64,000 bases of DNA from an uncultured Verrucomicrobiae bacterium (GTDB taxonomy: Bacteria; Verrucomicrobiota; Verrucomicrobiia; Chthoniobacterales; JAFAMB01): positions 704,001-768,000 of the forward strand of contig CAVXLD010000003.1 of the NCBI GenBank assembly GCA_963762565.1, in the 5' to 3' direction. The notes under the pieces were generated by a model. It was given only the letters and a program-made list of their open reading frames with translations. It had not been told where the DNA came from and made no database searches. The translations under genes were made by a program, and so were the position numbers. Positions 1-64,000 of this stretch are shown piece by piece. The first letter of the stretch is position 1, and each line of letters starts with the position of its first letter.

Positions 1-1017
1 GGAGATTTCTTAACGCCCGATATTAAGGCTGACTATACCTATCCGAGCGAATTCAAGCATGAAATTGCGAAGGTCGTTGGGGAATACTTATTGGATGTTC
101 GAGAATTCAGGTCGGACAAAAAGGAAGCCATTCTGAAAGAGATCTTCGAAATGACGCGCAAGCGATTCGAGTTGGCGCGTTATCTTCTGGCGGAAAAGGA
201 ATGGGACTTTTTCATGATGGTCGAGATTGGGGTAGACCGCATTCAACACGCTTTTTGGGCTTACATGGATAAGACCCATCGCAACTATTGTCCGGGTAAC
301 CCTTACGAAAACGCTATTTTTGACTACTACCAATTTGTCGATGCTCAGATCGGCGAGTTATTAAAGCTGGCAGACAAAGATACTACCGTATTCATCGTTT
401 CTGACCACGGAGCTCAAAAGATGGAGGGCTCGATTTGTATCAATGAGTGGTTAATTCGAGAGGGCTATCTTACGTTGCTGGAATCTCCGACGACGTTGAC
501 TCCATTTGCCAAGTTGAAGATCGATTGGTCTAAAACAAGCGCTTGGGGTGATGGTGGCTACTATTCTCGGATCTTCTTAAACGTGCGTGGACGAGAGCCT
601 CAAGGGATAGTTGACGCCGCCCAGTACGAGAGTCTGCGGACAGAACTAGCTGCGAAAATTGAGGCGATCCCAGATCCGAACGGAGCCTCGATTGGAACCA
701 GAGTGTTGCGGCCTGAAGATCTTTACAAATTCCGAAATGGGGTTGCGCCGGACCTAATGGCCTATTTCGGCAATCTAGCTTGGCGATCAGCCGGTACGGT
801 TGGTCGGAGCTCGATCTATACTTTTGAGAACGACACCGGTCCCGATGATGCCAATCACGGACAGTACGGAATCTTTATCGTCAGGCCGACCGCGTCGATG
901 GCAGGCCATAAGCTGTCGGGTTTGGAAATCCAAGATGTTGCGCCTACGGTTCTGAGGACCTTGGATGTTCCGATTCCCGACGACATGGAAGGTAAGGTTA
1001 TTCAAGAGGTGTGTTAG
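1..1017 (+). CDS. Alkaline phosphatase superfamily / type I phosphodiesterase-nucleotide pyrophosphatase (5'-partial)
   Basis: Frame is open from base 1. Motifs DRIQH, VSDHG, NHGQYGIFI and DVAPTVL...MEGK are typical of this family. Confidence 0.8.
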   Translation, partial: GDFLTPDIKADYTYPSEFKHEIAKVVGEYLLDVREFRSDKKEAILKEIFEMTRKRFELARYLLAEKEWDFFMMVEIGVDRIQHAFWAYMDKTHRNYCPGNPYENAIFDYYQFVDAQIGELLKLADKDTTVFIVSDHGAQKMEGSICINEWLIREGYLTLLESPTTLTPFAKLKIDWSKTSAWGDGGYYSRIFLNVRGREPQGIVDAAQYESLRTELAAKIEAIPDPNGASIGTRVLRPEDLYKFRNGVAPDLMAYFGNLAWRSAGTVGRSSIYTFENDTGPDDANHGQYGIFIVRPTASMAGHKLSGLEIQDVAPTVLRTLDVPIPDDMEGKVIQEVC

Positions 1018-1077
1018 GTTTGTGTAAGGCCCAATTCCGCACTGGAGGAATTGAGACTCTCTCGTTATAATCTGCGG

Positions 1078-1632
1078 ATGCGTTGCTGGTTTACCACCAT
1101 GGTCGCACTTTTCGTAGCTAGCGCGGTGCAGGCGGCGCTGTTGTTCCAGGATCGTCATGCCAGCGTAAATGGGCAAGAGACGGTCTATCGTTTCGAGGCG
1201 AACCCTGTGTCCACTACTGCTAGCATCGACCAATCGAAGGCGGTTAAAGTCGCAAAACTCTGGGCAGATGAATATTACGGGATTGGAGGCCTTGTCGTTG
1301 CTAACGCGCAAGAGCGAGCAATGCCGATGCGCTACTGGTTGATCGCTTTCAGGGCGCCCGGACAACCGAGGGACAGTACCTACTACTCTATTGTGTTGCC
1401 GGACGGTTCGGTGGTTGAGCCAAAGGTTTCACGACAAGGACTCACGGCGAGCCGTGGTCCGGTGGATGTCGCCAAAGCTAGCGACTTGATTGAGCCGCCG
1501 CCCAAGGGGGTCGAGATCCACGGCGAGATGATTTTTACCTATAGCTGGGGAAGAGGGTTAAGATGCAATGGCCCCTATGCCCCCGACCCGCTCTGGGACG
1601 CTCCATCTGTGGTTGCCCGGCCAGCGCCGTAG
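1078..1632 (+). CDS. Hypothetical exported protein
   Basis: Signal-peptide-like N-terminus (ALFVASAVQA) followed by a globular sequence. Start is uncertain. Confidence 0.55.
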   Translation: MRCWFTTMVALFVASAVQAALLFQDRHASVNGQETVYRFEANPVSTTASIDQSKAVKVAKLWADEYYGIGGLVVANAQERAMPMRYWLIAFRAPGQPRDSTYYSIVLPDGSVVEPKVSRQGLTASRGPVDVAKASDLIEPPPKGVEIHGEMIFTYSWGRGLRCNGPYAPDPLWDAPSVVARPAP

Positions 1633-1663
1633 CCTAGTGAGGCTTGGTTCTCGTCGTCGTCCT

Positions 1664-1800
1664 TCCGACGTCGCCAACGTCCCGGGTGTGGAGCGCGCCT
1701 CGCTTGCGAGGTCGACTTCCAGCGGTTAGCAACATAGACCATGGGCTTCGTCGGACAGGACTTCGGCGAGCTCAGTCGAGTCGCTGTCCTCGAATCCGGG
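1664..1800. repeat. Repeat family A2 (single GTGGAGCGCGCCTCGCTTGCGAGG core in a ~115-135 bp module)
   Basis: Near-identical direct copies at 29960-30074 and 43607-43724. Confidence 0.85.
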
Positions 1801-1941
1801 CACGCGGACTGGTGGAACACTGGAGTGCCGGAGTATTGCGCTTGTTCCGGATCGCGGACACGGGGCTGGGGATGCTTTAGGCTGCACCATCGTTCGGGAC
1901 TGGAAAGTTGCCTGCCGAGCGTTTTAAAAACGGCGCCCCTA

Positions 1942-2334
1942 TTAGTCCGCTCTCTCTCCGACCTCGCGGCCCAGGGGTATATTTCGATTCAAGAAGTAGA
2001 CCCACGCCCAGAGTCGCGGCCTTACGAGAGGAACTTGGCGGCGAATAAAGAGGGACGCTCGTGGATTCGCCGGATCGAATCCTTCGTAGAAGTCCAGTGT
2101 GCGGATCACATCCGGATCGATAACCCGAAATATCTCGATCGCAGTCATTCCCGGACCCTCGACTAACCCGGGAAAGGCCCTCTGCCAGAAGAGCCGGCCT
2201 CTGATCAAACCGCAACCGAAGAATTGAATCCGTGAGGCCGCCCCGGGGAGTTTCTGAAACAGAGATCGACGCCGGAGCGTGCCATAGACGGCCAGGAAAT
2301 TGTAGTAATCAGTAGTCAGTGGGTCAGTATCCAG
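1942..2334 (-). CDS. Gamma-glutamylcyclotransferase (GGCT/AIG2-like) family protein
   Basis: Reading upstream of the ORF-track start gives in-frame FLAVYGTLRR. LDFYEG and AWVYFL follow. Only CTG candidate starts are present (2334, 2319, 2295). Confidence 0.7.
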   Translation of the reverse strand: MDTDPLTTDYYNFLAVYGTLRRRSLFQKLPGAASRIQFFGCGLIRGRLFWQRAFPGLVEGPGMTAIEIFRVIDPDVIRTLDFYEGFDPANPRASLFIRRQVPLVRPRLWAWVYFLNRNIPLGREVGERAD

Positions 2335-2392
2335 TTTAGGAGCTAGGATCTAGGAGCTAGGATCTAGGAGCGGGCGCCAAAGGGGGCGCTAC

Positions 2393-2579
2393 CCGTGGAG
2401 CGCTGCCTCGCTTGCGAGGCCGTGGTGAGCAGGGATGAATCACGACACATACGTATCTCGGTCAGCGCTCTGTATCGCAAAGTTTGCCTCTTCACACAAA
2501 AAAGCGTGGGCCGACGATGGGCATGTCAAGTAATAAGCGTTGCTCACCACGGTCTCGCAAGCGAGGCAGCGCTCCACGG
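2393..2579. repeat. Repeat family A1 inverted doublet (REPIN-like)
   Basis: CCGTGGAGCGCTGCCTCGCTTGCGAGGCCGTGGTGAGCA and its reverse complement. Also at 15151-15341 and 48066-48272. Confidence 0.9.
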
Positions 2580-2624
2580 CGGCGCCGCCTCCTAGCTCCT
2601 AAACTGATTACTGGACAAGCCTCC

Positions 2625-2951
2625 TCAGAACAGCGGCGCCGCAACAATAGCCGGCCGGCCTGGTCTGTTGGTGGTAGTTGGCGCGTTCTGCGTCGCTGGC
2701 ACGTTCTGCGAGGGGCCAGCATTTGGTTGCTGATCTGCCGGAGAAACCGTTTGGGCCGGATCGTGGGCCGGATTGTCGTTCGGTGCTTCCTTGGCGTCTT
2801 TCGGATGAGCCGGGTGATGATGAACGGCATGAGATTGCGGTTGTGGCCGCACAAAAAAATTCTTGAGTGCATCGAACGGACCGGCACTCGCCGGTTGCGC
2901 CAGAATACTTGCCGATAACAGCAGGACGGTGGTTAACTGAGCCACTTTCAT
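2625..2951 (-). CDS. Small exported Pro/Gln/His-rich hypothetical protein
   Basis: Clear signal peptide MKVAQLTTVLLLSASILAQPASA and a low-complexity tail. Confidence 0.6.
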   Translation of the reverse strand: MKVAQLTTVLLLSASILAQPASAGPFDALKNFFVRPQPQSHAVHHHPAHPKDAKEAPNDNPAHDPAQTVSPADQQPNAGPSQNVPATQNAPTTTNRPGRPAIVAAPLF

Positions 2952-3001
2952 ATTTCAGGATCTTTCTTTTAAGGACACAGAAGCCAGGAAGATAAAAGCC
3001 T

Positions 3002-3163
3002 AACCGCAGATGTACGCAGATTAAGAATCGAACCGCGGCTTCGCCGAACAAGCCGCGAAGGATGCGAACAAGTCGGGCCCAATTTGCAATGATCAGTGTT
3101 CATTCCCGATACGGGTTTTAGCGAGCTGACCTTATCTGCGTCAATCTGCGTTCATCTGCGGTT
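3002..3163. repeat. Decamer inverted-arm element (CGCAGATnnA ... ATCTGCGTnn)
   Basis: AACCGCAGATGTACGCAGAT ... ATCTGCGTCAATCTGCGTTCATCTGCGGTT. Second copy at 14052-14243. Confidence 0.8.
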
Positions 3164-3199
3164 GGTTTTCTCCGCTTCGTGTCTTTGCGTTAAGTCTGT

Positions 3200-4192
3200 T
3201 TAGCCGGACGGCACCACCACGACCTCGCCGGCTTCATTGGCTTCAAGAGCAACCTCGTGTGCTCCTTGATCTTTCGCCTGCAACAATTGGTTAGCCAGCA
3301 TCTCATCGAGGATTCGTTCCAACTCACGAATACCGAATCGGCTGACCTTCTCGTTAGCGGCTAACGCCTGGAGCAATAGCTCGGGAGCCACGAAATGTAC
3401 TTTTAGCCGGTATTGTTCAGCTAACTTGGCGATCTTGAGCAGAGCGATCTCGGCGATGACCATACCGCTCAAAGGCTGGAAGACGTATACCCGGTCAATT
3501 CGTCCCACGATCTCCGGGCGGAACACTTTTGATTCAGCCAGATAGGTTTTAATCGAGTTTACCATTTCATGGTAATCCGTCACTTCCCGTTGGATCTGCC
3601 CAATCTGCTCTGCATTAGCATTACTCGTTAAAACGATAATGGTTTGCGAAAAATCGACTGCTTTTCCGCTCCCTTGTTCGGTGAGACGTGCTTCACCCAT
3701 GAGTTGCAGGAACAGATCAAACACCGGTGGGTAGGCTTTTTCGATCTCATCAAAAAGGATCAAGCGTCTTGGGCTGGCCATGACCGGACGGGTGAGCTGT
3801 CCGCCTTGTTCGGAAGAGATGTAGCCGGCGGGGACACCAATTAGCCGGTCTTTAGAGTGGGAGCCATTCAACTCGGAGCAATCGAAACGGAGCATGGCCT
3901 TTTCCTCTTTGAAAAGGAAAGTGGCGATCGCTTTTGCTAACTCGGTCTTGCCGGTGCCGGTCGGGCCCAGGAACAGCAGATTCGCAATTGGACGAGTCTT
4001 TTGTTGTTTGGCCGCCTGTAGCCGAATCAACCTGGCCACATCTTTTATAATGACATCCTGACCTTTAACCCGCGCCTGGAGATGCTCCAATAGCGCCGGC
4101 TCGTCGATCCTCATGGTCTTGCCGTCATCATCCTGATTTTCGAGCAACCGCTTGAGCTGCTCCCAATCTGTCATGCCACGGATGTCAGCCAT
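3200..4192 (-). CDS. Stand-alone ClpB/ClpA D2-type AAA+ ATPase (soluble)
   Basis: VKGQD, Walker A GPTGTGKT, pore loop LIGVPAGY, Walker B LFDEIEKA, TSN sensor 1, RPEIVGRID, GIRELER. No Clp N-domain or D1. Confidence 0.85.
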   Translation of the reverse strand: MADIRGMTDWEQLKRLLENQDDDGKTMRIDEPALLEHLQARVKGQDVIIKDVARLIRLQAAKQQKTRPIANLLFLGPTGTGKTELAKAIATFLFKEEKAMLRFDCSELNGSHSKDRLIGVPAGYISSEQGGQLTRPVMASPRRLILFDEIEKAYPPVFDLFLQLMGEARLTEQGSGKAVDFSQTIIVLTSNANAEQIGQIQREVTDYHEMVNSIKTYLAESKVFRPEIVGRIDRVYVFQPLSGMVIAEIALLKIAKLAEQYRLKVHFVAPELLLQALAANEKVSRFGIRELERILDEMLANQLLQAKDQGAHEVALEANEAGEVVVVPSG

Positions 4193-4254
4193 TGTTAGTA
4201 CTTCTATTTCACCACAAAGGCGCGGAGAACACAAAGATTAACCTTGAAAGCCTT

Positions 4255-6105
4255 TTATTCGGCGCGCTCATTTGAGGTCACCGCTTGTTTGTCGGAAATC
4301 CGAACTGTGGAAAAACCGTCCTTGTTGCTCTGGGTCGGTTGATCGCTGAAGGTGGTGTTGGTGAGGCTGACATAACCGCGGTTGAGCGCCGAAACTCCGT
4401 AGGTCCGGTTAGATCCGATCGTGGAGTTTTCCAGGGTGATCATGGAGCTTTCAGTGGCCTGAGCACCGATATCGTTCTGTTCCAACGTGCAACTGGTGAG
4501 TGCGATTTTTGCCTCATTCCTGGCTACGACTCCCGTACCCTGGAAGCTCAGGAACTGACATTGCTGGCCGTGCACCTGTGAATTCGAACCCACGGTTTCT
4601 AACCCGTTTCCTTTTCCGCCTTTGACATCGCAGCCGGCCATTTCGAGCATCGATCCGGTATCGACATAGATCGAGCTATCCCAGGCGTCGCCATTGATAT
4701 GGCAATTGAATAGCTTCAGATAGCTGGCCCGGGTTAGCCGCGCCGCCTGTCCGGCTTGGCCGGACAAGGTGACATTCTCTAGTTGAGCAGATCCGCCCTT
4801 TGCCACGTTGGCTGCACTTACACCCAAATCGACGCCGTATTGGCCCCCCTGAATGGTGATATCCTTCAAACTAGCCTGCGCCTGATCAGCGACTAAGACG
4901 CCGGCGAATTGCACATCAGTGAAGGTCGTATTTGTCACGGTAGCAACCGAACCCTGACCGATAACCAGGAGATTCGCGAAATTTGCCGCTGAATCGCCAC
5001 CTTTCGGAATTTGGCCGCAGCCTTGGAATTTGCAGCCGTCCATCGTAAGCTGACCTCCGTTCCAAACCAGCACCGCTCTTGGATTGGAAACGAACTCGCA
5101 GCCGGTTAAGGTGAGCTTTCCAGGAGTATTCTGCTCAGAAGTACTTGCTGCCACCGTATACTTCCAGTAGCCCTCGCGGCTCTTTTCAAAACGGCAGTTT
5201 GTTAACATCATTATCCCCTGGGCATCCGTGACTACGCCCGTGTTTTCCGTAAAGGTACAGCGATTGAACTCAGCAGATCCCGTACTGGTGAAATAGACCA
5301 GGGAGGCGTCTTTAGAGTCGCTAATATTATTATCGAATTTGGAGTCGTTTATGACCACGGAACCCTGTTCAGTACAATCGACGCACCTTAGGTTTTCTTC
5401 GAAAGTACAACCTTGGATAGTGGCCTTAGCGTATCCTTTGACGGTACAGGCAAACCCCTTGCCTACCGAGCGCAGGGAACTGTCCTGCAAGGTCAACTGA
5501 GCATTGTCTGACAGCGCAATGCAATTGCTTCCCCGGGAAACGAAATTGCAGTTTTTGATTTGCACAACTGATTGCGAAATGGCTGAGATGAGGACGGATC
5601 CGCCTTCTGATGTTTCGCCGAAATCGAGATTCTGAAGTGTCACCTGGCCGCCAGTGATCACACAGCCGGTGCCGGAATAGTGGATTGAAGCCCGGACGCC
5701 AGTCTTTTGATCGGTGTCGCCGGTGATAACGACTGACTTCGCTAGAGCTAGCGGGCCGTTATAACTGCCGGGTTTTACCTGAACGGTGTCACCGTCCTGT
5801 AGGCTGTTTACAATTTGGGCAAAATCCTTAGCGTCGGAATCTGCCGCTCCGGTAGAATCGAGCACCCACTGCCGTCCATGCTTCGGGTTACTGAGGACTT
5901 GCGATTGCGAGGTTACCTGGTTGTTGGTCGTCGTCTGGTTGTTATTGGTGGTCTGAGTGCTGCTCGTGGTCTGGGTGCTGGTACTCGAAACGAATTTACC
6001 CGTGAACATATCCACCACCGTGGTACACAGCGCGACTAACCCGACCAGCGAGCAAACGATGACCCACTGGTTTTTGATTAACAGTCGAAAATCAAGTCCT
6101 CTCAC
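4255..6105 (-). CDS. Membrane-anchored right-handed parallel beta-helix protein
   Basis: N-terminal hydrophobic helix, S/T/N/Q linker, GDTVQVKPGSY cap, then many ~22-aa repeats (xxCxFxxN). The GTG start overlaps the upstream stop (GTGA). Confidence 0.8.
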   Translation of the reverse strand: MRGLDFRLLIKNQWVIVCSLVGLVALCTTVVDMFTGKFVSSTSTQTTSSTQTTNNNQTTTNNQVTSQSQVLSNPKHGRQWVLDSTGAADSDAKDFAQIVNSLQDGDTVQVKPGSYNGPLALAKSVVITGDTDQKTGVRASIHYSGTGCVITGGQVTLQNLDFGETSEGGSVLISAISQSVVQIKNCNFVSRGSNCIALSDNAQLTLQDSSLRSVGKGFACTVKGYAKATIQGCTFEENLRCVDCTEQGSVVINDSKFDNNISDSKDASLVYFTSTGSAEFNRCTFTENTGVVTDAQGIMMLTNCRFEKSREGYWKYTVAASTSEQNTPGKLTLTGCEFVSNPRAVLVWNGGQLTMDGCKFQGCGQIPKGGDSAANFANLLVIGQGSVATVTNTTFTDVQFAGVLVADQAQASLKDITIQGGQYGVDLGVSAANVAKGGSAQLENVTLSGQAGQAARLTRASYLKLFNCHINGDAWDSSIYVDTGSMLEMAGCDVKGGKGNGLETVGSNSQVHGQQCQFLSFQGTGVVARNEAKIALTSCTLEQNDIGAQATESSMITLENSTIGSNRTYGVSALNRGYVSLTNTTFSDQPTQSNKDGFSTVRISDKQAVTSNERAE

Positions 6106-7301
6106 TGCATTGACACTCCCGATGCACCCAATTCTTCTTCCAGAACGGGTTGGATTAACAGCTCGTTATTCGGCCCGGCCTCTAGCCGAACCTTAGTAAA
6201 ACCCGAAGTTCGCGCCTGCACGATGGCGGAATTGGTCGTTTGCTTAAGATAATTCTCAAGCTGGCGGACGCCGTACTGTTTGAACTCGACATTCTTGGCG
6301 ACGGTATCGAGCAGGATTTCGGGAGAAGTATAGGTCAACTCGATCCCATAGTCGCGCCAGTACCGAGCCAACTGGAGGCAAGCGACTTCGGCGACATGGT
6401 ACGCAGAGAGCTCGTCCATGAGAATGATATGAGCCCAACGGGCAAGAAAAGCGCGATCGAATCCCGCATTGTCGACTAGCGCATCGCGGCTCTGTCCAAG
6501 CCATAGAGCTTGATCTTTGGTTGGGTTGATTTCTTGGCGCAATTTTCTCAGTGCCTCTACGCCGGCGTTGCTGGTCCCAAAGAAGACGCACTGGCTGAAA
6601 TCGACTTCTTTTCCGCTGCTTTTCTCGCGGCAAGTGCCGGCGTCCAATATGTCGAACAAGCAATGATGCAAATCGGGGTGAGCCTTCTCTAGCTCATCCA
6701 AAATGACCACCCGTTTCGGATTAATCAGCACCGGTCTGGTGAGAGAGCCTCCCACCTCATATCCAGGCATACCCGGGGGCGGCCCGAGCAGCGTCTGAAC
6801 ATCGTTAGGCGTCTTGTATTGATTCATCCGCAGGATTACCGGATCGCTGTCGGGGTACAAAGCTTGGGCCAGCAACTGTGGCAGGAAGGTTTTTCCCGTA
6901 CCAGTTGGACCGACTAACAAGAAGGATCCTAAGAGTTGTCCTGGCTGAGCAATGGCAACCTGACTGCGTAAACTTGAGCTCACGATCTCGATCGCCTCGT
7001 CCTGTCCGCGAACATTGGTCTTTAGCCACTGTTCGGTTTGGGCAAAATCGATGTTGCCCAGCCTGGAGAAGTTCTCTTCTCGCGCTCGAGACGGAGTAGG
7101 AACCCCAGCGCCCATCTGCCGAATTGCGACGTAGACCAGGCCGCCAATTGCCAGGAGAAGAAGAACTGGGGAGAACCAGGCGCTGACTTGGTTCAAAGCA
7201 ATGACGGCGCCTGACAGCGTAACAATCAAGCCGGCCAGCATAGCGGGCGCTAGAGGCTGTTCCGAGCTGCGCTCGAACCAGGAATGCGTCGGGGAACTCA
7301 T
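6102..7301 (-). CDS. Membrane-anchored ClpB D2-type AAA+ ATPase
   Basis: Two N-terminal hydrophobic helices, VRGQDEA, GPTGTGKT, ILDELEKAHP, GTSN, FLARW, GVRQL. Confidence 0.85.
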   Translation of the reverse strand: MSSPTHSWFERSSEQPLAPAMLAGLIVTLSGAVIALNQVSAWFSPVLLLLAIGGLVYVAIRQMGAGVPTPSRAREENFSRLGNIDFAQTEQWLKTNVRGQDEAIEIVSSSLRSQVAIAQPGQLLGSFLLVGPTGTGKTFLPQLLAQALYPDSDPVILRMNQYKTPNDVQTLLGPPPGMPGYEVGGSLTRPVLINPKRVVILDELEKAHPDLHHCLFDILDAGTCREKSSGKEVDFSQCVFFGTSNAGVEALRKLRQEINPTKDQALWLGQSRDALVDNAGFDRAFLARWAHIILMDELSAYHVAEVACLQLARYWRDYGIELTYTSPEILLDTVAKNVEFKQYGVRQLENYLKQTTNSAIVQARTSGFTKVRLEAGPNNELLIQPVLEEELGASGVSMQ

Positions 7302-7321
7302 TTGATTTAGCCCTAAGGCGC

Positions 7322-8086
7322 TTACCGGCGTTGCATCTCTAAATTAGCCTGACCGCCGGTAGCGAGGGGAGGGGTGTGAAGAACAATGCCCTCATTCGAT
7401 GGAACGAAGCAAGTCACCGTTCCTTGAGGACCGGCAGAATCGACCACGAAGTGGAAATTAGTGACCGATTTCCGGCTGACTGGGACAATAGTAGTTTTTG
7501 GATGTTCCTCGGTTAAGACGTCCGTAAGCGCTAGCTGCCCATCGATGCTCACATAAACGTGGACCATGATTCCGCTTGCCTTGGCCGGGTCGAACAACTG
7601 TTTCCGGGTTAGGTCCATCTCCCCGTTCTTGATCTTCTCCAGCGCCTGTTGGCTTGTGTTCCTGAGATAGGAAGGAACTTCGCCGCGTTGCAGTGAATCC
7701 CGAGCCTGTTGGGTCAGTTGTTGATCAATGTCGCCGTCCGACAACATCAGGACCTGAGAAGTGGATGTGGCTCCGGCGTGCTGCCACGCGTAGTAGCCGC
7801 CTCCGGCGATGCCTGCGGCGGCCATCAGCACCAACAAATAAATGAGCGCTGATTTTCGCCAGTCCTTTTTCACCGGGTGACCGTTTTGCGGCTGATCCGA
7901 CATACCAGAGGCCGCTGTTTGGGGGACATAGGCTCGTCCCGAGCGCGAACCGCGGCGATCGGATTGATCCTGGCCCACCTTTGGCCCTAAGCGTTTGATC
8001 GCTCGCTGATCGCCCTGGGTCGTATCATATCCAGGTACGGTCGTCTTTCGTATCGCGGGATCGGATCTCTCTGGCACCGGTTCCAT
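7322..8086 (-). CDS. Single-pass membrane hypothetical protein
   Basis: Disordered N-terminus, KKDWRK then a hydrophobic helix, and a beta-rich C-domain. Lies 20 bp upstream of the ATPase gene. Confidence 0.7.
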   Translation of the reverse strand: MEPVPERSDPAIRKTTVPGYDTTQGDQRAIKRLGPKVGQDQSDRRGSRSGRAYVPQTAASGMSDQPQNGHPVKKDWRKSALIYLLVLMAAAGIAGGGYYAWQHAGATSTSQVLMLSDGDIDQQLTQQARDSLQRGEVPSYLRNTSQQALEKIKNGEMDLTRKQLFDPAKASGIMVHVYVSIDGQLALTDVLTEEHPKTTIVPVSRKSVTNFHFVVDSAGPQGTVTCFVPSNEGIVLHTPPLATGGQANLEMQRR

Positions 8087-8344
8087 AAGAAGTATTGGTA
8101 TCTTGACGTCGGCCTCCCCGAATTACTCCATACCCTAGAGAGTAAAAATCGGCCCCGAGTGTACCAAGAATTCGACAAATGTCGATGCGTTAGGCGCTTT
8201 CATGGAATCTGCGCTCTATTTTCCGCACCTCTGGGTGATGTGGGTTGGGGGAATGATCGTTTGGGCGGGCTTCGTCTCGCAGGGACTCGAGGACCATCCC
8301 AAAGAGACTGGACTCAGCCCGAGGTCAAGAGACGTGTGTCTCTC

Positions 8345-9183
8345 GTCCCGAAGGGACTGAACGATGGTAGCCTGGCATGAAATGCCTGGGAAAGGCCCCA
8401 AACCGACCCGTCCCGTAGGGTACGGTATGATCGGGGCGGCTAGCCCCAGAGATATTTTTCGTCAAGATTGCCGCCGTGCCCCTTGAGAAAAGCTAGATAC
8501 TCTTCTTTAAACGTCCGGGTTCGGTGATGTTCGAGCTGCCGTTCGATGTAACAGACGGTTTCAGGTATTTGCGATATGCCAACGCTAAAGGCGCCGTACC
8601 CCTGCTGCCAGGCAAAGTTCCGCAAATGCGGATAGGTCTGATGTATCCAGCCTGACGAACCTGTTTTGATCAATTGAACTGCTTTTGCTATTCCCATGGT
8701 GGTCGGGAGCGCGAGGAGGAGGTGAACATGATCTGCGGCGCCGCCGATGCATTTTGGAACAATTCCATTCTGTTTGGCAATGCCACCTATGTAAGGCCAA
8801 AGACGTTCTCTAATATCGGGAGTCAAAACGGGAACGCGCTCTTTTGTGCTAAAGACACAATGGATGTGCAGGCACGAGAAGGTATTCGCCATAGAGCGTA
8901 TGATCCAAAAAATCGCTAATAGTGATAACACTAAGGAGTGATGTTATGTGTTACCTATCCGATTTCGCCAGGTGTCATCGCATGAGGGTGAGGAATGCGT
9001 GAGGGCATTGCGCTACGGGCAGGACCTCTATCATACCGTCCCTCTGGGACGGGTCGCATAGGGGGCTATTTTCCAGGCATTTCATGCCAGGCTACCATCG
9101 TTCGGTCCCTCCGGGACGGCTCGCATAGGGGGCCATTTTCCAGCATCTCATGCCAGGCTACTTTCATTCAGTCCCTACGGGAC
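8345..9183. mobile_element. IS200-like/RAYT element: transposase enclosed by inverted REP arms (family E)
   Basis: Left arm 8345-8431 (GTCCCGnAGGGAC, GTAGCCTGGCATGAAATGCCTGG). The reverse-complement right arm at 9030-9183 is partly duplicated. Confidence 0.75.
8440..8892 (-). CDS. tnpA: Y1 (HUH) tyrosine transposase, IS200/RAYT type
   Basis: HCVFSTKER, HUH motif DHVHLL, WQQGYGAFSV, catalytic YIERQ; 150 aa. Confidence 0.9.
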   Translation of the reverse strand: MANTFSCLHIHCVFSTKERVPVLTPDIRERLWPYIGGIAKQNGIVPKCIGGAADHVHLLLALPTTMGIAKAVQLIKTGSSGWIHQTYPHLRNFAWQQGYGAFSVGISQIPETVCYIERQLEHHRTRTFKEEYLAFLKGHGGNLDEKYLWG

Positions 9184-9194
9184 AAACCTACCCC

Positions 9195-9482
9195 TCAAAC
9201 TCCGCGTTTGTTCCCCGGTCTTGTGCTGAGACTGACGGCAAGCGCATGTCGCTGCGAATAAGTTTCTCCGCTGCAGGACATGCGCTCGGACTCGGGCCAA
9301 ATCTGGGCTACGCATTCTTGAATCAATGCGATTGCCAGTTTTTCTAGAGGTAGGCCGAACGGGTGAATCAGTTTCAAGCCCAGGAGAAGAAACCTGAGCC
9401 GCCTGGCAAAGCGATGTCTTCTCTTGGCTAGCTGGTTGTAGTAGCGCTGCTGGCAGCGCCTTATTGACGGAGGCGATTCCAT
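9195..9482 (-). CDS. Possible small hypothetical protein
   Basis: ATG-initiated ORF 30 bp downstream of the SUKH gene. No motif recognised. Confidence 0.25.
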   Translation of the reverse strand: MESPPSIRRCQQRYYNQLAKRRHRFARRLRFLLLGLKLIHPFGLPLEKLAIALIQECVAQIWPESERMSCSGETYSQRHALAVSLSTRPGNKRGV

Positions 9483-9512
9483 GGCAAGAGCAGAGCCAAG
9501 CCCTTCAGAACC

Positions 9513-10115
9513 TCAGCGCTTAGCGGCATCATTGACAATCGGCGTCGAATCTTTGTCGGGTGCTGGGTCGATTCGCAGTGCCTGCTGCAGCATATCGTTT
9601 ACCATCTCCGCAGCAGAACCGAAGGCATGAACCGGCGCTAACGTAACCCGCGACAGAACCACGTACTGTTTAGCCCCTAAGTCGAAACCGAAATACCAAA
9701 GATCCGAGTCACCAATAAAAAGGTATTTTCCAGCGGTTTCCGGCATAACGGACCAAAGGGAAAGATTTTCGGCCACGATCGTTGGGCCGTAAGCCTGTTC
9801 GTCGGGAAGATCTTGGTCGGTACCAAAGAGGCTGACCCCATTTTCCGAGAAACCATCTACTGCGGCGAAGATCTCCCGAAGTTCGACCGGCAGCTCGATT
9901 CCCAGCTCGTCGTACGCTGCCTGCTCTGTTTGCTCGATGTCTTCGGGCAGGGCTCCAGGAAGGAGCGGCCGGTTGCCTCGGGCTGCATCGCGGGCCAGAC
10001 GGTGTTCCAGGTTGGTTCGCTCGTCTGACGATAATTGCAGGTAGTATTGGGACGCTCGGAGATCGTTGAGAAATAGCTCGCTGAGCTCGCTTAATAAGTC
10101 GGTGTTGAGGTTCAT
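9513..10115 (-). CDS. SMI1/KNR4 (SUKH, YrhA-like) immunity-type protein
   Basis: ELGIELPVELREIF..VDG..NG..LFG, YLFIGDSD, FGSAAEMV pattern. Starts 2 bp after the upstream stop. Confidence 0.75.
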   Translation of the reverse strand: MNLNTDLLSELSELFLNDLRASQYYLQLSSDERTNLEHRLARDAARGNRPLLPGALPEDIEQTEQAAYDELGIELPVELREIFAAVDGFSENGVSLFGTDQDLPDEQAYGPTIVAENLSLWSVMPETAGKYLFIGDSDLWYFGFDLGAKQYVVLSRVTLAPVHAFGSAAEMVNDMLQQALRIDPAPDKDSTPIVNDAAKR

Positions 10116-10117
10116 AG

Positions 10118-11200
10118 CTAGACTTTAATGGTAGTGCCAGCGTTTACTTTCGGTCCGGCGGCGATTCTGGTTTGACTTCGTTTTCGACTAGATTTTGTTT
10201 TTGCCAGAGGCGGTGTTTCCGGAGTGGCTGTAAGGTTGGAATCGACGATCGGCAGCTTGTTTTTCGGCACATGGTCGGGGCCAAGTTGGTGCCCGTTCAC
10301 GTAGGCGTCGCCTGGAAGCCATTCTGCGGTTAAACCCTCCACCTTGCGAGCGAGTTCATCGCGCGCCGTCAATTTAGCTGATTCGTCTTTGTTCTTCTTA
10401 CTGTAGAACTCGCCGAACGCCCGAGTAATGTCGTGGAACTCTTTGGGGACGGAGTAGGCGCGGTGCCCGGTCGCTTTCGAGAATTCTAGTATGCGCTTTT
10501 CCCAGACTTCCGGTAATGGAGGCGCTCCTAGATTCTTGAGATGTTCCCGAAGCTGTTCCGGGGTCTTGAACCCCTGGGTGACAGGAGGATAAAAGGGAAA
10601 CAATGGTCGCACTACGTAGATGGGAATCTCAGCGTTCGGTGCGTTATGGGTTTGGGCATGGAGTAATAAGCTGTGCCAGAGATGGTGCGGATTTTGTGAC
10701 TGATCACGGCCCCGGCGAGTGGTATTCGCAATTACAAAATTGCGGGGATGGTTAACCGCGGCGTCGCCTCCAGCGACAGCGACACTTTTGGGGATCACGT
10801 GATGGCAGTTGTAAGTGACCTGGCGGCCACGCACCGCCCGCTCGGGTGGCGCGGTGGAGTCGATCAACGTAGACGGGCTCCGGCCTGCTTCCATCAGTTT
10901 CACCCCATCCGGGCCGACGGCGAGTAGGGCCAAGGTCCGGCCAATTGGATGATTGACTAGAGCTTGGAAGTATTCTTCCCGGATGTGGTTGTAGTCTTTG
11001 ATGACGGTCTTGTATTCTTCGCCTTGGCGATCCAGGGCTCTGCCGAGGATACGGTCCAAAACGACGCCGGGAAGCTCTGGACATGCGCCCACAATTTCCG
11101 GGTCAGGCGCCAATTTCTCGAAATCACGAATCGCTTCAGCGACGGCATCGATCATCTCCTGACGCGGAGGAGCAGGAGGTTGTTTTTTTGAAGAGCTCAT
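10118..11200 (-). CDS. Hypothetical protein with HNH-like nuclease motif (putative toxin)
   Basis: CHHVIP...NHPRNFV...PHHLWH matches the HH-N-H arrangement, and the gene is directly upstream of a SUKH gene. Confidence 0.6.
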   Translation of the reverse strand: MSSSKKQPPAPPRQEMIDAVAEAIRDFEKLAPDPEIVGACPELPGVVLDRILGRALDRQGEEYKTVIKDYNHIREEYFQALVNHPIGRTLALLAVGPDGVKLMEAGRSPSTLIDSTAPPERAVRGRQVTYNCHHVIPKSVAVAGGDAAVNHPRNFVIANTTRRGRDQSQNPHHLWHSLLLHAQTHNAPNAEIPIYVVRPLFPFYPPVTQGFKTPEQLREHLKNLGAPPLPEVWEKRILEFSKATGHRAYSVPKEFHDITRAFGEFYSKKNKDESAKLTARDELARKVEGLTAEWLPGDAYVNGHQLGPDHVPKNKLPIVDSNLTATPETPPLAKTKSSRKRSQTRIAAGPKVNAGTTIKV

Positions 11201-11366
11201 GGTTTGGGAACGAGGTGGGGATGGGTAGGGGAGAGGCTATCGCTCGGGAGTTGAGGCATGCCGTAATAACATCTGTAAGACATGTTGTGATATATGCAGG
11301 ATGTTCTACGGCTTTGCAAGAACAAACCGTAATCATGTTATTAATTTCGGCCGGAGGAAGTTTTAG

Positions 11367-11690
11367 GGCGCGAAGCGCTGGTAGATTTTAGCCTAGGCTG
11401 AGTCTGCGAGGCCTAGGTAGCCATTTCCCCCAAAGCGAGAGCGCTGAAGGCGAGGAAGAAACAGGGTTGCATATATAATAACTATTATCCTATATGTTAT
11501 GGTCATGCCCCAATCGCTCTCCTGCCTTCTTCTCCGGTTGCTTTCGACGAACGATACGTCTGGGATTGAACTCCGGTTCTTTCGCGCCTTCAGCGCTTCG
11601 TCGCTGGGGGGCCGTTACCTAGGCCTCGCAGACTCAGCCTAGGCTAAAATCTTGCAGCCCCGAAATGCTTCGGGGTAAACGCTTCGCGCC
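11367..11690. repeat. Repeat family F inverted doublet
   Basis: GGCGCGAAGCG..AGATTTTAGCCTAGGCTGAGTCTGCGAGGCCTAGGTA..GCGCTGAAGGCG and its reverse complement around an AT-rich spacer. Confidence 0.85.
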
Positions 11691-11761
11691 TAGTTCTCCG
11701 GAGTGGACAGTAACCGGAAGGCTCAACTAGTCCTCACTCACGCAGCGCTGCATTGACCCCT

Positions 11762-13240
11762 TCACAACAACATAAACGCCAGCCCCACGATAACGGTCGG
11801 AACAAGCGCGCCCAGGAATAGACCGAGAGGGGAAATTCCGGCTTCGCCAAAACGGGAAGCTAGAATGCTCTGGCCAGCCGGGTTGGGGGCATTGGCGATC
11901 ACGGTTAAACCGCCCCCGGTCACGGCGCCGGCCATTACGGCATAACGCGAAGAGTCAGGGAATCCAGGGACAAGGGTAGCCAGGTAGGTGATGGCGGCAT
12001 TGTCATTAAGTGCCGTGAGAGCGGTGGCGCAGATCATCAGCGGCCATTGGCTAAGCGATTTGAGAACGGGGCCGATCCACCAGGATTGACAGCCGCCATG
12101 GATGACTAGGGAGGCCAAGAAAAATCCCACTAACAGAGGAGGCCGCAAAGCGATGCCTTGCTGGTTATGCCGAGTGGCTGAGACAAAGGCGAGAAAGAAA
12201 AGGAAACCGAGAACCACTAGCACCGGATAATGCGCACTAATAACGGTCCAGACGAGGAACAACAGGTGAATCAGCGTGATAGACCAAGGCACTCTTCTTC
12301 GATCCTCTTCATCTCCAAATTCGCGCCGTTCTTGATTAAGCCGGCTGAACTCTTTTCGAAACGCGAGCCAATATAGAATATTCGAGATAATGATCGCGAT
12401 GACCGCTTTCCAGCCAAAGTTAGCCATCATGAAAGGCATGTCCCATTTCCAAGCGCTGGCGGCGAGTACCACGGGCGGAGCTGCGAAATGAGTTAGCGTG
12501 CCGCCGACCGAAATATTGACGAATAGCAATCCCAACGTGGCGTATTTCAACCGGCTGCTGGAATGCAAATTGTAAAAACGATGCCGGAGCAATAGGGCGC
12601 AAATGGTCATGGCTGCGGGCTCGGTGATAAAAGACCCCAAGATCGGTCCGATGGTTAGGATCGACATCCACCAGGCGGCAGGCGAACTTCGGCCGAGTTT
12701 AGCGACTTGCGAGATCGCGGTTTCCGCCGATCGCAGGATAGGTAACGATCCGGCGATCGCCATGATCACAACGACGAAGACCGGGTCCGCGACGTTGACA
12801 TGCCCGACGTAATCTACCATAGCGTCCCAGCCTTTGAATAGGATGATGGCGAGGAAAAGGGGAATCAACCAGATCCCGAAGACGGCTTCGATCTCTCCCA
12901 TGAAATGGTAGAACTGAGCCCAGAAAACCAGATGATCCCGTTTCCCTTCCGCAACTACCAGGTTCGGGTCAGCCTGTTCTTCCTCGAGCCGCAACAATCG
13001 ATGTTCAAAACTCCGTGAACGTTTCTGGAATTGGGCGGCCAAAAAAGTGTGCGTAATCGCCAATGCGAAAATGACGGTGGCGATCAGGTTAAGTGGATCA
13101 CTCTGAACCCGCCCCCAGAGCTGCGCCGGGATAAAAGTCACGTCGTCATCGTGATAGCTAGCCGGGTCCGCCGGGTATGCGCCGGCGCTGACTGATGCCG
13201 CGTGAAGGGAAGGCGACGCTAGGAGCAAAAAGCCGAGCAA
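11762..13240 (-). CDS. Putative Na+/H+ antiporter (DUF1504-like)
   Basis: Polytopic. LGSFITEPAAMT, NISVGGTLTHFAAPP, DNAAITYL, GGGLTVIANAPNPAG. Start uncertain (TTG 13240 or GTG 13408). Confidence 0.8.
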   Translation of the reverse strand: MLGFLLLASPSLHAASVSAGAYPADPASYHDDDVTFIPAQLWGRVQSDPLNLIATVIFALAITHTFLAAQFQKRSRSFEHRLLRLEEEQADPNLVVAEGKRDHLVFWAQFYHFMGEIEAVFGIWLIPLFLAIILFKGWDAMVDYVGHVNVADPVFVVVIMAIAGSLPILRSAETAISQVAKLGRSSPAAWWMSILTIGPILGSFITEPAAMTICALLLRHRFYNLHSSSRLKYATLGLLFVNISVGGTLTHFAAPPVVLAASAWKWDMPFMMANFGWKAVIAIIISNILYWLAFRKEFSRLNQERREFGDEEDRRRVPWSITLIHLLFLVWTVISAHYPVLVVLGFLFFLAFVSATRHNQQGIALRPPLLVGFFLASLVIHGGCQSWWIGPVLKSLSQWPLMICATALTALNDNAAITYLATLVPGFPDSSRYAVMAGAVTGGGLTVIANAPNPAGQSILASRFGEAGISPLGLFLGALVPTVIVGLAFMLL

Positions 13241-13431
13241 TAGAAGGAGTCGCTTGGTGAAAGGTGAAAGGTGAAAAGTGAAAGGTGAAAAGCGACTTAT
13301 ACCCAGGGGTCGGGGACGATGCCCGATAGTCCCGCAGGTCTTCTGGGCCGTAGAAGTTCCTTCTAAGCCAGCGCGTTCAGGATCCCTGGAGCACCTTTCA
13401 CTTTTCACGTTTCACCTTTCACTTTTTCCAA

Positions 13432-13731
13432 TCACAGCCCTTTCTTCGACAACTCGGAAAGGCACTTCTCGATGGCATCCAAGGCGTGATCGGCATCCGA
13501 ACCTTCGGCGGTAACCAAAATTTCCGCACCACTACGAATATCAGCGGTCATGATATCCATGATGCTGATGGCAGAACAAAGACGTCCGTTTGCTTCCACC
13601 GTAATCACGCTCTTAAAACGCATCGCGCAGCGAACGAGCTCACTGGTGGGGCGAGCATGCAAGCCAGTAGGATTGGTTACCTGTATCTTCCGGCTTAGCT
13701 TGACAGAGTTCGGCCGCGGTTTCCCTGACAT
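13432..13731 (-). CDS. ptsH: HPr phosphocarrier protein
   Basis: GLHARP (His15), SIMDI (Ser46 region), AEGSDA. Confidence 0.9.
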   Translation of the reverse strand: MSGKPRPNSVKLSRKIQVTNPTGLHARPTSELVRCAMRFKSVITVEANGRLCSAISIMDIMTADIRSGAEILVTAEGSDADHALDAIEKCLSELSKKGL

Positions 13732-13743
13732 GGTCCAATTTGG

Positions 13744-14010
13744 TTAAATGGCTTGCGATGGGGTTGCAGTGAACTCGTCCTCACTGATTTCTTCGATCTT
13801 GAGAACATGTGGATTTTCGCAGCAAAGTTCCAAAAATCGATAGCGATCTTCTTCCTCCTGCAACTCCACCAGAATCAATTGAGTGCTGGCATTTCGTTTG
13901 CGTGCCCAGCCAGAGACCCAGGGAATATGTACAACCGGCGGGAACACGTGAAACTGATAAAACGCCGCGTCTTCGTTTTGGAATGTGATTCGAAAACAGA
14001 ATCGATTCAT
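13744..14010 (-). CDS. Small hypothetical protein
   Basis: 88-aa ATG ORF ending 12 bp before ptsH, protein-like composition. Confidence 0.55.
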   Translation of the reverse strand: MNRFCFRITFQNEDAAFYQFHVFPPVVHIPWVSGWARKRNASTQLILVELQEEEDRYRFLELCCENPHVLKIEEISEDEFTATPSQAI

Positions 14011-14265
14011 CAGAAATCTAGTAATCGCTGCGATCTAGAGACGCAAAGGAGAACCGCAGATTGACGCAGATGTACGCAGATAAGAATGGTCCGCGGAATA
14101 CATTTTAGCGGCGATCATGACGAGCGGGTCAGAGACATTATCGAGCGGCGTGTTCCAACTGATGAGGCCGGTAGTCGAAGCCCAGATCAAAATCTGCGTA
14201 AATCTGCGTCCATTTCACCCCGGAGAATTTCGGGGCTGCGGTTCGTTTTCTGTCTTCGCTTCGGC

Positions 14266-15051
14266 CTAGGCGCCCGATGTTTGCGTCTCGAAAAACGCGA
14301 AGAAAGCGCCTTGCGGGTCTTGTACGACAGCGTATCGCCCCGCCTTCTCGATCTCAGTTGCGGGAACCAGGACTTTACCGCCGCCCTGCTTCAATTGCTC
14401 AAGGGTGGGCTCCAATTTCGCCACTAGGAAATAAGGCAACCAGTGAGGCGGCGCACCAGCAAACGAATTGGCCGGCGGAATACCACCGATGAATTCACCG
14501 CGGTTAACGATGTGAAGATAGCCGGTATAGATCTCGCCCGGTTTAAGTTCCCAACCGAAAAGAGAGCCGTAGAAAGCCTCGGCTGCAGCCTGATCTGGAG
14601 TCGCTAAGTCCGCCCAACAGAGTGTACCGGCAACCCCGGTTAAACGGATCCCGATACTGGTTTTGGCTTGCCAAATAGAAAATACGGCACCGGTGGGATC
14701 TTGGATAACCGCCATCCGCCCGGCGTCAAACACATCGAATGGCGCCGCTAGAACGCGTGCGCCCAGCGATTCGGCTTTCCCGCTTGTAGCGTCGGCATTC
14801 TCTACCGCCACGTATAACATCCAATGGGGAATGACACCGTGCTCTATTTGGTCCTGCCTCAGTGTGCAGGCAGCGCCGACCTCGCGCTGTTCGAGCTGGA
14901 ACATCGAATAGAACTGGTCTGGTCCGATCGGCAAATCCACAGCCGTCCAACCAAAGACCTTACTATAGAACGCTTTCGCTCCTTGCTGATCGTTGGTGCT
15001 GAGTTCAGGCCAGCAGAAGCTACCGATTCTGAATTCGTCGATTTGCGGCAT
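14266..15051 (-). CDS. Two-domain VOC/glyoxalase family protein
   Basis: Repeated W.EL.T..AFY..FGW and GR.AV.QDP.GA.F modules. Confidence 0.9.
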   Translation of the reverse strand: MPQIDEFRIGSFCWPELSTNDQQGAKAFYSKVFGWTAVDLPIGPDQFYSMFQLEQREVGAACTLRQDQIEHGVIPHWMLYVAVENADATSGKAESLGARVLAAPFDVFDAGRMAVIQDPTGAVFSIWQAKTSIGIRLTGVAGTLCWADLATPDQAAAEAFYGSLFGWELKPGEIYTGYLHIVNRGEFIGGIPPANSFAGAPPHWLPYFLVAKLEPTLEQLKQGGGKVLVPATEIEKAGRYAVVQDPQGAFFAFFETQTSGA

Positions 15052-15097
15052 GGATGACCTTATGGATTTATTAGAAAGCGCCAACGGGAATCTGCGG

Positions 15098-15403
15098 CTC
15101 GCTTAGGCTCGCCGCAGGAGCCATGAGAGGGCGTGTCGCAGGGGTCGCCACCCGTGGAGCGCTGCCTCGCTTGCGAGGCCGTTGGTGAGCAAGGGCGAAG
15201 ATTGGACACGACTTTCGTCTATCCGCGCACTTGACGTAGCCAGGCGGACCTAACGACACAGGGCATCGACGGCAATGGGTGATCCGCCCACGATTTTCCT
15301 TTGCTCACCACGGCCTCGCAAGCGAGGCAGCGCTCCACGGGGTGGCGCCTCCTCCTAGCTCCTAGATTCTAGCTCCTAACTCCTTCGGCGAGCCTAAGGC
15401 GAG
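15098..15403. repeat. Nested element: family G arms enclosing CTCCTAG heptamers and an A1 doublet
   Basis: CTCGCTTAGGCTCG ... A1 pair 15151-15341 ... (CTCCTAG)n ... CGAGCCTAAGGCGAG. Confidence 0.8.
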
Positions 15404-15406
15404 CCG

Positions 15407-16984
15407 CTAAAACGGCTGCCGCAATTGCATATCTGCTTCGTGCAACCAATTGACTCCCTCTTCATCGAGTTGGCCGGTTTCACGAAGGCGAAACAGGATC
15501 TGGCTGCATTGCTCGAAGGCAAGGCGGGCATCCTTTGATTCGCCGTGGTCCCGAAGAAGTTTTCCCAGGGTGAGCTCGGTACCGGCAAAGGTCTCGTCAA
15601 GCTCATGGTTGTCGGGGTGTAGTTGTCGCAGCTTTTCCAAAATGGAGCTGGCCTCTTTATACGAGCTTAAGGCTTGGATTGCCATTTGCTGGGCGGAAAA
15701 TACGTAACCGATGGCTTCGAGATTGACGGTTAGTTGGACGCCCCAATTCGGGTCGGCAGGGTTCGCATGGTACGCAGCGGTCAGAACGTTGTGCGCGCGT
15801 TCGTATACGCTAAGTGCGTCCGGGTAACGGTGGTTGGTCACCAGGAGAGAGCCAAACCGCGACAAGACCCGGCATAGTTCCTTTTTAACGTCAGGGTCGG
15901 AAGTCAGCTTCTCATGGGCTTGCTCCAGAATGGTTGCGCTCTGGTTGAAGTGATCCAGCGCCTCGTCATATCGATTCAACTGTTCGGCGGCCAGCCCGTA
16001 TTGCTCGAGAATATGCCCTAGTGCGAGCTGAGCCCTGCTGCCGTTGTCAACAGCCGCGTTGATTGCATTCAGGAGATCAACCGCTTCTTGGCACACTGGC
16101 AATGCTTCCAGAGGTTCACTCCGTGCGACTAACAAAGAAGCGATGTTTCCCAAACCGACGGCAAGGTCTCGCTTGAAATCCTTATTGGCCTGGTCGCGTT
16201 CCACCATTTGCTGCCGCAGATCCCTGGATACCTCTAAGATTCGTATTGCTTGCTCTGGTTTTCCCTTAGTTACAATCAACGCGGCGGCATCATCCAGATT
16301 GACCGCTAGCTCCGCCAACCAACTAAGATTTGCGTTTGCGGCATCAGGCATTGTTTTGACAGTGTCAACGATCAGCCCATAGGCGTCGGCGGCTTCGTCA
16401 TAACTGCTCAGCAAAAGCAAAATCTCTCCCACCCAATCTTGATTTATTGCCTGTTCACTGGCCCAGTCATAGCTCTCCGGGTTCTGTCTTACTAAGCGAT
16501 CGCCGGCGGCACACGCTTTTTGATAGAATTGGAGGCTATTTGATAGTTGATGTCGTAAAAGGGAAACTCTACCCATCCGGGCCAGGCTCTTTGCTAAGTC
16601 GTGCAACCGGACGGGATCCTCAGAATCTTGATCAGCCAACGCCTGCCGGATTTCCAAGCTTTCCTGATAGTTGGCCAGTCCGCGGTCCAAATGGTTATTA
16701 GCTACCAACATGTCGCCGAACTTTTCATAGCAAGACGCTAAACCTTGGCGGACCGGAATATCGCCGGGATTTTGATCCGCCAGTGTTTGATAGAGAGTGC
16801 TTGCTTGTTGGAACGCAGCGCTGGCGTCGTCGACCTTCTGTTCAAGACCGAGATTCTCGCCTTGGTTGGTTAGCTCGGTCGCATGATTGAGCGACGAAAC
16901 TAGAGGATCCGCCAGGGCGGCAATAGGGGCGAAGAGGACCAGCAGGCAGGTACCGAGTAAGACGCGCCGGTCGTGGGAAAACAT
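15407..16984 (-). CDS. Exported tetratricopeptide-repeat protein
   Basis: Signal peptide (LLVLFAPIAALA) followed by long TPR-like repeats (LAxxYEKxGD..ALxxYQxSLEI). Confidence 0.8.
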   Translation of the reverse strand: MFSHDRRVLLGTCLLVLFAPIAALADPLVSSLNHATELTNQGENLGLEQKVDDASAAFQQASTLYQTLADQNPGDIPVRQGLASCYEKFGDMLVANNHLDRGLANYQESLEIRQALADQDSEDPVRLHDLAKSLARMGRVSLLRHQLSNSLQFYQKACAAGDRLVRQNPESYDWASEQAINQDWVGEILLLLSSYDEAADAYGLIVDTVKTMPDAANANLSWLAELAVNLDDAAALIVTKGKPEQAIRILEVSRDLRQQMVERDQANKDFKRDLAVGLGNIASLLVARSEPLEALPVCQEAVDLLNAINAAVDNGSRAQLALGHILEQYGLAAEQLNRYDEALDHFNQSATILEQAHEKLTSDPDVKKELCRVLSRFGSLLVTNHRYPDALSVYERAHNVLTAAYHANPADPNWGVQLTVNLEAIGYVFSAQQMAIQALSSYKEASSILEKLRQLHPDNHELDETFAGTELTLGKLLRDHGESKDARLAFEQCSQILFRLRETGQLDEEGVNWLHEADMQLRQPF

Positions 16985-17174
16985 GGAAGAAACTAAGTAA
17001 TCCTGTGTCCGAGTATCTGAGCGCTGGTGTAGTGGGTTATTGTTTGGGTGGTACTGCTTAGCCGGTGATTGTAATACAAGTCGCCGAGAAACTCACGCAC
17101 AAAGGAAGGGGAGGGGGTGAGGGGTGAGGTGTGAAAGGTGATTAGTGATTGGTGATTAGTGGGCTGTCGCCCTT

Positions 17175-17387
17175 TTGGTGGGGCGAGGCTCCCGAAAGGC
17201 TGCACGTTTCATCGGAGCGAACCGGTAAAACCTGCTGGCGTGATGAGTAAGGCCTATAAACGCGCCGAGCCGTGATCCAGCGCTGGGCCACGGCTCGGCG
17301 AGCGTTGGGGCCTAGACAATTCCGTCGTCGGGTGAATATCAATCGCCTGCAAAACCTTGGGGTCCTTCTGGAGCCTCGGCCCGCCAA
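17175..17387. repeat. Repeat family C inverted doublet
   Basis: TTGGTGGGGCGAGGCTCC ... GGAGCCTCGCCCCACCAA with an inner CGCCGAGCCG/CGGCTCGGCG pair. Also at 19594-19880, 34543-34757 and 37423-37637; single arm near 62490. Confidence 0.9.
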
Positions 17388-17454
17388 AAAGGCCGCCGGT
17401 CCAACGAATCACCAATCACGAATCACCAATCACCTTTCGCCCTACCAACCCACC

Positions 17455-18573
17455 CTAAACGTTGAATCTGAATTCCATCACGTCTCCGTCCTGAACCACG
17501 TACTCTTTTCCTTCGATTCGCAGCTTGCCTGCTTCACGGGCTTTGGCAAAGGATCCTAGCTGGACTAGGTCGGTGAACCGTACTGTCTCGGCCGCGATAA
17601 AGCCGCGTTCGAAGTCGGAATGAATGACCCCGGCTGCTGCCGGCGCTTTATCTCCGGCATGGATCGTCCAAGCCCGGGTTTCTTTTTCCCCGGTGGTAAA
17701 ATAGGTGCGTAAGCCCAACAAATGATAGACGGAACGAATCAAGTTTTCTATCCCGGTCTCTTTGACACCAAGGCTGGCCAGGTACTCGGCGGCTTCTGCG
17801 GCGTCCAGGTCGACTAGTTCGCTTTCGATCTGGGCGCTGATCACTACAGCCTCCGTATTGAGATGGGTTTGGACGTACTGGTTGACCTGAGCCACGTACC
17901 CGGCCGGCGCCGACGTTTCCGAGGCCATAGCGGCCAGATCGGTTTCTGCCACGTTACAGGCAAAAATCGTCGGCTTGGCGGTTAATAAGAAAAAGGTCCG
18001 CAATAAATCGGTTTCTTCCTGGGACAGCGAGACGGCCGAAGCCGGCAACCCGTCGTTGAGGCTCGGCAGGAGTTTCTCGATCAGAGCCGCCTCGGCCTTG
18101 GCTTGTTTATCCCCGGACCTCACCTGTTTCTGTAATCGTTCCGCTCGCTTTTGCAGAGTACTGAGGTCGGCCAGGATCAATTCCGTGTTGACCACTTCTA
18201 TGTCGCGGAGTGGATCAACCGTGCCGCTGACATGATGGATCTCGCTGCTTTCGAAGCAGCGAACCACCTGAACAATTGCATCAACCTCGCGAATATGACT
18301 GAGAAATTGGTTGCCGAGGCCTTCACCCTGGCTCGCGCCCTTTACCAAGCCGGCAATGTCCACAAATTCCACAACGGCGGGGATGGTCTTCTGCGACTTG
18401 GAAAGAGTCGATAGCCGAGTCAGCCGGTCGTCCGGAACGGTTACGACGCCCTGATTCGGTTCGATGGTGCAGAAGGGATAGTTAGCTGCTTCCGCCTTTC
18501 GAGTACGAGTTACGGCATTAAACAAGGTCGATTTTCCGACATTCGGCAGCCCAACAATACCGGCGCTTAGCAT
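17455..18573 (-). CDS. ychF: Redox-regulated ATPase YchF
   Basis: GIVGLPNVGKSTLFNA, NYPFCTIEPN, DIAGLVKGAS, C-terminal FRFNV. Confidence 0.97.
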   Translation of the reverse strand: MLSAGIVGLPNVGKSTLFNAVTRTRKAEAANYPFCTIEPNQGVVTVPDDRLTRLSTLSKSQKTIPAVVEFVDIAGLVKGASQGEGLGNQFLSHIREVDAIVQVVRCFESSEIHHVSGTVDPLRDIEVVNTELILADLSTLQKRAERLQKQVRSGDKQAKAEAALIEKLLPSLNDGLPASAVSLSQEETDLLRTFFLLTAKPTIFACNVAETDLAAMASETSAPAGYVAQVNQYVQTHLNTEAVVISAQIESELVDLDAAEAAEYLASLGVKETGIENLIRSVYHLLGLRTYFTTGEKETRAWTIHAGDKAPAAAGVIHSDFERGFIAAETVRFTDLVQLGSFAKAREAGKLRIEGKEYVVQDGDVMEFRFNV

Positions 18574-18701
18574 AAGGGCGGGAAACTTAACGATGCGCGA
18601 CAAATCAGCACGCGAAATCTTGACTTTCTATTGGGTCGCCATAGGATCGTGCCGCGAGGTCCTCTTCCACTCTTGCCACCAAGTTCCTAAACCTACGCGC
18701 T

Positions 18702-19085
18702 ATGTCTTCACCCGCATCAAATCCCAGCAGCGACACTGGCCTAGCCTCCAATCTCGGGGCTGGTCTCTGTGCCCTTTTTCCGCTGATCGGCGGAATTGTG
18801 TTCTACTTTATCGAAAAGAAGGACCAGTTGGTCCGGCACTGGGCTGTTCAAGGGATCTTCTTTGGAGGCACCTCAATCGTTGTAGCGATCGTGCTGTCGA
18901 TTGTCACCGGTGTGCTATCAGTGATCCATATCGGCTTTTTAGGCTTTCTTTTACAATTGGCTTGGCAAATTTGCTGGCTGATCCTTTGGATTTTGGGCCT
19001 GATCAACGGATTTCAGGGTAAGCGCTGGGAATACCCGATCATTTCGGAACAGTGTAAGAAACTGTTTCCCAAATTGGTTCCGTAG
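18702..19085 (+). CDS. DUF4870-like membrane protein (copy 1)
   Basis: Three hydrophobic helices, EKKD..VRHWAVQ, GKRWEYPII. Confidence 0.8.
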   Translation: MSSPASNPSSDTGLASNLGAGLCALFPLIGGIVFYFIEKKDQLVRHWAVQGIFFGGTSIVVAIVLSIVTGVLSVIHIGFLGFLLQLAWQICWLILWILGLINGFQGKRWEYPIISEQCKKLFPKLVP

Positions 19086-19181
19086 CTGGAGAAAACTGTG
19101 CGGTAAGTGTTGGCGATCTTCCCAATGGTCTGCGTTTGATCTCTTAAAGAAAAAGCTTCTTAGATAAACACCAATTCCAAT

Positions 19182-19574
19182 ATGTCTTCTTCACCTTCAT
19201 CGAATCCGAACAGCGATACCGGGCTTGCGTCCCATCTGGCCTCAGGAATTGCCGCCCTGGTCCCGCCCATTACCGGACTGATCTTTTACCTTATTGAGAA
19301 GAAGGACTCGCTGGCTCGGCACTGGGCTGTTCAAAGCATATTTTTCGGTTGTGTCTGGATTGTCCTCTGGATTGCTTATTGGATTGTGGCGGCAATCTTC
19401 GTGCACATTCCGATTCTCGGTCCGTTACTGATGGCACTTGTGTACTTCGTTTTGTGGATCGGCGGCTTTATTCTCTGGCTCCTCGGGGTTATCAACGCGT
19501 TCCAAGCCAAAAAGTGGGAGTACCCGATCGTTTCGGCACAGTGTAAAAAGCTGTTCCCGAAACTGGTGCCGTAG
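19182..19574 (+). CDS. DUF4870-like membrane protein (copy 2)
   Basis: Paralog of the preceding gene with the same C-terminus QCKKLFPKLVP. Confidence 0.8.
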   Translation: MSSSPSSNPNSDTGLASHLASGIAALVPPITGLIFYLIEKKDSLARHWAVQSIFFGCVWIVLWIAYWIVAAIFVHIPILGPLLMALVYFVLWIGGFILWLLGVINAFQAKKWEYPIVSAQCKKLFPKLVP

Positions 19575-19897
19575 GAGGGGACAGGGACCCAACTTGGTGG
19601 GGCGAGGCTCCCGTTCGGCCTTGATGGATTTTCAGGGACTGCAACGTCAAGCGTGAATTGGCGATTTGGGCCGATACGCCGCCGAGCCGCGCCCCTGGCT
19701 CGCCATCGGCCAACGCATGGTTTGGGCCGGGCTTCCTGCCTTGGCCCCTGTTCAGTTCCTAAGAAGCTGGTGCACGCTCGACCACGGCTCGGCAGCTGTT
19801 CGACACCGGCCGTTGCAGATTCGACCGGCGCAGTCTCCCTGCGACAAGTGTGTGGAAGATCCGGAGCCTCGCCCCACCAAAGTCTGGGCGAGCAAAG

Positions 19898-20704
19898 CTA
19901 GCGATACCCTTTCACCACCGAATGCACCGCCTCGGCAATTGGGGTGACAAAATCGAGGAGCTTCTGAGATAACCCTGGATCGTCGCCCAGTTCGCCGATT
20001 TTGCGCACAATCGCGCTTCCGACCACGACGCCGTCAGCCCACTCCGCGACCTGAGCGGCTTGCGCAGGGCTGGAGATACCGAAACCGACCACTACCGGAA
20101 GAGAAGTATGTCTTCGAATCTGGGCGAGACGTTCGGGAATCGAACCGGCTAGGTCATCTCGCTCGCCGGTTACGCCCTCTCGAGAAACGTAGTAGACGAA
20201 GCCACTGGCACTCCCGGTGATCGATCGGATCCTTTCTTCTGGCGTAGTGGGCGCGATCAGTCGAATTCGATGCATCTGCTGAACATCAACTGAATCCAGC
20301 GCCTCTTCTGGGGGCAGGTCCAGTAGCAAGAGTCCATCAACACCGGCGGCTAGCGCGTCTTCTTCAAACTGCCGGAACCCATATTGGAAGATTGGGTTGA
20401 GATAGCTGTATAAGACGATCGGCAGGCTGATCTTGCTCCGGATCAGAGAAATCGTATACAAGAGTTTGGGCAGCGTTGTACCGGCCTGAAGCGCCCGTTG
20501 GGCCCCGAGTTGATTGGCCACTCCATCTGCCAACGGGTCTGAGAACGGGACGCCGATCTCCAGAATATCAGCTCCCGCCCTTTCAAGCGTGGCCGCAATC
20601 TCAATGGTTTTCTCCAGGCTTGGGTCGCCGCCCGTAATGTAAACAATAAAAGCGCTTCGATTCTCGCTTTTAAGAGCGGCGAATTTCTCTTCGATCCGGT
20701 TCAT
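19898..20704 (-). CDS. trpA: Tryptophan synthase alpha chain
   Basis: EIGVPFSDPLADG, DLPPEE, VSREGVTG, VGFGIS, DGVVVGSAIV. Confidence 0.96.
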   Translation of the reverse strand: MNRIEEKFAALKSENRSAFIVYITGGDPSLEKTIEIAATLERAGADILEIGVPFSDPLADGVANQLGAQRALQAGTTLPKLLYTISLIRSKISLPIVLYSYLNPIFQYGFRQFEEDALAAGVDGLLLLDLPPEEALDSVDVQQMHRIRLIAPTTPEERIRSITGSASGFVYYVSREGVTGERDDLAGSIPERLAQIRRHTSLPVVVGFGISSPAQAAQVAEWADGVVVGSAIVRKIGELGDDPGLSQKLLDFVTPIAEAVHSVVKGYR

Positions 20705-20985
20705 CATCCTACTCGATAGCAAATAGCAGATAGCAGATAGCAAATCCAGCAGCCGACAGGCGGGGTCCGGGACGCGTTGGGTCCGAAGCAAGTCCAATTC
20801 AAAGTCAGCAGTAAGCAGTTAGCAGTAAGCATTGTCTGCGGAAAAGCAGGTCCGAAAATCAGGAGTAGGGCTTACTGCTTACCGCTTACTTGAAGGACAC
20901 TGTGCTCCCGCAAATACCCAGAGCGTGCCTCACCCAAGGCCCTGCTGGATTTGCTATTTGCTATTTGCTATTTGCTATTCTCTCT

Positions 20986-21579
20986 GTGGCCGCGCTTCCT
21001 CATTTCTCAGCCGCTCTTCTGGCCGGGGGACGTTCTCGGCGGATGGGACGCGACAAAAGACTTCTGGTTATCGATTGGGAAGGAGAACCGGTACCGCTCT
21101 GGAAACGGCAGTTGAACGTCCTACGCCAACTCGCACCGGTCGAGTTATTGGTTTCGGGATCGCCCGATCTTGAATATCCGCCCGATGCTAAGGTGGTACC
21201 GGACAGGATCGAAAATGCCGGTCCGCTTGCCGGTATCGTGAGTTGTCTGGAGGCTGCTAAATCCGAGTTGTTGCTAGTTTTGGCCGTCGACCTGCCCAAT
21301 ATGAATTCAGAGTACCTGAAAACACTGGTTCAGGGTTCGGCGCTTGGCTGTGGGGTCGTACCGGCGATTGCGCAGGCGGTTGAACCGGTCGTTGCGGTGT
21401 ATCCTGTGGAAGCGGCTACACTAGCCATCACCTGGTTGGAGCAAGGGGAGCGCAGCGTCCAAACTTTCGCTCGCCGGTTGGAACGGGAAGGTCTCGTAAC
21501 TATCCGAACGATTGCCCCAGCCGAGAAGGCTTTGTTCCGGAACTGGAATTCCCCGGAAGACCTCGCGAACTCGCCTTAG
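20986..21579 (+). CDS. mobA: Molybdenum cofactor guanylyltransferase
   Basis: LLAGGRSRRMGRDK, GPLAGI, AVDLP, FRNWNSPED. Confidence 0.9.
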   Translation: MAALPHFSAALLAGGRSRRMGRDKRLLVIDWEGEPVPLWKRQLNVLRQLAPVELLVSGSPDLEYPPDAKVVPDRIENAGPLAGIVSCLEAAKSELLLVLAVDLPNMNSEYLKTLVQGSALGCGVVPAIAQAVEPVVAVYPVEAATLAITWLEQGERSVQTFARRLEREGLVTIRTIAPAEKALFRNWNSPEDLANSP

Positions 21580-21704
21580 GCTCGTTCGCGAATAGCCAAT
21601 AGCCGATAGCCAATAGCCAAGGTGCGGCTGCTGAACCCAATCGGCTATTGGCTTATTGGCTATCGGCTATTGGCTATCGGTCATTCTAGCGAGCCTAAGG
21701 CGAG
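21570..21704. repeat. Repeat family G: CTCGCCTTAGGCTCG arms enclosing inverted heptamer arrays
   Basis: (AATAGCC)n-spacer-(GGCTATT)n between the arms. Related elements at 27880-28108, 31535-31653, 33011-33211 and 33937-34050. Confidence 0.85.
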
Positions 21705-22033
21705 CTAGCGGGGCTCGGGCTGGCATTCGCGTCGGTATCGTCGCCGTCGTCGTTGTCTGCGATGTCTGGGTTTTCGTCGGTGCGCACGACTTGCCCCGTG
21801 TCCGCGATGTGCACCTCGAGGTAAAACTTGCCGTTGAGAGTGATGTTGATCTTATAAATAGTGGCTGGACCCCAGTCGTAAGTGTCAATATTGGCCACTG
21901 TCTCCTCGGGATTTTGCAGAAGTTTCTTTAAACTGGCCTGAACCGCGCCCGGCAGAGAATCAACCGTCAGGGGATTCGCCAACATCGCCGTGGAGAACAA
22001 CACCGTCGCAGCGATCACAAACATCCAACGCAT
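21695..22033 (-). CDS. Small exported protein, PepSY-like
   Basis: Signal peptide, LPGAVQASL, Y.I.....G....V.I..TGQVV, acidic tail. Confidence 0.65.
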   Translation of the reverse strand: MRWMFVIAATVLFSTAMLANPLTVDSLPGAVQASLKKLLQNPEETVANIDTYDWGPATIYKINITLNGKFYLEVHIADTGQVVRTDENPDIADNDDGDDTDANASPSPASSP

Positions 22034-22258
22034 GGCCCGAAGCTATTGGTGAAGAGGGTTGATCGCAAGCGGACGTATCAGGAGGGCGAGGCTCCAAAAC
22101 GTGACCAACCTTTGATGGATTCGGTACCCGATCTGGTTGCACCCGAGAACGAAGCAGCATAGCCGAGCCGGGGGGTTGGGCACGCCACGCCACTGGAATC
22201 GTTCTCGTCCTCGTCCTCGAAAGCGGTGTGGGTCGACGCGACGTAAGATCACCCAGCG

Positions 22259-22536
22259 CCTGGAGGGGAGCCGCTTTGGCGCGTATCTCGCCGCTCTAGC
22301 AGATTCCGTCGCAATGTTAGTCCGGCCAGGGCGTGTGAAAACGGGCGGCTCCCGGGAATAACCCAGCGTGAAGCATTTACCTGTGACTTTCTATTCGTTT
22401 CAAGCCCGGACCGGAAAGCTGCAAACCGCTGGATTATTCGCGGGAGCCGCCTGTTGCGATATTCTTTGGCCGAAGGGAGCGCTGAAACAAATATCGCGAG
22501 GTCACCTAATACACGCCAAAGCGGCTCCCCTCCAGG
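22259..22536. repeat. Repeat family B four-armed palindromic element
   Basis: TGGAGGGGAGCCGCTTTG..GGCGGCTCCCGGGA..TTCnCGGGAGCCGCC..AAGCGGCTCCCCTCCA. Also at 23721-23923, 35792-36076, 44156-44359 and 50945-51235. Confidence 0.9.
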
Positions 22537-22693
22537 CCCTGGGCGATCGCACGTCGCGTCAGCCCGCCACGCTTTATCGACGACGAGAACGACGACGATC
22601 CAGGCCCACACGCCTCCTCCTGGCTCCTAGATTCTAGCTCCTTTTTTCCCCTTCCCCCCGCACCCAATCCGGGTACTGTTCGGCCAAAAAATC

Positions 22694-23692
22694 ATGCAAA
22701 CTCTCCAGCGACTGGCTTCTTGTTGGAACGTTTTTTATCGACTCCTGGCTTTGGGTACAGCGCTTTGTCCGCTCTCTCTTTTTGCGGCGCCGCTGACTCT
22801 GGGGGAACCCATTGCCGTGCCGGGAACAAAAGGCCGGTTCGATCTTCTAGAAGTCGACCGGCCGTTGCATCGGCTATTAGCAGATCATACCGGCAACAAG
22901 TCTTTGGATGTTTTCAATCTTCCGGACGGAAAATTAATCAAAAGCGTCACGACCGGGGCAGCTCAGGATGTCGCCATTGATGCAGCCCACGACAGCTACT
23001 ACGTCGCGGTCAGCGATCAAAAGAAACTAGTGGAGGTCGATCGAAGAGCGCTGGATGTGAGCGGCTCAGTCGACCTGCCGGGACCACCGGACTCGCTGAC
23101 GTATTTTCCGAAAAACGGGAAGGTGTATGTGGATCATGATGACGGCGAAGATCTGTGGGTAATCGATCCTGCCGCCCAAAAAATTGTGGCTACAATCGCG
23201 ATCCCGACGGCCCCAGAAATCATTTTATACGACCCGGTTTCTGAAGAGCTCTTTCAGAACATCAAGTCCAAACCGGTAATGTTGGTGATTGATCCGACCG
23301 CAAACACTATCGCCCAAACTTTCTCAACTTTACCCGCCGAAAAACCGCACGGGATTGCGATCGACCCGAAAACCCGTCGATTGTTCTCAGCCGGTGGGAA
23401 CGGAAAGTTGGTGGTCATGGATAGCACTACCGGTGTGTGTATACAGTCAGTTGATATCGCGCCGGGCGTCGATCAAATCGCGTTCGATCCAGGAAACCAA
23501 CGGATTTACTGCGCGAGTGGCCAAGGTAAACTGTCCGTTTTAGAAGAGACGGTCGAAGGCGCCAAACCGTTGGGCGAAGTAGAGACACCAAAGGGAACGC
23601 ACTCGGTGGCGGTTGACCCGGATACCCACTCAGTCTGGATTGCGTTTGCCAAGGACAACGTTCCCTATATTGCCGAGCTGAAAGCGCTTTGA
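22694..23692 (+). CDS. YncE-family beta-propeller protein, exported
   Basis: Signal peptide, GRFDLL, repeated blades (PHGIAIDP, GVDQIAFDP, HSVAVDP). Confidence 0.8.
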   Translation: MQTLQRLASCWNVFYRLLALGTALCPLSLFAAPLTLGEPIAVPGTKGRFDLLEVDRPLHRLLADHTGNKSLDVFNLPDGKLIKSVTTGAAQDVAIDAAHDSYYVAVSDQKKLVEVDRRALDVSGSVDLPGPPDSLTYFPKNGKVYVDHDDGEDLWVIDPAAQKIVATIAIPTAPEIILYDPVSEELFQNIKSKPVMLVIDPTANTIAQTFSTLPAEKPHGIAIDPKTRRLFSAGGNGKLVVMDSTTGVCIQSVDIAPGVDQIAFDPGNQRIYCASGQGKLSVLEETVEGAKPLGEVETPKGTHSVAVDPDTHSVWIAFAKDNVPYIAELKAL

Positions 23693-23942
23693 GCCCTGGT
23701 ATGGCGAGGCCCTGAATGGCTTGGAGGGGAGCCGCTTTGTTAGTCAGCAGCTCTGTAGGTTTGCAACAGGCGGCTCCCGAGCGCGTTCCAGGGCTACGCA
23801 GTTCTGTCCACGGCTGAGACTCTTAACTGACGTTCCTCCCGCGGGGCTAACGTTGGGTAATTCCCGGGAGCCGCCTGCTGCCATTCCATAGAACTGCCAC
23901 CTTACGAAGCGGCTCCCCTCCAAGCTATTCGAAGCCGAGCAC

Positions 23943-24401
23943 TTAGGAAACCGGCGGCATGGCTACCTGGGTGCCTGGGCCTGGCAAGGTTTCGCCCTTG
24001 AAGAGCGCCTTCACGGATGCGCGGCTTAAAACGATCAACGAAAAGATTCCCAGCACGATCCCCGGGATACCTCCGATAACCAACGTGACGATCGCTAAGA
24101 TGAAACAGAACCAGTATCCACCTTGATGCTTCCGATATTTCCCACCTGCCATCAGGGTCAGGACTCCATAGATAACCACAATAATAAAAAGGATAACACC
24201 GACACCAATCATTACCCCGCCCACGACACCGGCGTTGACGTTTTCGTCTGTAGAGCTCGAAGTAGCCGATGGATTAGCCATCAGGACGATACCAATAAAG
24301 AGGAAGTAAGCTCCGATCGCGAGCCCGCCAACAAGGGATAGTGCGCCCCAAATATAGTGGAAAATGCCAAGTAGCTTCAGGTGTTCGAGGTCTTTTTCCA
24401 T
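23943..24401 (-). CDS. Hypothetical membrane protein
   Basis: EHLKLLGIFHYI followed by several hydrophobic helices. Confidence 0.7.
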   Translation of the reverse strand: MEKDLEHLKLLGIFHYIWGALSLVGGLAIGAYFLFIGIVLMANPSATSSSTDENVNAGVVGGVMIGVGVILFIIVVIYGVLTLMAGGKYRKHQGGYWFCFILAIVTLVIGGIPGIVLGIFSLIVLSRASVKALFKGETLPGPGTQVAMPPVS

Positions 24402-24504
24402 GCGCCGGTTCTCTCAGATTTGAAGTGTTTGGGCGAGAAGAATTTGGAAGTAGCGGTTTAGATGGTAATGAGAGGGGTAAGGGCGGGAATTAATTGCAAA
24501 TGAC

Positions 24505-24533
24505 TTGCATCAAGATTCCTACTCTCCTATCCT
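24505..24533 (+). promoter_or_regulatory. Candidate sigma70 promoter, leaderless geometry
   Basis: TTGCAT-17 nt-TATCCT, 7 nt before GTG 24541. Confidence 0.45.
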
Positions 24534-24540
24534 CGGGCCG

Positions 24541-24906
24541 GTGATTCGACGTGTGACGAGATTATCGTGGCTTGGTCCGCTGATCCAGACAGGTCAGCGC
24601 TGGACCGGAGCCCTGCTCGTCGTCGCGGTACTGTGGGCTTTAACGCTTTCCGTTTCGCCTCAACTACACGAGTTAGTTCATCCGGACGCCGATCACGAGG
24701 ATCATGATTGCGCGGTTACCCTCTTTCTTGGGGGTGGGCTGTTGCATTCTCCGGTGTTGCCCAGCCTGGTTGCTGGACCGCTATTCACATTCCTTAGGCG
24801 CGCTCCCAGTCTGCCCCCGATTATTCTTGCGGCGCTGTTTACCGGGCAAAGTGTCTTCGAACGTGGACCACCCGCGCTCCGCGGGGCGTGCTTCATTTCT
24901 GCCTGA
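24541..24906 (+). CDS. DUF2946-like His/Cys-rich leader protein with C-terminal RGPP
   Basis: Hydrophobic helix, HELVHPDADHEDHDC, FERGPP near the C-terminus. Lies upstream of a TonB-dependent receptor. Confidence 0.7.
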   Translation: MIRRVTRLSWLGPLIQTGQRWTGALLVVAVLWALTLSVSPQLHELVHPDADHEDHDCAVTLFLGGGLLHSPVLPSLVAGPLFTFLRRAPSLPPIILAALFTGQSVFERGPPALRGACFISA

Positions 24907-25125
24907 TCTTAGAGCTCTTTAGGAGCAGAATCTTTATTGCGAGGCACCCTCCGCGAGGAATGACCTGTGGAGCCGGTTGGCATGCACACGTCAACGATCG
25001 CACCGTTCCCAGAGTAGGGGAATGCATTGGGCCTTCACCCGGACATAAAAAGGCTCGTCGCGTCGGCGTTGGCAGAACTCCGGCCACTAACCGCCAGTCG
25101 CAAAACTTTTTTCACGACCAGTCAA

Positions 25126-27342
25126 ATGAACCCTTTTCTTTCAGTGCCTAACCATTGTTCCTATTTACGCCTTTTTTTGGCAATTAGTGCCGCTTCGTTT
25201 CTCCTTCTCAGCTTGACCTTGCCAACCTCCGCACAGCAGGCTCCTTCGACAAGCTCAGCACCGGCGGCGTCCGCGAGCCCGTCTCCTTCGCCCGGTAACC
25301 CAGCCGGCTCTCCCGCAACTCAAGCCATTCAGGGGTTGGACACCGTCACTGTGATCGGCCAACTCAATGAGGCCCGAGACCAAATCGTCCCGGATCTCGG
25401 CGCCACGAAATATTCAATTGGCCAAACGCAGATTCAGGGGGAAGCACAAGGCGATAACGCGACTTTCAACCAAGTGATTCTGCGCGCACCCGGAGTCGCT
25501 CAAGATTCCTACGGGCAACTGCATGTCCGTGATGAACATGCCAATCTCCAATACCGTATCGACGGAGTCGTGATCCCAGAAGGGATCACCGGTTTCGGTC
25601 AAGAGATTGATACCCGCCTGGTTCAGAACGTCGATTTGATTACCGGCTCGTTACCAGCCCAGTTCGGTTTTTACACCACCGGGATCATCGATATTCAGAC
25701 CAAGGAAGGTCCGGATCTGAACGGTGGCGAGGTATCTATGTATGGCGGTTCCCATGATACGATTAACCCAAGTTTCGAATCGGGCGGGTCATATGGAAGA
25801 TTCAACTATTTCGTTGTGGGAAGTTATAATTCCAACAACCTCGGGATTGAAAACACAACTGGTTCACCCTACGCCATTCATGATCGCACCGATCAATATA
25901 AACTGTTTGCGGATCTCTCTTATATCATTGACGACACCAGCCGGATTACATTGCTGCTAAGCGGCACCTACTCCGACTTTCAAATCCCGAATAACCCCAA
26001 CCAAACACCGGCCTTTACGCTGGCGAATGCGGCGCCTGACAAGTTTAACTCGATCAACCTCAACGAGAATCAGCACGAGCAGAACCATTACGCCATCCTT
26101 GCGTATCAAAAGACGATCGATGACCTGACCTTTCAACTGGCTGTGTTTAGCCGGTATAGTGCGACATTATTCACTCCGGACAATCAGGGCGATCTGATCT
26201 TCAACGGGATAGCCAGCCGGGTTGATGACAATATTTTTTCTAATGGGGTTCAATTTGATGCGGCTTGGCGGTTGAATGACTACCATACTATCCGGGGGGG
26301 ATTTCTGGTGACAGTGGAAAAGGCAGTCGCGGATAGCAACAACCTGGTTTTCCCCGGTGGTCCCGGATTTCAAAGCTCGGCTGTGCCTGTCGATATCACC
26401 GATGACAGCAGTAAGACCGGCCTCTATTACGGGTGGTACTTACAAGATGAATGGCGTGTATTTACGCCTTTGACCATTAACTTCGGCGGCCGATTCGACA
26501 TCATTGATGAATACGCACACGAAAATCAGCTTAGTCCGCGGGTTAACATTGTCTTAAAAGCAACCAGTACCCTGACAATGCATGCCGGGTATTCCAAATA
26601 CTTTACCCCGCCGCCGCTGGAACTGGTGGCTAATCGAGATCTGGCGAAGTTCATCGGTACAACCAATCAGGCTGCAGTGAATATAAGTTCTCCGGTCCAG
26701 CCGGAGAAAGCAGATTATTTTGACGCAGGCCTGACTGAGCAGTTCACCAGCGCTTTTTCCATGGGAGTGGACACCTATTATAAAGAAGCGCATGACCTGT
26801 TGGATTTAGGCCAGTTCGGCGCCGCGTTGATTTTTGCCCCTTTCAACTATGTACAGGGTAACCAATACGGCACGGAAGTAACCGCCAATTATACGGAGAA
26901 AGGATTTAACGCGTATTTGAATTTCGGCTTCGAGCGTGGCACCGGCAAAACCCTTGGCTCCGGGCAATTTCAGTTTGGACCGGACGAAGTCGCCTTCATA
27001 CAGAATCACTGGGTTTTTCTCGATCACGATCAACGCTACACAGCTTCGGCCGGCGTCTCGTACTCGTTTATGAACACAACCGTGTACAGTGATATGCTGT
27101 ACGGCAACGGCCTTCGCAGCGGGTTCGCTAGCACGGATGAAGTCCCGGCCTATTGGGTGTTTAACGTAGGCCTGAGCCATACCTTCAATTTGCCGGAATA
27201 CGGCAAGATCCAAGTGCGGTTTGATATCACCAATCTCTTTAATAATGCTTACGAGCTGCGCACCGGGTCCGGCATCGGAGTGTTTGCGCCTCAATATGGC
27301 CCGCGCCGCGGGTTTTTTGGCGGAGTTTCTTGGATATTCTAA
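25126..27342 (+). CDS. TonB-dependent receptor
   Basis: Signal peptide, TonB-box-like DTVTVIG, plug PGV...HVR...IDGV, barrel motifs SPR and NLFN, terminal Phe. Confidence 0.93.
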   Translation: MNPFLSVPNHCSYLRLFLAISAASFLLLSLTLPTSAQQAPSTSSAPAASASPSPSPGNPAGSPATQAIQGLDTVTVIGQLNEARDQIVPDLGATKYSIGQTQIQGEAQGDNATFNQVILRAPGVAQDSYGQLHVRDEHANLQYRIDGVVIPEGITGFGQEIDTRLVQNVDLITGSLPAQFGFYTTGIIDIQTKEGPDLNGGEVSMYGGSHDTINPSFESGGSYGRFNYFVVGSYNSNNLGIENTTGSPYAIHDRTDQYKLFADLSYIIDDTSRITLLLSGTYSDFQIPNNPNQTPAFTLANAAPDKFNSINLNENQHEQNHYAILAYQKTIDDLTFQLAVFSRYSATLFTPDNQGDLIFNGIASRVDDNIFSNGVQFDAAWRLNDYHTIRGGFLVTVEKAVADSNNLVFPGGPGFQSSAVPVDITDDSSKTGLYYGWYLQDEWRVFTPLTINFGGRFDIIDEYAHENQLSPRVNIVLKATSTLTMHAGYSKYFTPPPLELVANRDLAKFIGTTNQAAVNISSPVQPEKADYFDAGLTEQFTSAFSMGVDTYYKEAHDLLDLGQFGAALIFAPFNYVQGNQYGTEVTANYTEKGFNAYLNFGFERGTGKTLGSGQFQFGPDEVAFIQNHWVFLDHDQRYTASAGVSYSFMNTTVYSDMLYGNGLRSGFASTDEVPAYWVFNVGLSHTFNLPEYGKIQVRFDITNLFNNAYELRTGSGIGVFAPQYGPRRGFFGGVSWIF

Positions 27343-27384
27343 AGCGGTTGCATGCTGGTGCTGACAGTTGTACACAAATGGGCA

Positions 27385-27888
27385 ATGGACGGCAAACGCT
27401 TGGCTACGGCGCTCGCTTTCATGATGACGCCCATTTCATTCCTGGCTGCTCAGGAAAAGGGTGGCCCATCGAGTGGCGAGCTTGAAGCCATCAAAGCTGA
27501 ATTGAGATCACAGGACGATCGCATCAACAGGTTATCTGCTGAAGTCAATCGTTTGGTGGAGATCTTGAGAGAAAAGGGAATCACGGTTGACAAAGGGACC
27601 ATGTCGGCGCCAAGGGCTTCAGCAGTGCCAAAGGCTTCGGCAGCCAGTCCGAGCGCAACAGTTCCAGGCACGGTCGGTGTCGATAATCCGTCACCGACGG
27701 CAATGGGAGGTGTCCGCACCCACGTTGTAGCCAAAGGCGAAACGTTGATTCAGATCGCAAAACAGTATGGCGTCACCGTCGACGATATTGAGCAGCTCAA
27801 TAAAATACAGGATGCGAAAAAATTGCAGATCGGCCAGACCCTGAAAATTCCTGGATCAGGCAGCCCATCGCCGGCGGAGTCGCCTTAG
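27385..27888 (+). CDS. LysM peptidoglycan-binding protein with coiled coil
   Basis: HVVAKGETLIQIAKQYGVTVDDIEQLNKI...LQIGQTLKIP. Alternative start at 27352. Confidence 0.88.
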   Translation: MDGKRLATALAFMMTPISFLAAQEKGGPSSGELEAIKAELRSQDDRINRLSAEVNRLVEILREKGITVDKGTMSAPRASAVPKASAASPSATVPGTVGVDNPSPTAMGGVRTHVVAKGETLIQIAKQYGVTVDDIEQLNKIQDAKKLQIGQTLKIPGSGSPSPAESP

Positions 27889-28126
27889 GCTCCTCCGCCA
27901 ATGACAAATGACAGATCCCAGATGACAAATGGGCCATGGCTGCGCACTACAATTTGTCATCTGTCATTTGTCATTTGTCATCTGGAGCGAGCATGACTGA
28001 CGGGACTCGCCTGATGTTCGTCCCGAATAGCAAATCGCAAATGAGTTTGGCTGCCAGGCGCAATATTTGCTATCTGCGATTTGCTATGCGGAGCGAGCCT
28101 AAGGCGAGTCTCCGCACTGCTCCGAG

Positions 28127-28155
28127 TTGCTTTCCAATTTGTAACTAAGTACTGT
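28127..28155 (+). promoter_or_regulatory. Candidate sigma70 promoter for ubact, leaderless geometry
   Basis: TTGCTT-17 nt-TACTGT, 6 nt before ATG 28162. No Shine-Dalgarno sequence. Confidence 0.45.
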
Positions 28156-28161
28156 ACGAAT

Positions 28162-28338
28162 ATGCCCGAGAGGACGCAAAAACCACCAGCACCGGCACCT
28201 TGGGAACCTAAGCAAGGAGATGGAGACGGGCCACGGAGTCCCGATGTCTCTAAGCCGGACACGAAAGATTTGTTGAAGCGGATGCGAAAAGTCGATCCGA
28301 ACCAGTCAAAGCGCTATCGGCAGCGGACTGGCCAGTAA
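28162..28338 (+). CDS. ubact: Ubiquitin-like protein UBact (Pup analogue)
   Basis: 58-aa disordered protein, LLKRMRKVDP..RYRQRTGQ with the R[ST]G[EQ] C-terminus, ending 1 bp before the proteasome beta gene. Confidence 0.92.
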   Translation: MPERTQKPPAPAPWEPKQGDGDGPRSPDVSKPDTKDLLKRMRKVDPNQSKRYRQRTGQ

Positions 28339-28339
28339 A

Positions 28340-29158
28340 ATGGAGTTGTTTGAATCGAATTCCGCGAACGCGGGCGATTTCGTGACCCTGCTGAAGCGCA
28401 CCGGTGTGCTACCAGAGCAAAAGCATCTCAACGAACAGCTTTCGGCTTCGGGCGGACGCCCGGCTGTTGTAGAGACGCAAGCGACCACGGTTCTCGCGTT
28501 CAAGTTTTCCGACGGAGTCCTGGTGGCCGGGGACCGCCGAGCGACCGCCGGCAACATCGTGATGTACGATCGAGCGGACAAAGTCCTTGAGATCGACCGA
28601 CACTCCGTAATGGCCATTGCCGGATCACCGGCTACCGCCTGGGAAATGGCTCGCGTGCTGGAGCATTCGTTCCAGTTTTATCGGCGTAGTCAATTGCAGG
28701 AAATGAGCGTGGAAGGCAAAGTACGCGCGCTTTCCAAACTGCTGAGGGACAACCTCGGGATGGTGTTACAGGGGGTTGGCGTTGTGGTTCCCTTGTTCGC
28801 TACCTACGATCACGGCGCGGACGACCCGGCCAAAGTTTTTTTCTATGACGCGATGGGCGCCCAGTTCGAGGCTACCGATTTTGCCGCAAGCGGTTCCGGC
28901 GGGCCTTCCGTCCGGAGCATTCTGTATTATGAGAACGCCTGGGGAAAGACGCCGTTGCGAGAGCTGGACCAGAAGGACGCGATCACGATCGCGTTGCGAG
29001 CACTGGATACTGCGGCAGAAGCGGATACCGCGACCGGTGGGATCGACCGCCAGGGGAAAATCTTCCCGATCGTGAAGATCGTGAACCAAGACGGTATCAC
29101 GACAGTATCGCATGATGTTCTCTCTTCGTTGTTTCAAGCGGCGCTTCCACCATCATGA
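28340..29158 (+). CDS. prcB: 20S proteasome beta subunit
   Basis: Propeptide then TTVLA. Thr1, Asp17 and Lys33 are at the exact spacing; SGSG present. Confidence 0.92.
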   Translation: MELFESNSANAGDFVTLLKRTGVLPEQKHLNEQLSASGGRPAVVETQATTVLAFKFSDGVLVAGDRRATAGNIVMYDRADKVLEIDRHSVMAIAGSPATAWEMARVLEHSFQFYRRSQLQEMSVEGKVRALSKLLRDNLGMVLQGVGVVVPLFATYDHGADDPAKVFFYDAMGAQFEATDFAASGSGGPSVRSILYYENAWGKTPLRELDQKDAITIALRALDTAAEADTATGGIDRQGKIFPIVKIVNQDGITTVSHDVLSSLFQAALPPS

Positions 29159-29934
29159 TTGAAGAACCGTATCGTTGGGTCGAGGCGATCGCGAATCGGC
29201 GCGAATATATCGAGAGCGAACTCGCCAATGGCAGCCCCACCATTGCATTGAGTTGCCAGGAAGGAGTCTTACTTCTGACCTTCGGCAAAGACCGTAAGAA
29301 AATCTTCGAGGTCTACGATCAAATCGCTCTCGGAGGAATTGGTCACCCCGGAGATATCGAGCGGCTTCGGATGATGGCGATCGAACTGGCTGGTACTGAG
29401 GGATTCGCGCGATCAGTTAGTGACGTGTCTTTGCGTCGCATGGCGACCTACAGTTTCAGCCCGGCGTTAAAACAGGCTTTTGAACAGATTTACGGCGCAC
29501 CCTACCTGGCCCGGTTGTTGTTTGCCGAGGTCGGCGCTACCCCGGCTGACGATCTCTTTGTGGCGCTCGAGTATGACGGTTCTATGAAGGCCAACTCCAT
29601 GGCCGCAGGCAAGGGAAGAGACCACTTTGCGGTAATCTCCGGAACGCGGCGTTCTGCCGAGCAGATCGCGTTGTTTCTCCGCAACGAGGACATTGGACCC
29701 TTAAAAACCGCGCTGGCAGTGGCCGTCAGAGCCTGGGGGGTTGGCCTATATACTCTGGATGAGGACCACGCCAATATTCCGCCACCAGACGAGCTAAAGA
29801 ATTTCCTCAAGACTCAATTGAAAGATTATTCGGTCGAGGCCGCCCTTCTTGAGCGCAAGCCAAAGACGCGCATCGCGTTTACGGAGTTAAGCGAAGAAAA
29901 GCTCGGCGCGGTGTTGTCTGAGTACAAAGAGTAG
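29155..29934 (+). CDS. prcA: 20S proteasome alpha subunit
   Basis: RREYIESELANGSP, KIFEVYDQIALGGIG. ATGA overlap with prcB. Confidence 0.85.
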   Translation: MIEEPYRWVEAIANRREYIESELANGSPTIALSCQEGVLLLTFGKDRKKIFEVYDQIALGGIGHPGDIERLRMMAIELAGTEGFARSVSDVSLRRMATYSFSPALKQAFEQIYGAPYLARLLFAEVGATPADDLFVALEYDGSMKANSMAAGKGRDHFAVISGTRRSAEQIALFLRNEDIGPLKTALAVAVRAWGVGLYTLDEDHANIPPPDELKNFLKTQLKDYSVEAALLERKPKTRIAFTELSEEKLGAVLSEYKE

Positions 29935-30081
29935 TATCGCTCGCGAGGCGTTTCGTTCTCCCGACTTCGCCAACGCCCCGGTTGTGGAGCGCGCCTCGCT
30001 TGCGAGGCCGACTTCCAGCGGTTGGCAACAAAGACCATGGGCTTCGTCGGACAGGCCGTCCTCGAATCCGGCCGAAAACCC

Positions 30082-30199
30082 GGGAGGGATCGCGTCCTCG
30101 CGATCCTTCTTTAACGAAGCCCAGGGCAGACCAGGCCGGGCGCTTAACTAGGTTCACGACGCAGCCCTGTTCGCGGCGCGCGGGGACGCGCGCCCTCCC
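30082..30199. repeat. Repeat family D doublet
   Basis: GGGAGGGATCGCGTCCnCGCGATCC ... CGCGGCGCGCGGGGACGCGCGCCCTCCC. Also at 34058-34178 and 51995-52116; degenerate at 53747-53930. Confidence 0.88.
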
Positions 30200-30234
30200 T
30201 GAATCCCACCCCGCATGGCCTGCGAAGCGCTCAC

Positions 30235-30357
30235 CTATTTCGCCGACAAATGCAGTACAATGAGAACTGATCTGATGAGAAGCAGCAACCCGATCCAGGC
30301 CAGAATTTGACCTCCGGCCCGACGGAAAACGCGCAACCCATCGTTCGGTAAAGGCAT
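30235..30357 (-). CDS. Possible 40-aa membrane peptide
   Basis: MPLPNDGLRVFRRAGGQILAWIGLLLLIRSVLIVLHLSAK, in unique sequence between two repeats. Confidence 0.3.
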   Translation of the reverse strand: MPLPNDGLRVFRRAGGQILAWIGLLLLIRSVLIVLHLSAK

Positions 30358-30624
30358 ACCAAAATAACGCGGACATTGAAGTCGCGTGGTCAAATATAGA
30401 TCAGGCCAGGTTTTTGTCCCGAAGGCGAGCAAGCCGTGCGATTCGGACTAGGCGCACTACTCGATTGCTCCAACACTCCATCACTCCGCTCGACCGGATT
30501 CGAGGACGACGACGAGGACGAGAACGATGCCCCTCGCGCGCCCGTGAGAAAGACTCGCTTATGAAACCAAATTCAGTAGTGTGCGTCAGTACGGCTACAC
30601 ACGTTGAAACCAATCCGTTTCGCC

Positions 30625-31524
30625 ATGAAGACTTTATTTCTTATTCTTGCACTGGCTCTGTTTTCGGCCAGCGCCTGGGCCGATGATTTGACCAAAGCGG
30701 TTCAGGAAAAACTGAAGGATCAAGGGTTCTTTTATGGAGAAGCAACCGGGCAACCAGGCTCGGAAACCGATGCTGCGATTCGCCGTTATCAAATACGCTA
30801 CGGTTTGAAGGTCACCGGCGGATTGAACGATGAGACCATGCGGTCCTTGGGCCTAAAGCTCAACGAGTTTCCTCCTCCGCAAAACGCGGTTCGCCACGGA
30901 AACGAAACCGGTGCTAGCACCCCAAGCAGCACGCCGAGGCCGCAGCTCTCAGCGCCGCAAGCACAGCCGCCGCGAGCAATTTCGTCTCCGACTCCTCGCC
31001 CGCATATAGCCACTCCGCGACCTTCACCTTCACCCGAGGTTCACCAGAGAGTGCAGCCTCAACCCCCGACTTATCGGACACCTCAAGAAGCTCCGGACGA
31101 AGAAACGCCGGAAAACGAACCTCCAAGCCAAGGCTATAACCGAGGCCCTTCTGGTGGAGGTGGCTATGGGAACAATTATGGAGGGTCGCCTTACGGTGGA
31201 TCGCCCTATGGACGAGCACCTGCTCAGGGACGACCGCGCCTAGTCGCCAGGGTTCAGATGCAACTCGCTCGAGCCGGCTATTATCACGGACCTGTTGATG
31301 GGGAACTCGGCGGAGGGACGGTGGAAGCAATCGGCAGATTTCAAGCGTCGCGAGGCATTCAACCGACCGGGCGACTTAATGCCCGAACGTTGGTAGCATT
31401 GGGCGTGGTACGAAAAGTTTATCGCGTTTACGGGCCCTATCGACCCTACGGACCTTACGGCCCGGCTCCGTATGGCCCAGGACCTTACGGGCCGTATGGC
31501 CCCTACGCCCGAAACTACTGGTGA
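30625..31524 (+). CDS. Exported protein with two peptidoglycan-binding (PG_binding_1) domains
   Basis: VQEKLKDQGFF..AIRRYQ..TG and VQMQLARAGYYHGPVDG..FQ..TGRL, with a Pro-rich linker and a GPY-repeat tail. Confidence 0.85.
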   Translation: MKTLFLILALALFSASAWADDLTKAVQEKLKDQGFFYGEATGQPGSETDAAIRRYQIRYGLKVTGGLNDETMRSLGLKLNEFPPPQNAVRHGNETGASTPSSTPRPQLSAPQAQPPRAISSPTPRPHIATPRPSPSPEVHQRVQPQPPTYRTPQEAPDEETPENEPPSQGYNRGPSGGGGYGNNYGGSPYGGSPYGRAPAQGRPRLVARVQMQLARAGYYHGPVDGELGGGTVEAIGRFQASRGIQPTGRLNARTLVALGVVRKVYRVYGPYRPYGPYGPAPYGPGPYGPYGPYARNYW

Positions 31525-31709
31525 GCGAGCGGAGCTCGCCTTAGGCTCGCTCCGAATAGCCAATAGCCAATAGCCCATAGCCAATAACTCGGCGTGGCGC
31601 TGCATGCATCGGCTATTGGCTATTGGCTATTTCGGGAGGGAGCCTAAGGCGAGTCCCGATGATCTTTCCGCTTGCGCAGAAGGGCCAGCTGTTTTTGGTA
31701 GGCATCCTC

Positions 31710-33002
31710 ATGGTATGGTCGATTGAGTCGTTGGGAGAGGCGCAATATCTGTCACCCTTGCGTCATGGGCATTCAGAGCGATTCAAAAGCGAAAGCCACC
31801 GAGTCCTCTACGATGACATGCTGCCAGCTTCGCAGGAAGTGTTTGGCCGGGGCGAAATTCCCTTAAGTTTTGAAATAGCCGGGCCGCGCGAGAAAATTTT
31901 CTTCGATCCGCCGAAAGCAACGGCGGCCATTGTTACCTGCGGCGGTCTTTGTCCCGGTCAGAACGATATCATCCGAGGTATCGTTAATGAGCTCTACAAC
32001 CACTACGGCACGACGCGAATTTACGGCATCCGCTACGGATACGAAGGCTTGGTGCCGCGCTTCGGGCATGTGCCGTTGACGCTTCGGCCCGAATCCGTTT
32101 CTACCATCCACACTTTCGGCGGCACGGTTTTGGGCAGTTCACGAGGCCCCCAAGATGTCGCTGAGATGGTTGATCATTTGGAGGAGCTGGACGTCGATAT
32201 CCTGTTCGTCATCGGCGGCGACGGTACGCTACGGGGTGCAGCCGCCATCAATGCCGAACTTCGCCGGCGCGGCCTGCCTAAGAGCGTGATCGGGATCCCG
32301 AAGACGATCGATAACGATATCATGTATATCGACAAGAGTTTCGGCTTCGAGACTGCATTTGCGGAGGCGGTGAAAGCCGTGACCGCCGCCTATGTGGAGG
32401 CGATCGGAGCGGTGAACGGGATCGGGTTGGTTAAGCTCATGGGGCGTCATTCCGGGTTCATTGGTTGTTTTGCCACCTTGGCGGCTCAACATGTTAATTT
32501 CTGTCTGATTCCAGAGGTGCCCTTTGAGTTAGAAGGCAGCCGTGGCCTGTTGGAAACGCTCCGGCATCGCATCGCCCAACGCAAACACGCCGTGATCGTA
32601 GTGGCGGAAGGAGCCGGGCAAGATTTGATGCAAGTCGGCAATGAAACGGATGCATCCGGCAATATACGCTTAGGCGACATCGGCCTGTTCCTGAAGGAGA
32701 AGGTCAGCCAATTTTTTGCGGATCGCCGGATGGAGATAAACCTGAAATACGTCGACCCGAGTTACCTGATCAGAAGTGTGCCCGCCTCGGCGCAAGACAA
32801 CGTCTATTGCACCCGGTTGGCTCAAGCGGCTGTCCATGCGGGAATGAGCGGGCGAACGAATATGTTAGTAGGGAGATGGCACGGATCATTCGTTCACATT
32901 CCATTTGATCTCGTTACCCATGGCCGGCGCCGAGTTGAGCCCGAAGGGGATCTCTGGCTTTCTGTTCTCGAAACAACCGGTCAGCCTGCCAGGATGAGGT
33001 AG
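31710..33002 (+). CDS. pfkA: ATP-dependent 6-phosphofructokinase
   Basis: TCGGLCPG, GGTVLGSSRG, GGDGT (Gly, ATP type), PKTIDND, MGRHSG. Confidence 0.92.
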   Translation: MVWSIESLGEAQYLSPLRHGHSERFKSESHRVLYDDMLPASQEVFGRGEIPLSFEIAGPREKIFFDPPKATAAIVTCGGLCPGQNDIIRGIVNELYNHYGTTRIYGIRYGYEGLVPRFGHVPLTLRPESVSTIHTFGGTVLGSSRGPQDVAEMVDHLEELDVDILFVIGGDGTLRGAAAINAELRRRGLPKSVIGIPKTIDNDIMYIDKSFGFETAFAEAVKAVTAAYVEAIGAVNGIGLVKLMGRHSGFIGCFATLAAQHVNFCLIPEVPFELEGSRGLLETLRHRIAQRKHAVIVVAEGAGQDLMQVGNETDASGNIRLGDIGLFLKEKVSQFFADRRMEINLKYVDPSYLIRSVPASAQDNVYCTRLAQAAVHAGMSGRTNMLVGRWHGSFVHIPFDLVTHGRRRVEPEGDLWLSVLETTGQPARMR

Positions 33003-33204
33003 CGAGCGGAGCTCGCTTAGGCTCGCTCCGAGGAGCTGGGATCTAGAATCTAGGAGCTAGGAGAGTGTGCGAGGATTGCATGGCATACCCCGGGGGCACT
33101 CATGGCGCTCGGTGCGGCGAACAAATGGGACTGATAGGACCTATGGGACCAATGTGGGTGGGGCCGAGACGCTCTCCTAGCTCCTAGCTCCTAGCTCCTA
33201 GCTC

Positions 33205-33891
33205 CTAGCTCCTCGAAACAAGCATCAGGCGAGTCGCAGCGGTCATCATTCTCAGAAAATAGATCAGATAAGCCAGGAAACAGACGAATTGCAGGATGGC
33301 TGGCAGCACGACCCACTCTGGCCAACGCGCGCCTGCCTCAAAGCAAAACCAGGCGGCGCCGGCATGAAACGCGATCAGTGCGGGTACGAGGCAAAAAATG
33401 TTAAGATTTTGGTCTTTGCGCACCAGAACCATCAATCGTTCCAGCCCGCGACCGGCTACGTCCTTTGTGCGCCTGGAAATCAATCTCTGATCCAGGATGA
33501 ACAGAAACCATACGACGATTGAAAAGCAGGTGAGTGTTCCGTACCAGGCAACAGAATTGCCGAGCTGGCCAAATGCGACGGCCTCCAAGAAGGCGGCGCC
33601 GAAGTAGAAAAAGTTGTGCGTAAAATCCAGGGGCCAACGAATCAATGTCAGAGTGTGGCCGACCGATCTGGACCAAAACAGAAGGATTAAGAGGAGGCCG
33701 TTCGCGATGCATGGCACATCCTGAATCCGGCCATGATGCAACGCGCTGATCGCATTCTCGCAAAGAAAGGAAAGGGCGACGCCTTGGATGATGCTGGTTA
33801 GCGTCAGTTCAATGTTGATGATCAAGCTGTCGAGCTGGGGACGATCACCGATCAAGGATTCGAGTCGGGGGGGATTCGGAGGTCCAGACAA
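33205..33891 (-). CDS. Hypothetical polytopic membrane protein
   Basis: About six hydrophobic helices, IELTLTSIIQGVAL. TTG 33891 chosen because the longer ORF runs into repeats. Confidence 0.7.
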   Translation of the reverse strand: MSGPPNPPRLESLIGDRPQLDSLIINIELTLTSIIQGVALSFLCENAISALHHGRIQDVPCIANGLLLILLFWSRSVGHTLTLIRWPLDFTHNFFYFGAAFLEAVAFGQLGNSVAWYGTLTCFSIVVWFLFILDQRLISRRTKDVAGRGLERLMVLVRKDQNLNIFCLVPALIAFHAGAAWFCFEAGARWPEWVVLPAILQFVCFLAYLIYFLRMMTAATRLMLVSRS

Positions 33892-34336
33892 GGTGAACCT
33901 AAGATAGCCGCTTTGGCTTTCTTCCGCCAGGACGGGACTCGCCTTAGGCTCGTTCCGAACGAGCAAATCGCAAATCGCAGATAGCAAATAGCAAGTACGG
34001 AGACGCTGGGCAGCTGGACATATTTGCTATCCGCTATCTGCTATTTGCTCCAAGCTGGGGAGGGATCGCGTCCCCGCGATCCGTGTTCTCGAAGTCGCTC
34101 GCGTGTAGCGGCCCGGGATACAAATCGCGTCCTAGCGCCTAAAACATTTTCGCGGCGCGCGAGGACGCGCGCCCTCCCCACCCTGGGAACCGGCCGTCCC
34201 CCTCCGCGTTGGCACGCTCCTTGCACGCGTTCACCCACCTATAGGGCCGTTCCGGTTAATTGGTAAACGTTCTGCCCCGTAAGACCGTCGATAGGTTCAA
34301 AGACTCTAATGTTCCCCCGAACAGATAGGAGAACAT

Positions 34337-34516
34337 ATGAGTAGAATTGGAAGTACGGATGGACTGAGCATTATTGCTCGTTACACAAGTGTGGTCGCGA
34401 TCGCGATCACCTCCACAGCGGGATCGCTGCCAAACAACGTCTCAGAAGACGACCTGCGCAGCGATCAGATTGCCATGGAACAGCGGGGGGCAGAAGAGGT
34501 GATTCGTGATTGGTGA
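34337..34516 (+). CDS. Possible 59-aa small protein (below the ORF-track cutoff)
   Basis: AGGAGA Shine-Dalgarno 4 nt before the ATG. The stop falls in a GTGATTG heptamer array. Confidence 0.3.
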   Translation: MSRIGSTDGLSIIARYTSVVAIAITSTAGSLPNNVSEDDLRSDQIAMEQRGAEEVIRDW

Positions 34517-34852
34517 TTGGTGATTGGTCGGGTGCCGATGGCTGGTGGGGCGAGGCTCCCGAATGACCGGGCCCCTTCAGCAGGGAAATCGATCCACACC
34601 AATTGACTCGCGCGATTAGATCGAAAAACGTGCCGAGCCGTGACCCATCGCCAGACCGCGGCTCGGCGCGCATTTTGGCCTAAGAGCACCCTGTTTCATG
34701 GCGCGCATCATATCCTTCGCTTACCAGTCGAGGCCATTCGGGAGCCTCGCCCCACCAAATTAGGGCGCTAGCCCCACCAATCACTAATCACTAGTCACCA
34801 ATCACATCTTTCGGCCTCTTTACGTCTCCACCGCTTTGCATGACACTCCTGC

Positions 34853-35791
34853 ATGGCATCTGCGCAGTTTCCGGATGAACAGAGTGACATGGGCGAGTTT
34901 GAGCGCCAGGAGGACGCGTTTCGCGACTGGGTTACAGCGGACGGAAGTTCTGGGTATCCGGCAGTCGCCGGCCGCTATCACCTTTACGTATCGTTGGCGT
35001 GTCCGTGGGCCAGTCGCATCATCATCGTCAGGCACCTCAAACGGCTTGAAAAGATCATTGGGATGACGGTGGTCGACCCGATCCGCGATGATCGCGGTTG
35101 GGCTTTCCGCGAGGGCCCGGGCCACACGGCGGATCCGATCAATGGATTCAAATTTCTGAGCGAAGCCTATTCGCTGACTAAGCCGGACTACGACGGCCGA
35201 GTAACGGTGCCGGTTCTGTGGGATAGGGAGAAGAAACTGATCGTCAGTAATTCCGATGACGATCTGATGCGGATGTTTAACTCAGCCTTCGATAACCTGG
35301 GCGCTGCCAGCCTCGATCTCTACCCGGAGGAACACCGGAAGGAAATCGACCAGTTGAATGAATTGATCTATGAGACGGTCAACAATGGCGTTTACCGGGC
35401 CGGATTTGCTACCTCCCAAAGCGCGTACGAAAAATCGGTCATACGGCTGTTTGAGACACTCGACCTGCTGGAGGAACGGCTTTCCCAAAGACGATTTCTC
35501 TTCGGGAACACCCCGTTAGAGACCGATTGGCGGCTGTTTGTAAGCCTGGTGCGATTCGATGCCGTCTACCACGGACATTTTAAATGTAATTTACGTAGAA
35601 TCGTCGATTACAAGAACTTGTTCAGCTACTTACGTGACTTGTATCAACAACCAGGAATCGCTGAAACCGTTAATTTCGACCACATCAAGCGGCATTACTA
35701 CTACACCCACGACGACATCAATCCCACCCGGATTGTACCCCTCGGACCGATCCAGGATTTGGGGGCGCCGCATGGAAGGCGCCGAGTGTGA
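34853..35791 (+). CDS. yqjG: Glutathionyl-hydroquinone reductase (GST Xi/omega-like)
   Basis: RYHLYVSLACPWA, TVPVLWD, NNGVYRAGFA, RFDAVY, HIKRHYY. Confidence 0.93.
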   Translation: MASAQFPDEQSDMGEFERQEDAFRDWVTADGSSGYPAVAGRYHLYVSLACPWASRIIIVRHLKRLEKIIGMTVVDPIRDDRGWAFREGPGHTADPINGFKFLSEAYSLTKPDYDGRVTVPVLWDREKKLIVSNSDDDLMRMFNSAFDNLGAASLDLYPEEHRKEIDQLNELIYETVNNGVYRAGFATSQSAYEKSVIRLFETLDLLEERLSQRRFLFGNTPLETDWRLFVSLVRFDAVYHGHFKCNLRRIVDYKNLFSYLRDLYQQPGIAETVNFDHIKRHYYYTHDDINPTRIVPLGPIQDLGAPHGRRRV

Positions 35792-36147
35792 CTGGAGGGG
35801 AGCCGCTTTGGCGCGTCCGGTAAAAAACCGGCGGATTCTTCCCAGAGCGAGCCCAACCGGAAAACATGAAAGCAGGCGGCTCCCGGGAGCGTCTCAACGT
35901 GCAGAAGTTCTGCAGTGGTGCTAGTCAATGCCTTTAGGCAACAGAACGAGGGATCATAGCGTCGCGCTGGAGACATTCCCGGGAGCCGCCTGCTATCGTG
36001 CACACCTTGGCCGCACGGGCGTAAATACCAAATATCGTCGGGTCCTATACAAAACTCCAAAGCGGCTCCCCTCCAGAAATTTGCCGTTTGCTTTTCCCGG
36101 ACCCTGGCACTAGGAACCTCGCTTTGAAATCTTGGGTTTTTAATAAG

Positions 36148-37371
36148 ATGGTTGGCTCCTACACCTTGGGACAAGAGACCCAACAAGAACCGTCGCGCCT
36201 TTCGCCGAGGTTGTCCTTACCCGCCTCTTTCGGCTCGGTTGCGGTGGTGGATCAGGTTGGTCGAGAGGACCAGCCGGCCTTCGAGTTTGGATTTCGCCGC
36301 TATGCTCTCGATCACCGCTACTACGAGATCACTCGATCGGCCCTGGGAGAACAGTTTGAACACCTTTTTCTGCTGCTGAAGGATGCCAGCGGGACGACCA
36401 GAGCGGTGCAGCCGTTTCTGTTGGTGCGCCAGGACTTGGTGGTAGGGACACCGGCCTTCGTTCGCCGCTCGGCGGAGTTGGTCCGGAGGCTTTTACCATC
36501 CTTTCTAAAGCTGCCCATGATCATGGTTGGTTGTTCAGCCGGAGAAGGAGACGTCGCCTGTGATACGGTCTCAGGCGAGATCGGCTGGACGGTGAATGGC
36601 CTCAAAGAGGTTTTGCCCCAGGTGAGCAGATCGCTCGGAGCCTGGATGATTGTTTTCAAAGACTATCCGAAGAGTTACCGTCCATTTCTAGATTTGATGG
36701 TTACGGGTGGATTTACCCGGGTACCGAGCATGCCGGCCACCGGTATGGAACTGAGTTTTCGCAATTTTGAGGAGTACCTCAGCTCCAGACTTAGTCACGC
36801 TATGCGGAAGAACCTGCGCCGTAAGTTCCGCAAGAGCGCCAGCGGACCAGCAATCCAATTTGAAGTGGTCACTGACATCACACCTTACGTCGAGGAAGTC
36901 TTACCGCTTTACCGGGGCGTTTACGATCGCGCTGCTCAGAAATTCGAAGAACTGAACGCGAATTACTTGTCGGAATTGGGCAAGAGAATGCCGGATCGTT
37001 GCCGGTTTCTGATTTGGCGGATAGAAGGCCGGATCGTGGCTTTCGCCTCCTGCATCGTCCATGACGGCGTCCTACGCGACAACTATATCGGACTGGACTA
37101 TACCGTGGCGCTCGACCGGCACCTTTATTTTGTCACGTGGCGAGATACCGTGATTTGGGCAATGGAAAATGGGATTCGCTACTATCACAGTGCACCACTC
37201 AACTACGATCCCAAGTTGCATTTTCGAATGGACCTCGAGCCATTGGATCTCTATGTCCGGGCAACCAGTTCGTTGTTCAATCCAATTCTCCGGCGCTTGC
37301 TCCCGATTCTTGAACCGACGCGTTATGATCCGGTTATAAAGAACTTTTCGAACGCAAACGAGCTCTGGTGA
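36148..37371 (+). CDS. GNAT/FemAB-like acyltransferase domain protein
   Basis: FEEYLSSRLSHAMRKNLRRK, IVAF, YIGLDY, HLYF, NYDPKL. Confidence 0.75.
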   Translation: MVGSYTLGQETQQEPSRLSPRLSLPASFGSVAVVDQVGREDQPAFEFGFRRYALDHRYYEITRSALGEQFEHLFLLLKDASGTTRAVQPFLLVRQDLVVGTPAFVRRSAELVRRLLPSFLKLPMIMVGCSAGEGDVACDTVSGEIGWTVNGLKEVLPQVSRSLGAWMIVFKDYPKSYRPFLDLMVTGGFTRVPSMPATGMELSFRNFEEYLSSRLSHAMRKNLRRKFRKSASGPAIQFEVVTDITPYVEEVLPLYRGVYDRAAQKFEELNANYLSELGKRMPDRCRFLIWRIEGRIVAFASCIVHDGVLRDNYIGLDYTVALDRHLYFVTWRDTVIWAMENGIRYYHSAPLNYDPKLHFRMDLEPLDLYVRATSSLFNPILRRLLPILEPTRYDPVIKNFSNANELW

Positions 37372-37712
37372 GGAGCTAGGAGGTAGAATCTAGGAGCTAG
37401 GAGGCTGTGCGCAGCAGCAAACTTGGTGGGGCGAGGCTCCCGCACGTTCTTGTCGGCAATTCAGGGGACTGCAACTTTGAACTGAATTTTGCTGCGTTTG
37501 GCCGTTGTGCGCGCCGAGCCGTGGACCCAGCGCTGGACCACGGCTCGGCGGGCCTGTCGCTCTAGCAGCACGATGGACGTTAGAAAAGTCTGCTGCCCGC
37601 GAATCCGTTGGATTATTCGGGAGCCTCGCCCCACCAATTTTCTATCGCGCACACCCTCCTAGCTCCTTCCTCCCGTTGACGGCGTTTCTGCACCTGTGGC
37701 AGAATCGCGCCC

Positions 37713-38219
37713 GTGCTGCCTAAGAAGTTTCTGTTTGTTGCTATCGGCCTGGCGCTTGTTCTGGCCGGCTGTGAGACGGCGCCCCCGTACTCTTATCAAT
37801 ACAATCCTGCCTACACGGCCTACGTGGAAGGATCTTTAGCCAACCCGCCAGCAAAAGCGCCAGCGATTGTGCGACAGGCAATCGCAGCGGGAAATGAGTT
37901 GATCGGTAAACCGTACCGGTACGGAGGTGGTCATAGAACATTCTACGATAACGGCTATGATTGTTCCGGCGCGGTTTCGTATGTTCTCCATGCGATCGGC
38001 CGGCTGGAGACACCGACCCCTTCCCAAGTTTTTCGTGGATACGGAGACCACGGCGCTGGGCGGTGGGTCACGATCTACGCAGGCAGGGGGCACGTTTTTC
38101 TAGTGATCGCCGGCCTACGTTTTGACACGGGCTACGGTGATCATACCCACGGGCCACGCTGGCAGACCCGGTCCCGGCCCGCTAATGGATATGTACTTCG
38201 ACATCCGCCTGGGCTGTGA
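37713..38219 (+). CDS. NlpC/P60 lipoprotein (peptidoglycan endopeptidase)
   Basis: Lipobox LAGC, PYRYGGGH, YDCSGAVS, GHV. Confidence 0.88.
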   Translation: MLPKKFLFVAIGLALVLAGCETAPPYSYQYNPAYTAYVEGSLANPPAKAPAIVRQAIAAGNELIGKPYRYGGGHRTFYDNGYDCSGAVSYVLHAIGRLETPTPSQVFRGYGDHGAGRWVTIYAGRGHVFLVIAGLRFDTGYGDHTHGPRWQTRSRPANGYVLRHPPGL

Positions 38220-38450
38220 CGGGTGAGAAGTGATTGGTGAGAGGTGAGAGGGATGCGTGGGGAAGCACAAAGCGTGTTGAAGTGGTGCGGGGGTGAAAGG
38301 TGAAAAGTGAAAGGTAACAGCAGGTCACCGAACCGCCTTTACCCATTTTGTACCGATTCCACACAGCAGAATGGTCTTGGCGTAGCCTGAGCATTCTGCG
38401 ATAGCATCCAACGCTTACAAAAGCGTATGCTTTTGGGAGCGTTGGATGCT

Positions 38451-40211
38451 ATGGGCGTCGATGTATTCATAAGTTACGCGATTGCGGATAAGCTCACGGC
38501 AGATGCTGCCTGTGCGGCCTTGGAATCTGCGGGGATCCGTTGTTGGATTGCACCTCGCGATGTTCTGCCGGGAATGGACTACGCAGAAGCGATCATTGAA
38601 GCACTTGAGAAATGCCGCGGGATGCTCCTGATTTTTTCCTCGAACGCAAATCGCTCGAACCAAGTGAAGCGCGAAGTTGAGCGAGCGGTACATCATGGTA
38701 TCCCGATCATCCCTTTTCGTATCGAAGATGTGCCGCCAGCCCGAGCTCTGGAATATTATATCAGCTCACCGCATTGGCTCGATGCTCTTACGCCGCCGCT
38801 GGAGCAACATCTGAAGCAGCTCGCCTCCACCATTCAGATTTTGCTGGATCGGGCGAGCAGCCAGAGCAGTCAAGCGCCGGCAGGTCGCCGCGAGGAAAGG
38901 CTCGTTAGCCGCGTCTCTCAGCCGGCGGGCCCTGGCGCGCAAACCCCGAGCTCTGGCGCGCAAACCCCGAGCTCTGGCGGGACACAGTCCGGCTCGACAG
39001 GGGCCGCTCCGCAGAGCGGTTTTCCTGCTCATCCCAGCAGCGTCCCTGGAACGGTTGGGGGAGTGCCGCCTCCGGCGAAGCGAAAAGCTCCGGTGGCAGT
39101 GATCATCGTAATCGCGGTCCTGGCCTTTCTGGTGATCGCGTTCGTTTGTTTTGGGTTAGTTGCAGCGTATGTCGTCAGCCAAGGCCTAAAAAGAGAACAT
39201 GTAGCTGTACAGGTGCCCAGCCCAACCGCATTCTCGCCTTCACCCAAACCGCAACCTACTGAGACCTCGACTCCGACGGATGCAACCAGTGCCTTAGCAG
39301 CGGGTCAGACGCATGAAACGCAAGGCGACTACCAGACTGCAGTCAGTGATTACTCCGTGGCTATTCAACTGGATCCAAGCAATGCTGAATCCTATAGCAA
39401 ACGCGGCAACTGCTATAAGAATCTCGGGCAGTACGATCAAGCGCTAAGCGACTACAATACGGCGATCCGTTTGCGGCCGGATAATCCTGACTATTACAAT
39501 GACCGCGGAATCGTGCTTTGGAAGACGAAGCAGTACGACAACGCCATCGCAGACTACAACCAGGCGTTACACCTGAACGGCAACGTTTCCCGGGCCTATA
39601 ATAATCGGGGACTAGCCTATTACGACAAGGGCAATGTTCAGCAAGCGCTGAGCGACTATGACGCTGCCATGAAGGCAGACCCGCAGTTTGCCGATCCTTA
39701 CTACAATCGCGGCCTGCTGCATTATTACTCCAAGGAATACGATCCGGCGATTTCTGATTTCTCGGCCGCGATCGAACGCGAGCAGAGATACGCCAACGCT
39801 TATTACATGCGCGCACTTTGCTATCAGACCTTAGGAAACTATAAAAAAGCCATCAGCGACTATTCCTATGCGATCGATATCAACGACAATTTCTTGGATG
39901 CTTATAACAACCGGGGTTTGTGCTATGACGATTTAAAGGATGTCGATCACGCGATGTCTGACTATAACGAAGCGATCCGGAGAGACCAGAGTTACATGCT
40001 GGCGTACTATAACCGAGGCATCGCTCTGTCCGAGAAAGGAAAGCCTGAGGACGCCATTAACGACTTTAACGAAGCGATCCGTCTCAATCCGAACTACGGC
40101 CGGGCATACTATAACCGGGCAACGGCTTACCAGAAACTGGGGCAGGGGGATAAGGCCAAGGCCGATTTCGCCGAAGCGCGTCGCCTAGGAGTAACGGGCG
40201 GTAATCGGTGA
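38451..40211 (+). CDS. TIR-transmembrane-TPR protein
   Basis: DVFISY...WIAPRD...REVERA (TIR), hydrophobic helix after KRK, about nine 34-aa TPRs (AYNNRG..Y..AI.DY). Confidence 0.9.
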   Translation: MGVDVFISYAIADKLTADAACAALESAGIRCWIAPRDVLPGMDYAEAIIEALEKCRGMLLIFSSNANRSNQVKREVERAVHHGIPIIPFRIEDVPPARALEYYISSPHWLDALTPPLEQHLKQLASTIQILLDRASSQSSQAPAGRREERLVSRVSQPAGPGAQTPSSGAQTPSSGGTQSGSTGAAPQSGFPAHPSSVPGTVGGVPPPAKRKAPVAVIIVIAVLAFLVIAFVCFGLVAAYVVSQGLKREHVAVQVPSPTAFSPSPKPQPTETSTPTDATSALAAGQTHETQGDYQTAVSDYSVAIQLDPSNAESYSKRGNCYKNLGQYDQALSDYNTAIRLRPDNPDYYNDRGIVLWKTKQYDNAIADYNQALHLNGNVSRAYNNRGLAYYDKGNVQQALSDYDAAMKADPQFADPYYNRGLLHYYSKEYDPAISDFSAAIEREQRYANAYYMRALCYQTLGNYKKAISDYSYAIDINDNFLDAYNNRGLCYDDLKDVDHAMSDYNEAIRRDQSYMLAYYNRGIALSEKGKPEDAINDFNEAIRLNPNYGRAYYNRATAYQKLGQGDKAKADFAEARRLGVTGGNR

Positions 40212-40382
40212 GCCAAACTTGTTCGTGCGGCATCCCAGGCAGTAAACGGCCAGGCTACTATCATATGGTCCCTCCGGGCTGCCTTTTTTGGCGTGTGTTT
40301 GTAGGCGCTATCCTGTATAAGTGAAAGCTTGGCTGCAGGAGGTTGGCACTAGCAGGATTTAACCAGCGAAGCTCCTACTACC

Positions 40383-41192
40383 GTGGAATCAATTTCAGTC
40401 CGAAGCGTACAGGCTTTGATGAGCAGCCTGGAAATGATCCACGGCGCGGAGGACTTAAAGCAATTCCCGGGCGTCGTGTTTAACGCGCTTGGCCACTTGA
40501 TCGAGGGCAGCCTTTTTTCATTGGACACATTCAACGTCAAGACAGGGGAAGTGATTAGTGCGACGAGCGACAATGTCCCAATCTCTTGCGAGATAAAGAA
40601 ACGGATTGTGGAATTGGTTCCGACGAATCCGGTCATCCCGATTGCGCTGAATGGCGCCAAAGGCGCGATCAGGCTCACCGATTGTATCAGTCAACGCCAG
40701 TTTGAACAGACCGCCCTTTACTTAGACGTTTTTAGACCGCTCCAAATACGCCACCAAACGGTGGTCACGCTTGACATCCCTGGGCATATCGCCGGGGTCA
40801 CCGTAAACCGGGACAAAGATTTCACCGACGAAGAAGCGCTCCTGCTAAGCTTGGCCGCCCCACATTTGGCTCTGGCCCATCGGAACCTTCAACGCATAGA
40901 AGCGATGAGAATCGCCGCAGATGAGGTCGTTCCGGGCCCCCAGGATCTCGAGCGGATTGGACTAACTCCGCGAGAGGCCGAAGTGTTACACTGGGTGATA
41001 AAAGGAAAACAGGACGGGGTCATTGCCACTATCCTAAGAATCAGCGTTCGAACCGTTCACCAGCACATCGCCCGCATCCTTCGAAAGCTCCAATCTGAGA
41101 CCCGCGGATCAGCAGGCTATGAGGCAATGGTCAAATTCAAGGGGCTACAGAATTGTTCCCTGAGCGGCATCGGTGAACCAGTGGCAGATTAG
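40383..41192 (+). CDS. LuxR-family transcriptional regulator with N-terminal sensor domain
   Basis: GLTPREAEVLHWVIKGK..IATILRISVRTVHQH. The N-domain ends DFTDEE..LL..APHL (GAF-like). Confidence 0.85.
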   Translation: MESISVRSVQALMSSLEMIHGAEDLKQFPGVVFNALGHLIEGSLFSLDTFNVKTGEVISATSDNVPISCEIKKRIVELVPTNPVIPIALNGAKGAIRLTDCISQRQFEQTALYLDVFRPLQIRHQTVVTLDIPGHIAGVTVNRDKDFTDEEALLLSLAAPHLALAHRNLQRIEAMRIAADEVVPGPQDLERIGLTPREAEVLHWVIKGKQDGVIATILRISVRTVHQHIARILRKLQSETRGSAGYEAMVKFKGLQNCSLSGIGEPVAD

Positions 41193-41469
41193 GCTGTTTG
41201 CTCCTAATCCTACGAACAAAGGCACAAGAGACGCACGCCGTTGTCCGGTACCGAAGCGCTAGGTTTTCGGCATCGTCCTCGTGCTCGTGCTCGCCCTCGT
41301 GCTCGAAAAAACGGCTCCAACGCCATCTCGTGCGCAGACTCCGACGACAAAAACGAAACCCGGCGGACCTAGTCCTGGATCGCGACATATCTTGTCTGTC
41401 GCCTTTCGAGCACGAGCACGAGCACGAGGATGAGGGTGAGAAGATCTCCGCGCGATCGACTTTGCGTTC

Positions 41470-43473
41470 TTAAGCGCGCTTCGCCTTTTCGCTACCTCTT
41501 GCGACATGGGTCGCGATTTCAGTTGCCCGTGAACCCTGAGTAGCCAGGTAAAGGCTATATAGCAAGCCGCAGTTGGGTAACAGCTCCTCCATCGTTCCTT
41601 GTTCCACGACGGATCCCTTGTCGATTACTACGAAGTAATCGCAGAATTGTAACAGCCAGTTCACGTCGTGGTCGACTACCATGACGGTTTTCCCGTTCGT
41701 GGCGTCTCGGAGTTTGTCGATCAGTAAAAATTTCTCCTCGTTATCCATCCCAACGGTCGGTTCGTCGAGCAAGAGGAACGTAGGGTCCCGGAGCAGACAA
41801 CGGGTTAAGGCTAGTAATTTTTTCTGTCCGCCAGACAAAGCGCGTGCGGCGGCAAGCTCGGTATCCAAGGTGATTGCGGGACGTTTCGTGGACAGGATAT
41901 CCCAGATGCCGGTCCTCCGGCAGAGCGCGATAAGCTCGTCATCTGTGGCCTCGGGTTTCGGCATACGCAAGTTATCACGCAGGCTGCCATAGAAGAACAC
42001 CGGGAACTGCGACATCATCACCGCATGTTGGCGGATGCTATCGAAGGTGAATTCAGTCGACGGATGGCCACCCAGCAAAATCTGACCCGACTGCGGATCA
42101 TAGAACCGAAGGAGCAGTTTAAAAAACGTTGTTTTGCCTTGGCCCATTTTCGCAACGAACCCGGTCCGCCTCCCAGGGGGTATCCGGAAGGTCAAGCCAG
42201 TAAAAACCGGATTAGCGTTCGGTTGATACGAAAAAGCCAGATCTCGCACTTCTATGGTCGGCTCGAGTGTGGCCGGTGCGATTGTGCCCGGCCGCTCCTC
42301 GGATCCGGTCTTGCGTTTAAGGACGGATTCAACGCGTTCAATGCTACCAAGACCGTTAAAAAGCATAACCATGCTTCCGGACAACGCGTTGATTGGGTTC
42401 ACCATCAGTGGCGCCAAGAGCAGGATAGTTAAAACATTGCCGATGGGCGCGGTCCCGTATGACTGAACCGCGAGCCATAGGCCTAGACCGAGAAGAATAA
42501 TTTGGACGACCAGGGTTGGCGTCTGGTTCAGGATGTTGATCGCGCTAACGGAGGTCTGTTGGCGGAGCTTGGCCCTTAGTGATTCTTCAAGAGTACTCTT
42601 ATACTTGGATGAAAAGAGCTTCTCAGATCGCATCGCCTGGATTTCTTCAGGAGACAATACTGCGCCGGTGACTAGACTGGAGAGTGCGGCCAAGGCTTGC
42701 TGAACTTCCCGGCCGGCGCCGGACAACTTTTCACCGAGCCTTCCCATCAGCCAGGGAGCAGCCAGAGCCAACAGAACAATCAGGATCAGGACCGCAGCTG
42801 TGGGCACTCTGGTACCTAAAAGGTCGATCCAGCCCGATAGCTTACTAAAGTTGTAGGCCATCTGGCCGGTGGTGATAACCAAAAGCAGCACTTGTATCAC
42901 TGGATCAACCAAGATTTGGCGAAGCGTCATCTGGGTCTCGACTGCCAGCGTGTTGACGATCGTGGCTAATTCTCCGCCGCTGTATTCAAAGAAGAACTCG
43001 GGAGATTGACCGAGAACCCGATCAAACACTTGGCTCCGCAGATAGTTCGACATCGTGATATCCATTCTGGTCCCTATCCACTTTGCCGGGATACCCAGAA
43101 CCACTCCAAGGATCGCAAACAGGATCCATAGGAAATAGCCAAGAACTACGTCGCTGCTTTGCTCTTGTTGCCGTCCTTGGGCGGATTCGACGCTTGGAGT
43201 CTGCCCAGTTCCGGCTGGGCCAGGCCCTGTCGTTACTGAACCAGCGTTCTCCCTTTTATCTCTGGCAGCGCCTTGGCGGTCTTGCCAATTAGCGACCTGC
43301 TGGAGGTGGCTGGTTACTTCACCTAGAAATTGAGTAGCGGCGTTCCCAACCAACGAGCTTGCGAGCGATACGACGACGTATAACAGAGCCAACGGCCGGC
43401 AAACGCCGAGGAGTCGCCAACTCCATAACCAGAGTTTGGCCCATTCGATCCGCTGAACAGGTTTGGCAGCCAT
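41470..43473 (-). CDS. ABC exporter, fused permease/ATPase
   Basis: TM domain, Walker A AKMGQGKT, LSGGQ, LLLDEPT, VDHD. Confidence 0.9.
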   Translation of the reverse strand: MAAKPVQRIEWAKLWLWSWRLLGVCRPLALLYVVVSLASSLVGNAATQFLGEVTSHLQQVANWQDRQGAARDKRENAGSVTTGPGPAGTGQTPSVESAQGRQQEQSSDVVLGYFLWILFAILGVVLGIPAKWIGTRMDITMSNYLRSQVFDRVLGQSPEFFFEYSGGELATIVNTLAVETQMTLRQILVDPVIQVLLLVITTGQMAYNFSKLSGWIDLLGTRVPTAAVLILIVLLALAAPWLMGRLGEKLSGAGREVQQALAALSSLVTGAVLSPEEIQAMRSEKLFSSKYKSTLEESLRAKLRQQTSVSAINILNQTPTLVVQIILLGLGLWLAVQSYGTAPIGNVLTILLLAPLMVNPINALSGSMVMLFNGLGSIERVESVLKRKTGSEERPGTIAPATLEPTIEVRDLAFSYQPNANPVFTGLTFRIPPGRRTGFVAKMGQGKTTFFKLLLRFYDPQSGQILLGGHPSTEFTFDSIRQHAVMMSQFPVFFYGSLRDNLRMPKPEATDDELIALCRRTGIWDILSTKRPAITLDTELAAARALSGGQKKLLALTRCLLRDPTFLLLDEPTVGMDNEEKFLLIDKLRDATNGKTVMVVDHDVNWLLQFCDYFVVIDKGSVVEQGTMEELLPNCGLLYSLYLATQGSRATEIATHVARGSEKAKRA

Positions 43474-43797
43474 CTATTCCCGTTGGACGATTTGTTCGGC
43501 CCAGCACGAGAAATTCAATTGTGGCGAATTGGAGGATGTCTCTCTGCAGATTCAAGCCCCAATGTTTGGGGGGAACTCACCAGGCGCTTCGTTCTCGCCC
43601 TCGTCTTTCCGACTTCGCCAACGTCCCAGTTGTGGAGCGCGCCTCGCTTGCGAGGCCGACTTCCAGCGGTTGGCAATTTATAGACCATGGGCTTCGTCGG
43701 ACACGCTGTCCTCGAATCCGGCCGCGCGGAGTGTTGGAGTACTGCGCCAAGTCCGAAAAGCACTCGCGTAGCGGGTTGGAGATGCTGATGGACGAGA

Positions 43798-44034
43798 TCA
43801 GGAAACAACCTGGTACGTACCCTGGCATTGACCGCAGGTGAACCATTCGCCTTCGTAGTCGAGCGATATGATTCGATTAGTGCCGCAGTGCGGACAGGCT
43901 ACAAAAATAAGAACGGACCGGCCCTCAACCTCTGTGCCGGCCTCCGATGCTGCTCTTTCTTTGCCCTGTTTGGTCGGGTCGAGATCGCCCTCTGTCTTTT
44001 TGGTTTGACGCTCTTGTTTCAGTGATTCAGCCAT
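43798..44034 (-). CDS. Small zinc-ribbon protein
   Basis: 78 aa with a charged, disordered N-half and CPHCG...CGQCQG. Confidence 0.65.
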   Translation of the reverse strand: MAESLKQERQTKKTEGDLDPTKQGKERAASEAGTEVEGRSVLIFVACPHCGTNRIISLDYEGEWFTCGQCQGTYQVVS

Positions 44035-44411
44035 TTGAATTATCTTTCTATTTGTTTTTGCCCGCCGATACCAGCAGGCATCCATCGATATGACGGCAGA
44101 ACGACTTTTATTTGCAAACTAATTTGTCATTCGGTGCGGCCGATTGGGCGAGACTTGGAGGGGAGCCGCTTTGTAGCTTGGCAGTTCTGTCGGGTGCCAG
44201 CAGGCGGCTCCCGGGAAATGCCCACCGTTAGCCATGGATCAACGACGGCTCGTTTCGATTTGGAACCCGCTGACGGAACTGCTTAGCTCTAGGAACGTTC
44301 CCGGGAGCCGCTTGCTGCCAACCTACAGAGTTGCCAAGTTACAAAGCGGCTCCCCTCCAGGCCTTTGGCATGCAGCGCCGCTGTCTCATTGGGACAACAG
44401 TACGCTTGCTC

Positions 44412-46460
44412 CTATGGCTCTGCGACCTCGGTATCCGCACCGTCTGTAATCGGTGAGCTCAATCGGAAGAGGGGATAGCGACCGTAGTTTTTGGCGAAAT
44501 CAATCTGGCCAAGATAGTCGAACCCGAACCGGCGGCGCTTATCCCGCCTCTGGCTATCGATAATAACGTAAGAAACGAACGCTTCGGTTGCCCAGACCTC
44601 GCCCTCGCGAACAATCGGCTCGATACGGGCAGCGTGGCTGACGTGCGATCCGGTGAAAGAGATTTGGCGAATGACCGGGTCAAGGCAAAGGATCACCGGA
44701 CCGGTATGGAGACTGATCCTGAGGTTGAGCGGAGCGGTTAACAGTCGCCGCCAACCTCCTTGCTTCAGCATCTCCAGCAGCCGCAGAGCGACGTCCCCTG
44801 CCGCCACCGGTTCATCGAAAACGAAGTAGATGGCATCACCCCAGGTGTTGGTCAGTACCGGGCGAGGTGGTTCCGAAATCAGCGAGGAAATCATTCCCAG
44901 AAATTCAGGAGCGAAGTGCTTGATCTGGTCTTCAGGGATCTTGCTGTAACCGACAACATCAGCAAACAGAAGTGTCTTTATCGTCTGCTGGCCTTCACTG
45001 ACCGTGATTTCTCCAAATGAAATCCGGTCTAACTTCTCATTCTTTGTTTTAGCAGCCGTGATCTTTTCCAGATCGACTACATCGACCGCATGGCCTCTTG
45101 ACGTCCAAAAGTCCACAAAACTGGAAGTGCCGCCTAGACCGTCTCCACGCCGGCCGTCCCAGACCGCCATCGGCCGCACATCCGAGGCCAGTTTATCAGA
45201 CCGGAACAGGGCCATCCCGTTCATGCAGTTGTTGCAGTAGACATAACCGAGATTCCCGCTAGGAGCGCCTTGTTGAGAAAGGAAGGTGACGGAAGTGGCC
45301 TCCTCGAGGGCCCGATCGAATCGCCGTTCCCATACCTGGCCACCGATCAATACGCTGGTCTGCTTAAACTCTTCTTTTCGCCAAGGAAGAACCACCTGAA
45401 TATCGGCATCTCGGGCTAACATTGCTTCGATGAAAAGCAGATCCGAACCACATGCCGCGGACGAGATCCCGATCTGGGCGTCAAGCGAATCGAGAGTCAG
45501 GCGTATCTGTTCTTCGACGGCCTCCACGTATTGGGCTGGGAAACGAGGCACTTCACGGCCCGGTGCATCAACCATGTGACCGGAGAAAATGATGACACCC
45601 GGGACACGGAAGATCCTTTTGAGCGCGCCGAAGTCCCAATCCAGCGATTCGCAGATTCGGTTGGCTTGTTTGCTAGTCGAGCTTAAATCGCCCCAGCCCC
45701 GCTTTTGGTGCATTAGCAGCGAATATTTTTGGTAATACTCAAAAGTTGGTTGAGTAATCTCTCCCACATCAGCGCTTAGCACTAACTCAGCCTCGGCCAT
45801 TGATGCCAGGGCCCAGTAGTCATCCGGGTTAGAAGCCAGCGATTCGAGGCAGAGTTGTTTCACTTCTCCGGCCAATCTACGAGCGGCTGCCCGGTCGTTC
45901 AGCCAGAGTGACAAGGTACAGGCGTTTATGGCAGGATAGTATTCTCCATTCACCGCGTAAGCCTGCAAATAGCAGGCTCGCGATCGGGCCAGAAACTTCT
46001 CCCGAGCTGGCCCCGGAAATTTGGCCAGATCTTTGTAAGTCCGTCCCAGTGCGCTTAACGATTTATCGTCCTCGGCACGGATCGCTAACAGATCTCGCAG
46101 GATCTTTTGAGCTTCTCGAATCGAGCCTAGCCGCGACAGGGCGATCGCTTGTTCGCGCGCCAGATCGATTTGTTGGTTTTTTACTATCTCCGGAAATTTC
46201 TGGCGAAACGCAGTCTCCAGGCTCTCGCTGCCCTCGCTCGCGATTTCCAAGGCGATCAGATTCTCGCCTAGCTGGGTTGCGGCTTTCGCTAAGCGAGTAT
46301 AGACCGAGCTATCCTTGCTGAACGGGAGTCTGTCGTCAGAGTCATCGCCCTGCTGATATTGCGCCACCAGTCGTGGAAACCATTCAAAACGCGCGTACCA
46401 AAACCGGCGAATTCCGCGAACGGACTTCAGCGCGGGCATTAGCTCGTCCAGAATAGGCAT
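44412..46460 (-). CDS. TPR-S/DUF4071 + SLOG-like + class III nucleotide cyclase protein
   Basis: LGRTYKDL, YYPAINA, DYWALAS (DUF4071-like); FSGHMVD..RFP, SAACGSDLLF, AVWDG..GGT (SLOG-like); LFADVVGYS, WGDA, RISLHTGP, AARIE (cyclase). Confidence 0.8.
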   Translation of the reverse strand: MPILDELMPALKSVRGIRRFWYARFEWFPRLVAQYQQGDDSDDRLPFSKDSSVYTRLAKAATQLGENLIALEIASEGSESLETAFRQKFPEIVKNQQIDLAREQAIALSRLGSIREAQKILRDLLAIRAEDDKSLSALGRTYKDLAKFPGPAREKFLARSRACYLQAYAVNGEYYPAINACTLSLWLNDRAAARRLAGEVKQLCLESLASNPDDYWALASMAEAELVLSADVGEITQPTFEYYQKYSLLMHQKRGWGDLSSTSKQANRICESLDWDFGALKRIFRVPGVIIFSGHMVDAPGREVPRFPAQYVEAVEEQIRLTLDSLDAQIGISSAACGSDLLFIEAMLARDADIQVVLPWRKEEFKQTSVLIGGQVWERRFDRALEEATSVTFLSQQGAPSGNLGYVYCNNCMNGMALFRSDKLASDVRPMAVWDGRRGDGLGGTSSFVDFWTSRGHAVDVVDLEKITAAKTKNEKLDRISFGEITVSEGQQTIKTLLFADVVGYSKIPEDQIKHFAPEFLGMISSLISEPPRPVLTNTWGDAIYFVFDEPVAAGDVALRLLEMLKQGGWRRLLTAPLNLRISLHTGPVILCLDPVIRQISFTGSHVSHAARIEPIVREGEVWATEAFVSYVIIDSQRRDKRRRFGFDYLGQIDFAKNYGRYPLFRLSSPITDGADTEVAEP

Positions 46461-46499
46461 CTACCGCCCGATCATCGCGTGTCGCCGCCTCGGTTGCAA

Positions 46500-46816
46500 G
46501 AAAGGCGAGAGGGAGGCGAAAAGGCGAGAGGGCGAGAGGGAGGCGAAAGGGCGAGTGGGCGAAAGGGCGAAAGGGCGCAGACCGGTGCGGCGTGTCGGCG
46601 TGCGGGTTCCCGGGGGGCGTTGGGCCCTGCTATTAGATGGGACTTATAGGACTTATATGACCTATAGGACCAGCCCCTCATCAGTCCTATAGGTCCTATA
46701 GGTCGTATAGGTCCCATCCGATCGCGGAGCCCAGGGCCTCTCCCGAACCCGCGCGGCGCTATGCCCTTTCGGCCGCTTCGCCCTTTTCGCCCACACGCCC
46801 TTTCGCCGTTTCGCCT
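46500..46816. repeat. Nested inverted 8-mer (GGGCGAAA) and 9-mer (CTATAGGAC) tandem arrays
   Basis: Outer arms 46500-46577 and 46764-46816; inner arms within 46636-46718. Confidence 0.8.
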
Positions 46817-46819
46817 CTT

Positions 46820-47995
46820 CTAGCTGCCGTCTACCGCGAACTTCTCCCGGATTGCCGTGATCAAAAAGCTGTCCTGGTTGCGAACCAAATGGGCCCGAAA
46901 ATAACAGACGCCGCTCACGACCTTTCCCTGATTCCGCACGGTAAAAGAGACTTTGAAATTAACTTCATAGGAACCTCCCCGATCCGTAACATTGATCATC
47001 GGCACGCCTAACAATTCATATCGGCGCGAGGGCCACTTTTGATCGTAGTCCTGCAGTTCCCGGTAAATCGACTCATGGGTGCATTGTCCGTTTTCGAAAT
47101 AGTCGCAAGGTGAGGCGTAGTATTCGGTTTGACTCTCGTCCGAGCTGCTTTCACCGGCTCGAACAAACTCCGTGATGAATCGAGCCAGGGAGCCCGTTCC
47201 CTCACTTTCTGCATAGGTAGACCGGCTGGTTTCAGTTTGATCCGCGACAATCAGCACGGTTGAGCCTTTGGCGGATTGAAACACCTGCTGATCGGTGAGC
47301 ACTTCTTGCCGGCTAGAGGGCGTGAAATTAGGAATGATCTTGCGAAGCAGCACTTGAGCTTCATTAATCGGAATAGCGAAGTTAATCCGCTCCGGTAGCG
47401 TTCCGTTTTCTTTTGCGTACTGGAGGGAGTTGATTTTGGCCACAACGATTCCCACCACCTCTCCGTGATTGTTAAGCAGTGGTCCGCCGCTGTTACCCGG
47501 GTTAACATTAGCGTCGATCTGGAATAAGTGTGCGCCGCTGGTACGGCCTTCTCTGACGGCGTTAACCTTGCCATCGGACGCCGACAAAGCCGTTCCGAGC
47601 TCGCCTGGTAACGGATATCCTAACACGATAATGGAATCGAGAACCTGGACCGCCTCGGAGGAGGCAATAGGCAAAGCCGTCAAATTACGCAGCGATACTT
47701 GAAGGATAGCAAGATCGTTTTCCTGGTCGCTTGCAGCCACCCGCGCAGAGATAGCCTCACGTCCAGGAACCGTGACGCTAATTCGGGTCGCATCCTTGAT
47801 GACGTGGTAGTTCGTCAAGATGTAGCCGTTCTGTTGAATCACGAAACCACTGCCGCACATCGCCGCCGCCGCGGCTGAGCCCAGCCTGAAACAAAGAAAA
47901 ATAGCCAAAACCAGCGTTATCCAGGAAAGATACCGCCAGGACAACGGCCGCCCTTCAGCCCCCATCGGCGTGGAGATAATAGAGTCGGTGCGCAT
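46820..47995 (-). CDS. Exported trypsin-like (S1, HtrA-type without PDZ) protease with extra C-terminal domain
   Basis: GSGF, TNYHV, DLAIL, NPGNSGGPL. C-terminal ~120 aa is NTF2-like by pattern. Confidence 0.85.
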   Translation of the reverse strand: MRTDSIISTPMGAEGRPLSWRYLSWITLVLAIFLCFRLGSAAAAAMCGSGFVIQQNGYILTNYHVIKDATRISVTVPGREAISARVAASDQENDLAILQVSLRNLTALPIASSEAVQVLDSIIVLGYPLPGELGTALSASDGKVNAVREGRTSGAHLFQIDANVNPGNSGGPLLNNHGEVVGIVVAKINSLQYAKENGTLPERINFAIPINEAQVLLRKIIPNFTPSSRQEVLTDQQVFQSAKGSTVLIVADQTETSRSTYAESEGTGSLARFITEFVRAGESSSDESQTEYYASPCDYFENGQCTHESIYRELQDYDQKWPSRRYELLGVPMINVTDRGGSYEVNFKVSFTVRNQGKVVSGVCYFRAHLVRNQDSFLITAIREKFAVDGS

Positions 47996-48281
47996 AGGAA
48001 AATTGGTTCAACAATGGCTCGGTCTTTATCGGAAAGACGCCGCGGTAGTCGGCGATTGCAGGGATCCGTGGAGCGCGCCTCGCTTGCGAGGCCGTGGTAA
48101 GCAGGGTTGAATGCGTGGCAGGCCTGAGCTCTAACTTCGCTCTGCAGTGCGCGATAGGCGGCCATGCCGCTTTCGGGCCAACAGAACCACAACAGAGCGT
48201 TGACTACCGTGGGCGGCCCGAGCGTTACCCCTTTGTTCACCACGGCCTCGCAAGCGAGGCAGCGCTCCACGGGCGCCGATC

Positions 48282-49079
48282 CTATCGTTCCCGCCCGTTG
48301 CCGGCGTTTCCAGCCAGTTCCCACGGTTTGGCTAACTGGTGAAGCAACGACTTCGCTTGGAGTGGCACAAGATCTGGGTAAACCGAAAGGATCCGGGCCA
48401 GCAAGGCGGCTCCATGTGGCGCAGCAAAGCTGCTGCCGTGCATCCTACGTCGCTTACCGCCCTTCCATGCCGCCTCAAAGCCGGTGCCGCGAGCCACAAA
48501 CTCGACCAGGTTTCCTGGTCGATAGTAAAAATCTTCTTTGTCCTTCAGTTCACCGTAATTGAAGGTAATTACCGAAGGGAAATAGCCGGGCCATTCGGGC
48601 CTGGAGTAATCATAATTATTGCAAGCCGCTACCACGTGAACGCCCTTCAAATAGGCCAGATCAATCCAAGCTTTGTATCGATGGATATGCTCCGCCACTC
48701 CGCAACCAAAGCTGCAATTAAGAATTTTGTAGTCGTGGTCCAACGCCAGATTCACGCCCTCGGAGATTACATCCGTGCGAGAGGCATTGTTCTCGTTTAG
48801 TACCCGGAAGCTACCGATCGCCGCCTCGGGCGCTAGCGAACGGATAATAGCTGCCACCGCCGTTCCGTGCCCAAATAGATCGGTGCCGTCCCCAGACCGA
48901 ACCACTATCTGTAAGTCGCTCCCGACCACATGAATGTCGTCCGTCAATTGCAGCCCATTTAAGTCCGGGTGAGTGACCTCGATTCCGGAATCGATCACTG
49001 CAATCTTGATATCTTTACCGGTTCCAGTCGTTAGAGCATCACGAGCCTGCTCGACCGTGATCCAAGAACTGGTCTTCAT
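48282..49079 (-). CDS. Minimal S8 (subtilisin-like) protease
   Basis: IAVIDSG, GHGTAVA, AACNN, GSSFAAPH. No signal peptide or prodomain. Confidence 0.88.
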   Translation of the reverse strand: MKTSSWITVEQARDALTTGTGKDIKIAVIDSGIEVTHPDLNGLQLTDDIHVVGSDLQIVVRSGDGTDLFGHGTAVAAIIRSLAPEAAIGSFRVLNENNASRTDVISEGVNLALDHDYKILNCSFGCGVAEHIHRYKAWIDLAYLKGVHVVAACNNYDYSRPEWPGYFPSVITFNYGELKDKEDFYYRPGNLVEFVARGTGFEAAWKGGKRRRMHGSSFAAPHGAALLARILSVYPDLVPLQAKSLLHQLAKPWELAGNAGNGRER

Positions 49080-49699
49080 CAGTTTGCTTCCCAGCCGATG
49101 CCGGTGCGCAGAAGTCGATAATTGACGAGATCGGTAAGAACCAAGGCGGCCCTTTTGACTGTATCAAGATTACCCATGGTAAAGCCGGGAGGTGAACCAG
49201 CGACCGGTACCGAGCGCCCGTCCTCCTGCCGGACATTGATCAGTTGGACACAGGAAACCACCCCTCGGCAGGCGTTCAAAATGTAAAACGGCACGACAAT
49301 CATGGCGTAGGTCGTAACTCGGAGTTTCTGATCCAGCAGACCGCTGTGAAGTTCATGCCGGTAAACTTCGTTCTCGGCGAACCCCTGTTCACTAATAAAC
49401 GAGGTGCTCACGATCCCCGCGTTCAGCGGTTGCTTGAACCCGACAATGTTTGTGGCGTTCGGACCGGAATTGTACGCAATCACGAGGTGTTCTCGTGCCT
49501 GATCGAGGATCCAGAGACTACCTTCATCGGCGTTGACCGCCGCGAACACGTCGCGCAGCACATTTCCCGTTCGAAAATCGAGTAGGCTGCCGAAATTCTC
49601 TGGGGTAATCAGATCCGCCATTCTCTGCAGACGTTCTGTTAACGGCGCACGGAGCGGTGCGAATCGCTCGTCGGGCAGGAAGTTCAGGCGAGTAGACAT
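49079..49699 (-). CDS. Stand-alone GAF-domain protein
   Basis: ADEGSLWILD, QPLNAGIV, AMIVVPF, GVVSCVQLIN. TGATG overlap with the S8 gene. Confidence 0.8.
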   Translation of the reverse strand: MSTRLNFLPDERFAPLRAPLTERLQRMADLITPENFGSLLDFRTGNVLRDVFAAVNADEGSLWILDQAREHLVIAYNSGPNATNIVGFKQPLNAGIVSTSFISEQGFAENEVYRHELHSGLLDQKLRVTTYAMIVVPFYILNACRGVVSCVQLINVRQEDGRSVPVAGSPPGFTMGNLDTVKRAALVLTDLVNYRLLRTGIGWEAN

Positions 49700-49938
49700 A
49701 CCGAACCGGTGAGAGGTGATTGGTGAGAAGTGATTGGTTACGCGCTGCGTTTCCTCTATGAGTACACCGGTTGGGGCCACTACGTCCACTCAGTCCACTG
49801 AGGTCCACTTCGTCCACTAGCCGACCACGCCCGCTCGCCTCCTAGCCTTCTAGATCCTAACTCCTAGCTCCTTCTTCTGCCATTTTCCATAGACTTTCTT
49901 GTCAGCATCGCTAATATCCTGCCCCGTTCAGTTTCGGT

Positions 49939-50637
49939 ATGGCGAACCAAGACGATTTGACTGTCGCCCAGGCAGCGCTGCGCGGCGACTCAGCGGCTGT
50001 CAGTGCGGTCCTCGACGAGTTACCTTACGCTTTGGGTGTACTCCTCTCGAAATGTACCGACTCGGATTCTGAAGAAAAATCGCGCGAGATTATTGATGAT
50101 TTGCCCGGCGACCTTCTAGCTGGGGTCGACCGTGATGGCAAAACCATCAAGCTGTTAGAGATGTACCAAGGCCGCGCTTCCTTGCGGTCATGGATTACGG
50201 TTGTAGCTCTCTCTCGCTTGAAAAGCTGGTGGCGAGGTCCGGGCTATCGGAAGCGTGAGAGAGGAGTTGAGCCGCACCAGGATCAAGGCACGTTATCGGG
50301 TAACGGAAGCGATCGACCCGCTGAAGAGCCCCACAATGCCTCGGATGTGCTCGCTCTTTTGGCCGATGCCTTAACCGATAGCTTGCGAAGTCTAACCCCG
50401 AGGGAATCGGTCTGTCTCCGGTTGGTTTATTTACACAGCGTTGAGCAGCAACGTCTCGCCAGAATGTTGGGGTGTCACGCCGCTACCATCAGCCGCGACC
50501 TTGACCAAACCAAACTTGCCATTAAGCGGCGGCTAATTTGGAATCTTAAATTGCTTGATCCTTTCTTAGAGATTACTTGGGAAGATTGCGTGAGGCTTTG
50601 TGCGTCAGAATCGATCTCGATTTTTGACAGCTTTTGA
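49939..50637 (+). CDS. Divergent ECF-type sigma-70 factor
   Basis: Region 2-like YQGRASLRSWITVVA; region 4 LTPRE..LRL.Y......LARMLGCHAATISR. Confidence 0.75.
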   Translation: MANQDDLTVAQAALRGDSAAVSAVLDELPYALGVLLSKCTDSDSEEKSREIIDDLPGDLLAGVDRDGKTIKLLEMYQGRASLRSWITVVALSRLKSWWRGPGYRKRERGVEPHQDQGTLSGNGSDRPAEEPHNASDVLALLADALTDSLRSLTPRESVCLRLVYLHSVEQQRLARMLGCHAATISRDLDQTKLAIKRRLIWNLKLLDPFLEITWEDCVRLCASESISIFDSF

Positions 50638-50664
50638 ACCTGCAAAGCAGGCCAAAATTTGGAC

Positions 50665-50892
50665 ATGGACGAAGTAGATCAGTTCAGGGCTGTGATGGGT
50701 TTCCTGGAACGGTTTGAGACCGAAGTGAGCGGTCGATCGGCTGAGTCGCTTGGCGCCGAAATGGAGGCAAAAATTCGCGGTCTAGCAGCTGGCACCCTCG
50801 ATGACAGTGAACGTGAACAGGTGCTGGAGGAGGTCTCCCGGAACCGAGCCGGCCTGGAATTGCTGGCTTCGTGCCTTCAGCGCGAGCATTAA
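50665..50892 (+). CDS. Small helical protein, paralog 1 (anti-sigma-like)
   Basis: 75 aa: FRAVMGFL..EVSGR..RGLAAG..LELLA. Confidence 0.75.
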   Translation: MDEVDQFRAVMGFLERFETEVSGRSAESLGAEMEAKIRGLAAGTLDDSEREQVLEEVSRNRAGLELLASCLQREH

Positions 50893-51380
50893 GTCGTCCT
50901 CGTCCTCGATTTGAGCGGTTGGTGCGTTGATGCGATGCGCGGCTGCCCACCGCCTGGAGGGGAGCCGCTTTGGCATTCATCTCTCCGCCCTCGCGAATTT
51001 CCTCTCAACACTAATCGGGCCGAAGCGTGCAAAAACAGGCGGCTCCCGGGAACCACCCAACGGTTTGCAACTCTACGGCCGGGTTGTAAACGAATCGGAG
51101 CCACGGGTAAATCATCACGCTGGGTTATTCGCGGGAGCCGCCTGTTGCGAGATTCTTTCGTCGGATTGAGCGCTGGAACAAATATCGCGAGGTCGCCGCG
51201 TGCATGCCAAAGCGGCTCCCCTCCGGGCGGTGGGCGATCGCACAACGCACCAACCGCTCGAAAATCGAGGACGAAAACCGACGGCCCGCTCCTCGCGCCC
51301 CTGCAAATTTCCTGCAATCGAAGCCCGACCTGCAGTCCTTCCAAAGGGAACGAATAATTGTTCCCCAAGGGAAAAATGTA

Positions 51381-51638
51381 ATGAATGTACTTGGCACGTC
51401 TCAGGATTTTGAAGAATTTGGCGCGCTGCTCCACTTTTCGGATGACGCGTCTGAAGAGGTATTTGGCCGAATGGCCGACGATATTTCGGCTGAAGCCGAC
51501 GACCGGTTAAGGGCGCTCGCCAGCGGAAAGCTAGGTCCTAAAGAGCGAAGTTACCTGCTCGAAGAACTAGTTGGTAGCCCCGAATTGCTTAGGCGATTGG
51601 CGGAACACCTCCGAGGTCAACTGTCGAACGAGCATTAG
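51381..51638 (+). CDS. Small helical protein, paralog 2 (anti-sigma-like)
   Basis: 85 aa: FGALLHF..EVFGR..RALASG..LRRLA. Confidence 0.7.
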   Translation: MNVLGTSQDFEEFGALLHFSDDASEEVFGRMADDISAEADDRLRALASGKLGPKERSYLLEELVGSPELLRRLAEHLRGQLSNEH

Positions 51639-51764
51639 CGATCCAGCCCGCACTTTGTCCGGCAAGCGAATTCGTGCAACTGGGCTTTCGATCGAGCGTC
51701 TTTTCACCGGACCGCACTGGCAGTGCTACTACTAAGCGGAGTCTGAGCGGCCAAGATTAATACG

Positions 51765-51986
51765 ATGACAGAAGAACAACAATTTCGAGCCGTACTTGGT
51801 TTCCTCGGCAGATTCGGAGCCGAGGTCTCAGGCCGGATCGCGCTGGATCCCGACTTCGACGACCGGCTACGGTTATTGGCTGATGGCTCGTTCGCTCGAG
51901 ACCAAAAAGCTCTGGATGATATCATAGCCGTCACCGCCGGGGACCCGGAGGCGCTAAGCCGATTGGCGGATTATCTGCGGCGATAA
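51765..51986 (+). CDS. Small helical protein, paralog 3 (anti-sigma-like)
   Basis: 73 aa: FRAVLGFL..EVSGR..RLLADG..LSRLA. Confidence 0.75.
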   Translation: MTEEQQFRAVLGFLGRFGAEVSGRIALDPDFDDRLRLLADGSFARDQKALDDIIAVTAGDPEALSRLADYLRR

Positions 51987-52173
51987 TAGGCCCGGGGAGG
52001 GATCGCGTCCCCGCGATCCGCTGTTATCGAAGCCCAGGACATATTGTGACCACGGACGAAAGTATGCCCTTAGGTGGTGGCAAATCCTCGCGGCGCGCGG
52101 GGACGCGCGCCCTCCCGGCGATGGGCCGCACTCGACGCATTACCTTAGGCTCTCATGAGTCGCAGCTTCGCGG

Positions 52174-53121
52174 CTAGTCCCCATGAACGACACTCCAGAT
52201 GGTATTCAAGGCATTTCCCTCTAGTCGGTTGTTGACGTAGCAGAAGAGGGGTTTCCCATCTTCCTGCGGGAGATCAAAAATTAGGCGGCGAGCTGAGCTC
52301 CGCGCGTCTTCGTTTACTTCACGGGTTTCCCGATAAGGGCTAAAAAGCTGAACTGCCCTTTCGTAGGGCCTTCCCCGGCGCAAAAGGAATCGGGCCACCC
52401 TGAAATCGGCGGTGAAAATTTTACGGCGTTTAAGCTGTTCGCTGACTTCCGGCATATATGCCCATTGGCTTAAAACATGAGCAACGCCATGCTTGGCCAA
52501 TACCTCCAAATAAGCATCAGTTAAGAATTTTTCGGTTCGGATTTCGACCGAATAGGGCCAACCTGGCGGCAAGGCTTGCAAGAATTTATCCAGCTGGACG
52601 AGGAATTCATCGACACCCTTGAAATCGCCGGGACGAAACTCAGCAAATTCGAAGATCAAAGATCCAATCTGCTCGCGATACGGCTCCAGCAGCCGAAGGA
52701 ACGAATTGTAAAAGAGCTCGGCATTCAGGAAATTTGGATTGAGCTGACCCCGGCGATCGCCGAAACGCAGCAGTTTAGGAAACCGTAAAAAAGTGATTTC
52801 ATCGGTGACCTTCCAGGTGAACTTAAAACTGGGCGGAACCTGACCGACGAGTTTTTCCAAATAACGTTCGTCCGGAAAGCGATAGTAGCCGGCATCGACG
52901 CAGACACTTGGGAAGTATTGGCTGTATTCGTTCAGACATTCCTGTTCGAACCTGGTTTTCGAGAACCGGGAACGGTTCTCATAGTTGGCGCGGTCGTACA
53001 GCATTCCCAGCCAGCCTTCGTATTTCCAAGAGGATGTGCCGACATAGATTTGCGCTTCTGCCAAGGCCTTCAGGCGGCTGGCCATCCGATCCCGATCGAA
53101 GGCCGCGAACAGATCAAGCAT
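52174..53121 (-). CDS. DUF72 family protein
   Basis: YVGTSSWKYEGW, YSQYF..V, FTWKV, VEIR, YVNN..GNA. Confidence 0.85.
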   Translation of the reverse strand: MLDLFAAFDRDRMASRLKALAEAQIYVGTSSWKYEGWLGMLYDRANYENRSRFSKTRFEQECLNEYSQYFPSVCVDAGYYRFPDERYLEKLVGQVPPSFKFTWKVTDEITFLRFPKLLRFGDRRGQLNPNFLNAELFYNSFLRLLEPYREQIGSLIFEFAEFRPGDFKGVDEFLVQLDKFLQALPPGWPYSVEIRTEKFLTDAYLEVLAKHGVAHVLSQWAYMPEVSEQLKRRKIFTADFRVARFLLRRGRPYERAVQLFSPYRETREVNEDARSSARRLIFDLPQEDGKPLFCYVNNRLEGNALNTIWSVVHGD

Positions 53122-53475
53122 GGTGGTACGGTGGACAACCGGGCCAGCGCCGTCAACGAGCGGAAGTGGGGCACTAGTGGACGGAGTAGACACAGTGTGG
53201 ACGTAGTGGACATGGTGGCAGCCGGTCCTGGGTAGCCCGCAACGGAGCGTGTCCACTACGTCTACTTTGTCCACTGAGTCCACTCCGTCCACTGGCGCTG
53301 CTTACCGCTTACTGCTTACCGCTTACTGCTTACTGCTTACTGGCATGCGCACCGCTCATCGATATCTTTAGTGCAGCGAGTCCAATGCAAGGTTACACGT
53401 AACCAATATCTGGCTGATTCGTCATTCTTCGTGAATAAGCCATCTGGCTGAATCGTCATTCTCCGTGAACACGCT

Positions 53476-53736
53476 ATGAAAAAATTGGTTCTAATTCTTG
53501 GGCTGGTATTCGCCGTAAACCTGGTTGCGCAGGTGCCTGCGAAAGCAGGTTGGTGGATCGGTTTCCCCATACCTTTGCCAGTTCCGGTACCCGTCTGGTA
53601 CGGTCCGGGTCCGGGTTGGGTGGGGCCAGGTTACTACGCTGGCGGCTATTATTGGGGACCCGGTGGCTATCGTTACTACGGGCATCCTTACTGGCGTGGC
53701 CGGTACTGGGCGCATGGCCGCTGGTACTGGAGGTAA
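53476..53736 (+). CDS. Small exported Gly/Tyr/Trp/Pro-rich protein
   Basis: Signal peptide ending PAKA; YWGPG and YWAHGRW repeats. Confidence 0.75.
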   Translation: MKKLVLILGLVFAVNLVAQVPAKAGWWIGFPIPLPVPVPVWYGPGPGWVGPGYYAGGYYWGPGGYRYYGHPYWRGRYWAHGRWYWR

Positions 53737-54072
53737 GGGGCAGTCCGGGAGGGATCGCTGCCTGTCCGACATAGCCGTTCGTTGCGCGCTTCCTCTTCCC
53801 AGGGCTGGCGACGTCGGATCCTCGCGATCCGGATTGTTACCGAGGCCGAGGACGTGTTCTGATCGCGGACAAAATACACCTTAGGGTTGTGGCACGTCTT
53901 CGCGGCGCGCGGGGATCTGACGTCGCCCCGTTGGGAGAAAAATCGATCGGATGCCTTAGGCTATGTCGGACAGGCAGCGCGCCCTCCCTGGTTTCGCACG
54001 CTGCGACTACGCCGGCTTCAATACTCCGTTACTCCATTACTCCAGCGCTTCGCCACTCCAACGCTCCTTCCC

Positions 54073-54885
54073 TCACAGCGTCTGAGCCAAAAACCCGCCG
54101 TCGACTCGTAGATCGATTCCGGTGACAAAGCCACTGGCTGCTGAGCTGGCCAAAAAGATGACCGCTCCGGCCAACTCGTCTGGCTCACCAAACCGTTTCA
54201 TCGGGGTGTGATTCATGATCGCCTGACCTCTCTCGGTCGGTGTACCGTTTTCATTGAAAAGTAGACGCCGATTTTGTTCGCCCGGGAAAAATCCGGGCGT
54301 AACGGAGTTTACTCGCACACCATACGGAGCCCATTCACGAGCCAGGAATTGCGTCATGTTAACCAGGGCCGCCTTGGCTGCCGCGTACGCGACCACCCGC
54401 GACAAAGGAATATGGGCCGCGATACTAGCGATATTGATGATACTTCCATGGCCAGCCGCTTGCATAGCGGCTCCAAATTCCTGACAAGGTAGAAAAGCTC
54501 CCGCGGTCAAATTGAGATCAAAACTGGCGCGCCAATCTTCTGCTGGAATCTGTTCGAAGGGCAGATCTTTGGTCACAGTGACCTTAGGATCGTTTCCTCC
54601 CGCGGCGTTTACCAGTATGGTCGGCGCGCCCCATTGATCGATAATCTTTTCTTTTGCGGCCTTTAACGAATTTCGGTCCGACGCGTCCGCGAGAAAAAAA
54701 TCTGCCGTGCCGCCATTCTCTCGGATTGCTCTAACCCTGGCTTGACCGCGTTCCGTGTTCCGCCCAAGCACAGCCACGCTGGCGCCAGCTCCGGCTAAGG
54801 CTTGGCTCATGGCTCCGCCGAGAACGCCCGTCGCCCCGATAACCACTCCCACCTGGCCGGTAAGATCAAACAAATCCTTTTTCAT
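54073..54885 (-). CDS. SDR oxidoreductase (D-mannonate oxidoreductase-like)
   Basis: GATGVLG, NAAGGN, YAAAK, PGFF, HTPMKRFG. Confidence 0.88.
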   Translation of the reverse strand: MKKDLFDLTGQVGVVIGATGVLGGAMSQALAGAGASVAVLGRNTERGQARVRAIRENGGTADFFLADASDRNSLKAAKEKIIDQWGAPTILVNAAGGNDPKVTVTKDLPFEQIPAEDWRASFDLNLTAGAFLPCQEFGAAMQAAGHGSIINIASIAAHIPLSRVVAYAAAKAALVNMTQFLAREWAPYGVRVNSVTPGFFPGEQNRRLLFNENGTPTERGQAIMNHTPMKRFGEPDELAGAVIFLASSAASGFVTGIDLRVDGGFLAQTL

Positions 54886-55263
54886 GCTCCTTCAGTGGAT
54901 CACGTTCGCAGGCAAGAAGCTAGCGAGGGAACGAGCCTTGCCCCAACTCGTGCTCGAAGCCCCTCGCGATCGTTCTCGTTCTCGTCGTCGTCCGCGTCCT
55001 CGAGCATTCCCAGCGCGTTCCCGCTTCCCGGGATGGTTACCTACCCAGCGCGATAGAATCATCAGTTGTTCCGCGCACTGGGCTAGGTACAGCGCATCGA
55101 ATCGAGGACGAGGACGACGACGAGAACGAGGACGATTGTCGGGGGCTTTGCGCACGAGCACGATTTTATGAGCGGTCTTCGGTTTCGGCACCTTTCTATT
55201 TGCCAAAACCCGGTAAGCGGTTAGAGGCTTTCGCAGCGGAAGGACTTCAATCTACAAACGCTT

Positions 55264-56031
55264 ATGAAACTCGAAGGAAAAACGGTGGTCATCACCGGGG
55301 GAGGCCAGGGTATTGGCCAAGGGATCGCTTATCGGCTAGCCGATGAAGGTGCAGGTATCGTTATCGACTATGTTGGGAACCCGCAACCGGCGAAGGAGAC
55401 CGTCGCTAAGATTCAGGAAAAAGGCCGCAAAGGATTAGCCGTGGAGGCCGACATTTCATCGGTCGACCAGATTCATGGCCTGATGAAGCAAGCGATCGAC
55501 TACTTTGGCGCCGTGGACGTGCTGATCAACAACGCTGGCGTGGAAAAGCATGCTTCGATCTGGGAAGCGTCCGAGCGCGATTATGATCTGGTTTTGGGGA
55601 TCAATTTGAAAGGCGCCTACTTTGCCAGCCAGGCCTTTGTTCAGCACCGCATGGCAGTGAAAAAGCCGGGCAAAATCATCAACGTTAGCTCGGTGCACGA
55701 AGATCTGCCGTTTCCGCATTTCACTTCCTATTGCGCCAGCAAAGGCGGAATGAAAATGATGATGCGCAATCTATCGATCGAACTAGCGCCTTACGGAATT
55801 ACCGTCAATAACATCGCTCCGGGCGCGATCGAGACGCCGATTAATACCGCCCTCCTAAATGATCCGCCTAAGCTGAAGGCGCTGCTGGACAACATTCCGC
55901 TCGGCCGGCTAGGGCAGGTCGGCGACGTCGCAGGTGTGGCAGCTTTTCTGGCCTCGTCGGACGCAGATTATATTACCGGCACCACCATTGTCATCGACGG
56001 CGGCCTAACCTGGAACTATAGCGAGCAATGA
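55264..56031 (+). CDS. SDR oxidoreductase (glucose 1-dehydrogenase-like)
   Basis: TGGGQGIG, NNAG, SSVHE, YCASK, PGAIETPIN. Confidence 0.9.
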   Translation: MKLEGKTVVITGGGQGIGQGIAYRLADEGAGIVIDYVGNPQPAKETVAKIQEKGRKGLAVEADISSVDQIHGLMKQAIDYFGAVDVLINNAGVEKHASIWEASERDYDLVLGINLKGAYFASQAFVQHRMAVKKPGKIINVSSVHEDLPFPHFTSYCASKGGMKMMMRNLSIELAPYGITVNNIAPGAIETPINTALLNDPPKLKALLDNIPLGRLGQVGDVAGVAAFLASSDADYITGTTIVIDGGLTWNYSEQ

Positions 56032-56098
56032 CAAAGGTTGCCGAGGCCCCAGTCGGTATCGGCTATCGGCTATCGGCTATTGGCTATTCGCGAAGCGC

Positions 56099-56491
56099 AT
56101 GGATCTCATCAGTCCGCATCCCTCGCAACAAACGGCGGATTTATTGGCTTCATTTCTTTCCGGTAAAGGAATGAAGATTTTTGCGCGGATCGATCAAGCG
56201 GCCGAGGCTGCGGCCGTTGGGATGACGCTGCGGCCCACCATCCTGCTTCTGTTTGGGAACCCAAAGGCGGGAACGCCGTTGATGGAACAATACCCAGAGC
56301 TCGCTCTGGAACTTCCTCTGAAAGCGTTGATTTGGGAAGAGGCCGGTAAAGTCCATGTGACCTTCACCGGTCCGGACGAATTGCGTGAACGGTATCACTT
56401 ACCCTTCACGCCATTCGAGGCGTTACCGGGGCTGCTCAAGAGCGCGCTGGGGGTGGCGGCTGCGCCGCGAGAGGTGATTGGTGATTGGTGA
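56099..56491 (+). CDS. DUF302 family protein
   Basis: IFARIDQ..A..GM.LRPT.LL.FGNPKAGTPLM..LELPLK. Confidence 0.88.
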   Translation: MDLISPHPSQQTADLLASFLSGKGMKIFARIDQAAEAAAVGMTLRPTILLLFGNPKAGTPLMEQYPELALELPLKALIWEEAGKVHVTFTGPDELRERYHLPFTPFEALPGLLKSALGVAAAPREVIGDW

Positions 56492-56504
56492 GAAGTGATT
56501 GGTT

Positions 56505-56764
56505 GTCCCGTAGGGACTAGCAGATCGTAACCTCGCAATTTATTGCCAGGAGGAATCCGCCACCGGAATCGTCCCGGAGGGTACGGTCTGAGTGTTTAAC
56601 CTTAGCGGCTTCGTTCGCTGCGCCTTTAGTCATTTCGTGGCTGCGAATGTTTGGTGACAAATCCGGACTCATGCCGCGAATCACACCGTACCCTACGGGA
56701 CGGATCTTCGGACGCCTTTCCCTGGCAACAAATTGCAGGCTACGATCACTAGTCCCTACGGGAC
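56505..56764. mobile_element. Non-autonomous REPIN of family E (same arms as the tnpA element)
   Basis: GTCCCGTAGGGAC...GTCCCGGAGGGTACGG / CCGTACCCTACGGGAC...GTCCCTACGGGAC, wrapped by GTGATTG/CAATCAC heptamers. Confidence 0.75.
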
Positions 56765-56810
56765 AACCAATCACCAATCACTATTCACCAATCACTTCTC
56801 ACAGCCCAGC

Positions 56811-58205
56811 TCAAATCTCCCACGTTAGCGCTGTCTCGGCCCGCTCGAGGGAAACAAGCTGAGGACGCGTAGCGTGGCGAACTGCGTGCATGCCGCCCAT
56901 CACGTTACTCAGGCGCTCGAACCCTTCGGCTTCCAGTAGACTTGCTGCGATTGAACTTCGGTAGCCGCTCCCGCACAGAATGACCAGGGGCGCGTTGTGG
57001 GCAAAGCTACCCGACCGCTGTGAAAGTCGCGGCAACGGGATGTTCACAGAGCCTTCCACATGGTCCTGGGTCCATTCCGGGACCGACCTGACATCGAGCA
57101 CCATCGGTCGTTGACCGCTTTCCAATCGCTCAACAAAATCTCGAGCGCCAATCTGCGTAATCTGCAGGGTTTCGCCTAAATCATCTGCGGGAACAAAACC
57201 CAGGATCTGATCAAACCCGATCCTAGACAGTTCAAGCCGGGCGCGTTTTACCTCCGATTCATAGTCTGCCACTAATAAGATTGGCAGGTCTGGGCTAACA
57301 AAAAAGCCGCACCAAACGGCGAAAGAAGGACTGGCGATCCCAATATTCAAACTGCCGGCAACATGCGCATCACCAAACAAAGCCGGGGCCCGTAGATCCA
57401 GGACCGTAGCGCCCTCCTGTCTTAATGCGTCGAATTCGGATATTTCCAGGCGCTTGACTTCAGCAAGCTCGGAAAAGGGTGGGGCGCCGTGCAGATTAAT
57501 CGTTACCGAACGGCTGAAATAAGGAGGACGATCCGGCAAGTTGTTAATCATGGCATCGACGAATTGCTGTTGGTCGTTGAACTGGAGAGCCCAGTTGGTT
57601 GCCATCTCTGCGCCGATGGTAGTGAATGGCGCCGATGAAATCTGGCGGCCGCACAAGGACCCAGCGCCGTGTGCAGGATAAACCTTCACATCAGCCGGAA
57701 GCTTTAACAGTTTGTTGAAGAGCGAATCGTAAAGCAAAGTGGCGAGCTCAGTCGCGGGAAGCTCGCGATCGCGTAGATCGGGCCGGCCAACATCGCCCGA
57801 GAACAGCGTGTCGCCTGTGAACACCGCGATCGCACGGCCGTCTTCGGATACGCAAAGGCAGACGCTATCCGGTGAGTGACCGGGCGTGGCCAAAACCGCG
57901 ATCTCAAGCGAACCCACATGGAAACGGTCACCTTCTTTGAGATCCTGATGCGGGAACGTCGCAGGCGCTTTTTCCGAGATAAAAATCGGCGCCCCGGTCC
58001 GCGCCGCCAATTCTGCGTGCCCAGCCACGAAATCTGCATGCGGATGCGTTAGAAAGATGCCTTTCAGTGACAACTTATTCTGGGCCAGATAGTCCAAGTA
58101 ACCATCCACCCTCCGCTCCGGATCAATGACAATCGCTTCGTTGTGCGACGTCACAACGTAAGACGCATGCGCCAGTCCAGAAACAAAGAATCGTTCAACG
58201 TGCAT
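56811..58205 (-). CDS. MBL-fold hydrolase-rhodanese fusion (persulfide dioxygenase/sulfurtransferase-like)
   Basis: THPHADF, TPGHS, TGDTLF.GDVGRPDL, PAHGAGSLCG, CGSGYRS. Confidence 0.9.
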   Translation of the reverse strand: MHVERFFVSGLAHASYVVTSHNEAIVIDPERRVDGYLDYLAQNKLSLKGIFLTHPHADFVAGHAELAARTGAPIFISEKAPATFPHQDLKEGDRFHVGSLEIAVLATPGHSPDSVCLCVSEDGRAIAVFTGDTLFSGDVGRPDLRDRELPATELATLLYDSLFNKLLKLPADVKVYPAHGAGSLCGRQISSAPFTTIGAEMATNWALQFNDQQQFVDAMINNLPDRPPYFSRSVTINLHGAPPFSELAEVKRLEISEFDALRQEGATVLDLRAPALFGDAHVAGSLNIGIASPSFAVWCGFFVSPDLPILLVADYESEVKRARLELSRIGFDQILGFVPADDLGETLQITQIGARDFVERLESGQRPMVLDVRSVPEWTQDHVEGSVNIPLPRLSQRSGSFAHNAPLVILCGSGYRSSIAASLLEAEGFERLSNVMGGMHAVRHATRPQLVSLERAETALTWEI

Positions 58206-58484
58206 ACTCTAAAGGTGAGAAGTGAGAGGTGAGAGGTGAGAAGTGATCGGTTGGAGAGCTTCAAAGGACACACGAGCGGCAGACTTTGGCGACCCAGTCA
58301 CATCCATAACCTCGAATATGCCTTATATGCCTCAGATGCGCCATACGGCGCAAGAACCGATCAGCCCCCATCGGTCATATAGGTCCTATCGGTCCCATAA
58401 GTCCTATCCATGCCAACCCGAGCGACACCACCAACTGGTAAACGACCCACCCCGCAACGGCTAAACCCCCCGAAACCCCAAACT

Positions 58485-58754
58485 CTACGGACGCCTTCGC
58501 GGTGGATCAACCGTGGGAAAACTCTGGATCCGTCGTTTTGGTGAGATCACCTTCAAACAACGGAAGAAGAGATAAAAGCCGCCGAAAAGAAACGCCAGGA
58601 TGATAAACAGCAGCAAGAAAGTCCGGGGTGTACTCGTTTCACCGTACATGAGGCCAGCGGCCACACTGGCTGTTCCCAAACAGAAGATGCTACCTATCCC
58701 ATTTGCTAGCAGTAGCCCACACTTGCGAAGAAAACTAAGATAGACCGAAGCCAA
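58485..58754 (-). CDS. Small two-helix membrane protein
   Basis: Two hydrophobic segments and a basic tail, in unique sequence. Confidence 0.45.
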   Translation of the reverse strand: MASVYLSFLRKCGLLLANGIGSIFCLGTASVAAGLMYGETSTPRTFLLLFIILAFLFGGFYLFFRCLKVISPKRRIQSFPTVDPPRRRP

Positions 58755-58940
58755 TTTTCACTAATAATACGGCGTTAACAGATGGGTAGCAACCGGTGGT
58801 TCACAGGCAGCTCCGGAGGAGCGAAATCTTTATAGGACTATTGGTGTCTTCTTCAGACCGTCTCCAGGTTTTCCGTTTTCCAGATACAGATGCCTGGTTA
58901 GGCTAATCCGGTTCGTAACCAACATTCCCCTTCGCTAGCG

Positions 58941-59813
58941 ATGAAAAACATGCGTAACACCCCGATCTCAGTCAAAGCCGGCCATCTTGAATTCCTGAAA
59001 CTAAATACCAAACGATATGACTGGCGCGATGCCTATCACTACATCTTGACGTTAACCTGGCCGCAGTTCGCGGCCTTGATCCTCGGCATCTATGTCTTGG
59101 TCAACCTCGTATTTGCGGTTTTGTATTGGGCCGGCCCAAAAAGCGTCGCCGAGTTACCTCCCGGGTCACTCACCGACGCTTTCTTCTTCAGTGTTGAGAC
59201 CTTGGCGACGGTCGGTTATGGCCATATGTATCCAGACAGCCTATACGGTCACATCATCGCCACAGTCGAGATCATGATCGGTATGTTCGGTATGGCAGTC
59301 GTCACCGGCTTGATTTTTGTAAGATTTTCGCGGCCAACCGCCCGGATCCTTTTCAGCAAGTTTGCCGTGATTGGGCCGTTTGACGGTGTACCCACATTGA
59401 TGCTCCGGGTCGCAAACCTCCGGCATCACGCCATGGTGGAAGCCGAGTTTCGAGTGATATTGGTGCGAAGCGAGCCGACAAAAGAAGATCCCGATGTCCG
59501 CCGGTTTCATACTTTGAAACTCGATTTCGATCGGCTCATTGCCTTTCCCGCTGCCTTAACGATCCGCCACCAGATTACCGAACAGAGCCCCCTCTATGGA
59601 ATGACCGCGGAGGACCTAAAAAAGAGCGACAGCCGCATCCTGGCATCCATTGTGTGCGTCGACACCGTGATCCCGGCCCCGATCCAAAGCCAGATTGACT
59701 ACCCTCATGATGAGATTCTATGGAACCGCCGGTTCGTCGAGATCTACGCCGAGCACGGCGACGGCCGGTTCTCCGTTGACTACGGCCGATTTCACGACAC
59801 AGAAGAAGCGTGA
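58941..59813 (+). CDS. KirBac inward-rectifier potassium channel
   Basis: FFFSVETLATVGYG filter, RFSRP, PTLMLRVANLR, H.I...SPL. Confidence 0.93.
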   Translation: MKNMRNTPISVKAGHLEFLKLNTKRYDWRDAYHYILTLTWPQFAALILGIYVLVNLVFAVLYWAGPKSVAELPPGSLTDAFFFSVETLATVGYGHMYPDSLYGHIIATVEIMIGMFGMAVVTGLIFVRFSRPTARILFSKFAVIGPFDGVPTLMLRVANLRHHAMVEAEFRVILVRSEPTKEDPDVRRFHTLKLDFDRLIAFPAALTIRHQITEQSPLYGMTAEDLKKSDSRILASIVCVDTVIPAPIQSQIDYPHDEILWNRRFVEIYAEHGDGRFSVDYGRFHDTEEA

Positions 59814-59855
59814 GGGGGTTGCGGTTAGCAGTTAGCAGTTAGCAGTCGCCACTTC

Positions 59856-59921
59856 GTCCTATAAGTCCCATTGGTCCTATAGAGCCTGTCGCGCCGTAGG
59901 CTTGGCGAAGGCGGATCCCAT
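59856..59921. repeat. Repeat family H (9-mer array plus CGCCGTAGGCTTGGCGAAGGCGG)
   Basis: Direct copies at 61141-61202 and 62649-62713. Confidence 0.85.
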
Positions 59922-60009
59922 TTGTGCCACCCCGAGCAACGCCCACCAACCGACAAACGAACCATCACCCGGCGTCTAACCGCTAACCGCTAACCGCTCA
60001 CCCCAAACC

Positions 60010-60246
60010 ATGACACCACTCATCTGGGGACAGGGCATCGAGCCCGAGGCAGTCAACCAAATGCTCGAAGCTTGCCGGTTACCGGTCTCACTAGCCGGCG
60101 CACTAATGCCGGATGCACATATCGGCTACGGCTTACCGATCGGCGGTGTGTTAGCCACCGATAACAGCGTGATCCCGTACGGCGTCGGGGTGGATATCGC
60201 CTGCCGGATGAAGATGTGTCCCACCGGCGACCGAGCCGAAGACTGA
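60010..60246 (+). pseudogene. rtcB: 5' fragment of an RtcB RNA ligase gene
   Basis: LMPDAHIGYGLPIGGV...GVGVDIACRMK, then a stop after 78 aa. No continuation downstream. Confidence 0.85.
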
Positions 60247-60418
60247 GCGGGGGGGCAGACGTTGGGTGGTGGCCAGCTCGGTGGTTGGCGGCGGTCGCTA
60301 GTGATGGCACAGACAGGCCTCTATGGGACTAATGGGACTTATATGACACGGCGTTGACAGCCGTACTCGCTAACTGCAAATGGCAAACTGGTAACAGCAA
60401 ACCTCGACCCCCTCGACT

Positions 60419-61063
60419 ATGAACCTCATTTACTACTACGACGTTTGTTCAATGTGGTGCGCCATGGGCGACGAAGTGCTCGTCGCCATCAGCAAGCGCC
60501 ACGGCTCTCGAGTACCGATCGTCCGAAAAATTGCATTGATTAACGACGGTAAGCCAATGGCTGCCGGTCTCGAACAAGAGAAATGGTACTACGACCGGTG
60601 TGACTTTGTCACCGGGCGTCGATTCAATCACAACTGGATCGAGAAACCCGGACAAACAACCTGGGTCCCAAATGCCGTTATCCAGGCTGCCGAACGTCTC
60701 GGTCACGGTGATGCCGTGAGAGAGATCCTCAAGACCGAAGGATTGATGGAGGGCAAGCCAATTCTACGTCTGGAGGTTGCGCTAGAGCTCGCCGCAAAGG
60801 CAACCGGTATCAGCTCATCCGAGCTGGCAAGCGCGGTCAACGACGACAAAACCGCCGACGCCATAAAAGCCGGCACCGCCGAATTCAGCCTGTTACCAGC
60901 CAACCAACGCCCAACCTTTCTCCTCCGCAGCAACATCGAAGACACCGCGCTGCTAAGCGGTATTTACCGCCCCGAACCTATCTTCGCTGCGATCGAAGCC
61001 ATGATCTCAGACGAGGACGCCTACGAGCGCTTCCGAGCCAGCTACCCGCCAATACCGGAGTGA
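60419..61063 (+). CDS. DsbA/FrnE-like thioredoxin-fold protein
   Basis: YYYDVCSMWC at the N-terminus and a cis-Pro-like RPTF. Confidence 0.7.
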   Translation: MNLIYYYDVCSMWCAMGDEVLVAISKRHGSRVPIVRKIALINDGKPMAAGLEQEKWYYDRCDFVTGRRFNHNWIEKPGQTTWVPNAVIQAAERLGHGDAVREILKTEGLMEGKPILRLEVALELAAKATGISSSELASAVNDDKTADAIKAGTAEFSLLPANQRPTFLLRSNIEDTALLSGIYRPEPIFAAIEAMISDEDAYERFRASYPPIPE

Positions 61064-61269
61064 CCGTTCGCGGTTCGCGGTTCACGGTTCGCCGTTGGCT
61101 GTTGAGTCGCGATTCGTTTCCTGTTGAGAAGACGCGTCATATAAGTCCCATTAGTCCTATAAGGGCCCGTCGCGCCGTAGGCTGGGCGAAGGCGGATCCC
61201 ATCCGAGCCACCCGATGACCCACCAATGACCGACGACCGACCCACCACCCATCGCTAGCCCCCACCACC

Positions 61270-62448
61270 GTGAACCGCAAACGCCATCCCGGACGCCATT
61301 TTCTCCAAATCCCAGGACCGACCAATGTCCCTGATCGGGTACTCCGCGCCATTGATCGTCCCACGATTGATCACCGTAGCCAGGATTTTGCCCAGCTTGG
61401 TCATGACTGTCTGGAGGGCATGAAAAGAATATTCCAGACCTCGCTGGGCCAAGTTTTCATCTTTCCATCAAGCGGAACTGGCGCCTGGGAAGCCGCCATC
61501 GTTAACACCTTATCACCCGGCGATCGGGTGCTGATGTTCGAGACCGGCCATTTCGGAACGCTCTGGCGAAAGCTGGCGGCGAACTTCGGTGTGACCGTCG
61601 ACTTTGTCCCGGGCGATTGGCGCCACGGCGTATCGCCCGAAGCAGTTGAAACCAAGCTCCGCGACGATGTCCACCAAGAGATCAAGGCGGTGATGTGCGT
61701 CCATAACGAAACCTCGACCGGCGTTACCAGCCAGATTGCGGAGGTACGACAAGCCATGGACCGAGCCGGTCATCCGGCGTTGCTCATGGTAGATACAATT
61801 TCCTCACTTGGGAGCATCGATTACCGGCATGACGAATGGCGGGTTGACGTCGGTATCGGCGGTTCTCAGAAAGGGTTGATGTTGCCGCCGGGACTCGGCT
61901 TTAACGCAGTTAGTCAAAAGGCGCTGGAAGCGTCTGGCGCCGCCCGGTTACCGCGTTCGTTTTGGTCCTGGACAGAAATGGTTGAGCCAAACAAACAGGG
62001 CTTTTTCCCCTATACCCCAGCGACCAACCTGTTATTCGGGCTGCGTGAAGCCATCTCAATGTTGCTGGATGAGGAGGGCCTGGACTCAGTATTTAAGCGT
62101 CATCAGAGGCATGCTGAAGCGACCCGATCTGCGGTCAACGCTTGGGGACTCGAGTTGGTGTGTGCTGATCCGCGCGAATACAGCAGTTCTTTGACCGCCA
62201 TCTTTTTGCCGGACGGCTTTGATGAAGCCGCCTTTCGCGGTTTAGTCCTCGATAAATTCAATCTGTCGTTGGGTTCCGGCCTTGGAAAACTTAAAGGCCG
62301 AGCATTCCGAATCGGTCACCTTGGCGATTTCAACGATCTGATGTTGTGCGGCGCCTTGTGCGGCGTCGAGATAGGTCTGTCCCTTTTCGGTGTCCCCTTC
62401 AAAAAAGGCGGCGTCGACGCCGCCATGGAATTCTTGGAGAGGAGCTAG
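61270..62448 (+). CDS. Class V aminotransferase (serine-glyoxylate aminotransferase-like)
   Basis: FLQIPGPTNVP, SSGTGAWEA, HNETSTG, DTISS, GSQKGL, RIGHLG. Confidence 0.92.
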   Translation: MNRKRHPGRHFLQIPGPTNVPDRVLRAIDRPTIDHRSQDFAQLGHDCLEGMKRIFQTSLGQVFIFPSSGTGAWEAAIVNTLSPGDRVLMFETGHFGTLWRKLAANFGVTVDFVPGDWRHGVSPEAVETKLRDDVHQEIKAVMCVHNETSTGVTSQIAEVRQAMDRAGHPALLMVDTISSLGSIDYRHDEWRVDVGIGGSQKGLMLPPGLGFNAVSQKALEASGAARLPRSFWSWTEMVEPNKQGFFPYTPATNLLFGLREAISMLLDEEGLDSVFKRHQRHAEATRSAVNAWGLELVCADPREYSSSLTAIFLPDGFDEAAFRGLVLDKFNLSLGSGLGKLKGRAFRIGHLGDFNDLMLCGALCGVEIGLSLFGVPFKKGGVDAAMEFLERS

Positions 62449-62822
62449 GAGCGAGAATCTAGGAGCTAGGAGGATGGATCCGGCATATTTGGTAGGGCGA
62501 GGCTCCCTCTGCCACCAAGAGTAGATCGCAACGGGAATAGGTGCCTGTTGAGGTTTCGGTCGCAATACCTGAGAAGCGGCCGAGCCTGAGGTTAGCCGCC
62601 TAACAATCGGACAGGATTCGTGCGTCCTATAGGCATTATTACGTACTATCCTATAGGTCCCATAAGTCGTATAGAGCCTGTCGCGCCGTAGGCTTGGCGA
62701 AGGCGGATCCCATCCCATGCAAATTACAAGAAAATTCATTGTCCCACGGCGTGCTTTCACTTAGAAAGTTTAGAGAGGTACAAGCGGTGAATACCAGGCA
62801 AAGTAAGGAACAGCCGGCAGGG

Positions 62823-63557
62823 ATGCAGTTCCATACCACTCGCTGGGACTTAGTGCTTCGGTCTGGCGATGTTACATCGCCCCTGCATGAACAGTCTTTG
62901 TCCGAGTTCTGTTCTCGTTATTGGTATCCGCTCTATCACTTCGCCCGGTACAAAGGTTTTAACGATGAAGATGCCCAGGACCTGACCCAAGGTTTCTTCC
63001 TGCATTTGCTGGATAAAGAGAGTCTGAAACACGCCGACCCCAACCGTGGCCGGTTCCGTTCTTTCTTGCTGGCCTCATTTCAGAACCATATCTCCGCGCT
63101 ACGACACCGGGCCGGAGCAGCAAAACGGGGTGGAGGAAATGCGTTAGTGCCGCTCGATGCCCAGGAAACGAACGAACGCGACCAGATTGAGCCGAAGGAT
63201 AACCTAACCGCCGAAGTTTTTTTCGATGCGCAATGGGCGCAATTGTTACTCGAGCGAGCCATGGTCCGGCTCGGCGAAGAATACCGGCAGGTCGGTAAAA
63301 CCGCCCAGTTCGATCGGCTTCGCGGTTATCTTGATCTAACAGGAGAGCATCTGAACGAGAGCTATGAGGGGGTGGCAAACGAGCTAGGGTTAACGGTCGC
63401 CGGAGTTAAAACCCTGGTATTCCGGATGCGGAAGCGCTACTCGGCGTTGCTGCGCGACGAAGTATCCCAGACTTTACTTGATCCTGGGGATATCGACGCG
63501 GAAATCCACGCTCTCTATCAGGCGCTCCTGGTGACCGAAGGACGGCGATTGAAATGA
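62823..63557 (+). CDS. ECF sigma factor (kinase-associated type)
   Basis: FHTTRWDLV, YWYPLY, DAQDLTQGFF, GRFRSFL, C-terminal HTH. Alternative start GTG 62787. Confidence 0.88.
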   Translation: MQFHTTRWDLVLRSGDVTSPLHEQSLSEFCSRYWYPLYHFARYKGFNDEDAQDLTQGFFLHLLDKESLKHADPNRGRFRSFLLASFQNHISALRHRAGAAKRGGGNALVPLDAQETNERDQIEPKDNLTAEVFFDAQWAQLLLERAMVRLGEEYRQVGKTAQFDRLRGYLDLTGEHLNESYEGVANELGLTVAGVKTLVFRMRKRYSALLRDEVSQTLLDPGDIDAEIHALYQALLVTEGRRLK

Positions 63558-64000
63558 ACGCCGGTGATGAGCCGGAACCGGACGAGCCAAAGAACCAGCC
63601 GCCGCCAAAACCCGAGCCTGGTTTATCTCGCCGTAGTCCCGCGGACGCGGGAGAGGCGGATTTGTCACCCGGTGGTCCCGCGAACGCCGGAGAAGCGTCG
63701 TCTGCCTCCGGCGCGACCCAAGGGTTACCGCCCGATCAACCCCTGCCGCCGGGAGCCGAAATGCTTCGCCGGGCAAGCGGCAGTTCACTGGATTCCTTTT
63801 CGGATGAGGGCTCAGATCTCAGTCTGTTAACCGCCGAACAATTTCAACGGCGATACGCCCATTTCGAAGTTGAGATCGGAGCCGACGGTAAGCCGGTGGA
63901 GCTCGGCCGGGGAGCTATGGGGATCACATACAAAGCTTCGGACACAACCTTACGGCGGCAGGTGGCTTTGAAAGTGATTTCCAGCCGGTTGCTCCATAAC
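63554..64000 (+). CDS. Serine/threonine protein kinase (3'-partial; absent from the ORF track)
   Basis: ATGA overlap with the sigma gene. Open to the window end, with ELGRGAMGITYKA..VALKVI. Confidence 0.88.
   Translation, partial: MNAGDEPEPDEPKNQPPPKPEPGLSRRSPADAGEADLSPGGPANAGEASSASGATQGLPPDQPLPPGAEMLRRASGSSLDSFSDEGSDLSLLTAEQFQRRYAHFEVEIGADGKPVELGRGAMGITYKASDTTLRRQVALKVISSRLLHN

Follow-up and report, generated by a model that had tools for sequence, protein, structure and literature searches.

A soil bacterium of the Verrucomicrobiae carries four neighbouring, co-oriented genes, two of which encode stand-alone AAA+ ATPases that resemble only the second ring (D2) of ClpB, while the other two encode membrane proteins. 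The question raised by this locus is whether the ATPases are remnants of a clpB gene or parts of a machine that works with the membrane proteins encoded beside them and, if so, what such a machine might do. The window analysed is the whole stretch of 64,000 nucleotides, and the genes are called P1 to P4 in their order on the minus strand.

The gene set and its distribution

An earlier note, made from the sequence alone, had proposed a four-gene operon at this place. An ORF check found all four reading frames on the minus strand (Table 1), and the GTGA overlap that the note described between P2 and P3 was confirmed by reading the sequence. The promoter match 5′ of P1 is weak evidence, because the region has just as many such sites as expected from shuffling.

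Table 1. Features of the four-gene module (positions in the window)
Feature	Position	Strand	Basis
P1, bitopic membrane protein, 254 aa	7322..8086	-	ORF, AF2
P1 cytoplasmic motif G-R-A-Y-V-P, residues 50-55	7922..7939	-	family consensus R-G-x-A-Y-x-P-x-P
P1 transmembrane helix, residues ~80-101, after K-K-D-W-R-K	7784..7849	-	sequence read; AF2 helix 76-103
P2, membrane-anchored ClpB-D2-type AAA+ ATPase, 399 aa	6102..7301	-	Pfam AAA_2, motifs
P2 N-terminal 2-TM hairpin, residues ~18-60	7122..7250	-	16-sequence alignment A1
GTGA stop/start overlap, P2 stop and P3 start	6102..6105	-	read from sequence
P3, anchored periplasmic right-handed beta-helix protein, 616 aa	4255..6105	-	Beta_helix, AF2
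P3 N-terminal anchor, residues 1-35, short tail and TM	6001..6105	-	37-sequence alignment A3
P3 beta-helix domain, residues 79-604	4294..5871	-	AF2 model, Foldseek
P4, soluble ClpB-D2-type AAA+ ATPase, 344 aa ORF	3200..4234	-	Pfam AAA_2, motifs
Weak sigma-70-like promoter match, 5′ of P1	8158..8185	-	9/12 positions match

The set recurs widely. Gene order is identical in 7/7 loci of relatives from three genera, and all four parts occur together in 61/80 loci, which belong to Verrucomicrobiota, Elusimicrobiota, Gemmatimonadota and Planctomycetota, among other groups; the synteny search thus bore out the expectation that the gene set is conserved elsewhere. Counted singly over the 80 loci, P2 is present in 79, P4 in 70, P1 in 67 and an anchored or P3-like protein in 76. 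At least six bacterial phyla besides that of the host have the module. Its spread is patchy (7/24 genomes of the family, 0/400 other sampled genomes of the phylum), which, together with the 44-60% identity of P2 proteins in other phyla, indicates horizontal transfer. The relatives of P2 comprise at least 120 protein clusters of 52-99% identity, with generic names throughout. P4 is the best-conserved part, being 59-98% identical to its relatives as compared with 25-81% for P3.

The surroundings are not shared in this way. A transposase and a toxin-immunity pair had been reported next to the module, and both do adjoin it, the former as a gene of the Y1/IS200 type with REP-like repeats on both flanks; however, the association is not conserved, and neither travels with the module. 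The flanking genes look housekeeping-like and are not conserved, and no recurrent flank gene family was found beyond 10/80 loci. The note had not recognised the set as a described system, and searches of family libraries (Pfam, NCBIfam), a defence library (PADLOC) and the literature agree, none of them recognising it. The proposed four-gene membrane machine is apparently undescribed.

Two D2-type ATPases and the membrane proteins encoded with them

Both ATPases match Pfam AAA_2 (PF07724, cut-off 27 bits), P2 at 7.8e-28 (98 bits) and P4 at 4.5e-43 (147.6 bits), and their best solved relative is the D2 domain of ClpB (1.1e-39 and 9.3e-55, respectively), in keeping with their description as stand-alone ClpB-D2 proteins. 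Full-length ClpB, ClpA and ClpC are defined by D1 and D2 AAA+ modules, an N-domain and a curated cut-off. Against TIGR03346, P2 and P4 score 148.6 and 227.2 bits, far from the cut-off of 1232.1, and match only positions 558-828 and 560-840 of its 853. Because the matches are confined to the D2 part, the N-domain, D1 and the middle domain are absent, as the note had held. The Walker A lysine, Walker B D/E, sensor-1 asparagine, Arg finger and sensor-2 arginine, which it had also listed, are all in place in P2 and P4 of the window; 65-67 of the 67 P2 relatives and all 67 P4 relatives retain these motifs, with the Arg finger at 67/67 in both. P2 and P4 are 31% identical, each forms its own clade in the tree (support 1.0 and 0.74), and their patristic distances correlate (r = 0.76, 2,211 pairs). 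As judged from these alignments, they are two different ATPases of the ClpB-D2 type, inherited together and each with the full set of ATPase motifs.

Although ClpB D2 is the closest match of both proteins, the reading of them as pieces of a clpB that was split or has decayed, or as unrelated genes side by side by chance, is already refuted by genome, tree and locus data: full-length Clp ATPases stand on other contigs of the genome (C13 and C9), in frames of 862 and 841 aa that match AAA_2 in full, P2 and P4 are both D2-type and hence not complementary halves, their mutual identity is low, each forms a separate clade across phyla, their catalytic residues are all conserved, and the four-gene set recurs in most loci.

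The two ATPases differ at the membrane and in the pore. In P2 the N-terminal hairpin has a conserved tip, L-N-Q-V-S, with P45 and G54 invariant and L36 and N37 almost so in the 16-sequence alignment, and it is joined to the AAA+ module by a tether of ~15-20 residues. The catalytic motifs of P2 are complete; its pore-loop 1 is degenerate, reading GMPG as compared with GYVG in ClpB, and the canonical aromatic is kept in 12/67 P2 proteins and gone from 55/67. P4 retains the canonical loop, G-Y-I, with the aromatic, the residue that grips substrate, in 67/67, and has a conserved N-terminal helix, M-T-D-W-E-x-L; by alignment with relatives, its true start is probably the ATG at 4192, giving 330 aa.

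P3 is modelled by AF2 (mean pLDDT 85.4) as a TM helix at residues 13-35, a disordered S/T/N/Q-rich linker at 35-68 and the beta-helix. It matches Beta_helix at 1.8e-44 (PF13229, 151.6 bits against a cut-off of 25.9), which places it in the beta-helix/pectin-lyase fold, and NosD at 9.5e-11. Foldseek returned generic pectin-lyase-fold matches at 9-14% identity, including PL6 lyases, tailspikes and AlgG. The N-terminal anchor is the constant part of this slot. Its family consensus is M-x5-L-x-x-D-x-W-F-Q-L-x-A-x-x-A-x-x-S-G, and the corresponding HMM finds 79 ORFs in 68 of the 80 loci, every one just 3′ of P2 and none in the flanks; in the genome of the window it has a single hit among 10,278 ORFs, at E 5.9e-9, the next best ORF being at 0.29. 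The slot is filled by one to five such proteins, with one common anchor and swapped ectodomains: beta-helix in 49 of the 79, Sel1 in 14, BNR propeller in 5, WD40 in 1 and no family in 10.

P1 consists of a disordered cytoplasmic tail, a TM helix and a periplasmic part with an alpha/beta and an Ig-like beta-sandwich domain; in the AF2 model, residues 111-254 have pLDDT >90 and residues 76-103 form a helix. P1 matched no Pfam, NCBIfam or PADLOC family. Out of 1.84 billion representatives, 802 belong to its own family at E<=1e-3, and a relative stands directly 5′ of P2 in 67/80 loci. The tail carries the core motif G-x-A-Y-x-P, with Y53 almost invariant in a 40-sequence alignment. In the strict form [AP]-Y-x(1,2)-P, it precedes the TM segment in 41/67 P1 relatives, the background rate being 0.044 per 100 aa, and short 105-aa forms without the periplasmic domain still keep motif and TM. 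The alignments thus show P1 and the P3-slot proteins as predicted bitopic proteins, each with an element at the cytoplasm/membrane side that is conserved throughout its family.

Two fusions bear on how the parts may fit together. In one protein (P0271), a P2-like domain (51% identity) is continuous with a TM segment and Sel1 repeats rich in Cys; the flanks of that segment, K-R-L-W-W-R-W-K and E-S-H-E-P, fit an N-in/C-out anchor. The protein is represented by one sequence, from a contig of 2.9 kb. The second (P0273, five member sequences) begins with a TM hairpin, followed first by a P2-like domain (29% identity, keeping the motif G-S-C-R-S-S) and then by a P4-like domain (47% identity). In metagenome relatives of the latter, the P2-like and P4-like ORFs are adjacent and separate, with a stop between them in L107 and different frames in L106; the tandem fusion is therefore perhaps rare or artefactual. 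The first protein lends support to the earlier suggestion of action with periplasmic partners, the second to that of a possibly hetero-oligomeric ATPase.

Possible functions: a puller at the membrane, export or conflict

We favour, at a rough probability of 0.4, a two-tier, membrane-anchored unfoldase that would pull on bitopic partners; that the four genes form one inner-membrane AAA+ machine kept across phyla is equally tentative. In FtsH and in Clp/Hsp100 ATPases, substrates enter at the N-terminal face of the ring. Since this face of P2 is tied to the membrane by so short a tether, the P2 ring would be held at the membrane with its entry face towards the bilayer. P4 could be stacked beneath it as the threading motor, the whole being a split, membrane-anchored Hsp100. 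The repeat proteins may dock on the P2 hairpin through their common anchor and form a periplasmic ligand-binding crown, while P1, as a small membrane adaptor, would be linked to the ATPases by its tail motif; the long disordered tail of P1 is also the best candidate for an initiation site. ATP hydrolysis would then pull on a membrane-embedded partner from the cytoplasmic side, and the partner would be extracted or remodelled, or the force passed on to the periplasmic domains. Such a machine would be a dislocase or puller rather than a pusher. Some points count against this proposal. The module encodes no protease, which leaves the fate of an extracted protein unaccounted for. Moreover, the positive-inside rule does not settle the topology of P3, K and R being more frequent on the N side of the TM segment in 20 sequences, equal in 7 and more frequent on the C side in 10.

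A conserved core with variable cargo behind a terminal signal, and a variant with a coupling protein and toxins, would suit export or conflict at least as well as a puller. As an export or sorting machine, which we regard as rather unlikely, P1, P2 and P4 would recognise the co-encoded proteins by their W-F-Q anchor and unfold or deliver them for insertion or export, much as HSP101 feeds the EXP2 pore in PTEX or as accessory secretion ATPases act. Varied domains behind one shared terminal element are the usual mark of secretion substrates, and each locus has one to five cargo-like genes of this build, with a common N-terminal element and differing outer domains. In the variant module, P1, a P2-like protein and P4 are followed directly by a TrwB/VirD4-type coupling-protein-like ATPase (T4CP) in place of the anchored proteins (L115, 1.1e-30; L147, 8.6e-23; L118, 3.5e-13). 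Toxin-domain proteins lie 3′ of it (Endonuclea_NS_2, 2.1e-6; Gln_amidase, 5e-7; Zeta_toxin, 3.2e-22; Peptidase_M48), and L115 has two adjoining toxin-like ORFs with, as read by eye, a common N-terminal region and a common C-terminal P-x-G-Y-T-S-P tail. However, this variant occurs in only 3/80 metagenome loci, drawn from a query biased towards such loci. Known AAA+ export motors dock their pore at the exit face, whereas P2 carries its hairpin on the entry face, the N-terminal one. For proteins with Sel1, beta-helix or propeller domains, Sec normally suffices for export, and the P2-anchor-Sel1 fusion suggests a stable partner instead of transient cargo.

A role in conflict or defence, which the earlier note had also considered, seems unlikely. 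The periplasmic repeat proteins would be sensors or envelope-directed effectors, and the AAA+ pair an NTP-dependent switch that, on phage or competitor attack, activates them or, in the variant form, the toxin effectors. The patchy distribution, indicating horizontal transfer, would suit such a role, as would P3 being the fastest-evolving part, the swapped super-structure-forming repeats and the variant with classical toxin effector domains. One paper counts Sel1 domains that follow a TM segment among the peptidoglycan-associating effector domains found in NTP-dependent conflict systems (PMC7159879). The AAA cores of P2 and P4 also match PADLOC models, namely DolB (2.2e-11 and 1.5e-20) and PDC-M37B (1.2e-16 and 3.3e-29). 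These matches, however, cover the AAA core alone, and P1 and P3 match no PADLOC family. A census of 143 immediate module neighbours gave the defence option no support: 9 match a PADLOC model (E<=1e-8), all of them generic domains. The housekeeping-like, unconserved flanks also speak against it, as does a search for plasmid or phage orthologues, in which all matches were below 35% identity.

Relation to known ATPase systems

P2 and P4 resemble ClpB/Hsp104 D2 and D2-only relatives such as Skd3/CLPB over the whole of the large and small D2 domains, including all motifs. They differ in being two paralogous genes, one of them hairpin-anchored, with dedicated membrane partners alongside, and in the loss of the pore-loop aromatic from most P2 proteins. 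FtsH and Msp1/ATAD1, which pull membrane proteins from the bilayer, likewise carry a TM anchor N-terminal to an AAA+ ring with its entry face at the membrane; P2, too, has its anchor at the N-terminus, on a short tether. The likeness would be a functional analogy: those proteins belong to the classical AAA+ clade, homology is limited to the AAA+ fold, and the module differs in having no protease domain, two ATPase paralogs, P1 and periplasmic repeat proteins. PTEX of Plasmodium (HSP101, PTEX150 and EXP2) also sets a Clp/Hsp100 unfoldase on a membrane assembly for proteins with N-terminal signals. Its HSP101, however, is a full two-ring Hsp100 with the exit face docked on a separate pore protein, whereas the module has a D2-only ATPase that is anchored at its entry side.

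According to two papers, Torsin, a D2-like AAA+ ATPase, pairs with a membrane-anchored AAA-fold paralog, LAP1/LULL1 (PMC4358337, PMC4999309). Both module ATPases, in contrast, have complete motifs and Arg fingers and are necessarily cytoplasmic, and they score 21.8 and 24.1 bits against the Torsin family (PF06309, cut-off 27). LAP1 lacks nucleotide-binding motifs and donates an arginine, and Torsins are not known to have an Arg finger or a pore-loop aromatic, whereas the Arg finger is universal among the relatives of both module ATPases. In NosDFY and FtsEX, TM segments connect an ATPase in the cytoplasm with an effector domain in the periplasm, a beta-helix in the NosD-like case, but those ATPases are ABC-type and the neighbours of P3 are AAA+ proteins, the locus has no NosF or NosY partner, and P3 scores 21 bits against the NosD family (TIGR04247, cut-off 300). 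Dodola (DolA/DolB) and the candidate defence systems PDC-M37 share a stand-alone ClpB-D2-like ATPase; the match is to the AAA core only (e.g. profile positions 138-300 of 390), their partners DolA and M37A are absent here, and the module has no defence-island context. Against ClpV/TssH, the two-ring ATPase of the type VI secretion system (TIGR03345, cut-off 884.95), P2 and P4 score 151.7 and 169 bits. New here are the swappable P3 slot with one anchor, the P1 motif, the pore-loop asymmetry of P2 and P4, the fusions and the variant with the T4SS-coupling-protein-like ATPase.

Candidate physiological roles for the module are envelope maintenance, turnover of surface-directed binding proteins and conflict. 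In the ERAD retrotranslocon (Hrd1, Hrd3/Sel1L and Cdc48), Sel1-repeat receptors stand across the membrane from a cytosolic AAA+ puller. The module would resemble it in architecture only, having no ubiquitin system and no Hrd1 or Der1 homologue; the AAA+ clade differs, and the membrane crossing is conjecture. We consider it very unlikely, but conceivable, that the module is a bacterial retro-translocon, in which hexameric crowns of anchored Sel1, beta-helix or propeller receptors would bind polypeptides of the periplasm or outer envelope and the anchored two-tier Hsp100, with the P2 ring over the P4 ring, would draw these polypeptides across the inner membrane to the cytoplasmic side. In a related form, the same motor would reel in P1 and so be an ATP-driven counterpart to TonB. 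If true, such a retro-translocon would amount to an ERAD-like pathway in bacteria.

The gene set and its two ATPases

The window's operon comprises a bitopic membrane protein (P1), a ClpB-D2-type AAA+ ATPase anchored by a two-TM hairpin (P2), a TM-anchored beta-helix protein (P3) and a soluble ClpB-D2-type ATPase (P4). The four ORFs are closely packed on the minus strand (table), and the P2 stop and P3 start share a GTGA overlap. ORF calls, Pfam and family models bear out the earlier note's description of a four-gene operon with two ClpB-D2 ATPases and a beta-helix protein. Since P4 relatives start at the equivalent of M15, the ATG at 4192 is probably the true start of P4 (330 aa). The sole promoter-like match outside coding regions on the minus strand is a weak one upstream of P1, the number of such sites equalling the shuffle expectation, and the sequencing runs listed offered no RNA evidence for the operon. 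Four studies contributed the 7 listed soil-metagenome runs that contain DNA near-identical to positions 3100-8300 (at least half of the sampled words), and one of these studies may be the source of the window DNA itself; the carrier thus appears to be a recurrent soil organism.

Features of the window and of the variant loci that carry a coupling-protein-like ATPase
Feature	Location	Strand	Description
P1	7322-8086	minus	ORF, 254 aa
P2	6102-7301	minus	ORF, 399 aa
P3	4255-6105	minus	ORF, 616 aa
P4	3200-4234	minus	ORF, 344 aa as called
Y1 transposase	8440-8931	minus	ORF, PF01797, 7.6e-26; region 8216-9261
Inverted array arms	8344-8393 and 9069-9118		94% complementary
Toxin-immunity pair	9513-11200	minus	360-aa toxin candidate and immunity protein NF038335, 3.9e-18
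Variant locus	L115:1-8421		coupling-protein-like ATPase, 1.1e-30
Variant locus	L147:3798-12164		coupling-protein-like ATPase, 8.6e-23
Variant locus	L118:103-5638		coupling-protein-like ATPase, 3.5e-13

The gene set, on whose conservation the earlier note had made its reading depend, is conserved elsewhere. In a scan of 40 relatives plus the window's own genome, P2 orthologues (E ≤ 6e-125) were present in 8 of 41 genomes, including 7 of the 24 other genomes of the family, across three genera, and in 0 of 16 genomes from the order's other families. The order P1-P4 was identical in 7/7 fetched loci (one cut by a contig end), with identities of 31-78% for P1, 50-93% for P2, 25-81% for P3 and 59-98% for P4. 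An even sample of the rest of the phylum gave no P2 match at E ≤ 1e-60 in 400 other genomes. In a protein collection, 536 of 8,000 scored proteins were P2 relatives at E ≤ 1e-10, the best 120 of which (52-99% identity) carry generic names only. A tblastn search of plasmids and phages with P2 returned no orthologue, only ClpB/TssH-like matches below 35% identity.

A wide scan using one genome per species yielded 80 loci, all from metagenome-assembled genomes. By recorded taxon these are 32 Elusimicrobiota, 28 Verrucomicrobiota, 6 Gemmatimonadota, 6 Planctomycetota, 3 Bacteriovoracaceae, 1 Binataceae, 1 Proteobacteria, 1 Oligoflexia and 2 unassigned. Using phmmer and iterated profiles (those for P1 and the P3 anchor built from the very loci later counted) on mechanically called ORFs with approximate starts, we counted P2 in 79 loci, P4 in 70, P1 in 67 and an anchor-bearing or P3-like protein in 76. 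The complete four-part set was present in 61/80 loci, and many of the 19 incomplete ones are short contigs. An ordinary two-ring Clp ATPase accounts for one of the 80, L105. The genes are arranged either as P1-P2-P3-P4 or as P4-P1-P2-P3(n); inspection by eye of the Bacteriovoracaceae loci showed a P1-like gene bearing the P1 motif on the opposite strand. The patchy distribution over phyla indicates that the module spread by horizontal transfer.

Both ATPases match Pfam AAA_2 well above the cut-off of 27 bits (P2, 98 bits; P4, 147.6 bits) but align to no more than the final third of the ClpB, ClpA and ClpV family models and score far under the curated cut-offs. The best solved relative of each is the ClpB D2 domain (P2, 1.1e-39; P4, 9.3e-55), and the two proteins share 31% identity over 297 residues. 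A tree was built from 67 P2 and 67 P4 sequences (the 66 of 80 loci with both paralogs at plausible length, plus the window) and four D2 domains from full-length Clp ATPases. It separated a P2 clade (support 1.0) from a P4 clade (0.74). Across 2,211 pairs, P2 and P4 patristic distances show a correlation of r = 0.76, a value inflated by relatedness. The possibility that the ATPases are fragments of a split clpB was rejected: the same genome holds 862- and 841-aa open frames with full AAA_2 matches on other contigs, and P2 and P4 form separate clades.

The catalytic residues that the earlier note had read as intact are kept in both families. Walker A K, Walker B D, sensor-1 N and the Arg-finger R are found in 67/67 sequences of each; Walker B E is found in 65/67 P2 (D in the other 2) and 67/67 P4, and sensor-2 R in 66/67 and 67/67, respectively. 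The pore loop differs. At the canonical position (the Y of G-Y-V-G in ClpB) P4 has an aromatic residue in 67/67 sequences (61 Y, 6 F), whereas P2 has one in only 12/67 (11 Y, 1 F), the window's P2 reading G-M-P-G. This difference suggests that P4, which also evolves the more slowly of the two, is the threading motor and that P2 is an ATP-binding partner ring anchored in the membrane. The P2 hairpin, at about residues 18-60, has a conserved tip, L-N-Q-V-S, and is joined to the AAA+ module by a non-conserved tether of only about 15-20 residues.

Two further Clp-type arrangements were observed. A longer relative, P0272 (614 aa), has two P4-like domains in tandem with partly degenerate Walker motifs and without a TM segment, and may be a soluble offshoot of the family. 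In genome G016, a 767-aa two-ring Clp ATPase (L020:3391-5694; Clp_N, AAA, AAA_lid_9, AAA_2 and ClpB_D2-small) lies on the opposite strand about 1.6 kb from P4. Genome G022 holds a similar 771-aa Clp frame, and the position of the G016 ATPase next to the module may be a coincidence.

The membrane partners P3 and P1

The gene or genes following P2 encode differing outer domains behind one common N-terminal element. This anchor consists of an 8-13-residue tail, a TM helix bearing the consensus L-x-x-D-x-W-F-Q-L-x-A-x-x-A-x-x-S-G (37-sequence alignment) and a P/A/S/T-rich low-complexity linker. Its profile, made from these same loci, found 79 ORFs in 68 of the 80 loci among 3,807 open segments searched. 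All 79 lie directly downstream of P2 on the same strand, one per locus in 61 loci, two in 5, three in 1 and five in 1. The specificity of the anchor is argued by the locus flanks, which gave 0 matches, and by the window's own genome, where only the operon's P3 carries it (1 of 10,278 open segments of at least 120 aa; E 5.9e-9, next best 0.29). Assigned by Pfam at E ≤ 1e-5, the outer domains are Beta_helix in 49 of the 79 proteins, Sel1 in 14, BNR/PSII_BNR propeller in 5 and WD40 in 1; ten have no Pfam family, three of these being fragments. An additional conserved protein of ~300 aa without a Pfam family comes after the Sel1 gene in two loci of Verrucomicrobiota whose anchored proteins are of the Sel1 type (L053:9623-10531 and L055:10739-11653).

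The window's P3 matches Beta_helix at 1.8e-44. In its AF2 model (mean pLDDT 85.4) a TM helix at 13-35 is followed by a disordered linker (35-68) and a beta-helix (79-604). Foldseek matched the model at 9-14% identity to PL6 alginate lyases, phage tailspikes and depolymerases, AlgG, GH87 glucanases and antigen 43; the predicted structure is thus a generic pectin-lyase fold that points to no specific enzyme. The positive-inside rule gave an ambiguous charge bias over 37 anchors, and the predicted periplasmic topology of P3 is drawn instead from the types of domain, the linkers and a single fusion. The fusion, P0271 (716 aa, one sequence), emerged from a search of longer proteins. After its P2-like part (51% identity, 90% coverage) come about 50 linker residues, a TM segment flanked by K-R-L-W-W-R-W-K on the cytoplasmic side and E-S-H-E-P on the far side, and then Cys-rich Sel1 repeats. 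The fusion joins P2 and a P3-type protein in a single chain and is consistent with an N-in/C-out anchor.

P1 gave no match in Pfam, NCBIfam or PADLOC. Its best-conserved region is cytoplasmic, with the motif R-G-x-A-Y-x-P-x-P 20-30 residues ahead of the TM helix (S-G-R-A-Y-V-P-Q in the window, where Y53 is nearly invariant). The strict form [AP]-Y-x(1,2)-P ahead of the TM helix was present in 41/67 P1 relatives; 899 flanking proteins gave a background rate of 0.044 per 100 residues. Looser variants are found in others. In one Elusimicrobiota clade, short forms of P1 (81-106 aa) keep only the motif, as G-P-G-E-P-Y-T-P-M/L-P, and the TM helix. The periplasmic part of the window's P1 is modelled as a small alpha/beta unit and an Ig-like sandwich (pLDDT above 90). 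Foldseek gave no match to the model at E ≤ 0.001, a wide VIA-align search reached a top Z of 5.1 with generic Ig-like sandwiches, and an ESM Atlas search gave no usable match; as modelled, the fold has no specific structural relative and reveals no function. Among 1.84 billion representatives, 802 matched the P1 profile at E ≤ 1e-3; of these, 362 reached E ≤ 1e-10 and 91 reached E ≤ 1e-30. The top 150 all have lengths of 93-375 aa, so this group includes no fusions.

Variant loci and neighbouring genes

Another longer relative, P0273 (721 aa, five member sequences), has a TM hairpin followed by a P2-like domain (29% identity, E 6e-21) and a P4-like domain (47% identity, E 7e-95). The P2-like domain keeps the P2-specific G-S-C-R-S-S and has a degenerate Walker B, D-G. 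In metagenome relatives the two parts are adjacent yet separate ORFs, divided by a stop in L107 and in different frames in L106; consequently, the fusion may be rare or an artefact. The adjacency of P2-like and P4-like parts without P3 between them is real. In this sub-family the order is P1, degenerate P2-like, P4 and a TrwB/VirD4-type coupling-protein-like ATPase (table), followed next by proteins with toxin domains (Endonuclea_NS_2, 2.1e-6; Gln_amidase, 5e-7; Zeta_toxin, 3.2e-22; Peptidase_M48). No anchored protein was detected in the three variant loci, and most other metagenome loci retrieved with P0273 have the canonical order. In L115, two adjacent ORFs resembling toxins (5921-6835 and 6609-7658) have an N-terminal region in common and both carry P-x-G-Y-T-S-P as a C-terminal tail; an ORF upstream ends in N-R-A-Y-T-P-D. 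The tail and this ending recall the P1 motif.

Upstream of the operon in the window lie a Y1/IS200-type transposase, a YrhA/SMI1-type immunity protein and a 360-aa putative toxin, the last without a family in Pfam, NCBIfam or PADLOC. The transposase sits between inverted arrays of a palindrome-containing unit of ~50 nt, of which at least 40 copies are scattered through the genome, often as inverted pairs. These arrays and copies suggest a REP-associated tyrosine transposase (RAYT) accompanied by its REP elements, and not a mobile IS. In same-genus assemblies, contig breaks fall within 300-900 bp of P1 on its upstream side, and repeats of this kind may be the cause.

The earlier note had placed the module beside a transposase and a toxin-immunity pair; this is so in the window, and the association is only local. 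The pair is found at 74-82% identity in 5/5 same-genus genomes, within a syntenic backbone of HPr-like protein, 548-aa membrane protein, toxin and immunity protein. A functional link was rejected, since genome G001 has the pair with no P2 orthologue and no module within 4.4 kb after the immunity gene, and in two other genera (G016, G020) the module has no such pair next to it. In a flank census no gene family occurred in more than 10/80 loci, the commonest being a further Sel1 protein downstream of P4. PADLOC gave 9 matches at E ≤ 1e-8 among 143 immediate module neighbours, all to generic domains, including two kinases, Fic, an ABC-like ATPase, two UvrD-like helicases, a caspase-like and an LmuA-like protein.

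Possible mechanism and relation to known systems

The module combines two D2-type ATPases, inherited together and each with an intact catalytic site, P2 being membrane-anchored at its N-terminus, with bitopic partners of two kinds whose conserved elements lie at the cytoplasmic or membrane side. In FtsH and Clp/Hsp100 ATPases the N-terminal face of the ring is the substrate entry, and tandem AAA+ modules form stacked rings. By analogy, the entry face of a P2 ring would be tied to the membrane, and a P2 ring atop a P4 ring would make a split, membrane-anchored, two-tier Hsp100 that pulls membrane-embedded partners from the cytoplasmic side. Threading or docking would start at the P1 tail, a disordered stretch of 50-80 residues that includes the invariant tyrosine. 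The anchored repeat proteins would stay docked at the P2 hairpin as stable modules in the periplasm. We believe this to be the best-supported model, with a probability of roughly 40%. The combination of a conserved signal with variable cargo, as well as the variant with coupling-protein-like ATPase and toxin domains, would also suit a dedicated export or sorting machine, but the polarity of the ring argues against it and we regard this reading as rather unlikely. Less probable again is a conflict system, which would agree with the patchy distribution, the fast evolution of the swapped repeats and the toxin effectors of the variant but is disfavoured by the neighbourhood census.

Full-length ClpB, ClpA and ClpV, Torsin, Dodola/PDC-M37 and NosDFY were rejected as identities of the module, each failing a defining test. 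Nearest to the module by working principle are FtsH/Msp1-type dislocases, PTEX, Torsin-LAP1 and ABC-type mechanotransmitters, with homology limited to the AAA+ or beta-helix folds. Full-text literature searches and passages of two comparative-genomics papers, PMC11237479 and PMC7159879, yielded no description of the module, in agreement with the earlier note, which did not recognise it as a described system; supplementary tables of these papers could list it, and this silence is perhaps because all carriers found are uncultured. Judged on its sequences, we rate the module as a new system made of familiar domains.

Bacterial Clp/Hsp100 unfoldases are known as soluble, cytoplasmic machines. If the two-tier model holds, a D2-only pair, one member in the inner membrane, would be wired to swappable periplasmic binding domains and would constitute a new route from cytoplasmic ATP to the cell envelope. 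The anchor motif of the P3 position, the tyrosine motif of the P1 tail, the asymmetric P2/P4 pore loops, the natural fusions and the coupling-protein-like/toxin-domain variant offer experimental handles. The carriers belong to abundant uncultured soil and groundwater phyla, Verrucomicrobiota, Elusimicrobiota, Gemmatimonadota and Planctomycetota, whose envelope biology is, to our knowledge, poorly known. Whether dislocase, exporter or conflict system, the module would add a new member to the few AAA+ machines that act across membranes.

Follow-up and report, generated by a model that had tools for sequence, protein, structure and literature searches.

A 22-nucleotide hairpin unit, filled or empty at matching repeat sites, in the genome of an uncultured Verrucomicrobiae bacterium

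Very small repeated units of bacterial DNA have been described in several forms. The small dispersed repeats (SDRs) of heterocystous cyanobacteria, treated by Elhai and co-workers in 2008, are reportedly 21-27 nt long, form hairpins in some cases and lie nested inside one another as well as in other kinds of repeat; they are also said to be present or absent at matching sites and to have no known enzyme. Transposons of the IS200/IS605 group leave no target duplication, and IS608-type elements prefer the lagging-strand template. Insertion of IS200/IS605 elements is described as always taking place 3' of a tetra- or pentanucleotide (PMC5027513). REP sequences are regularly found inserted in other palindromes, of which empty copies also occur (PMC3733652), and REPINs are described as RAYT-dependent mobile DNA (PMC3116915). 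REPs down to 23 nt, the length given for those of S. maltophilia (PMC3733652, PMC3116915, PMC8266576), serve as substrates of RAYTs (PMC8266576). The insertion junctions of REP-like hairpins can seldom be seen, and how these hairpins spread is still unsettled for this reason.

Here we describe a 22-nt hairpin unit with an exact junction (22 nt, after CAG, no duplication) that can be seen filled and empty in near strains and in a sister species. The window, that is, the whole stretch of 64,000 nt that was analysed, is C3:704001-768000 of a genome of 6.12 Mb in 15 contigs (G000), which was compared with five others of its genus (G001 to G005, six genomes in all) and with 25 genomes of other genera. 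The relatives of a protein encoded in the window come from soil Verrucomicrobiota MAGs, and G004 represents a sister species whose genes are about 76-83% identical to those of G000. The unit behaves as if it were mobile, and would then be among the smallest mobile DNA known. Our main reading, to which we give a probability of roughly 0.5, is that it is a single-hairpin, non-coding micro-element of the REP or small-dispersed-repeat kind, which would be moved in trans by an enzyme of the Y1/HUH type.

The first of two copies in the window (site 1) lies in a repeat that we call family F. The left arm of this element (11367-11419, plus strand) was recognised by inverted-repeat comparison and is empty, while the right arm (11616-11690, plus strand) carries the hairpin; together they form a 43-nt inverted repeat with 95% complementarity (11377-11419 and 11616-11658). 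The unit itself, CCCCGAAATGCTTCGGGGTAAA, occupies 11658-11679 on the plus strand and consists of a 7-bp stem, a 4-nt loop and the tail TAAA, with a predicted folding energy of -9.9 kcal/mol as single-stranded DNA. Directly 5' of it are the host bases GCAG (11654-11657, plus strand), so that the plus strand reads GGCTAAAATCTTGCAG, then the unit, then CGCTTCGCGCCTAG. On the minus strand the left arm reads GGCTAAAATCTACCAG followed at once by CGCTTCGCGCC, with nothing at the CCAG/CGCTTCGCGCC junction between 11377 and 11378. The junction at site 1 can be slid by one C, and its 22-mer is identical to those in two other family F arms of the genome.

Between the arms is a remnant of a RAYT (Y1 transposase) at 11505-11569 on the plus strand, found by tblastn with the RAYTs of the genome (E 5e-5 to 1.8e-4), in which the start region is fused to a C-terminal part ending in VAFDERYVWD-stop. 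In the orthologous family F copy on L162, a contig from a JGI metagenome, this remnant is longer by 134 nt and matches at E 3e-12; its two ends both resemble the RAYT at C9:102253 (74% over 23 residues at one, 53% over 43 residues with E 3e-12 at the other). These matches, in the window and in L162, show family F to be the flanking, REP-like part of a RAYT locus in decay, and the right arm to be a REP-like arm. The shorter remnant of the window next to the longer one of the near strain points to a stepwise decay of the locus.

The second copy (site 2) is located in an unrelated host, an element built of decamers (CGCAGAT). Its right arm (14192-14244, minus strand) has the order GAACCGCAG, unit, ATGGACGCAGATTTACGCAGAT, with the unit, CCCCGAAATTCTCCGGGGTGAA, at 14214-14235 on the minus strand. 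This variant ends with the tail TGAA and has an A-C mismatch on this strand, which is G-T on the other. Read on the minus strand, it is preceded by GCAG, and its junction cannot be slid at all. The empty left arm (14051-14081, plus strand) joins GAACCGCAG directly to ATTGACGCAGATGTACGCAGAT and reads GAACCGCAGATTGACGCAGATGTACGCAGAT. The units of the two sites differ at 3 of 22 positions, and that of site 2, with 25 of the 70 context-anchored units, is the most frequent 22-mer in the family. A preliminary description of the two sites had stated that both units are 22 nt long, follow GCAG and lack a flanking duplication, and that their removal restores the symmetry with the opposite arms; reading both sites, with their unit-free opposite arms, bears this out. 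It had also taken them for two independent insertions. Both are real, but they are not isolated events, being members of a family with about 60-75 copies in G000, always in the same orientation with respect to the host.

The size of this family was assessed by pattern searches of the genome. A search of G000 for CCCCG-N6-10-CGGGG gave 85 matches, including 67 that have the 18-nt geometry, and a 27-nt pattern with up to three mismatches gave 59 matches against none for the reversed control. The recurrence of the 22-nt family is thus far beyond chance. Nearly all copies are found in three kinds of host, and the others in derivatives of these: in decamer arrays the unit sits between AACCGCAG and ATGGACGCAGATTTACGCAGAT, in nonamer arrays between ATATCCGCAGATTACGCAG and ATTACGCAGAT, and in family F arms between GGCTAAAATCTnnCAG and CGCTTCGCGCC. 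No copy was found in unique DNA, though CAG is everywhere.

The boundaries of the unit are identical in hosts that have no common flank beyond CAG. A filled decamer array has the form AACCGCAG, unit, ATGG, and an empty one reads AACCGCAGATGG. Between CGCAG and AT..CGCAGA there are 146 interruptions of 14-80 nt, of which 38 are exactly 22 nt long, and 37 of these 38 are the hairpin in one orientation; the ends are therefore constant, a point on which the preliminary description had made its proposal depend. Within arrays the unit stands behind either the first or the second array unit, and a strict definition yields 126 empty and 37 filled arrays. Family F arms are divided about equally, with approximately 15 filled and approximately 15 empty at the junction CAG/CGCTTCGCGC (as read from 153 rows), and among ten family F units collected without anchoring on CAG, eight follow CAG, one CAC and one CCG. 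The bases 5' of the unit are GCAG or NCAG. Because these are also present at empty sites, CAG belongs to the host sequence and not to the insert. Single host elements carry no unit, one or two: in some hosts both arms are filled (C3:81714/81818; G004 L026), and many others, including both elements of the window, have one or none.

That the unit is gained or lost as such can be seen from filled and empty alleles. In the metagenome scan for near-strain alleles, which covered site 1, the contig L162 was found to share this locus (the end of an antiporter gene, the family F element and the flanks), and at the place of the unit it reads GGCTAAAATCTTTCAG/CGCTTCGCGCCTAGTTCTCCGGAGTGGACAG, a gap of exactly 22 nt. 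Next to the gap there is one SNP 3 nt upstream, followed by 31 identical bases downstream. Logan contigs break at repeats, so that site 1 is spanned by a single contig and site 2 by none; the spanning contig (run X5, 341 nt on 11624-11986) differs by 22 gap letters and 20 other letters, the alignment giving the number and not the place of the gap letters. The ortholog of site 1 in G004 reads GGCTAAGATCTTACAG/CGCTTCGCGCCTAG, again with exactly 22 nt absent, and in G002 and G005 the family F element is absent at this position. By parsimony, the gain at site 1 falls in the G000 lineage. At site 2 the ortholog in G004 reads GAACCGCAGATTAACGCAGAT, without the unit, but this is not a clean 22-nt difference because G004 also has one decamer fewer.

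The comparison was also made in the reverse direction, starting from 54 hairpins in loci of G004 and G003, 27 of which have two-sided synteny in G000. Both immediate flanks were found for ten of the 27: four are exactly empty in G000 (sites 9, 16, 19 and 36 of this series), two are filled (sites 4 and 5), one has another insert (site 29) and three are ambiguous. In alignments of the same series, the gap at site 44 is exactly 22 nt long and that at site 8 is 23 nt long. At the series' own site 2, not to be confused with site 2 of the window, G000 has a different insert of 32 nt at the very same CGCAG point. The unit is a discrete block, filled or empty at matching sites, with orientation and junction fixed; empty alleles occur in strains, between species and in the reverse direction, and the unit is therefore one of discrete gain and loss. 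The absence of empty sites, which the preliminary description had named as fatal to its proposal, is thus not what is found.

Empty arrays and hairpins were counted in all six genomes of the genus. Matches to the empty-array pattern and to the hairpin pattern number 107 and 59 in G000, 0 and 0 in G001, 77 and 4 in G002, 63 and 10 in G003, 56 and 42 in G004, and 123 and 1 in G005, and the 25 genomes of other genera have 0-4 empty arrays and no hairpin. The arrays are thus older and wider in distribution than the hairpin, which has expanded in two lineages and whose abundance is lineage-specific. The consensus 22-mer is the same in G000 and G004 at non-orthologous sites, despite a gene identity of about 76-83%.

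The main rival account is that the hairpin is not mobile itself. It would then be one of the variable modules in a few mosaic families of repeats, and copying from one homologous member to another, by short-patch gene conversion or template switching, would both spread and erase it once one or two rare illegitimate transfers had carried it between families. Several observations agree with this. All copies are inside repeats, and the sequence variant tracks the host family, with an ATGC loop and TAAA tail in family F and an ATTC loop and TGAA tail in decamer arrays; the exact sharing of the site 1 22-mer among three family F arms is of the same kind. Two paralogous cassettes (C7:642380-642760 and 645250-645700) differ by the unit in their right-hand decamer array. 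A chimera at C5:58399-58469 (L166:100-170) combines the left flank of a decamer array, AACCGCAG, with a hairpin and right flank of the family F type. On the other hand, the flanking homology on one side of the unit amounts to just 8 nt (AACCGCAG) or 11 nt (CGCTTCGCGCC), which by our own estimate is short for ordinary homologous conversion. The SNP beside the window insert (TTGCAG) is absent from the filled family F arms among the 153 rows, and the exact boundaries recur in non-homologous hosts and behind different array units. The mix of spacer variants is alike in filled and empty arrays (ATGG, ATGA and ATTA in 16, 6 and 4 of 28 filled arrays versus 25, 36 and 20 of 100 empty ones), with some excess of ATGG in the filled, and the filled fraction is very different between congeners of similar array number. 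We regard copying within families as a possible but rather doubtful account of the whole pattern. Two details belong to these loci: the chimera joins exactly at the left end of its unit (C5:58421), and the C7 cassettes are composites of a CGCGAAT array, a decamer array with hairpin, a nonamer array and a further decamer array. Filled arrays are not clustered along the contigs (8 pairs of neighbouring filled arrays, where 7.6 are expected; p 0.51), and the 70 context-anchored units comprise 36 distinct 22-mers.

Returning to the micro-element moved in trans, the 22 nt would arrive, and perhaps leave, as a single exact block without target duplication. The best guess for the enzyme would be a RAYT-like or IS200-like TnpA, a protein of the Y1/HUH type acting on single-stranded DNA. 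Having recognised the hairpin in its folded form, such an enzyme would cleave and rejoin the DNA 3' of a short motif, in the manner of IS200/IS605. Fixed orientation, a junction 3' of a motif, lack of duplication, the hairpin and a Y1-rich genome all fit HUH/Y1 chemistry. Since only repeats are hit, recognition would have to involve more than CAG; the lack of copies in unique DNA, together with the tracking of the host by the sequence variant, likewise means that CAG alone is not the target and that much of the spread may be copying within families. A narrower version, which we put forward tentatively and judge rather less than probable, would make the unit a complete minimal HUH/Y1 substrate, with its 18-nt hairpin and 4-nt tail acting as both ends, that a chromosomal RAYT-like enzyme would excise and paste 3' of CAG in structured repeats.

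The genome holds 13 matches to Y1_Tnp, and five of them are RAYT-like, each with REP flanks of its own; its Y1 proteins also include a class of 352 aa. One is an intact RAYT-like Y1 gene of the window at 8440-8931 on the minus strand (Pfam Y1_Tnp, E 7.6e-26), 2.7 kb from site 1, and its flanks (8330-8440 and 9040-9185) contain their own repeats, namely GTCCC-N4-GGGAC hairpins and CCAGGCATTTCATGCCTGG, and not the 22-nt hairpin. The hairpin does not flank any of the 13 Y1_Tnp loci, and its nearest copy is 3.1 kb off. Among the six congeners, which are MAGs of 78-95% completeness, no Y1 class is exclusive to the hairpin-rich G000 and G004, and a TnpB/IS605 partner did not appear above cut-off. 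The strand of the units relative to local GC skew is 30:19, with 6 weak cases, and gives no clear bias over the 15 contigs, for which the origin is unmapped. The preliminary description had proposed an extremely small mobile unit nested in other repeats and had pointed to HUH enzymes, the genome's RAYTs in particular, as its movers. The former has held in that the unit is discrete and its gain or loss in unrelated hosts is precise, after CAG and without duplication. The latter fared less well, with no hairpin-flanked Y1_Tnp locus among the 13, no Y1 class that tracks abundance and no clear strand bias.

How closely does the unit then resemble the systems described above? With the REP/BIME mosaics as they are presented by Di Nocera et al. 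(2013), Bertels and Rainey (2011) and Corneloup et al. (2021) it has in common a short palindrome with many intergenic copies, here 59 pattern matches together with about 15 family F copies. Nesting in palindromic repeats of which empty copies exist, in a RAYT-rich genome, is also shared with REPs as described there, as is a tetranucleotide ending in AG on the 5' side of the stem. However, the REP tag (GTAG or CGTC) is part of the element, whereas the GCAG of the 22-nt unit is the host's. There is also no RAYT gene flanked by the hairpin, i.e., no REPtron, and the unit is mostly single rather than in doublets. Its junctions, G/C and A/A, differ from the CT/CA cleavage sites mapped for the three RAYTs in PMC8266576.

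Like IS200/IS605 elements such as IS608, as PMC5027513 describes them, the unit has a fixed orientation, a hairpin of the kind used for recognition and a position 3' of a short motif: 37 array copies stand in one orientation after CGCAG and 8 of 10 family F copies after CAG, without duplication. In contrast, the elements of that description are about 0.7-2 kb long, encode TnpA and have two subterminal hairpins, while the unit has 22 nt, one hairpin and no ORF. It also lacks a clear lagging-strand bias. The cyanobacterial SDRs, as they are reported, are similar in behaviour only; the phylum and the sequence are different, and the 22-nt unit has a strict CAG junction and an empty allele in a near strain. 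A MITE can be set aside, with 22 nt and no duplication here as opposed to the 70-300 bp, DDE terminal inverted repeats and target-site duplication of MITEs. In sum of behaviour, and not as an assignment to a class, the unit works like a REP or an SDR.

A different origin would be that a larger element was once excised from CAG sites and that the 22 nt are its ends, joined and left behind as a footprint. The palindromic unit does resemble joined inverted ends, and two loci have an insert of about 48 nt in the hairpin loop. Left halves of the form CAGCCCCGARA occur 78 times, however, 47 being complete at +22 and the other 31 being either chance matches or units with mutations, and no long element starts at any of these and ends in a right half; a search of the genome found no long element with the ends of the unit. 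Unit number, moreover, rises in two lineages, and we consider a footprint highly unlikely. The loop inserts (L164:121-200, C12:537420-537499; L165:141-220, C3:254640-254719) are common to both loci and made of CCCCGAA/TTCGGGG-type stems, so that they represent nested hairpins.

It could also be asked whether the hairpin is a site selected by the host, such as a transcription terminator, an RNA stability hairpin or a protein-binding site, for which the G+C-rich stem and the intergenic position of 45 of 55 copies (outside crude ORFs) would speak. Against this, near strains differ in whether they have the unit, the folding of the array variant is no better than that of its shuffles (z -0.24 and -0.35), and the orientation to flanking genes is even (14, 11, 11 and 9 over the four arrangements). 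Changes in the stem are mostly disruptive, with 2 compensatory and about 18 disruptive distinct variants; the variation is mostly decay and covariation is weak. Host function of this sort is therefore improbable. An intrinsic terminator in particular was rejected, with no T-run after the stem, no flag in the terminator scan and no preference in gene orientation, and a comparison with Rfam gave no family at the gathering score, the two sub-threshold matches being chance matches.

For the micro-element reading, the abundance of empty hosts and the exact junction offer defined oligonucleotide substrates for the Y1 enzymes of this genome. If moved by an enzyme, a unit of 22 nt would set a lower size limit for mobile DNA, and if it were indeed a minimal substrate, no smaller transposable DNA would have been described, and the spread of REP-like sequences could be studied in a clean system. 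More generally, the nesting of very small units is how the intergenic repeat mosaics of soil Verrucomicrobiota are put together.

Some further observations were made on these mosaics. At C3:873371-873434 (L167:122-185) there is a perfect palindrome of 64 nt with a 30-bp stem (-38.7 kcal/mol) and the hairpin at its tip, the left flank of a decamer array being duplicated and inverted around the unit as if by snap-back synthesis. At C1:180393-180449 (L163:294-350) a tRNA-like 5' half, GGTAGCTCAATGGTAGAGCAG, precedes a fully palindromic variant of the hairpin and a tRNA-Lys gene adjoins; a second TAGAGCAGCCCCGAAAGC is found about 420 nt away. A link of the unit to tRNA was considered and rejected, the hairpin-like sequence at C1:180418 lying beside and not within tRNA-Lys, with no second tRNA called there by ARAGORN. 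The window also contains a second mini-element of about 27-32 nt, of the CTGTCGCGCCGTAGGCTTGGCGAAGGCGG type with an internal GTAG (59886-59916, ~61167 and ~62678, plus strand), for which a regex search of the genome gives 153 matches. At least five different host repeats contain it at fixed points, among them the decamer arrays, where it lies at the CGCAG point in both orientations; it is also nested in tandem with itself. Finally, 15141-15185 and 15308-15345 of the window form an inverted pair of another very abundant repeat, of the GGCCTCGCAAGCGAGGCAGCGCTCCACGG type, which reaches a contig depth of about 250-1200 in four soil runs and has many matches in relatives.
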